Origin: an uncultured virus (IMG/VR IMGVR_UViG_3300005265_000018)
Taxonomy: Duplodnaviria > Heunggongvirae > Uroviricota > Caudoviricetes
Reading direction: 5' to 3' (one strand)
Virus record (IMG/VR): IMGVR_UViG_3300005265_000018
DNA: 33,705 bases
Of the stretch, positions 1-33,705 are shown piece by piece; within the stretch, counting starts at the first letter, position 1; the number at the start of each line of letters is the position of its first letter. Below the pieces are notes generated by a model, which saw only the letters and a list, made by a program, of their open reading frames with translations, had not been told where the DNA came from and did no database searches. The translations under genes and the position numbers were made by a program.

Positions 1-2
1 AT

Positions 3-170
3 TTCTTGAAAGATTATATGATATTTAGAGCATATCAAAAATTAAATAGAAGTAATGCCAAAGATTCTCTTAAATTATTTAATGATGGCATATCTAGAAT
101 GAAAATTACTTCCATAAAACAGAATGCCAATCAAGATTCGTTTGACATTTCCGATAAAGCGAATATATAA
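3..170 (+). CDS. 3' end of a putative head-to-tail adaptor protein (partial, runs off the window start)
   Basis: Open frame ...FLKDYMIFRAYQKLNRSNAKDSLKLFNDGISRM...KANI* ends at TAA 168-170, 11 nt before the nozzle-like gene. The DYxxxRAYxK helix resembles phage adaptor C-termini. Confidence 0.45.
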   Translation, partial: FLKDYMIFRAYQKLNRSNAKDSLKLFNDGISRMKITSIKQNANQDSFDISDKANI

Positions 171-181
171 CCTTAAACTAA

Positions 182-1978
182 ATGACTACTAAAATAGAAA
201 AAATGAGCCGTATCCCGATTCCATACTTTGAGGGGGTTAATACTCTTGTCGGTTCTAATATTGCTAAGAAGGAAGAATTTGAATATGTTGCCAATGCTAG
301 ATCAAAAACTATTGGCACAATTGAAAAAAGGGAGGGGACACGCCGATTAGGCAATATAATTACTGCTACTGGTAATTATGGTTTATTCTTTTTTGAAAAT
401 AATAATGGTGTTAATACTGGATTTTTTAGAATTTCTACTGTAGCTGCTGTTACGACTATTTATTATTTAAAGACAGATGCTACATGGACACCCCTAACCG
501 CTGAAGGAACTAATTTGTCAGCAGCCCAATTTTCTTCCACAATTGCCGAGGGGTGCTGCTTTTTAGTAAATAACACTGATGCTAATAGATATATTGAATC
601 TGATGGCTCTACCGTTGTTACTTCAGCTGTTGCTACAGGACATCTTTATGGCAGCCCGAAAGCCAATAAAATTAATTATTATAAAGATAGATTGTATTTA
701 GGCGATTATACTGCTACGACCCGATATAAAAATGGGATAATGATGAGTTCTAAACCACTAGGTATTGTGGCATTAGTTGATGGTGACCATGCTAATATAG
801 CGGCTGATAGTGAAATAAAAGTTACTGATTTAAAATATATTCATAGTACTGATACATTGGATGTATACCGTGGCGGTACCAAAATAGCCGATATAACCAT
901 AGATGCAAAAAATGCAGATGCCAATACTATTACTATTAATACAGTTACTATGGCATTTGGTACAGATTTTAAATCGGCAGATGAAATTTGGGTTGATGGA
1001 ACATATACTGGAGCAAAAAAGCTAAGATGGGCAGACAATCCCTCAAGTGGTATTGATGTTCAGGTTTACGATACACTCAAATTAACGGGAGGGCAAAATG
1101 ACAGAATTACAATGATGACTAATATTAATGATGTGATGGTTATTGGAAATAAATCCAGTCTTTCTGTATGGAATGATTATAATTTACGAAATATTGATAT
1201 TGGGGTCGGTTGTGTTTCTGACAGGGGATATGATAAGGCGTTTGGTAAATTATATTTCGTGGATTATACAGGACTATATAGTTTTAGCGGAGAGGGATTA
1301 CCCAAATTGGAATCAGCCAAAATACAAAAATATTTCGATGGAGCAACCAAGGCGGGATTAGAGGCATCGGCGGTAGGAAAGCAGGGTATGAGTATATTTG
1401 TAGCCATTGGCGATGTTACCCTTTATAAAGCAGATGGATCCATTGATAGGGAGTTAGATGATGTAGTTCTAGAATTAAATTTACGTCAGAATAATTGGTT
1501 TGTCCATACAGGACTTAAAGTTGAACAATTCGCTACTTACAATAAAAGTTCTATTGTTGACAGGCTGGAATTTGCTAGCTCTGAATCTAATTATCCCATA
1601 TTTGAATTGTTCAATGGATTTGTAGATGATGACGTAAGTAATCCTAGGGAAATTCTAATGGAAGTAGTCACGCCCCCCATTACTTTAAATAAAAATTTTG
1701 AAAATTTTTCTTACCCAACACGAATTATTGTGGAAACAGAAAGAGGTAGTAATCTTAAATGTTTTATTGCACTGGACAATGGTGATCCCTACGAAATAAA
1801 GGGAGATATTAAAAAGGGTTGTACTATCTTAAAAGTAACAAAACGAAATGATGATACCAGCGAACCGCCAAGGTGTAAACAAATTAAATTGTTTTTAAAA
1901 GATTATAGTACTCAATTATGTAAAATTTCCAGAATAGCGATAGAAGCCCTTATTACCAATGAAGAGGAATTACCCTAA
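182..1978 (+). CDS. Virion structural protein, probable tail nozzle / DNA stabilisation protein (beta-propeller-like)
   Basis: 598 aa, beta-rich with blade-like motifs (YYKDRLYLG, IGVGCVS...LYFVDYTGLY). Lies after an adaptor-like gene, as for P22 gp10 / T7 gp12. Confidence 0.6.
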   Translation: MTTKIEKMSRIPIPYFEGVNTLVGSNIAKKEEFEYVANARSKTIGTIEKREGTRRLGNIITATGNYGLFFFENNNGVNTGFFRISTVAAVTTIYYLKTDATWTPLTAEGTNLSAAQFSSTIAEGCCFLVNNTDANRYIESDGSTVVTSAVATGHLYGSPKANKINYYKDRLYLGDYTATTRYKNGIMMSSKPLGIVALVDGDHANIAADSEIKVTDLKYIHSTDTLDVYRGGTKIADITIDAKNADANTITINTVTMAFGTDFKSADEIWVDGTYTGAKKLRWADNPSSGIDVQVYDTLKLTGGQNDRITMMTNINDVMVIGNKSSLSVWNDYNLRNIDIGVGCVSDRGYDKAFGKLYFVDYTGLYSFSGEGLPKLESAKIQKYFDGATKAGLEASAVGKQGMSIFVAIGDVTLYKADGSIDRELDDVVLELNLRQNNWFVHTGLKVEQFATYNKSSIVDRLEFASSESNYPIFELFNGFVDDDVSNPREILMEVVTPPITLNKNFENFSYPTRIIVETERGSNLKCFIALDNGDPYEIKGDIKKGCTILKVTKRNDDTSEPPRCKQIKLFLKDYSTQLCKISRIAIEALITNEEELP

Positions 1979-1996
1979 TTAACAAATTAAATTACT

Positions 1997-3118
1997 ATGG
2001 CTAATATATCTGATTTTAATTACGAAAAAATAGATAATCCCTATAATAAAAATCTTGAAAGAGCTGACGCTATCACTCCAACTACAATTCCCATGTCAAT
2101 GAGTATTAATTCTCCATCTGATATGGCACAGGGTGTTATTAGCGGTCAGTCTTTTAGTGACATTTATATTTCAAATTTTATTAAAAGTAGAAACTATAAA
2201 CCAAAAGTATCAGGGTTTTTATTGGACGGCAAAAAGGGATACATAGAAGCCAATGAATTATATATAGGCGTGGGTGGAATTATTGGTGGGCTGATTGATA
2301 TTCCTGATGCTACTAGTGCCAATTCATGGCATGTGGATGCAACTGGTAATATGTGGTCGGGGTGTAATTCTGCGGATTTTGCCCTAAATCAAGACAATGC
2401 CAATGCTTATATTTTAAACACGGGCACAGCTCAATTCAAATCAATTACTATACTTGGTGGCACAATTACAGGTGGAATAATTCAAACCAGTGCTTCAGGA
2501 GAAAGAATAGTATTAAGTGAAAATGATTTAGTTAGTTACAACCAATATAATGATCAGGAATGTAAAATAAATGCCACATTATCTGTTTTAGATTTAAACG
2601 TTTATAGTGGTAGAACGGGTTTATCGGCATCATATATAAACCCTTCTATCCATAGCTTAATTAACTTATTAGATGAAGTAAGCACGGAAGAAAGTAGTGG
2701 TATTCTTTTTAATGCGAAAAGAAGCTCAACCGCTGATGGCAATGAAACAATAGTTAATATAGAAAACGAAGGTGGTAATGGCATATCAATGGCTATAAAT
2801 GGACATAACGCCCTAGCCAATGTTGCTCTTGATTTAACTGCTTTAGATTTAGATAAATCTGGCGTTCTCTTTACAGACAATATTAACAGTGTCGCCAATA
2901 ATGATAGTTTAATGGAAATTCTTTGTGAAGATAATGCGAGTGAGCTTAATGCCTGTTTATTATTGGGCACTAATACCACTAATAATGTTGCCCACCTCAG
3001 ACTTATTGGTGATCCTGACCCAGTTGCCCCTGCTGATGGTAGTATATGGTTTGATGGTTCTGATTTAAAAATTATGATTGGAGCAACTATTTATGCGTTT
3101 GATAAAACTGCGGTTTAA
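1997..3118 (+). CDS. Tail-associated structural protein (fibre/needle-like)
   Basis: 373 aa. IKSRNYKPKVSGFLLD...G resembles tail-tip/fibre N-terminal segments; GGTITGGIIQTS...RI; C-terminal PADGSIWFDG. Confidence 0.55.
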   Translation: MANISDFNYEKIDNPYNKNLERADAITPTTIPMSMSINSPSDMAQGVISGQSFSDIYISNFIKSRNYKPKVSGFLLDGKKGYIEANELYIGVGGIIGGLIDIPDATSANSWHVDATGNMWSGCNSADFALNQDNANAYILNTGTAQFKSITILGGTITGGIIQTSASGERIVLSENDLVSYNQYNDQECKINATLSVLDLNVYSGRTGLSASYINPSIHSLINLLDEVSTEESSGILFNAKRSSTADGNETIVNIENEGGNGISMAINGHNALANVALDLTALDLDKSGVLFTDNINSVANNDSLMEILCEDNASELNACLLLGTNTTNNVAHLRLIGDPDPVAPADGSIWFDGSDLKIMIGATIYAFDKTAV

Positions 3119-3138
3119 TATTATTTTTAAATAAATTT

Positions 3139-3306
3139 ATGGATGATGAAAAAAAAGAAAAAAAACAGCCAAAACAAGAAGAAAGAAAATGGCGAAAGAT
3201 TGCTATTTTAACCGATGGCAATCAAACTAAATTAATAGAGGCGAATGTGATAGGAGAATTGGAATTAAAGGCTGTGTTAGAAGATGTTTTAAGAAAGTTA
3301 AAATAG
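3139..3306 (+). CDS. Small hypothetical protein (55 aa), below the ORF-track cutoff
   Basis: ATG 3139 after AAATTT; MDDEKKEKKQ...VLRKLK*. Fills the gap in the operon. Confidence 0.65.
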   Translation: MDDEKKEKKQPKQEERKWRKIAILTDGNQTKLIEANVIGELELKAVLEDVLRKLK

Positions 3307-3313
3307 AAAATAT

Positions 3314-6300
3314 ATGACTTATGTCACACAAGGAACAATACCATCTACTCTAAAAGTAGCTGATGCTTCCACTTATTTAGCCAATGGTTATTGGGAAATC
3401 ACAGAAGAGCAATATAATGCTATTAATGCAAAAACACTTGATCCTGCTACCACAAAACCTAGCGAAACTCCCGAAGAACCTACCCCAACACCCACAGACA
3501 CAACTAAATATTATTTACCAAACGGCGATGAGGTAGATCCCGCTGCTCATGTGGTTGGGTATCCCAATGATCAGGCGGCACTTGAGGCATGGATGACAAG
3601 TAATAATATTACAACAACGCCACCTAGCGAAACTCCCGAAGAACCGACTTCTCCTCAATTTCCAGAAGCAGAAACTAAAGGTGGTCAATTTGCAGTATAT
3701 TATAATCCAACAACAGGAGAAACAAAAACTACTTTAAGAAAAAATGAAGGTAGAGATTTTATGGTGGGATTTCAAAGAGTAAAAGAGTTGGGTTCTTCTG
3801 ATTCGGGTGGTGATATGCAAGCAAAAGAAAGAGAATTTAAAGCATATTTAGATTCTTTACAGCCAGGAACGCCAGAATATGAACAATGGAAGGGACAAAT
3901 AGTTACAGAAGAACCAACTACACCAGAACAAGCAACATTATATGGACCAAATGACCAAACAGAGGTTGTTGACGTTGGTAGCGATAGGGCGTCAGAATTA
4001 CAATCGCAAGGATGGGGATTAACTCCAGGTAGTTTTACGGGGACCACACCGCCAACAGAAGAACCAACTACACCAGAACCAAATCAAGCTACTCTAACTT
4101 CTCCTGATGGGAAATATAAAACTGTAGTTAATGTTGGTTCTATTGAAGCTAGTCAATTATTGGTTAATGGTTGGACAGTTGGTGACAGCTATCGGCTATG
4201 TTCCTGAAGAAACAAAAAATCAAGCTACTCTAACTTCTCCTGATGGGAAATATAAAACTGTAGTTAATGTTGGTTCTATTGAAGCTAGTCAATTATTGGT
4301 TAATGGTTGGACAGTTGGTGTGGAGCTCTTGGTTATAAACCTCATGAAGCCCCAATAGAAAATGAGGGCGATAAAATTATTTATAAAAAACCAAATCCTA
4401 CAACAGGAGAAGATGATTTATTTTATAAAATTGGCGATAAATATTATTGGATACCAGATCACAAGAAATTATTAGAATTACTTGATGCTGGTTATATAGA
4501 TGAGCGTGTTTTAGTTCCAGAAGGTGCAGAATTAGTTGGTCTACCCACACAACCAGATATTCCAATGGAAAATCAATATGACCGAGCCTTTTTTATGGAT
4601 CATGACAAGGGTGCTTTTATTAAATTCACTGAAGACCCCGATGGTAGCGGTCCTTTGAATACCAATACTTTATGGCATGTTGATCCCAACACTATGACCA
4701 TAAGACCATTTATGTCCGAAGATGCATATTATGCCGTTTTTGATACTCCGCTAGAAGAATTGGAAGCAAACGGTCAAATAGCTAACGTGCCAATTACCTT
4801 TTTAAACGAAGGTAGTCCTTTATCTGGGTTCAATATGCTAGATTTAAAATACGCCTATCAAAATGATGGCAGTTTTATTGACCCACCAGTAACAATTGAT
4901 AAAGAGGCTTTGGTCAACCATTATGGTAGCCCATTAGATAAAACTGCCCAATGGGATGTTTTTCGTGAAAATGTGTCGGGTTATCTTAATTGGCTCAGAC
5001 AACATGCCGATGAAAGTGGTATTTCTTCAACAGTAATAGATGAGGTAGTTGATGATCCCTATACATTGGCTTTATATACCAATGCTTTAACTTACGGTGG
5101 ATATAATCAAAACGATATTTATAGAGATTTAAAACGATTACAAATGATTAAAGATGGTAATACTGAATATAACAGTATGAGAGTAATTAGCGAAAGTATG
5201 AATGCCAAAGAATATTACAATACTACAGCGGGACTTGATGCCCGTAATAATCCTCAATTACAACCCCCTGAACGGATTGGCGAATTAACTACCGCCTCAA
5301 TGGAAAATAAAGTAATGAATTTACCATCAGAAGTACTTGATGCCTTTGTGCCTACCATTGATTGGGAATCACCGATGGGTAGAGAAAAAATTGAAGAAAT
5401 CCAAGCTGCCTACCATGATATTCTTTTACAACAAGTGGAGGCTAGTAATGAAAGAGAACAAGCGATCGCTGATGCTAATTATAAAAGGTTTAACGAAGAA
5501 TTGACACGAAAGTATGGAATTGCTTTAAGTGATAATGCACTGGAAGCATGGGATCAGATTAGTGCGTTGGGTCAAATAATGGGACAAAAGAGATTGGGCG
5601 GCAGTGGGATAGAAAGAGAGGCATTAGATAAGTATCTGCAACGAGTAAGACGAGAGGGTGAACAATTAAGAGAAAGAAAATTAACAGAGGAAGAAAAAAC
5701 TAAACGTGATTATTTAATGAAATATGGCACACCAGAACAAATCAATGCCTTATCAGAAGAAGAAAAAATTGCAATGGGATTTAAGCCTTCCACAAAAGTT
5801 GATAAAGATAGATGGGTGGCGACTTTTATGGAAAAATATCCAGATGAATCCGAAGAATATGCTAAGTTATATTACGATATGCTTTATGATGAATATGGTA
5901 ATTATCGCAGTGAATTGAATAAAACATTACTTAAAAATAAATTTTTAATACAGGAGGGTGTAAGATGGGGTGATGTTGAAATTGGTAAAAAGGATAAACA
6001 GGAAATGGAAGCGAAATTAGCAGAAGAAAAAAGGGTTGAAAAAGAAGAAGAAGATACTAAAAGAAAATATAGGGGGGTAATGTCTGAAGTTGGACAAGAG
6101 GCAGGTGATATTGGTTTGGCTACATCTCAAGTTAATATTCCATCAGAAAAAGCCCCAAATATACCAAGTACAACTTCTTCTATCCTACCATCCAAATCAG
6201 AAGAAGAACAAATGGCGGCTTTTAGAGAATTTACAGCAGGCAAGGAAGATGTGCTAGGACATGGATGGGAGGGTTACAAACCCATTCCCTTTTATGAATA

Positions 6301-6373
6301 TGATACTCCTGAGAAGAAGAGTAAATGGCAAAATGTCCAACAAGTGGGTAATACTTTATATGGTTATCGATAA
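3314..6373 (+). CDS. Putative internal virion/ejection protein (~1018 aa if joined), broken by two frame disruptions near 4184 and 4320
   Basis: ORFs 3314-4207, 4131-4358 and 4307-6373 join into one protein if 1 nt is removed at ~4184 and 2 nt at ~4320. N-terminal Pro/Thr/Glu linkers and repeated small domains; helical, charged C-terminus. Confidence 0.6.
4081..4320 (+). repeat. Two identical 104-bp direct repeats (4081-4184, 4217-4320)
   Basis: Both read AAATCAAGCTACTCTAACT...GGACAGTTGGTG and encode NQATLTSPDGKYKTVVNVGSIEASQLLVNGWTVG. Period 136 nt. Confidence 0.95.
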
Positions 6374-6391
6374 ATTAAATCTTAAAAATAT

Positions 6392-6952
6392 ATGGCGAAC
6401 ATACCGCAAAATCAAACTTATACTAAATTATCTGAAGCTGCTTTCGGTTTAGGTAAACAATTACCGTTTCAAAGGGTGAGACAGGCTATACGAACCAACC
6501 AACCAATAGCATCATCCACCTCAACCATCCCCACAGATATTACTAAATTAGGGAAAGTAACAGTTCCTTATGGTGGGAGTACAAGATTTGAGAAATTTCA
6601 TAAAGGCATAGATATAGCAGCTCCAATTGGAACACCCATCCCCGCTCCAACTAGTGGTACGGTGGTAGCAACCAGAACAGGACAGGTACAGACACCAACC
6701 AAGCCTGGATATGGGAATTATGTCATTCTTAAAGATGAATTGGGAAATTTTCAGAGATTTTCTCATTTAAATAATACTATGGTTAGTGTGGGTTCACAAG
6801 TAAAAAGGGGACAACCAATAGGAACCGTTGGAGCTACGGGTGGTGCTTATTCGTTAAGACCTAATGGAAGTGGAGCACATTTGGATTATAGAATTTACGA
6901 TGCTTATAAAAATTATTACGATCCCGCTTCATATTTGAGTAAATATAAATAA
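6392..6952 (+). CDS. M23-family metallopeptidase (putative virion-associated peptidoglycan hydrolase)
   Basis: FHKGIDIAAPIGTPIPAPTSGTVV (HxxxD), GYGNYVIL, FSHL, VKRGQPIGTVGATG, GAHLDY, YDPASYL. Confidence 0.9.
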   Translation: MANIPQNQTYTKLSEAAFGLGKQLPFQRVRQAIRTNQPIASSTSTIPTDITKLGKVTVPYGGSTRFEKFHKGIDIAAPIGTPIPAPTSGTVVATRTGQVQTPTKPGYGNYVILKDELGNFQRFSHLNNTMVSVGSQVKRGQPIGTVGATGGAYSLRPNGSGAHLDYRIYDAYKNYYDPASYLSKYK

Positions 6953-6962
6953 TTTTAAAAAT

Positions 6963-8582
6963 ATGTTTAATACACCAACCGAAAAATCAATAAAAATTAG
7001 TGCGATTACGGGCAACCCAAAATTAGCAGATACTATTAAGCAGGCATTAAAGTCCACACCTGGTAGCACTAAAAGGAAAAATGCTGCCTCTCTTTTAAAA
7101 ATGGCGGGAGCTAAAAGGGGTAATTTTGGTATGGCCATGGATGGACGGGGTGGAGGAGAAGAACAACCCCAAATGATATGGGACAATAATGTTGGCAATT
7201 TTGTGCCGAATCCTTTATATAGTTCTGTTCAAAAAACTGTTCCAGGAGTAACTCCATCTCCCCAAATTACCTCAACCAAAATTTCCCCTGACCCAGAAAA
7301 AGCGGGAGTACCAGAGAGTTATCGGGGAATGCTTGATGAACAAATGCAATTTTATCCAAAAGGTCATGAGCAATGGGGTAGTGCAATAAATGCTCCAGGG
7401 GGATTAACTAAAATATTTTACCCTAGACCTGACTCAAAAAAAGAAAAAGAAGTAAAAATTACAGAACCAGGACAGGGAACAACTGATGAACAATGGGATA
7501 CTACAGGAGAACTAGGATATTCGAGTATGTATTCAACTCCCCAAGATGATGTACAATCCTTTTTACCAGAGGGTACCACCCTTGATGATATATTCGGCAA
7601 TGAATATATTGACGAAGAAGAATTGACTGGTTTCGTAAAATTATTATACGAAGCACAACAAAGTGGTATGGGGAAAAACACCTTTGCTAACTGGATGATG
7701 GACAGTAATGATAGAATGAAAATGTTGGAAGAATGGTCTGGTTATCCAGAGGGTTCTTTACCGAGGGGAGCAATATGGGCAAATCAAATACCAGAAATAA
7801 GTAAACGGTTAAAGGAAGAATTGGGTATTAATTCAATGTATGAGAGTCTTGCTGAACTTAGAAAAGAGGGATTAACCCTAAAAGAGGATATGGCCTTAAA
7901 AACCACCAGGGATGAATATATCGATAGATTGAGCGATATGATTGAAAAGACTAAAACTCAAATTACAGATACCAGTAATTATTTTATTAAAAGAAGGCTA
8001 GAAAAATATTTAAATCATTTATATGTAAAAATTGGTAAGGAGGAAAAAAGGTATTCTGATTATCTTAATGAAGGAATTGATGTTTATAATAATCAGGTGA
8101 AAGAACTAAAAAATGACTATGATGCTAAATATAAAGATTTTACAGAATTACTTGGTTATGAAACCACTATTACCAAGGAGAGATATGATACGCTTAAAAC
8201 AATGCTAAAAGAAATGTATGACAATGTGGACAACCGATACAAGATAGAGGGGCAAATATTGGATAATAAATTGAAGCGATTAGAAGAGATACAAAAACAA
8301 ATGGAAATTATAAAAGATGCCTCTGGAGACATGATGGATATGACTGAAGAAGACAAACGCACAGTTGCTACTATTAAAAAATTGTCTGGTGTGTCATCTT
8401 TTACTCCAGAAGAACAATTCATTCTTTCTCAAACATTAAGTGGAGATGATATGGAGGAATTTGCTTATAAACTCAAGGACGAATTAGCTAAAAACTCCAA
8501 TGCAAATGTTTTGGATTTATTAGAAAAATTTGTAAGAGAGAAAGAAGCTGGTGGAGTACCACTTGGTGAAGAAATATTTTAG
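6963..8582 (+). CDS. Putative internal virion/ejection protein, coiled-coil rich
   Basis: 539 aa, helical and charged. Lies between the M23 gene and the large virion gene; no catalytic motif recognised. Confidence 0.45.
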   Translation: MFNTPTEKSIKISAITGNPKLADTIKQALKSTPGSTKRKNAASLLKMAGAKRGNFGMAMDGRGGGEEQPQMIWDNNVGNFVPNPLYSSVQKTVPGVTPSPQITSTKISPDPEKAGVPESYRGMLDEQMQFYPKGHEQWGSAINAPGGLTKIFYPRPDSKKEKEVKITEPGQGTTDEQWDTTGELGYSSMYSTPQDDVQSFLPEGTTLDDIFGNEYIDEEELTGFVKLLYEAQQSGMGKNTFANWMMDSNDRMKMLEEWSGYPEGSLPRGAIWANQIPEISKRLKEELGINSMYESLAELRKEGLTLKEDMALKTTRDEYIDRLSDMIEKTKTQITDTSNYFIKRRLEKYLNHLYVKIGKEEKRYSDYLNEGIDVYNNQVKELKNDYDAKYKDFTELLGYETTITKERYDTLKTMLKEMYDNVDNRYKIEGQILDNKLKRLEEIQKQMEIIKDASGDMMDMTEEDKRTVATIKKLSGVSSFTPEEQFILSQTLSGDDMEEFAYKLKDELAKNSNANVLDLLEKFVREKEAGGVPLGEEIF

Positions 8583-8591
8583 AATAAATTT

Positions 8592-11500
8592 ATGTCAATT
8601 TTAGATAGATTTTTAGTAGCCAAAAAAAATTGGGCTGCTAAAATTGGACAACCTACTTCAATAGAACAACCAACTCAAATACCAACAACGGGAAAAGGAG
8701 AAAAAGGATTGGGGCGATATAATTAAGACGGGATTGGCTCGTTTTGTATTACCTAAATCCAAGGAAATAGAAATGGGTATTACCAAGCCAGGCGAAGAAA
8801 CATTGGGAACAAAAACAATAAATGCTATTAAAAAATATTTCACTACATTAAAAAAACATCCAGTCGAATCAGCCCTTTATACGGCAGAGGGAATTAGCTC
8901 TGGCATAAGAAATGCTTTAGTAGATTTAGCTAGTACTACTACTAGAGCGGGTAAATATATAAACCCTTTAAGTGTTTTTCCTTCTTATCGAAAAAGGGTG
9001 GATAAGGGCATTGAAACTTTTAGGGAATTGAATGAACGATTGAATAAAAAATTAAAAACTGGAGCTGAAGGAAAAGAGGGATATGCAAGGGTAAGAAGTG
9101 CTGGTGAGGTTATTGGAGAAATAGTACCTTATTTTGTTAGCGATACCATTGCATTGAAAGCGTTAAGAACAGCCCAAAATTTAGCCAAAACTTATAAATT
9201 AGCCAAACTAACCTCTGCTTTAAACAGATATGGTAAAAAGGGAGCATTGGTAACTGGTTTTGTTGGTACAGGGCAAGTATTACATCAAAAAGATGACATC
9301 CCCCGTGTTCAACAAATGATGGCGGATTTATTGATGTTAGGAATATTTGAGGTCGGTGGCTCTGTTTTAAGTAGGACTTTAAGCAGACCAGCTCGTGCTA
9401 TTTATACTAAAATTAAAAATAATAAAAAGGTAATGGCAGATGAGGTAGAAATTTTATGGCGAGAAATGAAAGCAAATGAAGCTGGATTTGCCAAATTACC
9501 ACATAGAAGTTTAAAAGGCATGAAAAAAAGAGTTAAACAGCTGGAAGAAACAATTGAAGACATTGAATTGGGTGGTGGTATCGCTGGCGAGGAAGCCATT
9601 GAATTATCTCAATTAAGGCAAGCAATAAGGACGGCAGAAGCTGGTGGTCAAAAAAAATTGGTAATGGAAGAAGGGGGAAAAGCACATAAAGATAGTATGG
9701 GATTATTTAAGATAGATGAAAGTAGAAAGTTAGCAAGAAAAATTTTAGCGAAAGACGCCACACAAGAAGCAACAACAGTTAAAAAGTTATTGTCAAGTAA
9801 TCCACAAGCACAAAAATTATTTGGAGAAATATCTGATACTCGTGTTGCCATATTTGACGAAACACATCCTATATTAAAAAACGCAGATGCTGTTTATGTA
9901 ACATTAGATTCAAAAGCACCATTCGCTGGTGATATTGTTATACGAGCAGGTTTAAAAACTAAATATTTAGAAGATACATTATTAGAAGAAATGTTACACG
10001 CACTTCGTGATAAAAGGGGTAGAATATCTGATGTTAATTTTTTAACTACTAATAAAATTACAAAAATTGATATACAAAATTATCTTAATAGTCCAACGGA
10101 GCAAGCAGCAAGTAAAGCGATTAAATCTATAAAAAAATTATTGGGGATAAAGGAAAGGGCTGATTATTATGGTAAATCTCAACTAACTGACTTCTACAAC
10201 CAAGCAGTTAAAGGGGTAAAGGAAGCAGTTCCCAAAAAACTTCCTCCTAAAATAAAAAAAGCCAAACAAGAACTTGAACCATTAGCCAGAGAAGTAGACG
10301 AAATACTCCGAACCACTGAAAGAAGTAGAGAGTGGAGGGGAAGGTCACACGACCTCTATGTTCAAAAACGATTAGAAGGATTGAATAAAGAAGATGCTCT
10401 GGATTTTGTAGATGCTACTGAAATTATAGGAGATTCATATAGAGAGAGAATGAATAAAGGATTTGTTCAAACAATGATAAAGAAATTTCCAGAATTAAAA
10501 ACACCAGAAGCGAGAATGCCAATACAAGACTTTTATACCCAAGCTACCAAAGGACTAAAAGAGGCAGGGGAAGCTGTGCCGAAAGTGAAAAAAATACCAG
10601 AATTATATCCCACTGTTAAGAAGGTAGTTAAAAAAATAAAACCAATCACTAAGGAAAAAGCAAAAATACCACTGGTGACAAAAGCGGGGGGCGAAATGCC
10701 GCCCATTAAGCCTGATGGAAAGCCATTAAAAACCGTTGGTGATATAATGCCACCAGAAATACCGTCAACAGGTAAAAAAATAGACAGTGTTGTTCCTCCC
10801 TATAAGCGTTTAATTAATACCGATCATTACGATTTAACACAAACCGAAAAAAGATTTCTTGAGGATATGGCCAGGGGTGCTAATTTAGAAAAAGAAAAAG
10901 GAAAAATGACTTTTAAACAAATACGAGCAATGGCAAAGGAAGTTGAGCCGTTAAGCAAGGCAACCACTGCGAAAGAAACTTTAAAAAGATCAGCTATGTT
11001 AGCAAGGGCTAGGCAAGAAATGGCAAGGGTGACAAAATTAGAAGTTGAAATGAATAAAGGGGTGGTTGGTGCTTCTAGGGAATATATTAAAGGTGTTAAA
11101 AATGTAATAGACTATGGTACTGGTTTGGCTCGTGAACTTCGTTCTTTGGGTATGAAAATAGAGGCCGTTCCTATCACAGAATTAAAAACTGCAAGGGCAT
11201 TGTCCATGAGGGAAGAAATAATCAAAACATTGCTTAAAGCCGAATATGATATTAATGCAATTATTAAAGCCGCTGAGGGAGTTGACTTTACTAATCCTAA
11301 GCAAGTTACTAAATTTTATCGTAAATTTGTTAAACCCACTTTTAGAGAAAAATTAAGAGAATATAGATATGCTAATTTACTTTCTAGCCCCCGTACTCAT
11401 ATTGTTAATGCCTTTACTAACGCCATACAAACTACCATATTAGCCCCTACTACTCGGTTGGTGTCTGGGGGAATTGATTTCATTGGATCTGGTTTAACGG

Positions 11501-13113
11501 GAAAAGCCCGAAAGGTTTATATGTCGGAAGTACCAGCTTATTATAAAGGAATGTTTAATAGTATTAATCAAGCTGTTTCTGATGCCTTAAAGGCAATTAA
11601 AGGAGAAGTTTTTATATATCGCCCCGATGTACCAAGAATACCAACGGGTGGTAAAATATTAAGTAAATTCCAATTTATATCCAGATTTCTGGAAGCTGGT
11701 GATGTTTTTTTTCGTACATTAATTAGGGGTGGTGAAAAAGAGGCTCGACTGTTAAATATGTACAAAGATGGAAAGGTTATCACAGAAACGGCAATTAGGG
11801 ATGCAGAAAAATGGGCGGATGACTTGGCAGAATATTTTGTGTTTAGAAAACCTCCTGACCCAAAGAATTTAACAAAACAAGGTTATGTTTTGTCGGCAAT
11901 TGACCAAATGACTTCCTCGATGTATCAACTGCGTAAATTTCCCTTTATGAGTTGGTTTATTCCTTTTCTTCAAACTCCAATGAATATATTACGACAAGGT
12001 CTTGAGTATTCACCACTGGGTATTACCACATTAGCGGGAGCAGGTAGAAAAACAGAACAATTAGCTAAGACGTTTATTGGTTCAACTATTATGGCAGGAG
12101 GGGCATATATAGCATTTAGTGGTAATAGTACTTGGGCAGCACCAAGAGGTGCTTCGGAAAAAGAAGTTTTTTATGCTTCTGGTAAAAAGCCTTATTCAGT
12201 AAAAATAGGAGATAAGTGGGTAAATTATAGTAGGTTGGGTCCGATTAGTTACCCATTAGCTATGGCGGCGGCAATTCAATGGTATGTTAAGGAAAATCCT
12301 AAAGCAGCTACTGATACTGCATTAGAAAAAATGATTAATGTGATAGCGGGAATTGGTCAATTTTTTACTGACCAGTCTTATGTTAGTGGGTTAGGTGATT
12401 TATTGGATGCAATACGTGGAGACGTTTATGCAATTAAAAATGCAACAACCAACTTACCATCGCAACTAATACCATTATCTTCCTTACAAAAATGGGTAGC
12501 TCAATTAATTGACCCTATTTATCGTAAACCCGAAAAGGAAACAAATATCAAATCATTAATACAGAATTTACAAAAGGGCATCCCCCTTGCTAGTAAGGGG
12601 TTAGAGGCATACACTACCCCAGAGCCAGAGGCAAAACCATCCCACCGACAACGATGGAATTTATTTTTACCAGGTGATGTATCTCCTGTAGTCCCAAAAT
12701 ATGAAAAAATGTTGAAATCTTATCGTGATATTCAAAGAATGGGGGATATTTCAAAGGAAAAAAAAGAAGAAGAAAAGGAAACAGTAGAAAGCAGATATGA
12801 AGAATTGAAGGCAATGCCTCGACAGGAAAAAATTAATGAGTTTAATCGTTTAAGGGAAGAAGATCCTGAATTAGCTAAAAAAATAGCCAATTTAGTACAA
12901 GAGGAAAAATTAGGATTAACCCCAGAAGATAAGGCTATACTTAATCTTGGTGTAACTAATGGTGATAGGGCGAGATTTGTTTATAAAAAATTAATGGAAC
13001 AAAAAACTAGGGAAGAAAAAATTAAACTTTGGAATGAGTTGGTTACAAAAAAAATTATTACAAAAATAGTATCACGACAAATAATAAAATTATTAACAAA
13101 AGAAAAAGAATAA
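8592..13113 (+). CDS. Large internal virion / polyvalent-like protein (~1506 aa if joined; 1459 aa from TTG 8734), with an apparent +1 frame break at 8665-8723
   Basis: C-terminal half resembles podovirus internal virion proteins (NLLSSPRTHIVN, GDVFFR, PFLQTPMNILRQG, PYSVKIGDKWVNYSRLGP). ATG 8592 has the typical AAATTTATG context and joins the long ORF if one base is removed. Confidence 0.65.
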
Positions 13114-13117
13114 TAGT

Positions 13118-13357
13118 TTATCTTTTATTATTTTTATTACCATAGTAATATTCATCGTTAGTAAAAATTTTATCATGCAAAATTTCCTCTTCACTTCTGC
13201 CTTGATAAAAATAGTACAGAATACTTCCCCATCCAATAATTGCTAAAATTTTTATTCCTGTGCTACCGAAAGTGGTTAAAATACCAAATAAACCAACCAA
13301 TAACAATGTCCCTAAAACAATGTCCTTAATATAATCTTTTATTTCGCTGTTTTTCAT
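13118..13357 (-). CDS. Small membrane protein (2 TM)
   Basis: 79 aa with two hydrophobic stretches. Confidence 0.6.
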   Translation of the reverse strand: MKNSEIKDYIKDIVLGTLLLVGLFGILTTFGSTGIKILAIIGWGSILYYFYQGRSEEEILHDKIFTNDEYYYGNKNNKR

Positions 13358-13374
13358 ATAATTATAAGTTATTT

Positions 13375-13560
13375 TTAATCAATCACCTGTTTCCCATCCA
13401 ACCATCTCTCTAAATCACACCAAAAAACCCCACCAGGAACATATGTTTGCCCATGCATCCACTTCCAAAAATCGGTATATTCCCTTTTAGTTAAATATTT
13501 TTTTAATTGTTCATCAGGAATACATGGTATAAATGCTTTTTTTGTGTATGGTTTTCGCAT
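13375..13560 (-). CDS. Hypothetical protein
   Basis: 61 aa, co-oriented with the operon; FWKWMHGQT...DLERWL looks like a phage small-protein motif. Confidence 0.7.
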   Translation of the reverse strand: MRKPYTKKAFIPCIPDEQLKKYLTKREYTDFWKWMHGQTYVPGGVFWCDLERWLDGKQVID

Positions 13561-13580
13561 ATTGTTTATTTAATATTTTG

Positions 13581-13664
13581 TGGATGGGGTTGGATTCGAA
13601 CCAACGAAGCCCAATGGACACCAGTTTTACAGACTGGGGGATTTAACCACTCTCCCACCCATCC
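13581..13664 (-). tRNA. tRNA-Tyr (anticodon GTA), bacterial type II, CCA not encoded
   Basis: Reverse complement folds fully: acceptor GGATGGG/CCCATCC + A73, D arm GGA/TCC with GG, anticodon stem CCAGT/ACTGG with loop CTGTAAA, long variable arm, T arm GTTGG-TTCGAAT-CCAAC. Confidence 0.97.
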
Positions 13665-13979
13665 TCACACAACAACACTACCATCTATTTTTTCCACAAC
13701 TTCTTTATTGCTTCTCCCACAATAGGGACAGGTAAATTCTTTCCATCGTTTCGTAGATAGCAACGGGAAAAAATCAAGTTCAACCTTTTTTCCACAATAT
13801 TGGCATGTATAGTATGGAAATTTTGATACTTTCCGATTTCTCCGCCATGCTTTCCAAAAACAAGAACGACTACAGTAACATTGATTAAAACGTTTTAATT
13901 CAAACCATGTTCCACATTCCTTACATTTTCTTGATAAAACATAACGTCCGTCTTTTGTTGTTATCCCTTTTTCCATCAC
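13665..13979 (-). CDS. Zinc-finger protein
   Basis: CKEC...YCSRSC, then CQYC...CPYC. Confidence 0.7.
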   Translation of the reverse strand: MMEKGITTKDGRYVLSRKCKECGTWFELKRFNQCYCSRSCFWKAWRRNRKVSKFPYYTCQYCGKKVELDFFPLLSTKRWKEFTCPYCGRSNKEVVEKIDGSVVV

Positions 13980-14065
13980 GATAAAATGTTAATTAATTAC
14001 TTTTCATAATTACATTTCATCGTGTTTTTCATTTCATATATTTAATTTTCGTTTTGATGTGTTTG

Positions 14066-14356
14066 TTAATTTTTTTTCTTCTTCTTTTTTACTATTATAT
14101 AAGCAGGATAATCTTTTAGTGGATAGACTTCGGAAAATGCTTTTATTTCTACCCCCAAATAATCCATTAATAAGTTCTGTGCTTGTCTAATCGGTAGATC
14201 GTAATAATATGCTCTATATGTTTTGCGACCAAGGGGTGAGCCATAGTCATCTTCTCTTTCTTCATGCCAATACCATACCCCTATATCATTAGAAATTTTA
14301 TTAATTTTTTCTTCTAATTGTCTAATTTTTTCTTCCAGCTTTCTAATTTTTCTCAT
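14066..14356 (-). CDS. Hypothetical protein with N-terminal coiled coil
   Basis: 96-aa ORF in the operon orientation with AATTATG start context. Confidence 0.65.
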   Translation of the reverse strand: MRKIRKLEEKIRQLEEKINKISNDIGVWYWHEEREDDYGSPLGRKTYRAYYYDLPIRQAQNLLMDYLGVEIKAFSEVYPLKDYPAYIIVKKKKKKN

Positions 14357-14363
14357 AATTTTT

Positions 14364-14558
14364 TTATTTTAATTGATAATTATCTGGTATATATGTCCCC
14401 TTTTCTATTTCCTTTATTTTGTCCTTTAAATTAATTATTTGTTTTTGGGCTTCGTCCTGACTTTTCTTTATTAAATTCAATAAGCGTGCAATTTGTTGTA
14501 TTTTATATTCTTCTAAATTTTCTTCAAATTTTTTTTGAGCTCTTTATTCAATGATCAT
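14364..14558 (-). pseudogene. Coiled-coil ORF with an in-frame TAA at codon 5
   Basis: MIIE*RAQKKFEENLEEYKIQQIARLLNLIKKSQDEAQKQIINLKDKIKEIEKGTYIPDNYQLK*; internal stop at 14544-14546. Confidence 0.55.
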
Positions 14559-14580
14559 AATTTTATTGTTAGTTAATTAT

Positions 14581-14589
14581 AGTATAGCA
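14581..14589 (-). promoter_or_regulatory. Candidate extended -10 promoter (TGC-TATACT)
   Basis: Intergenic TGn-TATACT in the operon direction, upstream of the cluster containing the tRNA. Confidence 0.45.
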
Positions 14590-14593
14590 CGTT

Positions 14594-14977
14594 TTATTCC
14601 ATTCCACCAGTAGAGCCAAATTCAGCGATGATACCCTTCTGTAAAGATTGAAGGGTTTGAATTTGTTTTCCCACTATTTCCACTTCTGTCTTAGCGTCTA
14701 TCCATTTTTCCCCTTCAACACTAGCATCAGCCATTTTAGTGGCTTTAACGCTAGATAGTGGCTTACCAGTAACATCATCGTTGCTTTGTTCGTATTGAAC
14801 CACTACTTTATTATATTGTTTTATGGCATGAGCATAAGCACGATTAACATCCCCGAAATACTGTCCGAAATGGGCAATAATTTTACCCACTGCCTCAGCC
14901 CCCACACTACCGCTTTTATAGCTATCCATAAATTCCTCATATTCCTGCTGATATATTGGTTTTAGTTCTTCACTCAT
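14594..14977 (-). CDS. Helical protein, possibly a UvsY-like recombination mediator
   Basis: 127 aa, all helical, KPLSSVKATKMADAS segment; lies downstream of sbcC. The function is a weak inference. Confidence 0.4.
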   Translation of the reverse strand: MSEELKPIYQQEYEEFMDSYKSGSVGAEAVGKIIAHFGQYFGDVNRAYAHAIKQYNKVVVQYEQSNDDVTGKPLSSVKATKMADASVEGEKWIDAKTEVEIVGKQIQTLQSLQKGIIAEFGSTGGME

Positions 14978-15010
14978 AATTTTACATTTAATAATTAAAG
15001 TTGTAATTTT

Positions 15011-15163
15011 TTATACACTCCTATTTCCCATAGTTCTTCTTTTTATGGGACCCCGCCCCTTACCAGTTTGTAAGCCCCTACCTTCGCCTTTTGATCTAAT
15101 TTTTTGTCCTCCCAAACCAGCTCTATAACCAGCGGGAGTTCCTACTCTAGCTTTTGTTGTCAT
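15011..15163 (-). CDS. Small Gly/Arg/Lys-rich basic protein (50 aa)
   Basis: MTTKARVGTPAGYRAGLGGQKIRSKGEGRGLQTGKGRGPIKRRTMGNRSV*; fills the gap after sbcC, with AAAATATG start context. Confidence 0.65.
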   Translation of the reverse strand: MTTKARVGTPAGYRAGLGGQKIRSKGEGRGLQTGKGRGPIKRRTMGNRSV

Positions 15164-15187
15164 ATTTTTTTTAGTTAGTTTATTAAT

Positions 15188-17308
15188 TTATTTATTTATG
15201 GCCGATGTCCCATTTATCTTTATTATTTTTATCCTATCTTCAAATAAATTTTTAATACTCGACAAATGGCTAATACAAATTAATTGGTTGACATGTTGCT
15301 GAATTTTTATCATTGCCTCAGTAAATCCCTGAATGCTTTGTTCGTCTAGCCCCACTATAGACTCGTCCATAATGCGAAAATTACAACGCTGGGTAGTAGC
15401 CAGTCCCTCGAATATAGCTAAAGTTATTTTTATTTTTTCACCCCCACTAAAAGTTTCATAATCACTCTCCTCTCCATCGGTATTAATTACACTTATAAAT
15501 AAACCCTCAAGCACTACGTCTTTACCCATACCACCCTTTTGTGTTTCTAGTTTAATCCTAAAATCGGAAAGACCACTCAAAATGGCATTGATTTTATCTT
15601 CTAATTGGGGTAATAATATATCAATTACAATTGCTCTAACCCCATTAACCGAAAAGGCGTCTTTAATTATATTCAATACATCCATGTCTTCATTTAACTT
15701 TTTATATTCCTTTTTATGTTCCATTATCTTTTCTTTGTTTTTGTTAATAGTTTGTTTAGCAATTTCAGCCCCATTTAATTTAGATTGAATTTCTTCCAAA
15801 TCTCTTATTATTGTATTAAGTTGCTGTTCAATGTCCCTAAGTGTTTCATTTGCATCAACAATTTTTTTCTTAAGAATATCTTCATTTTTTAATTCTTCTT
15901 CTATAGTAGCTAATTCCGATTTATTTTTTAATAACTGTCCTTCCACTAATTCAAGTTCTCTTTGGTATTCTCCTATTATAGATTTATTGCTTTCCGCCTC
16001 AATTAATTGTTCTCTATATGGTTCCCGTATTTTAATATCATATTCTAATTTTTGAATAGTATCAATATCTACTTTTGGCTCTTCACCAAGAGCAATAATT
16101 TTTTGGTTATATGCCTTTCTCCTTTCTTCATATACCCTTTTTTCTTGATGTTTATTATTAATATTATAATCCAATATACTAATTCTTTCCTGTCGCCTTT
16201 TTTCCATATTGGGACAAGGCGTGCCACAGTTGGGGCATTTTTCTACATCCTCTTCCATTACTTCAATTAATTGTTTGTTTAGTTCTTCTATTTCTTTGTC
16301 ATAATCATGGGTAATGGGCAAATCAGTGGTTATTATTTTATTCATTTGTTTTTGCCAAATCATTAATTTTCGTTGCTGTTCTTTTAATTTTTCCAGTTCA
16401 GCCTTATAATCGTTTAATTCTTTAACTTTATCTTTTAATAATTTTAAATCCAATTTTTCCAGCTCATTTATTTTTTTAATTAACTCATCCTTCTTTGTAG
16501 AATTAAGTTGTAAGGTGTTTGAAATTTCACTAGCCCTTTCCCTTTTATTTTCAAGTTTACTATATTCTATCAATAAACTGTTTTTTTCTTCATTTATTTT
16601 TTTCAATTCTTTGTCTTTGGCATCCTTCCTTTCCCTTACTTCTTGTTGTTGCCGTTGATATTCTAATAACTTATTTGCCCTTTCTTGACTATTTTCGATT
16701 TCTTGCTGTCTTATTTCTATTTCTCGTTGATTGGATTGGATATTAGCTTTAATAGACGTTATCTTATCCTTAGCTTTTTGTAAATATTCATCATAATCGC
16801 CCGCCCCGATAATTTCTAAAAGAATATCCTTACGCTTGCCAGAGGATTGTTTGACAAAACTTTCCACGTTTTCCTGCATATAAAGAATAGAGTTAACAAA
16901 GAGTAAGTAAGAAGAATGTAGAATTTTTGTTTCTAGGTATTCCTGGTTACCCCTTACACCAGTGGCTTTAATTGGTTTATATTTTTCTTCAGTGGTGGTG
17001 GATTTTTCAAAAATACTAAATTCATGTCTATTTTTATCAGTAATACTTCTTTCTATTTTATATTTTGTATATGTTTCATTATCATACAACTCAAGTATCA
17101 CTTTAGCCATTCTTTTTCCCCTTTTAATTAATGCCTTATTATTGCTTCGTCCCTGTCCATATAATGCCCAACCAATAGCTTCCACTATGCTGGACTTACC
17201 ACTACCAGACAAACCATCCAAAAGCAGATGCTGTTCTGGTTTAAAAACTATTTCTGTTTTGTCATGGCTAATAAAATTATTTAACTTTAGTGATTTTAGA
17301 AGTATCAT
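15188..17308 (-). CDS. sbcC: SbcC/Rad50-like SMC ATPase (T4 gp46-like)
   Basis: LKSLKLNNFISH, Walker A GLSGSGKSS, zinc hook CPNC within a coiled coil, signature FSGGEK, Walker B IMDE, ISH switch. Start moved to ATG 17308. Confidence 0.93.
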   Translation of the reverse strand: MILLKSLKLNNFISHDKTEIVFKPEQHLLLDGLSGSGKSSIVEAIGWALYGQGRSNNKALIKRGKRMAKVILELYDNETYTKYKIERSITDKNRHEFSIFEKSTTTEEKYKPIKATGVRGNQEYLETKILHSSYLLFVNSILYMQENVESFVKQSSGKRKDILLEIIGAGDYDEYLQKAKDKITSIKANIQSNQREIEIRQQEIENSQERANKLLEYQRQQQEVRERKDAKDKELKKINEEKNSLLIEYSKLENKRERASEISNTLQLNSTKKDELIKKINELEKLDLKLLKDKVKELNDYKAELEKLKEQQRKLMIWQKQMNKIITTDLPITHDYDKEIEELNKQLIEVMEEDVEKCPNCGTPCPNMEKRRQERISILDYNINNKHQEKRVYEERRKAYNQKIIALGEEPKVDIDTIQKLEYDIKIREPYREQLIEAESNKSIIGEYQRELELVEGQLLKNKSELATIEEELKNEDILKKKIVDANETLRDIEQQLNTIIRDLEEIQSKLNGAEIAKQTINKNKEKIMEHKKEYKKLNEDMDVLNIIKDAFSVNGVRAIVIDILLPQLEDKINAILSGLSDFRIKLETQKGGMGKDVVLEGLFISVINTDGEESDYETFSGGEKIKITLAIFEGLATTQRCNFRIMDESIVGLDEQSIQGFTEAMIKIQQHVNQLICISHLSSIKNLFEDRIKIIKINGTSAINK

Positions 17309-17591
17309 TTTTTTTCTTAGGTTTATTGATAGTAATAATTCCCTCACGTTCAAAAACAGTAATAATACCAATAAGAACCATTGTTATTGCATCAATTTTT
17401 TCTTCCTTGTTTTTTTTATTTCGTAGTATATTCTCAAACGTATTTATAAGGGAGTTGCTCATACGGAAAAAAATTTTATAATTTTTGTTATTAGAAAATA
17501 TTATTTTAATATTTTGTTTTCCCGCCTCAATGGAGTCGGCAATATTTTTTGACCTATTAAGAATTTCGTCTGTCCATTTTTCTTTTTTCAT
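17277..17591 (-). CDS. Hypothetical protein
   Basis: 104 aa, overlapping its neighbours in a coupled operon. Confidence 0.6.
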   Translation of the reverse strand: MKKEKWTDEILNRSKNIADSIEAGKQNIKIIFSNNKNYKIFFRMSNSLINTFENILRNKKNKEEKIDAITMVLIGIITVFEREGIITINKPKKKNDTSKITKVK

Positions 17592-17826
17592 ATTTTTTTT
17601 TCTTAAATTTTATTTTATCAATTTTTTTAGATAAAACGGGACACACCAAATTATGTAAAATATATCCGTTTTCACGTATAGAAACTGGTATTTTTTTACC
17701 CCTTTTTAATTTAATCCAATAAACATCATCACCACAATATCGACAGGGGGAATGATAAAAATATTTTTTATTAATAGTGGCAGTTATTTTGCCACAAGCC
17801 AACTTAATAACAATTCTATTACTCAT
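17557..17826 (-). CDS. Small zinc-binding phage protein
   Basis: CRYC..VYW...GKKIPV...HNLVCP. Confidence 0.65.
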   Translation of the reverse strand: MSNRIVIKLACGKITATINKKYFYHSPCRYCGDDVYWIKLKRGKKIPVSIRENGYILHNLVCPVLSKKIDKIKFKKKKYEKRKMDRRNS

Positions 17827-18127
17827 TCTTTTTTTTCTTTAATTGCTCAATGGCAATTTGTTTAAGGAGTGATTCGATATCCGAATTATCCAAAAGCGTG
17901 CTTTTGTCGTCTAACCATTTGATAATATCCTTTTTGTCCTTAGGATTAATAAATTCAATTTCCTCTAATCGTTCTTTAATAACTTTTTTAGTTGCATCAA
18001 TGTCATCCTTTTTAATAACCGAAACTACCCGACTAACACCTGTTTGAGTGCTAATAAAAATTTCCTTATTACAATGAGGACATGTATATGCCTCTATGCG
18101 TTTAACAATTTTTAATGTGTCATCCAT
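17819..18127 (-). CDS. Hypothetical protein with a CPHC motif
   Basis: 102-aa ORF in the operon. Confidence 0.65.
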   Translation of the reverse strand: MDDTLKIVKRIEAYTCPHCNKEIFISTQTGVSRVVSVIKKDDIDATKKVIKERLEEIEFINPKDKKDIIKWLDDKSTLLDNSDIESLLKQIAIEQLKKKKNE

Positions 18128-18131
18128 AAAT

Positions 18132-18452
18132 TTATTTCTTATAATTATTATTCCAATACTCTAAAATTTCTTTTAAATATTTGATAAGTTTTTTAATTTC
18201 ATTCCTGTTAACTAACACACCATAATTTTCATATTCCCCATCCCGTAATATTCGCCAAGCAATTTTTATTCTATCCCTTAAACGAGATATTTGGCTTGCC
18301 CCAATGGTGGCATAAAGTTCGTCTATTTCATCTTCGTTTTTTTCGTCAACCATCCTTTCCCATATTAAAAATTGTAAATAATGCCTACCTTCACAACTAC
18401 ATTGAATATGACACCTTTTTTTTGGTATTATTATTTTTTTAATTATTTTCAT
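18132..18452 (-). CDS. Hypothetical protein
   Basis: 106 aa; CSC...H and RIKIAWRIL motifs. Confidence 0.65.
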   Translation of the reverse strand: MKIIKKIIIPKKRCHIQCSCEGRHYLQFLIWERMVDEKNEDEIDELYATIGASQISRLRDRIKIAWRILRDGEYENYGVLVNRNEIKKLIKYLKEILEYWNNNYKK

Positions 18453-18757
18453 AAATTATGTTTGACCGCCCTCCATAAATTGTCGCAAATAACATCTGGT
18501 CTAAAATAATAATCTTCACTATACCAATGAGGTCTAGCATGTTTTAATTCTCCCAATGGTGCCTCTACTGCCTCTACAACTAATTTTGTCCAATGCCGAC
18601 CTAAAAATTTTATCATTTGACCAATGGTAAGGAGCGGCTTAATTCTCTGTGTGGTGGATGGAAAAATTGTCTTATCTTTATAAATAAATTGATAAATTAT
18701 TCCATATTCTTTGGTGGTTAATTCATTTAATTGTTTTTGTGTTATTCGTTGTTTTAT
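18449..18757 (-). CDS. Phage hypothetical protein (102 aa) with an ATA start, missed by the ORF track
   Basis: (M)KQRITQKQLNELT...PLLTIGQMIKFL...ICDNLWRAVKHNL*. Its TGA overlaps the next ATG (ATGA); an in-frame TAA lies three codons upstream of the ATA. Confidence 0.7.
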   Translation of the reverse strand: MKQRITQKQLNELTTKEYGIIYQFIYKDKTIFPSTTQRIKPLLTIGQMIKFLGRHWTKLVVEAVEAPLGELKHARPHWYSEDYYFRPDVICDNLWRAVKHNL

Positions 18758-18793
18758 ATTATTTTATTAAATTTAAGCATTTCGATTAATTGG

Positions 18794-18952
18794 TTATTTT
18801 TCTTCATTTTCGTCCTCAAGGGGGGTTGATGATGAAGCAGTAGATGTGGTAATAGAATGATAACAATGACGAATAGAACGGCATGAAAGAACTAAAAAAA
18901 ATAGTATCAAAAAGAGTACCACTAAAAGGATTGACAATAGTAATAGCATCAT
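18794..18952 (-). CDS. Small single-pass membrane protein (52 aa)
   Basis: MMLLLLSILLVVLFLILFFLVLSCRS...EDENEEK*; ATGA overlap with the resolvase stop. Confidence 0.55.
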   Translation of the reverse strand: MMLLLLSILLVVLFLILFFLVLSCRSIRHCYHSITTSTASSSTPLEDENEEK

Positions 18953-19323
18953 ATTATTTTATTAAACTTAAGCATTTTAATTAATTCGTAAAAATCTTTT
19001 TTTTCCATTATGACATATTCTCCTCGATGTGGAATTTTTTGAAATATTACGTTATAATTCTCATTTTGTGGCATAACCACCAAGTCATTAACGGGAGATG
19101 CAAAATTATTTCTGCACTTACATTGGATATTAAAAGGATCAGTAAAGACCAGATCAATACCCATAGCATCTAAATTCTTGCTTTCAGATCTGGAGGTCTT
19201 GCAACGAAGCCATCCCATTTCCCTAAACTGTTTAGCTATTCGTACTTCATAATTATTGCCACGCTTGCGTATGCTTCTGCCAGCGTGTTTTTTACTTCTT
19301 TTAGTGTTTCCCCTTTTAATCAT
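18949..19323 (-). CDS. Holliday junction resolvase (Hjc-like PD-(D/E)xK nuclease)
   Basis: RKRGNNYEVRIAKQF...G...GIDL...NIQCK. Confidence 0.75.
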   Translation of the reverse strand: MIKRGNTKRSKKHAGRSIRKRGNNYEVRIAKQFREMGWLRCKTSRSESKNLDAMGIDLVFTDPFNIQCKCRNNFASPVNDLVVMPQNENYNVIFQKIPHRGEYVIMEKKDFYELIKMLKFNKII

Positions 19324-19598
19324 ATAACATTATCATGAAAATTCTTTTGAATATATTGATTTATTTTCTTTAAATTCTTTTCATTTACCAATTTTAGATT
19401 TATCTTTTCTCTAAAAATATAAAACTCTTCTTTCTTTTTTGTTAAAAATCTAATCTCTTCATCTGAACCTATGCCATTACCATCTACTTGGTCCCAAATT
19501 TCCACTCGTCCACCAATATAATCTTTATATTTAGGATTATAAATATACTCTTCCACCACATTAAGAAAATAACGCTTGTTGTCCTTGTTTTTTTCCAT
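19320..19598 (-). CDS. Hypothetical protein
   Basis: 92 aa; ATGA coupling to the resolvase gene. Confidence 0.65.
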   Translation of the reverse strand: MEKNKDNKRYFLNVVEEYIYNPKYKDYIGGRVEIWDQVDGNGIGSDEEIRFLTKKKEEFYIFREKINLKLVNEKNLKKINQYIQKNFHDNVI

Positions 19599-19773
19599 TT
19601 TGATTTTTAATTATGTCTATAAAAAATTGTTGTGGCCAGAATAACCACTTCTCATCAGTCAAAGAATAAAAACCAAATTCTTTTTCGCCCACCACATTGC
19701 CCCAATATTCTACATTTTTATCAATATTATTACCTAAAATTTGTTCTAATTGTTTGGGGGTAGCCTTAATCAT
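19561..19773 (-). CDS. Hypothetical protein
   Basis: 70-aa ORF in the operon. Confidence 0.55.
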   Translation of the reverse strand: MIKATPKQLEQILGNNIDKNVEYWGNVVGEKEFGFYSLTDEKWLFWPQQFFIDIIKNQNGKKQGQQALFS

Positions 19774-19878
19774 AATGGAGTTACTTTAATAAATTCGCAA
19801 TTTTTAGAACCAACTTTACCAATTAATAAATAATGTATCTTTTTCTGGTTAAAAATTCCAAAAAATTTTTTATAAATT

Positions 19879-20937
19879 TTATTTACTAATTAATTCAAAC
19901 CCTCTTTGTAATTTGTTTATATCCACCTTCTTTTCCTTGGCATAAATTTCCAGTAATTGTTCAATTGAATATTCCAAAATGCTTTCCCCCTCGCTATAAT
20001 GCAGTTTTTTCCTTTCGTGGGGCACTTGTTCTATGAATAAATAAGCTCCCTTATCACTAAATAAATCTTTTAATACTTCCTTTAAACTAATAATATCGGC
20101 TGTGGATAACTTTTTAGTAATCACTACTTTAACTATGCTGTTTTTTGGTAATTTTTTCAAATCCTCTTCGGTTGGATCTTCAAGTTTGTGGATTTCTCTG
20201 CATGGGAGCTTAATTGGCGTGGAGGTAAGTTGCTTTGATATAATATGAACAAATTTTTCTATCTCTCCCACTTCATGCGTAAAAATACTGCCAGCAATTA
20301 AAGTTTGTCCAGTTTTAGACATCTGACATTTATGTATATGCCCCCCAATAATAAGATTATATTTTTTTTCCAATTCTTTTTGGGGTAAAACAATTTCTCT
20401 AAATAAATTAGTATTAATCACAGAATTGGTCATAATATCAGAAATAGTATGATGAACCACCAATATTTCTCCCCCCTTCAACTGAGACATAATTTTTTTT
20501 GTACCCTCCTCCTCGGTTTCTACACCCAATTCAGCTTTAGTAAAATAAGGCACAAAAGTAATATTATTAATAGTTTCAATTTTATTAGTTACAACATGCC
20601 AAGATTTATTTTTTATTTCTTTTAAAAAATCCAAAGAAGTACGTCCATCTGCCATTTTTTCATGATTGCCAGCCACAATATAAATTGGTTGTTTAAAACG
20701 TTCAAGGAAATTAACAAATTCTTTAATTGTCTCACTGTCTGGATTTTTAATATCAAAAATATCACCGAGAAAAATAATCTTATCACAACTCCATAAAGAC
20801 TTTACAATCGTGTCCAAAATTTTTTGTTTTTCTGGTATACGATTATCCTTTACATAATCCGAATACGGCAACGATTGGCGATTGTGCATATCCCCTATAA
20901 TACCTAATGAACTTTTATTATTTACTATATTTGTCAT
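19879..20937 (-). CDS. sbcD: SbcD/Mre11-like metallophosphoesterase nuclease (T4 gp47-like)
   Basis: IIGDMH, FLGDIFD, AGNHE, VVHH, GGHIH, AGS; sbcC partner is downstream. Confidence 0.92.
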   Translation of the reverse strand: MTNIVNNKSSLGIIGDMHNRQSLPYSDYVKDNRIPEKQKILDTIVKSLWSCDKIIFLGDIFDIKNPDSETIKEFVNFLERFKQPIYIVAGNHEKMADGRTSLDFLKEIKNKSWHVVTNKIETINNITFVPYFTKAELGVETEEEGTKKIMSQLKGGEILVVHHTISDIMTNSVINTNLFREIVLPQKELEKKYNLIIGGHIHKCQMSKTGQTLIAGSIFTHEVGEIEKFVHIISKQLTSTPIKLPCREIHKLEDPTEEDLKKLPKNSIVKVVITKKLSTADIISLKEVLKDLFSDKGAYLFIEQVPHERKKLHYSEGESILEYSIEQLLEIYAKEKKVDINKLQRGFELISK

Positions 20938-21095
20938 AAAAATTTTTCTAAATTTGCAATAATTTCTTCTAGTGAATTACCGAATAACTCTACAAATTTT
21001 TTATCTTGATATTTAGCCGTACTCTCGTTGGGATAAATTTTTCCATTATATTTATTAAAATATTTTCTAAATTGAATTGGTATTTTTTCAATCAT
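20934..21095 (-). CDS. Small hypothetical protein (53 aa)
   Basis: MIEKIPIQFRKYFNKYNGKIYP...LEEIIANLEKFL*; ATGA overlap with the sbcD start. Confidence 0.6.
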   Translation of the reverse strand: MIEKIPIQFRKYFNKYNGKIYPNESTAKYQDKKFVELFGNSLEEIIANLEKFL

Positions 21096-21108
21096 AAAAA
21101 TCCATAAA

Positions 21109-21210
21109 ACCAGGGAAAGGATAGAAAAATTTTCATGTTTATCACCAGACCTTAATTCACCATTGGTATGAATATTGATTTAAAGAAAATATTTCTACCT
21201 GTTCCCCAGT
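21109..21210 (-). ncRNA. Long intergenic stem-loop (candidate structured RNA / attenuator)
   Basis: ACUGGGGAACAGGUAGAAAUAUUUUC pairs with GAAAAUUUUUCUAUCCUUUCCCUGGU (~24 bp including G-U pairs) around a 50-nt inner region, ending in a U4 run. Confidence 0.55.
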
Positions 21211-21218
21211 AATTATTT

Positions 21219-21890
21219 CTATAAATTTTGTAATTTTTCAATAATACCAGGATAATTTGTGGCTATAAATGCCAATTGAGTTTTTTCCATTACTGTTTTC
21301 ATAATGTCAGCATCATTACTCACTCCCAATTTTTCTTTGGCTAACTGTTCAATTAATGCCTTCTGTTCATCTACTGTTCCTGGAATATCTCCTGTTGTTC
21401 CTAAAGTTGGTTGTGCATCTTCCGCTTTATCCTTGAAGGGAATTTCATCCACCTTAATTTCGCCATCACCAGAATTAACTTGCGGCTGTATTCCCTGTTC
21501 TCGCTGTTCATCCTTTTCATCTCTTCCCATTGCTATCTCTTCTTGCTCAGCAATCCATTCTTCGTCTACAACATTTTTATTCGCCCTAACCTTAATAATT
21601 TTTAAAGGATTTGCCTTAAAACGGGAGGGTTTTGTGGCAACCAATTCCATTTCTACGATTTGTCCATAACGAACAAATTTCATAGCCTGGTTAATAATCG
21701 GTTTATCCCAGACAACATAAACGCCATCATCGGTTTTGATTTCATATAAAGAAATCACTTGATTTGGTTTTTTGGGATCTGGGATTTGTCTCTTGCCAAC
21801 ATAGGTACCATAAATTTTGTCTCCAATATTTGTGAAATTAAAAGTTTCACCCTTTATTTCATCATCCTCTGTAAATTTGTATTTAGCCAT
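21219..21890 (-). CDS. Putative single-stranded DNA-binding protein (OB fold with acidic linker)
   Basis: F...GDKIYGTYVG...LYEIKT...VWDK...L..VRYGQIVEM OB-like N-terminus; acidic segment with DEIPF; recombination-gene context. Confidence 0.6.
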   Translation of the reverse strand: MAKYKFTEDDEIKGETFNFTNIGDKIYGTYVGKRQIPDPKKPNQVISLYEIKTDDGVYVVWDKPIINQAMKFVRYGQIVEMELVATKPSRFKANPLKIIKVRANKNVVDEEWIAEQEEIAMGRDEKDEQREQGIQPQVNSGDGEIKVDEIPFKDKAEDAQPTLGTTGDIPGTVDEQKALIEQLAKEKLGVSNDADIMKTVMEKTQLAFIATNYPGIIEKLQNL

Positions 21891-21925
21891 ATTTTTTGAT
21901 TTAGTGAATTAGTATATAAAATTAA

Positions 21926-22033
21926 TTAACAAATAAAATAATCATGTAAACACCATCCAAGTAAAACACCCAAAAAAACCAATACAAACATAACAAATAT
22001 CAATAAAATTAAACTTTTTGTTAATTCCCACAT
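21926..22033 (-). CDS. Small membrane peptide (35 aa)
   Basis: MWELTKSLILLIFVMFVLVFLGVLLGWCLHDYFIC*. Confidence 0.5.
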   Translation of the reverse strand: MWELTKSLILLIFVMFVLVFLGVLLGWCLHDYFIC

Positions 22034-22452
22034 ATTTCATGCTTAGCTTCACCAAAACTTTTTATTCCACCATACATTTTTCCACTTAACATTTTGGCAA
22101 AAAATATTAAATAATCATTTTGTTTGTTTCTGTCTTTAATATTATTTTTGACCCACCTATACTGATTGCGATATGCCTCTAGCTCCTGCTCATATCTAAA
22201 TTGTTCATCTTTAAAATATTTTTTCCACCATTTCCTCCATCCCATTTTCGTCTGTTGTATAATATGCGTTATTTCATGAATATATAAATCATCACTTAAT
22301 TTCCCTTTAGTATAAATAGTGTCATTAACAGTAAATACAGTACCCATTTTAAAATCTACATTATCTTTTCCGAATTGTTTCTGGGCTTGTTTGTAAATTT
22401 TTTGGGGTGGTGGGGTGTATTTTATTTTGGGGGTAGGTATATTAGTCATCAT
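22021..22452 (-). CDS. Zincin-like metalloprotease (HExxH)
   Basis: LYIHEITHIIQQ...QELEAY (HExxH plus a downstream Glu ligand). Confidence 0.75.
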   Translation of the reverse strand: MMTNIPTPKIKYTPPPQKIYKQAQKQFGKDNVDFKMGTVFTVNDTIYTKGKLSDDLYIHEITHIIQQTKMGWRKWWKKYFKDEQFRYEQELEAYRNQYRWVKNNIKDRNKQNDYLIFFAKMLSGKMYGGIKSFGEAKHEICGN

Positions 22453-22464
22453 CCCTTTTTAATT

Positions 22465-22776
22465 TTATAAATTTGTTGTCCACATTTTATATCGTTTTTC
22501 AGACAAAGTTGTTTCAGATGAAGGTGTTTCAGATGAAGTTGTTTCAGATGAAGGTGTTTCAGATGAAGTTGTTTTAGACGAAGGTGTTTCAGATGAAGTT
22601 GTTTTTGATTTCTTTAATTCTATAAATTTGTTATCTACGATTTTAGTGAAGTTAATACCGAATGCTTTTTGAAGCTGCACGCCAATCTCGCTACAATGAA
22701 CATTATCAATGATTTCTTGTATTGCGTCTAACAAATTTATCCCAATTTCAATTTTGATTGTTATATCTTTTGACAT
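22465..22776 (-). CDS. Hypothetical protein with a Ser/Thr-rich repeat tail
   Basis: 103 aa; (S[KE]T[TP]S)x7. Confidence 0.6.
   Translation of the reverse strand: MSKDITIKIEIGINLLDAIQEIIDNVHCSEIGVQLQKAFGINFTKIVDNKFIELKKSKTTSSETPSSKTTSSETPSSETTSSETPSSETTLSEKRYKMWTTNL
22498..22608 (-). repeat. 15-bp coding tandem repeat, ~7.4 copies, alternating to give a 30-bp period
   Basis: TCTGAAACAACTTCA and TCTGAAACACCTTCA units alternate. Confidence 0.9.
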
Positions 22777-24461
22777 ACTTCTTTTTTAATTTTATATAAC
22801 ACATCGTTAACCAAACTATTGCCAGCACCCACCTTATCATCATCCCCCATTAAATAATTAATTAAAGTTTGCTTTTCCCGTAAGGTTTCTCGCATTTTTT
22901 CATCAATGGTATTCTTGGCGATAAGTTGATAAATGGTTATATTGTTGCCAGTAGAGCCAATACGATGACATCTATTCTCACACTGTTTCATAACTCCTGG
23001 CACCCAATCATACGAAAGAAATAATATTGTATTACTAGCGGTTAAATTTATCCCTATGCCCGTACTCATTAAACCACCTAAAAATATTCTAGTTCTTTTA
23101 TTGTTCTGAAATTTATGCACTGCCTCTTTTCTTTCGTTGTCACCACTTTCCCCCGTAATTATTACCGCTCCCTTTTTGAACTTGTTATATAATTCATGTA
23201 ATGGGGTACGATAATTACAGAATACTACTACCTTATTTTCGTTTTCCAAAATATTGTTAATAATTTCTTCCGCCGCTTTAACTTTTCCCTCGCAAGCAAT
23301 TTGCCTCAACTCATTTAATTTAACCAGTTTTTCCGCCTGAAGTGTCCGTTTAATTTCTTTATTAGTCTTTTCCTTGACCGAGATAAGATATTTTTTAAAA
23401 TTATCATAAGCCAAATTATAGATACGTTGGAATTGACTATCTAATTCAATGGAAATATCTATATATCGCTTAGGGGGTAGGTCGGGGAGAATATCATCTT
23501 TTTTAAAACGAATATAATAGGGGTCAATCAGTTGTTTTAATTCTTCGGCATTGGTGGATCGGGAAAAATCTGGTCCCCAAGGAGCTTGCCAAAACCCACA
23601 AAAACGTTTTATATAGGAATGCCAACTGCCCCACTGTTGTGAATCAATAATATTTAAGGGCACAAATGCCTCACTATGCCTACTTAAAATCCAAGTACCA
23701 CTTAATAATAATACATTTTTAATCTTTTTAGTAATTTTCCTAGTCATCTTTGAACGCCTAGAGTAAAGGGATTTAGCATAATGAATTTCATCACAAATAC
23801 AAATGTCAAAAAAATGGTCATCAATCCAATCAACAAATTTATAGAGAATATCATAGTTAATTATAAAAATATCATGGTTGATGTATATATTTTCTGTTGG
23901 TTGAGTTTTACCATAAAAAGTAAAGGCTTTATAGTCTGTCCATTTTTCCACCTCCTCATTCCAATTCCATTTAATCGAAGCGGGACAAACAACCAATATT
24001 TTTTTCTTTTTAGTAAGAACACTATATGCTAGGGAAACAAGGGTTTTACCAGATCCCATTGGTAGGGATAGAATTGCTCGTCCACCTGTTTTAATAAAAA
24101 ACTCTATACACACTTTTTGAAAATTATACAATTCACCTTTTATTCCATTGATTTGTAAATCGGAAGTTTTTTTATTTTTAATTGCAATAATTTCTTCCCT
24201 ATTTTTTTTTTCATTATCTTTCATTTTTTCGTAAGATGCCATTTCTAACATTAAATCATCATCTACCACTGTATAAGGATAAACATTAATAATTTTATTT
24301 ACAATAGAGGGATTATTAAAACGCCACGCCTTTAAATAAAAATTAAATTCCCTCCCTCCCAATTCATTTTTTAATTTGCGACAAAAGTCAAGTGTCTTGT
24401 AATTAAAATCATATTCAAATTTATAACGAAAATATTTGGTAATTTCTTTACTTATTTTCAT
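22761..24461 (-). CDS. SNF2-family helicase/translocase (SMARCAL1/HARP-like)
   Basis: LYNFQK, MGSGKT, LVVCPAS..WNW, ICDEIH, LLSGT, KVVVF, GIGINLT, QCENRCHRIG. Confidence 0.92.
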   Translation of the reverse strand: MKISKEITKYFRYKFEYDFNYKTLDFCRKLKNELGGREFNFYLKAWRFNNPSIVNKIINVYPYTVVDDDLMLEMASYEKMKDNEKKNREEIIAIKNKKTSDLQINGIKGELYNFQKVCIEFFIKTGGRAILSLPMGSGKTLVSLAYSVLTKKKKILVVCPASIKWNWNEEVEKWTDYKAFTFYGKTQPTENIYINHDIFIINYDILYKFVDWIDDHFFDICICDEIHYAKSLYSRRSKMTRKITKKIKNVLLLSGTWILSRHSEAFVPLNIIDSQQWGSWHSYIKRFCGFWQAPWGPDFSRSTNAEELKQLIDPYYIRFKKDDILPDLPPKRYIDISIELDSQFQRIYNLAYDNFKKYLISVKEKTNKEIKRTLQAEKLVKLNELRQIACEGKVKAAEEIINNILENENKVVVFCNYRTPLHELYNKFKKGAVIITGESGDNERKEAVHKFQNNKRTRIFLGGLMSTGIGINLTASNTILFLSYDWVPGVMKQCENRCHRIGSTGNNITIYQLIAKNTIDEKMRETLREKQTLINYLMGDDDKVGAGNSLVNDVLYKIKKEVCQKI

Positions 24462-24684
24462 GGTCTAAAATCCTTTTTATATCATTTAAGGGGCGATTCT
24501 TTTTTCTTAATTTAAAGATTGTTTTTAATTTTTTTTCAGTATCATTTGTATTAAATAAATACATCCTACCAACTAAATGGATAGGTTTAATTAACCCCAT
24601 ATTAGTGTAATATGTTAAACGGCTTTTTCTGACTTTAAATTTAGAAGCCAATTCACCGAGAGATGTCATTTCTTTTTTGTCCAT
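24448..24684 (-). CDS. MerR-like HTH DNA-binding protein
   Basis: SLGELASKFKVRKSRLTYYTNMGLIKP...GRMYLF...L..I..LR...L.DI. Confidence 0.75.
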   Translation of the reverse strand: MDKKEMTSLGELASKFKVRKSRLTYYTNMGLIKPIHLVGRMYLFNTNDTEKKLKTIFKLRKKNRPLNDIKRILDHENK

Positions 24685-24735
24685 ATTATTTAATAATTTT
24701 TATTAAAATTATTTTTATATTTTTCTTTTTATTTT

Positions 24736-25599
24736 TTATTTAATATTCCACTTCTTTTTAAATTTCTCCCGATTAGCATTTGTATAAATTTTTCTATTTT
24801 CAAGTTTACTCATAGTTAAATTACCCAAATGATAAACCCTCGTATTATGAGTTCGGTAGGTTTCATAGCCCATTTGTCTTATTCGTCGCCATAAATCACG
24901 ATCCTCTTGAAATCCGCCCAAAAACTGTTCATCAAAATAATATCCATCTTTCTGTTTTAATTCATCCATTAAACTTTTTTTTATCATCCAAAGACTACCA
25001 AATTCTGCTTGTCCTGCAAATTGTCCTTTATTTTTTGATAAGTCTGGGGTTTTCAATTTTAATTCTTCTCTTGCGTCTTTATGTGTTTTTTCTAAAGCGG
25101 GCATTAATACTCCACAAGGTGGATGCAAATTTTCTTCGCAATAAACAAAATCTTCTAACATGGTTTCCAACCAGCCTTCCCATACCAGAATGTCATTGTT
25201 AAGGCATACGATAAATTCACCACGAGCCAAAGCAAATCCTTGATTACAGGCAGGACCGAAACCTAAATTAATTTTGTTGCGGATTGTAATATCTGCTGCA
25301 TGCCAATAATTTTCTGGGGTAAAATATTTGAAATCTTTATCCAACTTAGAAATATCAATGCTCGTATCATATTCATCCTTAAAATGATCTTGTAAATCAG
25401 ATGAAGATAAAGTACTGCCATTATCTATAATAATTAATTCAAATAATTCCGTTGGCGTTACCTCCAATAAGCGATGCAAACACTCACCAGCAAACCAAAA
25501 AGTTTCGTGTTTCCCATACCTACCATGCTGAGTTGGCGTAAACCAGGAGGGTATAACAATACTAACCTTTGGGCGAATTCGTTTAAATTTATTTTCCAT
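24736..25599 (-). CDS. Glycosyltransferase family 2
   Basis: PKVSIVIP, ELIIIDNGS, NLGFGPACNQG...ARGEFIVCLNND, FDEQF..GFQEDRDL..R...GY, VYH. Confidence 0.92.
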   Translation of the reverse strand: MENKFKRIRPKVSIVIPSWFTPTQHGRYGKHETFWFAGECLHRLLEVTPTELFELIIIDNGSTLSSSDLQDHFKDEYDTSIDISKLDKDFKYFTPENYWHAADITIRNKINLGFGPACNQGFALARGEFIVCLNNDILVWEGWLETMLEDFVYCEENLHPPCGVLMPALEKTHKDAREELKLKTPDLSKNKGQFAGQAEFGSLWMIKKSLMDELKQKDGYYFDEQFLGGFQEDRDLWRRIRQMGYETYRTHNTRVYHLGNLTMSKLENRKIYTNANREKFKKKWNIK

Positions 25600-25600
25600 A

Positions 25601-25786
25601 TTAATTATTCTTATTTTTATTATCTAAAAATATTGTAAAAACAATTAATGCACTAATCATAGCTATTGTTATAACTAAATCTCCCTCATTATATACCCGA
25701 TTTATAGGACTAAAAAACAAACAAACCAACATGTAGATAAGTCCCACGAAAAATCCTATTGCAAAAATTAAAAATTTTAACTGCAT
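25601..25786 (-). CDS. Small membrane protein (2 TM), probably leaderless
   Basis: ATG 25786 (MQLKFLIFAIGFF...) lies 6 nt after the predicted -10 box; two hydrophobic helices. Confidence 0.6.
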   Translation of the reverse strand: MQLKFLIFAIGFFVGLIYMLVCLFFSPINRVYNEGDLVITIAMISALIVFTIFLDNKNKNN

Positions 25787-25792
25787 ATAATT

Positions 25793-25850
25793 AGCGTAAT
25801 ACAATTTTTTTTACTTGTCAAGTGGATAACCATATTCTACTTGTGGATAA
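25793..25850 (-). promoter_or_regulatory. Leftward sigma70-type promoter with two DnaA-box-like sites
   Basis: TTGACA (25821-25816)-N17-TACGCT (25798-25793). TTATCCACT (25829-25821) overlaps the -35; perfect TTATCCACA at 25850-25842. Confidence 0.7.
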
Positions 25851-25877
25851 ATAGGGCTTTTAATGTTTTTAAATTTA

Positions 25878-25886
25878 TGTTATAAT
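25878..25886 (+). promoter_or_regulatory. Rightward extended -10 promoter (TGT-TATAAT)
   Basis: Perfect TGn-TATAAT in the divergent intergenic region, 30 nt before ATG 25917. Confidence 0.6.
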
Positions 25887-25916
25887 AAAAATAACCCCCA
25901 TTTAATAAATAAAAAA

Positions 25917-26216
25917 ATGCAAAATGAAAAACCTAAAATGTTTGTCTCTAAAGACATTACATTGGTTGCCACTTTAATAACATTGGAATTTCGGGTAGAA
26001 AGTACCGATTTCCAATATGAAGGTGATAAACCACGACCTGTTGGTTATTTTACCTTCAAAGAAACACCGCAATTACTTAAAGCCAAAGATGATTTTTGGC
26101 AAAAACGATTGTCGGTGGAGCCAATATCATTTATGACCACTATCAGGAGTATTAAGGCTCAATTAGCTAGTGTGTATAAAGCACCTTATTATCACGATTT
26201 TGATAAAAAGGAATAA
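25917..26216 (+). CDS. DUF5659-like small protein
   Basis: FVSKDITLVATLITLEF...F.F...L......F....L.VEP..F....RSIK matches my recollection of DUF5659; needs an HMM check. Confidence 0.55.
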   Translation: MQNEKPKMFVSKDITLVATLITLEFRVESTDFQYEGDKPRPVGYFTFKETPQLLKAKDDFWQKRLSVEPISFMTTIRSIKAQLASVYKAPYYHDFDKKE

Positions 26217-26236
26217 GGGAATAAATAATAAACAGT

Positions 26237-26266
26237 TTGACAAAAACTAGTTAATTTTAGTATTAT
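26237..26266 (+). promoter_or_regulatory. Sigma70-type promoter of the replication operon
   Basis: TTGACA (26237-26242)-N18-TATTAT (26261-26266). Confidence 0.65.
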
Positions 26267-26270
26267 TTTT

Positions 26271-26397
26271 ATGAAAAACCCCATTGGTCAAATGAAAAAT
26301 ATTAAATTGAAAAACTACTTAGTTCTATGCTTATTTTGGCGGTTTTTCCTGGCCAAAGGGGTTCTCCGTTAAAGGGCATGGAACTAAGTGGTTTTTT
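26271..26397 (+). ncRNA. Structured 5' leader of the replication initiator (long hairpin, loop/5'-end pairing, overlapping 33-aa uORF)
   Basis: 26310-26342 pairs with 26366-26396 (31 bp, 6 G-U). Loop 26343-26363 is complementary to 26277-26299. The hairpin ends in U6. Confidence 0.65.
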
Positions 26398-26422
26398 AAT
26401 TAATAAAAATATATGTCCACTT

Positions 26423-27346
26423 ATGGCAAAACGAAGATTAATAAATACAAAATTTTGGAGTGATAGTTTTATTGTAAAACTTCAACCTTTTGAAAAATAT
26501 TTATTTTTATATCTTTTAACCAATGAACATACAGAAATATGTGGTATTTATGAACTTTCTGTTGAGGTCATGAGCAGGGAAACTGGACTTGAAATTGAAA
26601 CCATTACAAACCTTTTAAAAGGGTTTAAGGACAAAATATATTACATAGATAACTGGGTCTATATTAAAAATTTTACAAAAAATCAATGTTCTAATAAAAA
26701 TATGAAAAGAGGAGCTGAAAGAAGTTTGCAAGAAATACCATCTAATATTTTGGCTAAAATTAAAGAAATAAATAAATCATTTAAAACCCTTTCAAACCCT
26801 TTTAAACCATTCGATAAACCTAAACCTAAACCTAAACCTAAACCTAAACCTTTTTTTCATTCCAGCGAGCTGGGGGCAAAAAAATTATTAAAAGAAAAAA
26901 GCCAAACAAACCAAACAATGGAAAAGAAAAAAAATGATACGGAAAAGGAAAAAATAAAAATAAAAAAAACAAAAGAAGATTCTGTGAAAAAATCTACAGG
27001 AATGAAAGATGATAATTTTTTTCCCGACCTGATGGCAGATGAAAAGGTTCATATTCGTCGGATTGGTTTATTTCAACAATTTAAGGGGGTAATATTTGAG
27101 AACAAAGAGCAATATAATTCATTTATCAAGCGTAATGTTCGGGCATCTCGTTTATTGGACGGATATAGCGATGAAAGGGTTATTGAGGTAATGGCTTGGT
27201 TGAATAAAAATGCTAATTTTAAGTGGACATTATGGACGGTGGGAAAATACATTGATATTAAAGATTTAAGTAGGCTTAAAAATTTTAAAGAAGATGAATC
27301 TCGTGAAGTGATTGGTACAGATTTTTCTTCTGGTAAAAAAATATGA
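26423..27346 (+). CDS. Phage replication initiator (replisome-organiser-like)
   Basis: MAKRRLINTKFWSD...EKYLFLYLLTNEH...GIY...SRETG N-terminal wHTH; central iteron-containing linker; upstream of helicase and primase. Confidence 0.8.
   Translation: MAKRRLINTKFWSDSFIVKLQPFEKYLFLYLLTNEHTEICGIYELSVEVMSRETGLEIETITNLLKGFKDKIYYIDNWVYIKNFTKNQCSNKNMKRGAERSLQEIPSNILAKIKEINKSFKTLSNPFKPFDKPKPKPKPKPKPFFHSSELGAKKLLKEKSQTNQTMEKKKNDTEKEKIKIKKTKEDSVKKSTGMKDDNFFPDLMADEKVHIRRIGLFQQFKGVIFENKEQYNSFIKRNVRASRLLDGYSDERVIEVMAWLNKNANFKWTLWTVGKYIDIKDLSRLKNFKEDESREVIGTDFSSGKKI
26774..26851 (+). repeat. Iteron-like array / probable replication origin inside the initiator gene
   Basis: Four 10-bp-period units (AAATCATTTA, AAACCCTTTC, AAACCCTTTT, AAACCATTCG), then (TAAACC)x6 and an A-rich tract. 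Confidence 0.7.
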
Positions 27347-27684
27347 AAGAAATCATTTATTCGGCTAATGGGGATAATGAAAAATTTTTATTAACAGACA
27401 AAGAATTTAGCGAAGCAAGGAGTGCGTGGAATACTAAAAAAAATTATTTTTGCCCTCGAATAGAAGCCAGTTTATCCCCATATTACTTATTTGCCAGGAC
27501 ACCAAAGTCGCAAGTTGGTTACGAAGTATTCGTTATGGGGGGAGAGGTATTAATATTTAAAAAATTAGATAAATATTTTAGGGGATATGAAAACACAAAA
27601 GTACTTATTAATTTAACCCCCGAACAGACAAAAAAATTAATTCCGATTGATGAGTTTTATCAATCCAAAAAAAATTATGGATAA
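27343..27684 (+). CDS. Hypothetical protein
   Basis: 113 aa; ATGA-coupled to the initiator and overlapping the helicase start. Confidence 0.7.
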   Translation: MKEIIYSANGDNEKFLLTDKEFSEARSAWNTKKNYFCPRIEASLSPYYLFARTPKSQVGYEVFVMGGEVLIFKKLDKYFRGYENTKVLINLTPEQTKKLIPIDEFYQSKKNYG

Positions 27685-28561
27685 AGACGCATTACAATCT
27701 TTTATGGATGCAAAATATGATGATCAGGTGGTACCGATTATTGATGCCACTGAACTGCGAGGCGAATATAGTAAACCATATTCCATTGGTTATCCCATTT
27801 TCGATGAAGCAATGTTGGGTGGAGTTCGTGAGGGAAATTTCGTTACGATTACGGGTATTGCGTCAGAGGGAAAAACTTCTTATGGGCAAAACATAACCGT
27901 TAATTTATCAAAACAAAATTTGTCTTGTTTGTGGTTTTCTTACGAAATGCCAATTAATGATATTTATGCCAGATTTAAAAGTATGGGGGTGGTAAAAAAT
28001 TTATTGATTTATACTCCAAAACAAATGACTACGGGCAATATGGAATGGATACAGGAAAAAATTTTAGAGGGTATGGAGAAATATAAAACTAAATTTATTT
28101 TTATAGACCACCTGGACTTTATTACGCCCAAAAAACAGCGAACAGTTGAAGGGGAACGATTAGTGATTAAAGACATTTGTGTTGAACTCAAGGAAATGGC
28201 CATTAAATTAAAACTTATTATTTTTTTAATGGTGCATGTCAAAAAGGTGCAGGGAAGGGCATTGGAGATGCAAGATATGGCCGAGTCTGGTGCGACTTAT
28301 AAATTGGCAGATTTTGTTTTTGCGGTTGGTAGACAAAATTGGTCTACCACTGAAAATTTAATGAAAGTAATCAAGTATGGCGATTTGGGAAATGTTAGAT
28401 TATTAAAAAATCGGATTGCTTCACCCAAGCCAATTATGTGGTTTGAAATGAAAAATAATATTATTTCCCCACTTGGCGAAAGAGAAGAGCTGGAAGAAGA
28501 AATTGAGGTAATTGATGATAATGACAAAAAACGGTCGCCATTGTTCATAGAAAGGGCATGA
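27677..28561 (+). CDS. DnaB-like (SF4) replicative helicase, C-terminal ATPase domain only
   Basis: SIGYPIFDEAMLGG, Walker A GIASEGKT, FSYEM, IFIDHL, LKEMA, DMAESG...ADFV, KNR. Confidence 0.88.
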   Translation: MDKDALQSFMDAKYDDQVVPIIDATELRGEYSKPYSIGYPIFDEAMLGGVREGNFVTITGIASEGKTSYGQNITVNLSKQNLSCLWFSYEMPINDIYARFKSMGVVKNLLIYTPKQMTTGNMEWIQEKILEGMEKYKTKFIFIDHLDFITPKKQRTVEGERLVIKDICVELKEMAIKLKLIIFLMVHVKKVQGRALEMQDMAESGATYKLADFVFAVGRQNWSTTENLMKVIKYGDLGNVRLLKNRIASPKPIMWFEMKNNIISPLGEREELEEEIEVIDDNDKKRSPLFIERA

Positions 28562-28765
28562 TGGGGAATTATACCACTTTTTACTTTTAAACGATTCTAG
28601 GCGACAAATTTTAAGAAATTTAACGCTTCTAATATTGATCGGTGGATTGGAAATTTATTAGAATTTAATTTTTTAAAAATATAAAATTGATAATTAACTG
28701 AAATTATTGACAATTAACTAAAATTTACGATTTGTTTAAACTGTAAATCATTGAGATAAAATTTT

Positions 28766-29725
28766 ATGACAGAGCTAGAAAAAATAGTGAGAAAGTGTCA
28801 ACGGCAATTAACATCTTTTTCACGGATTAAAACATATTTGAATAATAGGGGGATAACAGATAAATTAATAGCCGATTTTGATATCGGTTATGGAAAATTT
28901 TATAACAAAAATTGGATAGTTATCCCCATAAAGGATGTAAATGGAAATTATCTCTTTTTAAAACTTCGTAAAGACCCTGAAGATAAAATGGAAAACAATA
29001 AATATAAATTTTATCCTGTCGGTAGTCAGGTTACTATTTTTGGCTGGAACGCCCTACTTAACACTGACATGATAACAATTGCGGAGGGGGAAATTGATGC
29101 TATGCTTTTGACATCTCGTGGCGTGCCAACTATTACTTCCACGGCTGGCGTGGGGACTTTTAAAAAAGAATGGTTGCAGGCATTGAAGGATTTAAAAAAG
29201 ATTTATATTGTGTTCGATTTGGATGAGCCAGGCGACAAGGGTGCTAATAAATTGGCACAGATGATTTTAGAGAATTTGGACTTTATTAAAGTGTATAAAA
29301 TTACTTTGCCGACAGAGGTGGGAATTGGTGGTGATATTACCGATTATTTTGTTAAGTTGAATGGCTCGGTGGATGATTTATTTTATAAACATGCCAACGA
29401 AGTGAAAAGGGAATATAAATTAGAAGAAATTCGTCCGCCTAGAAATAAAGATTTTAACAATAGTGGAATTACTAATACAGATATAGAAAATGCCAAACAG
29501 GTAAACTGTTCTAACTTTATAAAAGTGGAACGTAAAACCCATGATGGCATGTCAATAGCGTTTTGCCCATTTCATAAAGAAAAAGTTCCTAGTTTTGTTG
29601 CTTATCCCAATGGCAAAGGTTGGTACTGTTTTGGTTGTGGAAGAGGAGGAGATACCATTGATTTGGTGATGGAAATGTATTCATTGGATTTTAAGGAAGC
29701 AATTAAATTTATTTTAAATCAATAA
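28766..29725 (+). CDS. DnaG-type Toprim DNA primase with a C-terminal CHC2 zinc finger
   Basis: YLNNRGI, IVIPI, IAEGEIDAM, VFDLDEPG, DITDY, then CPFH...PSF...WYCFGC..GGDTIDLV...FKEA. Confidence 0.88.
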   Translation: MTELEKIVRKCQRQLTSFSRIKTYLNNRGITDKLIADFDIGYGKFYNKNWIVIPIKDVNGNYLFLKLRKDPEDKMENNKYKFYPVGSQVTIFGWNALLNTDMITIAEGEIDAMLLTSRGVPTITSTAGVGTFKKEWLQALKDLKKIYIVFDLDEPGDKGANKLAQMILENLDFIKVYKITLPTEVGIGGDITDYFVKLNGSVDDLFYKHANEVKREYKLEEIRPPRNKDFNNSGITNTDIENAKQVNCSNFIKVERKTHDGMSIAFCPFHKEKVPSFVAYPNGKGWYCFGCGRGGDTIDLVMEMYSLDFKEAIKFILNQ

Positions 29726-29728
29726 AAT

Positions 29729-29962
29729 ATGGATATATTAGAATTCCAAAATTTTTTAGAAAAAAATGGCGTAAGTGAAAAAGATATTAGTGAATTAATT
29801 GGTAATATGGAAAATATTCACGATGAAAATTTACGGGAAAATTTCCATGAAATACAATTAAGACTTCTAAAAGAAAAAGAAAAAAACGAAACAAATCCCA
29901 TTAAAAAAGCAGCCATTACAGCATCTATTATTTCTTTTAAGATAGATAATGATTTATATTAA
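29729..29962 (+). CDS. Hypothetical protein
   Basis: 77-aa ORF, 3 nt after the primase stop. Confidence 0.65.
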   Translation: MDILEFQNFLEKNGVSEKDISELIGNMENIHDENLRENFHEIQLRLLKEKEKNETNPIKKAAITASIISFKIDNDLY

Positions 29963-29968
29963 ATATTA

Positions 29969-30006
29969 GTTATCCACTTGACAAGCATAAGAAAATGGTA
30001 TAAAAT
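29969..30006 (+). promoter_or_regulatory. Sigma70-type promoter with a DnaA-box-like site overlapping the -35
   Basis: GTTATCCACTTGACAAG; TTGACA (29978-29983)-N17-TAAAAT (30001-30006); ATG at 30016. Confidence 0.75.
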
Positions 30007-30015
30007 ATAAAGTAT

Positions 30016-30768
30016 ATGAAATTTACTAAAACGATAAATCATCCATTAATAACAATGGATAGAAATGAAGAAATAGAATATTTATATCAAACAGGTTATT
30101 ATAGTCAGGCTGATTTGGGTAGTTATTACCATATTAGTAGGGAACGAGTAAGACAAATTATTAAAAAATATAGTGGACAAGATGTCATAGATAATATAAA
30201 AAATAAACACCATGAACAAACGTTAATAAATCGGTATGGAGTTAATTACAGAGAAGTATTGGCGAAAAGGAGGGAATGGCATAAAAGGATGCAAGAAGTT
30301 AGGGCGGGAAAAAGATGGAATATTGATTATGATAGGTGTATTATTTGTGGGCGTACAGATTCAAAACATGCTAGTAGGGGGAGATGTGAAAGATGTTTAA
30401 GTAGAATAAGGTATGCTAATCCCACTGAAAGGGAAAAACATAAAAAAGCTCAATCAAAATATTTTCAAAAAAATAAAGAGAAAATTTTTAAACAAAGTAG
30501 AAAATATTTTAAAAAACGCTGGGAGACAGAACCAGAATTCAGAGAACAAATCAGGGAATATCAAAGAAAATATTACGCTCAACATAAAACAAATCCCAAA
30601 TATATTAAGAGAACCAAGGAATCTATGTTTAAGTATTATCATAAAAAAAGAGCTATCAAATTAGGAAAGATATGTGGTAAGTGTGGAACAATTTTTAAGC
30701 CAGTAAGAATTTCTGAGATCCCCCGTATTCGTTATAAATATGTACCTAATTGTGATTGTTATAAATAA
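30016..30768 (+). CDS. DNA-binding protein: sigma70 region 4-like HTH, zinc finger and basic helical region
   Basis: YSQADLGSYYHISRERVRQII; CIIC...HASRGRCERC; C-terminal CGKC...CDC. Confidence 0.7.
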   Translation: MKFTKTINHPLITMDRNEEIEYLYQTGYYSQADLGSYYHISRERVRQIIKKYSGQDVIDNIKNKHHEQTLINRYGVNYREVLAKRREWHKRMQEVRAGKRWNIDYDRCIICGRTDSKHASRGRCERCLSRIRYANPTEREKHKKAQSKYFQKNKEKIFKQSRKYFKKRWETEPEFREQIREYQRKYYAQHKTNPKYIKRTKESMFKYYHKKRAIKLGKICGKCGTIFKPVRISEIPRIRYKYVPNCDCYK

Positions 30769-30785
30769 TTAAAAATAAATTAATT

Positions 30786-31769
30786 ATGAGACAAAAATTA
30801 AGTGAAACATTAAAAAATCTAAACAAGAAATATGGTAAAGGTACTATAGGGGAAATTAAGAAAGAAGATGATAGGGGAAAAATAGACTGGGTTTCCACGA
30901 ATTGCTATTCTATGGATAGAGTAATGGGTGAAGGATTACCTATTGGCAGGATTATTGATATTTTTGGCACACCATCATCTGGTAAAAGTACGATGGGTTA
31001 TTATTTTATAGCCCAAATACAAAAGAATGGGGGAACAGCCGCTTTAATTGATGCTGAATACGCATTTGTATCCGAATATGCCCAAAAAATAGGAGTAGAT
31101 GTGGATAAACTTATTTTATCTCAACCAATAACAGGTGAAGAGGGTTTGGATATGGTGGAAAAATTAGTAAAGACAGGTGATGTGGATATAATTGTGGTGG
31201 ATTCTACGGCTGCTTTAGTGCCAAGTGATGAATTAAAAAAGGAAATTACCGATACTACTATTGCTTTGCAGGCAAGGATGATGTCAAAGGCATTACGAAT
31301 GATAACAGGTATAGTTGCTAGGACTAAAACAGTAATAATATTTATTAGTCAGGTGCGTGACAAAGTTGGGATGTTTGTAGGACCATCAACTGATAGCACG
31401 GGCGGAAAGGCTCTTAAATTTTATTCAGCCATTCGCCTAAAAGTGGATAAAATGAAATCTATTAAAGATAAGGATAATGTAGTAATTGGTAATCGCCTAA
31501 AGATACAAGCCACTAAAAACAAGGTTAGTATGCCCTTTGGATCCGCTGAAATTGATTTGTATTTTGAAAGGGGGATAGATGTTGTTGGTGATTTACTTGA
31601 TGTAGCAACTAATAGTGGAATAATTAATAGAATTGGTAATACATATTTCCATGATGACTTAAAACTGGGAACCAGTAGATCATTAACCATAACTTATTTA
31701 CAGGAAAACGAAACAGTGATTAAAGAAATTAAAAAGAAATTATATGAAAATCGGAAAACTAAAAATTAA
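30786..31769 (+). CDS. recA: RecA recombinase
   Basis: GLPIGRII, GTPSSGKST, IDAE, SQP.TGEEGL, IVVDS.AALVP, LQARMMSKALR, TGGKALKFYS, KNKV. Confidence 0.97.
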   Translation: MRQKLSETLKNLNKKYGKGTIGEIKKEDDRGKIDWVSTNCYSMDRVMGEGLPIGRIIDIFGTPSSGKSTMGYYFIAQIQKNGGTAALIDAEYAFVSEYAQKIGVDVDKLILSQPITGEEGLDMVEKLVKTGDVDIIVVDSTAALVPSDELKKEITDTTIALQARMMSKALRMITGIVARTKTVIIFISQVRDKVGMFVGPSTDSTGGKALKFYSAIRLKVDKMKSIKDKDNVVIGNRLKIQATKNKVSMPFGSAEIDLYFERGIDVVGDLLDVATNSGIINRIGNTYFHDDLKLGTSRSLTITYLQENETVIKEIKKKLYENRKTKN

Positions 31770-32022
31770 GAAAGGGTTTTTTTATGGAGCTGGTTCCCCT
31801 AAAATATATAATTGGAGTAAGGACAATTTTCATATTTATGGCGTGGGAATTAAAAAGGATTTACTTTCACAGTTTGATATATTAGAAATAGAAATTAACA
31901 ACCAATTTTATCAACTAGATACCCATGCCGCCCTACTGTTTGCCGAAAAATATAATAGCTATAAAGTGGCGAGGGGAACAACATTAGCGGTAGTAAGTAA
32001 ATCGTTATTATGTCCAGTATAA
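31744..32022 (+). CDS. Hypothetical protein
   Basis: 92 aa, overlapping the recA end. Confidence 0.65.
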   Translation: MKIGKLKIKKGFFYGAGSPKIYNWSKDNFHIYGVGIKKDLLSQFDILEIEINNQFYQLDTHAALLFAEKYNSYKVARGTTLAVVSKSLLCPV

Positions 32023-32115
32023 AAAAAAATATTATTAATAATTTTTATTATAATTATTTTTATTGTGATGTTTGTTTGGTGGGCGGTGTCCATAAATTAG
32101 TTTAATGAATTAATT

Positions 32116-32292
32116 ATGAATATAGATAAACCAAAATCTTGGAGAAAAGGTCAGACTATTTTTAACTTTTTAGAATTTTTAATGAGTAGGGGGTATAATT
32201 CCAATCAAAGTTATAGAATGGCAGACCCCTTTCATATTTCAGATGAAGAACTTGATGAATTGTGGGGGGAATTTATAAAAGAGGTAAAGTAA
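32116..32292 (+). CDS. Small phage protein (58 aa)
   Basis: MNIDKPKSWRKGQTIFNFL...ADPFHISDEELDEL; RxGQ...DPF..D pattern. Confidence 0.7.
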   Translation: MNIDKPKSWRKGQTIFNFLEFLMSRGYNSNQSYRMADPFHISDEELDELWGEFIKEVK

Positions 32293-32299
32293 TCTAATT

Positions 32300-32440
32300 A
32301 TGACCCCTCAAGAATTTAAAAGACTTTGTAAGAAATATAATGTTAAATTAAAAGATTTGCCAGCGTTTCCCGGAAAATTTACTGATGACCAATGGATACA
32401 TACGATTAAAGTAATTGGAGAAAGTAGGGAAGGTAGATAG
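32300..32440 (+). CDS. Small hypothetical protein (46 aa)
   Basis: MTPQEFKRLCKKYNVKLKDLPAFPGKFTDDQWIHTIKVIGESREGR*. Confidence 0.55.
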   Translation: MTPQEFKRLCKKYNVKLKDLPAFPGKFTDDQWIHTIKVIGESREGR

Positions 32441-32478
32441 AGTAGTGGGCAAGTTAAATAATAATTAAATTAAATAAT

Positions 32479-33378
32479 ATGTGTCAATTTTTAAGTTTAA
32501 TAGTAACAAAGTCGGGTAAAATTTATGGTGATGGTTCTTATGACCAACACGAACGATTAATAGAAGATAATGAAAAAAAAGACAAAGAATTAATAGATGA
32601 TAAAAATCCGCCATATAATACTTTTGCAAGAGTGGAAGTGGTGCCGATAGATAAAAATATTTTTAACCATAAATTATCTAATTGGGAGGTTAAAGTTGAT
32701 GAAAGAATAAAACCTGAGTGGTGGAATTTTAATTATGATAAAAAATGCATTAACAGATTGAAAAAAGTTTTTAAAGAACAATTTTTAATTGGTGGTGAAT
32801 ATGAAACAATAGATAAAGATTATAGATTTTTGAAGGATGTAAAAATAGGTATTTTAAAAAGTAAAATCGGTGAAATGTGGGGTAACTCTTCGGTTGGTGA
32901 AATGCTGGATAACTCTTCGATCGGTAAAATGTGGGATAACTCTTCGGTTGGTAGAATGTGGGAGAACTCTTCGGTGGGTAAAATGCTGGATAGCCCTTCG
33001 GTGGGTAAAATGCTGGATAGCCCTTCGGTGGGTAAAATGCTGGATAACTCTTCGGTTGGTGAAATGCGGAATAGCTCTTCGGTTGGTAGAATGTGGGATA
33101 ACTCTTCGGTCGGTAGAATGTGGGAGAACTCTTCGGTTGGTGAAATGCGGAATAGCTCTTCGGTTGGTGAAATGCGGAATAGCTCTTCGGTTGGTAGAAT
33201 GTGGGATAACTCTTCGGTCGGTAGAATGTGGGAGAACTCTTCGGTCGGTGAAATGCTGAATAGCTCTTCGGTGGGTAAAATGCTGGATAACTCTTCGGTC
33301 GGTGAAATGCTGGATAACTCTTCGGTCGGTGAAATGTGGGATAACTCTTCGGTCGGTAGAAGGTGGGTAATAATATAG
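32479..33378 (+). CDS. Tandem-repeat (putative beta-solenoid) protein; probably extends to TAG 33479 after a 1-nt frame break
   Basis: N-terminal MCQFLS...H...RVE domain, then 18 x G[EKR]M[WLR][DEGN][NS][SP]S[VI]. Confidence 0.8.
   Translation: MCQFLSLIVTKSGKIYGDGSYDQHERLIEDNEKKDKELIDDKNPPYNTFARVEVVPIDKNIFNHKLSNWEVKVDERIKPEWWNFNYDKKCINRLKKVFKEQFLIGGEYETIDKDYRFLKDVKIGILKSKIGEMWGNSSVGEMLDNSSIGKMWDNSSVGRMWENSSVGKMLDSPSVGKMLDSPSVGKMLDNSSVGEMRNSSSVGRMWDNSSVGRMWENSSVGEMRNSSSVGEMRNSSSVGRMWDNSSVGRMWENSSVGEMLNSSSVGKMLDNSSVGEMLDNSSVGEMWDNSSVGRRWVII
32869..33360 (+). repeat. 27-bp coding tandem repeat, 18 full copies
   Basis: Consensus GGT-GAA/AAA/AGA-ATG-TGG/CTG/CGG-GAT-AAC-TCT-TCG-GTN; contiguous, no spacers. 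Confidence 0.97.
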
Positions 33379-33594
33379 TCACTGTTTGGTCAAAGAATGT
33401 AGTAATAAAACAACAGAGCAATGGCAAATCAGTTGTTATTAAAAGATATTTAAAAAAAGTTAAAGTTGTTATTAAATAGGTGGGGGCAAGTTAAATAATA
33501 ATATGTTTAAATTTAAAAAACAAAAAGATTTCCCTTTTAAATTAAAACAAGAACTGAAAGTTTATAAAATATAATTAGAAGATTAAATTTATAT

Positions 33595-33705
33595 ATGGAT
33601 AAAACAAAATTACAGGAAGATAATGTAATTTCTTTTCAAAACGAATTTAATTATATAAGTCCCGCAGATTTAGAAAGTATAATGGAAAGTTTAGATGACG
33701 CAGAT
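33595..33705 (+). CDS. Hypothetical protein, partial (runs off the window end)
   Basis: MDKTKLQEDNVISFQNEFNYISPADLESIMESLDDAD..., open to the end. Confidence 0.6.
   Translation, partial: MDKTKLQEDNVISFQNEFNYISPADLESIMESLDDAD

Follow-up and report, generated by a model that had tools for sequence, protein, structure and literature searches.

Control of replication initiators by leader RNAs is well known from the plasmids pT181, pIP501, and IncB and from the satellite P4. To our knowledge, such control is barely described in ordinary tailed phages and has not been described in phages of uncultivated lineages, such as those of Patescibacteria. In the IncI-alpha and IncB plasmids, repZ and repA are controlled by a leader peptide and a pseudoknot, with a leader ORF and a long-range loop pairing near the rep start codon. 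In pT181 and pIP501 (PMC5703833), attenuators located directly upstream of the rep start codons control replication: the leader RNA contains a rho-independent-type terminator, an upstream pre-emptor pairs alternatively and prevents this terminator from forming, and RNA–RNA pairing decides the outcome. In P4 (PMC4825925), premature termination prevents the expression of the replication genes, and the complementary segments involved (seqA and seqC with CI) stem from one sense transcript; an antisense promoter is not needed.

Here, we analyze a comparable locus in a window of 33,705 nucleotides, the whole stretch of DNA under study, which derives from an uncultured tailed virus. A ~125-nt cis-regulatory leader RNA may well control the replication operon of this phage (organizer, helicase, and primase) by transcription attenuation, a reading to which we give an even chance. 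Like pT181 and pIP501, the locus has a candidate terminator just upstream of the initiator start codon and, like P4, its complementary segments lie on one sense transcript. The leaders of the pIP501 type are longer (~320 nt) and contain an antisense promoter, whereas the leaders described here span 60–125 nt across loci. A promoter scan found no − strand promoter between 26292 and 27000, and the only − strand promoter-like sites in 25500–27000 (26291, 26254, and 25863) are all directed away from the leader. The genetic setting is also different, with Rep_trans or PriCT plasmids on one side and a phage with a DnaD-like organizer on the other. The CI RNA of P4 is stable, is generated by processing, acts on two target sites, and has the conserved sequence and structure of the C4 family; in contrast, the window has no match to the C4 antisense RNA family (RF01695), even at E-values up to 10.

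The initial annotation of this DNA had likened the leader to IncI/IncB as well as to pT181/pIP501. The first analogy does not hold, since the topology is reversed (in IncI-alpha and IncB, the loop of an upstream hairpin pairs beside the rep ribosome-binding site) and the antisense promoter is missing. These plasmids need an antisense Inc RNA and coupling between the leader stop and the rep start, which in the window are 50 nt apart; a leader stop close to the initiator start, as in IncI/IncB, is seen only in some homologs (4-nt gap, six loci). The second analogy is closer; the mechanism of the leader itself is inferred.

Promoter and hairpin of the leader

The leader is preceded by a σ70-type promoter on the + strand (TTGACA-N18-TATTAT, 26237–26266), as first annotated; it is intergenic, has an 11/12 match, and is one of three promoter sites of this quality in the window. 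The promoter spacer and −10 element (26242–26269, + strand) form a direct repeat, 79% like the hairpin 5′ arm at 26310–26337. This resemblance would allow them to pair with the 3′ arm in RNAs whose synthesis began farther upstream.

The hairpin is composed of a 5′ arm (B, 26310–26342) and a 3′ arm (B′, 26366–26396, delimited by pairing and folding), both on the + strand. The lower stem has 23 bp (26310–26332 with 26374–26396; 19 Watson–Crick and 4 U·G pairs) and the upper stem 8 bp (26335–26342 with 26366–26373; 6 Watson–Crick and 2 G·U pairs). Our recount over 26310–26396 thus agrees with the 31 bp and six G–U pairs given in the initial annotation (25 Watson–Crick plus 6 G–U, with no mismatch), and the stem may extend to 26305–26401. 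It is the longest of the 65 local inverted repeats found in the 33.7-kb window when the arms may be separated by up to 120 nt. Folding of 26265–26430 yields −57.3 kcal/mol (z = −6.9), and none of 200 shuffles was equally stable. The hairpin reaches −50.1 kcal/mol as + strand RNA versus −27.8 kcal/mol for the − strand, and the structure is specific to the + strand.

The G+C-containing stem ends in GUGG and is followed directly by a U6 tract (26392–26397, + strand, read from the sequence), a candidate terminator tail that lies 25 nt before the organizer ATG at 26423, the spacing noted initially. This is the arrangement of an intrinsic terminator, although 31 bp and a 23-nt loop are atypical of one. 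Our terminator scan does not list the hairpin because it allows loops of only 3–8 nt; the window has no other convincing intrinsic terminator.

Such a long duplex might also be an RNase III processing site, cut in the read-through mRNA and separating the leader or tuning the stability of the initiator message, as known from the early region of T7 and the leader of lambda N. The 31 bp without mismatch in the window and the outer stems of 17–23 bp in four homologous loci (L006, L014, L040, and L076) are compatible with this role. However, the stems of many homologs measure only 7–9 bp (as in L018, L032, L039, and L050) and are too short for RNase III, and processing would leave both the U-run and the apical pairing described below unexplained. 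We consider this explanation highly improbable.

Complementarity between the apical loop and the 5′ segment

The apical loop of the hairpin (A′, 23 nt, 26343–26365, + strand) is complementary to a 5′-proximal segment of the leader (A, 26277–26299, + strand). Positions 26277–26290 face 26350–26363 with 12 Watson–Crick pairs, 1 G·U pair, and 1 A·A mismatch, and positions 26294–26299 face 26343–26348 with 6 Watson–Crick pairs. Complementarity of the loop to the transcript 5′ end had been described in the initial annotation and is retained, with 19 of the 20 facing bases paired; the A·A mismatch had been missed. The complementarity exceeds that of shuffled flanks (p = 0.005–0.007), and A/A′ is the sole such complementary pair in the window.

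In a transcript ending at 26365, the A:A′ helix is the fold of lowest free energy (−25.7 kcal/mol), while at 26385 or beyond the hairpin takes this place (−51.5 kcal/mol at 26402). The locus thus has the earlier-forming alternative pairing expected of an attenuator; in the window this pairing excludes the hairpin only in part, affecting its upper stem and loop. Compared with A:A′ (about −25 kcal/mol), the window's hairpin has much the greater stability (−42 to −51 kcal/mol), and its lower stem does not overlap with A′. The delay that A:A′ imposes on termination may hence be small; alternatively, A:A′ and the lower stem may form together as a pseudoknot.

In searches of 26150–26500 with the covariance models of Rfam 15 at E-values up to 10, we obtained only sub-threshold microRNA- or snoRNA-like hairpin matches (11.9–20.6 bits, against gathering scores of 50–211), and 20 homologous loci gave no Rfam match. 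No family thus matches the leader, in keeping with the initial suggestion that it might be undescribed. No match was obtained with blastn of 25600–27400 against deposited phage genomes or with an exact 24-nt loop pattern in viral contigs. Literature searches returned no description of this leader, which is no proof of its being unpublished. A tRNA or tmRNA identity of the leader was considered and rejected.

Recurrence in homologous loci

The homologous loci comprise organizer-gene relatives among the matches listed, with a further 192 metagenome and 74 viral relatives outside this set. They are phylogenetically non-independent, merging having been limited to identical upstream regions. A hairpin with a T-run at most 50 nt from the ATG is present in 33 of the 65 listed loci whose upstream 120 nt are non-coding and in only 3 of the 70 listed loci in which they are coding. 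Since the hairpin detector demanded a T-run, the terminator-like appearance of the homologous hairpins is partly built in. Unrelated in sequence, the loci are organized alike, from the promoter through 5′ segment A, arm B, apex A′, arm B′, and the U-run to the ATG. A conserved structure upstream of homologous initiators, the absence of which would have spoken against the initial annotation, is therefore found.

In set 1, the hairpin interior is more complementary to the 5′ flank than in dinucleotide shuffles at 14 of 27 loci (Fisher 3e-13), a result replicated in the independent set 2 (3/10 loci, Fisher 1e-4). Pooled at p ≤ 0.05, it amounts to 17 of 37 loci (Fisher 1e-14), compared with 3 of 37 (Fisher 0.38) for a control with the first 80 nt of coding sequence. 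The alternative pairing expected of an attenuator is thus conserved in 17/37 loci by covariation judged at the level of the architecture, with an ungapped-helix score, and not by alignment-based R-scape. An earlier RNAduplex score on whole hairpins gave 9/27 loci at p ≤ 0.05, with long gapped duplexes, and was replaced. No significant A:A′ pairing is present in 20 of the 37 hairpin loci; several of these (L015, L043, L046, L076, and L080) form a three-way junction instead.

The flank complementarity is specific for the apex (10/21 loci, Fisher 3e-9). The signal is marginal for the 3′ arm (3/27 loci, Fisher 0.089) and absent for the 5′ arm (2/27 loci, Fisher 0.27), which is the arm targeted by the pre-emptor of pT181 and pIP501. 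A classical antiterminator likewise pairs with the 5′ arm of the terminator, and such a signal is absent here.

The sequences of A and A′ vary by locus, with AACCCCATTGGTCA in the window versus AAACACGCAAA in L006, the closest relative among the matches listed (71% amino-acid identity). For 33 of the 37 loci, the + strand gives the better RNA fold of the hairpin, and all hairpins together contain 118 G–U pairs versus 3 A–C 1×1 mismatches; selection thus acts on the + strand. In the A:A′ helices, scored symmetrically, there is no G–U excess (18 G–U versus 25 A–C) and, in contrast to that of the hairpin, an action of this pairing at the RNA level is only putative. As for natural variation, the contigs of the probable source sample cover the region without any difference. 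A second DNA run yields only fragments, among them one 35-nt piece with 5 differing letters that reaches the promoter (26227–26261); no fragment covers 26273–26402, so this run supplies no natural variant for covariation.

Folding of the leaders in steps gives the same picture as in the window. In prefixes ending with A′, the minimum-free-energy structure contains A:A′ in 18 of 18 A:A′ loci, and in the full leader the hairpin forms without A:A′ in 17 of 18. In short-hairpin homologs, A′ abuts or overlaps the 3′ arm, with just 6–9 nt left after A′ within the hairpin in L012, L018, L032, L039, L050, and L062, and the two helices are therefore mutually exclusive there. These six loci point to alternative structures and speak against the static pseudoknot proposed initially. 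Strong promoters are located 4–36 nt upstream of A, and homologs (L018, L032, L039, and L050) have 11–12/12 matches at the same position.

A strong promoter, a short transcript, a strong terminator, and an operon also constitute a Q-type layout. In the lambda PR′–tR′ arrangement, the terminator is read through by antiterminated polymerase. By analogy, the hairpin could be a fixed terminator or the end of a small-RNA gene, giving rise constitutively to a stable short RNA, with A:A′ serving RNA stability or compaction only. Downstream expression would then need a protein antiterminator, a phage-modified polymerase, or an action of the short RNA on the read-through form, as in IsrK. For IsrK of the Gifsy-1 prophage (PMC4825925), a terminated short RNA and a read-through mRNA both arise from a single promoter, the former acting on the latter. 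IsrK activates translation of a downstream ORF and has no sequence relation to this leader, for which the two isoforms are hypothetical. The very stable hairpin, the lack of another convincing terminator, and a sigma region-4-like segment encoded at 30016 in the window are in agreement with a fixed terminator. However, profile searches found no Q-like or N-like gene in the window, and a fixed terminator would explain neither the apex-specific complementarity nor the overlap of A′ with the terminator stem in short-hairpin homologs. We regard it as unlikely.

Upstream open reading frames

A candidate uORF of 33 codons extends from 26271 to 26372 on the + strand, with an alternative in-frame ATG at 26292 (26 codons). 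The initial annotation had placed this uORF at the transcript start. The ORF exists, but its AUG (A26271) is only 5 nt downstream of the −10 hexamer. Transcripts commonly start ~7 nt downstream of this element, and G26273 or A26274 is therefore at least as likely a start as 26271, which makes a strictly leaderless AUG uncertain. The uORF stop (26370–26372) precedes the initiator ATG at 26423 by 50 nt. The encoded peptide is hydrophobic; a type I toxin reading was rejected, because no relationship exists among the peptides and many members have no such ORF.

Across the hairpin loci, uORFs are enriched. Counting ATG ORFs of at least 20 codons that start at most 60 nt upstream of the hairpin and pass its middle, we find them in 22 of 37 loci, compared with 11.1 ± 2.4 in shuffled flanks (0/300 shuffles reach 22). 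In L006, L052, L076, and L161, the predicted −10 is followed by an ATG at a distance of exactly 7 nt (binomial p 5e-4, post hoc), and in 7 of 19 loci this distance is 4–9 nt (binomial p 5e-3, post hoc). In L006, L031, L038, L052, L093, and L161, the uORF stop is located 4 nt upstream of the main ATG.

These observations would suit a translation-coupled control, in which a leaderless or short-leader uORF is read from the RNA 5′ end through the hairpin. Such coupling could act in two ways: a ribosome close behind the polymerase would prevent the terminator, as in pyrBI, or a ribosome on A would release A′ and so permit terminator formation, as in trp. A uORF that ends beside the initiator ATG, as in relatives, could also hand ribosomes over to it. 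In pyrBI (PMC5021804), the leader ORF (pyrL) runs across an intrinsic terminator, and ribosome–polymerase coupling prevents the hairpin. About a dozen homologs have a uORF geometry of this kind; in contrast to pyrBI, they offer no U-rich pause or UTP-sensing features to point to, and the uORF is not universal.

Several results argue against translation as the common principle. Stop-free frames over the hairpins are equally common on the − strand (57/111) and the + strand (59/111), and the uORF peptides are not conserved and share no common motif. The promoter calls underlying the +7 ATG result score only 8–9/12, whereas L032, L050, L039, and L018, with clear A:A′ and 11–12/12 promoters, have no usable uORF: none is present in L032 and L050, the ATG of L039 lies inside the −10, and the +7 ORF of L018 has only 8 codons. 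More generally, clear A:A′ loci such as L004, L032, L050, and L062 lack a uORF of at least 15 codons in the leader. In the window itself, both the short distance from the −10 to the AUG and the remote stop are unfavorable. We consider translation-coupled control unlikely. The translation coupling proposed initially is not upheld in its original form, given the clear A:A′ loci that lack a uORF and the uORF of the window, which cannot couple to the initiator. With uORFs enriched overall, they may nevertheless play a role in some members.

Proposed model for attenuation

A structured leader directly upstream of a replication gene recurs with different sequences, and so the leader is probably an RNA switch that meters replication-gene expression. 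That an RNA element gates the replication operon, probably by attenuation, was proposed in the initial annotation and, with the layout recurring in homologs, is still the best reading.

In the attenuation model, a strong promoter belonging to the leader would set off its transcription at about 26271–26274. Segment A (26277–26299) would be synthesized first and would pair with A′ (26343–26363) upon its emergence. This A:A′ helix would enclose the hairpin 5′ arm and occupy the apex, thereby opposing termination as an antiterminator. Once the 3′ arm (26366–26396) has been made, the far more stable 31-bp hairpin followed by U6 would act as a terminator, halting the polymerase 25 nt short of the initiator ATG. 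If A were occupied, or if extra time for refolding were available, the outcome would move towards termination.

As to the signal, terminated leaders would show A′ in their apex and might pair in trans with A on nascent transcripts, a trigger that we favor, though with low confidence. Such trans-pairing would cause a dose-dependent shut-off of the replication genes, like that by the P4 CI RNA, although trans action is purely hypothetical for this leader. Further copies of A or A′ as trans targets were not found in the window beyond chance (6 matches with up to 3 mismatches, versus 3.6 expected). It is also conceivable, though doubtful, that the leader is a self-titrating sense RNA, whereby terminated leaders accumulate, bind A of nascent or sister-genome leaders, and block the cis antiterminator, with transcription ending ahead of the organizer gene. 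The phage would then count genome copies or time since infection and switch off its replication genes, with neither an antisense promoter nor a protein, and the hypervariable A/A′ would be an incompatibility or immunity determinant between related phages.

The hosts of the related phages are probably uncultivated Patescibacteria. For these phages, the attenuation model would offer a testable account of how the replication module is metered. Recurring in dozens of phage contigs from the environment, the leader would represent a so far undescribed RNA motif, the architecture of which can be defined as DnaA box, promoter, 5′ segment, terminator with complementary apex, and organizer gene. It would be a candidate family for RNA-motif catalogues. 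It would also be a compact natural design, an apex-directed antiterminator of 60–125 nt in many apparently orthogonal sequence variants.

Genetic context and DnaA boxes

The gene following the leader (26423–27346, + strand) encodes a DnaD-like helicase loader or replisome organizer, with profile matches that begin at residue 1 to both phrog_1701 (E = 3.9e-17) and phrog_6251 (E = 3.1e-14), and no Pfam hit for the protein. It is followed by genes for a DnaB-like helicase (27647), a primase (28766), and RecA (30786).

A cluster of DnaA-box-like sites on the − strand (25732–25850) is located in a divergent intergenic region, at the cumulative GC-skew minimum. The site at 25842–25850 is a perfect TTATCCACA, and those at 25821–25829 and 25732–25740 have one mismatch each. 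Among the homologous loci, the TTATCCAC core occurs within 260 nt upstream in 27 of 138 (1.0 ± 1.0 in shuffles). It is enriched in hairpin loci (17/37, versus 10/101 of the others; Fisher 1e-5) with, in most cases, 67–111 nt between its end and the hairpin; in homologs it closely precedes the leader promoter.

DnaA box, promoter, and hairpin may thus mark a phage origin beside the organizer gene. Activation of the origin would then come from the short transcript, acting through supercoiling or an R-loop, or the transcript would serve as a primer for synthesis. The inverted repeats might instead bind proteins or form hairpins in single-stranded DNA. The lack of an RNA-specific G–U bias in A:A′ is compatible with such a function. 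On the other hand, the strong + strand G–U bias of the hairpins favors RNA, or single-stranded DNA of the + strand, over duplex-DNA sites, A and A′ are not conserved as protein sites would be, and in the window the boxes lie ~400 nt from the leader, with an ORF intervening. An origin-associated element is, in our view, quite unlikely; it could coexist with attenuation. Elsewhere in the window, the only Rfam match is a tRNA-Tyr at 13581–13664.

Structure of the leader hairpin

The leader of the DnaD-like replisome organizer gene (26423-27346; phrog_1701, E = 3.9e-17, match from residue 1) contains a hairpin with no mismatches in its stems. The structural statements of the initial annotation all hold: the lower stem (26310-26332 with 26374-26396) has 23 base pairs, 19 Watson-Crick and four G-U, and the upper stem (26335-26342 with 26366-26373) has eight, six Watson-Crick and two G-U. 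Of 65 inverted repeats detected in the window with an arm separation of up to 120 nt, this one is the longest; the leader region has a folding energy of -57.3 kcal/mol (z = -6.9). The proposal that all six wobbles are one-sided also holds, because as RNA the hairpin folds worse on the - strand (-27.8 kcal/mol) than on the + strand (-50.1 kcal/mol), as expected if the structure of the + strand transcript is selected. The U6 tail occupies 26392-26397 and is followed by 25 nt to the organizer ATG.

The promoter at 26237-26266 scores 11/12 and is among three such sites in the window. Its spacer and -10 element (26242-26269) form a 79% direct repeat of the hairpin 5' arm (26310-26337), and one homologous locus, L038, has a similar repeat; in transcripts arriving from upstream, this copy could serve as a second partner for the hairpin 3' arm. 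A 33-codon upstream ORF (uORF, 26271-26372) had been read as leaderless. Its start, A26271, is present, but lies only 5 nt past the -10, and transcription usually starts about 7 nt downstream of this element. G26273 or A26274 is therefore at least as likely as the start, which makes the leaderless status the weak point of that claim.

Recurrence upstream of organizer relatives

Loci encoding relatives of the organizer N-terminal domain were gathered: 5 plus at least 80 from viral contigs, at least 80 from metagenomes and 14 from genome bins. Merging identical upstream regions left 138 loci (74 in set 1 and 64 in set 2). A stable hairpin (no longer than 100 nt, -12 kcal/mol or lower) with a T-run after it, no more than 50 nt from the ATG, is found at 37 of them. 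For 135 loci the upstream sequence extends to 250 nt or more; among these, the element is present in 33/65 where the upstream 120 nt are non-coding versus 3/70 where an ORF reaches the gene. Thus, where the organizer gene is first in its transcription unit, about half of the relatives carry the hairpin, and the search for conserved structure upstream of homologous initiators gave a positive answer. In several loci (L040, L057, L070, L076) the T-run ends just 6-8 nt before the ATG, leaving no room for a promoter; the hairpin therefore lies within the initiator's own 5' UTR.

The + strand RNA is the more stable form for 33 of the 37 hairpins. Their pairs include 118 G-U versus three A-C 1x1 mismatches, a comparison somewhat biased by the use of + strand folding for discovery. 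Six leaders (L015, L043, L046, L076, L080, L090) have a 20-23-bp outer stem around two inner hairpins, forming a three-way junction. They may belong to a second structural class of leader, and show no significant signal for the 5'/apex pairing described below.

Pairing of the 5' segment with the hairpin apex

Almost the whole hairpin loop had been described as complementary to the transcript 5' end. In the window, 20 of the 23 loop bases face 26277-26299 and 19 of them pair, with one A.A mismatch that had gone unmentioned. Denoting the 5' segment A, the complementary apex A', and the hairpin arms B and B', the same interleaved order A-B-A'-B' is seen by eye, in unrelated sequences, in L005, L006, L008, L012, and L014.

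We scored the best ungapped helix between the 80 nt of upstream flank and the hairpin interior against dinucleotide-shuffled flanks. In set 1, 14/27 loci reach p <= 0.05 and 12 reach p <= 0.01 (Fisher 3e-13), and at 11 loci the own flank outscored the flanks from all 26 others. Set 2, analysed later, gives 3/10 (Fisher 1e-4), and the pooled result is 17/37 (Fisher 1e-14). As a control, the first 80 nt of coding sequence paired with the hairpin at 3/37 loci (Fisher 0.38). The complementarity is located at the apex (10/21, Fisher 3e-9); no significant signal is observed for the 5' arm (2/27, Fisher 0.27) or the 3' arm (3/27, 0.089). The A:A' helices are mostly perfect Watson-Crick, with no excess of G-U over A-C (18 versus 25, under a symmetric score). 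Clear promoters are found in L039 and L050 (12/12) and in L018, L032, and the window (11/12). In these five, A begins 4-32 nt past the -10, and the unit from the -10 to the U-run spans 62-128 nt. The leader is a real feature, selected at the RNA level and with a conserved architecture.

Alternative structures and proposed attenuation

Folding of the growing transcript was followed in 18 loci with clear A:A' pairing. In all 18, a transcript that ends with A' folds best as A:A' with the 5' arm looped out; addition of the 3' arm makes the hairpin the preferred fold in 17. For the window, the fold ending at 26365 has -25.7 kcal/mol and the one ending at 26402 has -51.5 kcal/mol. Since A and A' were picked for their complementarity, this series is evidence of feasibility rather than independent proof.

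The hairpin continues for only 6 to 9 nt beyond A' in L012, L018, L032, L039, L050, and L062, and in L039 the spacing between A and the hairpin is only 2 nt. A:A' and the hairpin therefore cannot coexist in these loci and are alternative structures, which argues against the static pseudoknot initially considered. The element is most likely an undescribed attenuator-type leader of phage replication operons, as modeled from these folds. A:A' would form early as an antiterminator aimed at the apex of the terminator, and the hairpin with its U-run would terminate transcription ahead of the replication genes. In members with long hairpins (window, L006, L014, L040), A' contacts the loop and upper stem only, and the effect would be kinetic, through slower hairpin closure.

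Candidate triggers

Control by the leader RNA itself in trans is possible, if doubtful. In a terminated leader, A would be free and A' displayed in a stable hairpin apex, which is the usual presentation of antisense-RNA recognition loops. Such leaders might pair with A on nascent RNA and favor termination, in which case expression would drop as leaders and genomes build up. The free variation of A and A' between relatives fits a specificity determinant and, equally, neutral compensatory drift.

Translation of a uORF crossing the hairpin is an improbable switch. Hairpin-crossing uORFs are enriched (22/37 loci versus 11.1 +/- 2.4 expected), four begin exactly 7 nt past the predicted -10, and six end 4 nt before the initiator ATG. 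However, open frames across the hairpins are as frequent on the opposite strand, the peptides are unrelated between loci, and the best-defined short leaders contain no uORF. In the window, the proposed translational coupling to the initiator is excluded because the uORF stops 50 nt upstream of the ATG. Candidate protein triggers are the organizer itself, the product of the upstream 117-aa ORF, and host DnaA.

Comparison with known systems

The pT181 and pIP501 attenuators are the nearest known systems in logic and position: the terminator lies directly 5' of the rep start and is blocked by a pre-emptor (PMC5703833). This analogy, drawn initially, is only partial. Both systems use an antisense promoter, which was looked for and not found at the window leader, and their pre-emptor pairs with the terminator 5' arm, which is not the partner here. 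The analogy with IncI/IncB plasmids fails on topology and on coupling. For self-control by a sense RNA, the nearest system is P4, in which CI RNA and its seqA/seqC targets, from the same sense transcript, halt replication-gene expression (PMC4825925). The window leader has no match to the C4 family. The suggested Rfam search yielded no family for the leader in the window or in 20 homologous loci, and the literature searched contains no description of such a leader.

DnaA boxes and gene setting

The DnaA-box core TTATCCAC is present in the 260 nt preceding the organizer ATG in 27/138 loci versus 1.0 +/- 1.0 in shuffles, and in 17/37 hairpin loci versus 10/101 others (Fisher 1e-5). In most cases its end lies 67-111 nt before the hairpin, immediately 5' of the leader promoter; in, e.g., L039, L050, L076, L125, and L161 it is 145-200 nt upstream of the ATG. 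In the window, a perfect DnaA box (TTATCCACA) is found at 25842-25850 (- strand), with one-mismatch boxes at 25821-25829 and 25732-25740 (- strand) and a further site at 26171-26179; other perfect boxes lie at 20101-20109 and 31100-31108. Counting sites with one mismatch or none, the window has 24 versus 13.95 +/- 3.48 in shuffles. The 25732-25850 cluster lies between divergent genes, where the cumulative GC skew reaches its minimum, and, judged from sequence, is likely an origin or a control region regulated by DnaA. The position of the leader thus falls within an apparent origin/initiator control region. The same setting would suit a short transcript with an origin-related role, an alternative compatible with attenuation.

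The window is phage-like, with a G+C content of ~32%. It encodes virion genes (internal virion protein, M23 peptidase), a leftward recombination/repair block (SbcCD-like, SNF2 helicase) and, from ~25.86 kb, a rightward replication block comprising a small ORF (25863-26216), the organizer, a DnaB-like helicase, a DnaG-type primase, and RecA. A Shine-Dalgarno sequence is missing from all 34 genes examined, and A/U-rich tracts precede the start codons instead. The source run is labeled marine sediment metagenome, and 6 of the 14 organizer relatives in binned genomes are in Patescibacteria-type bins. The phage also encodes a tRNA-Tyr (GTA) at 13580-13664 (- strand).

A 457-nt stretch at 32022-32479 lacks any ORF of at least 70 aa and is entered by an 11/12 promoter (TTGACA-N18-TATTAT, - strand, 32487-32458); this stretch may serve as a second control region or give rise to a further non-coding transcript. 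Another 11/12 promoter (TTGACA-N17-TAAAAT, 29978-30006) is immediately 5' of a 250-aa ORF (30016-30768) with a weak sigma-70 region-4 match (E = 1.1e-4), whose product may be a phage transcription factor. Within the organizer gene, a (TAAACC)n tandem repeat (26815-26844) codes for a KP-repeat linker, with AAACCnTTTnAAACC-like direct repeats nearby (26598-26805); relatives have NS, SD, or NL low-complexity linkers at this position.
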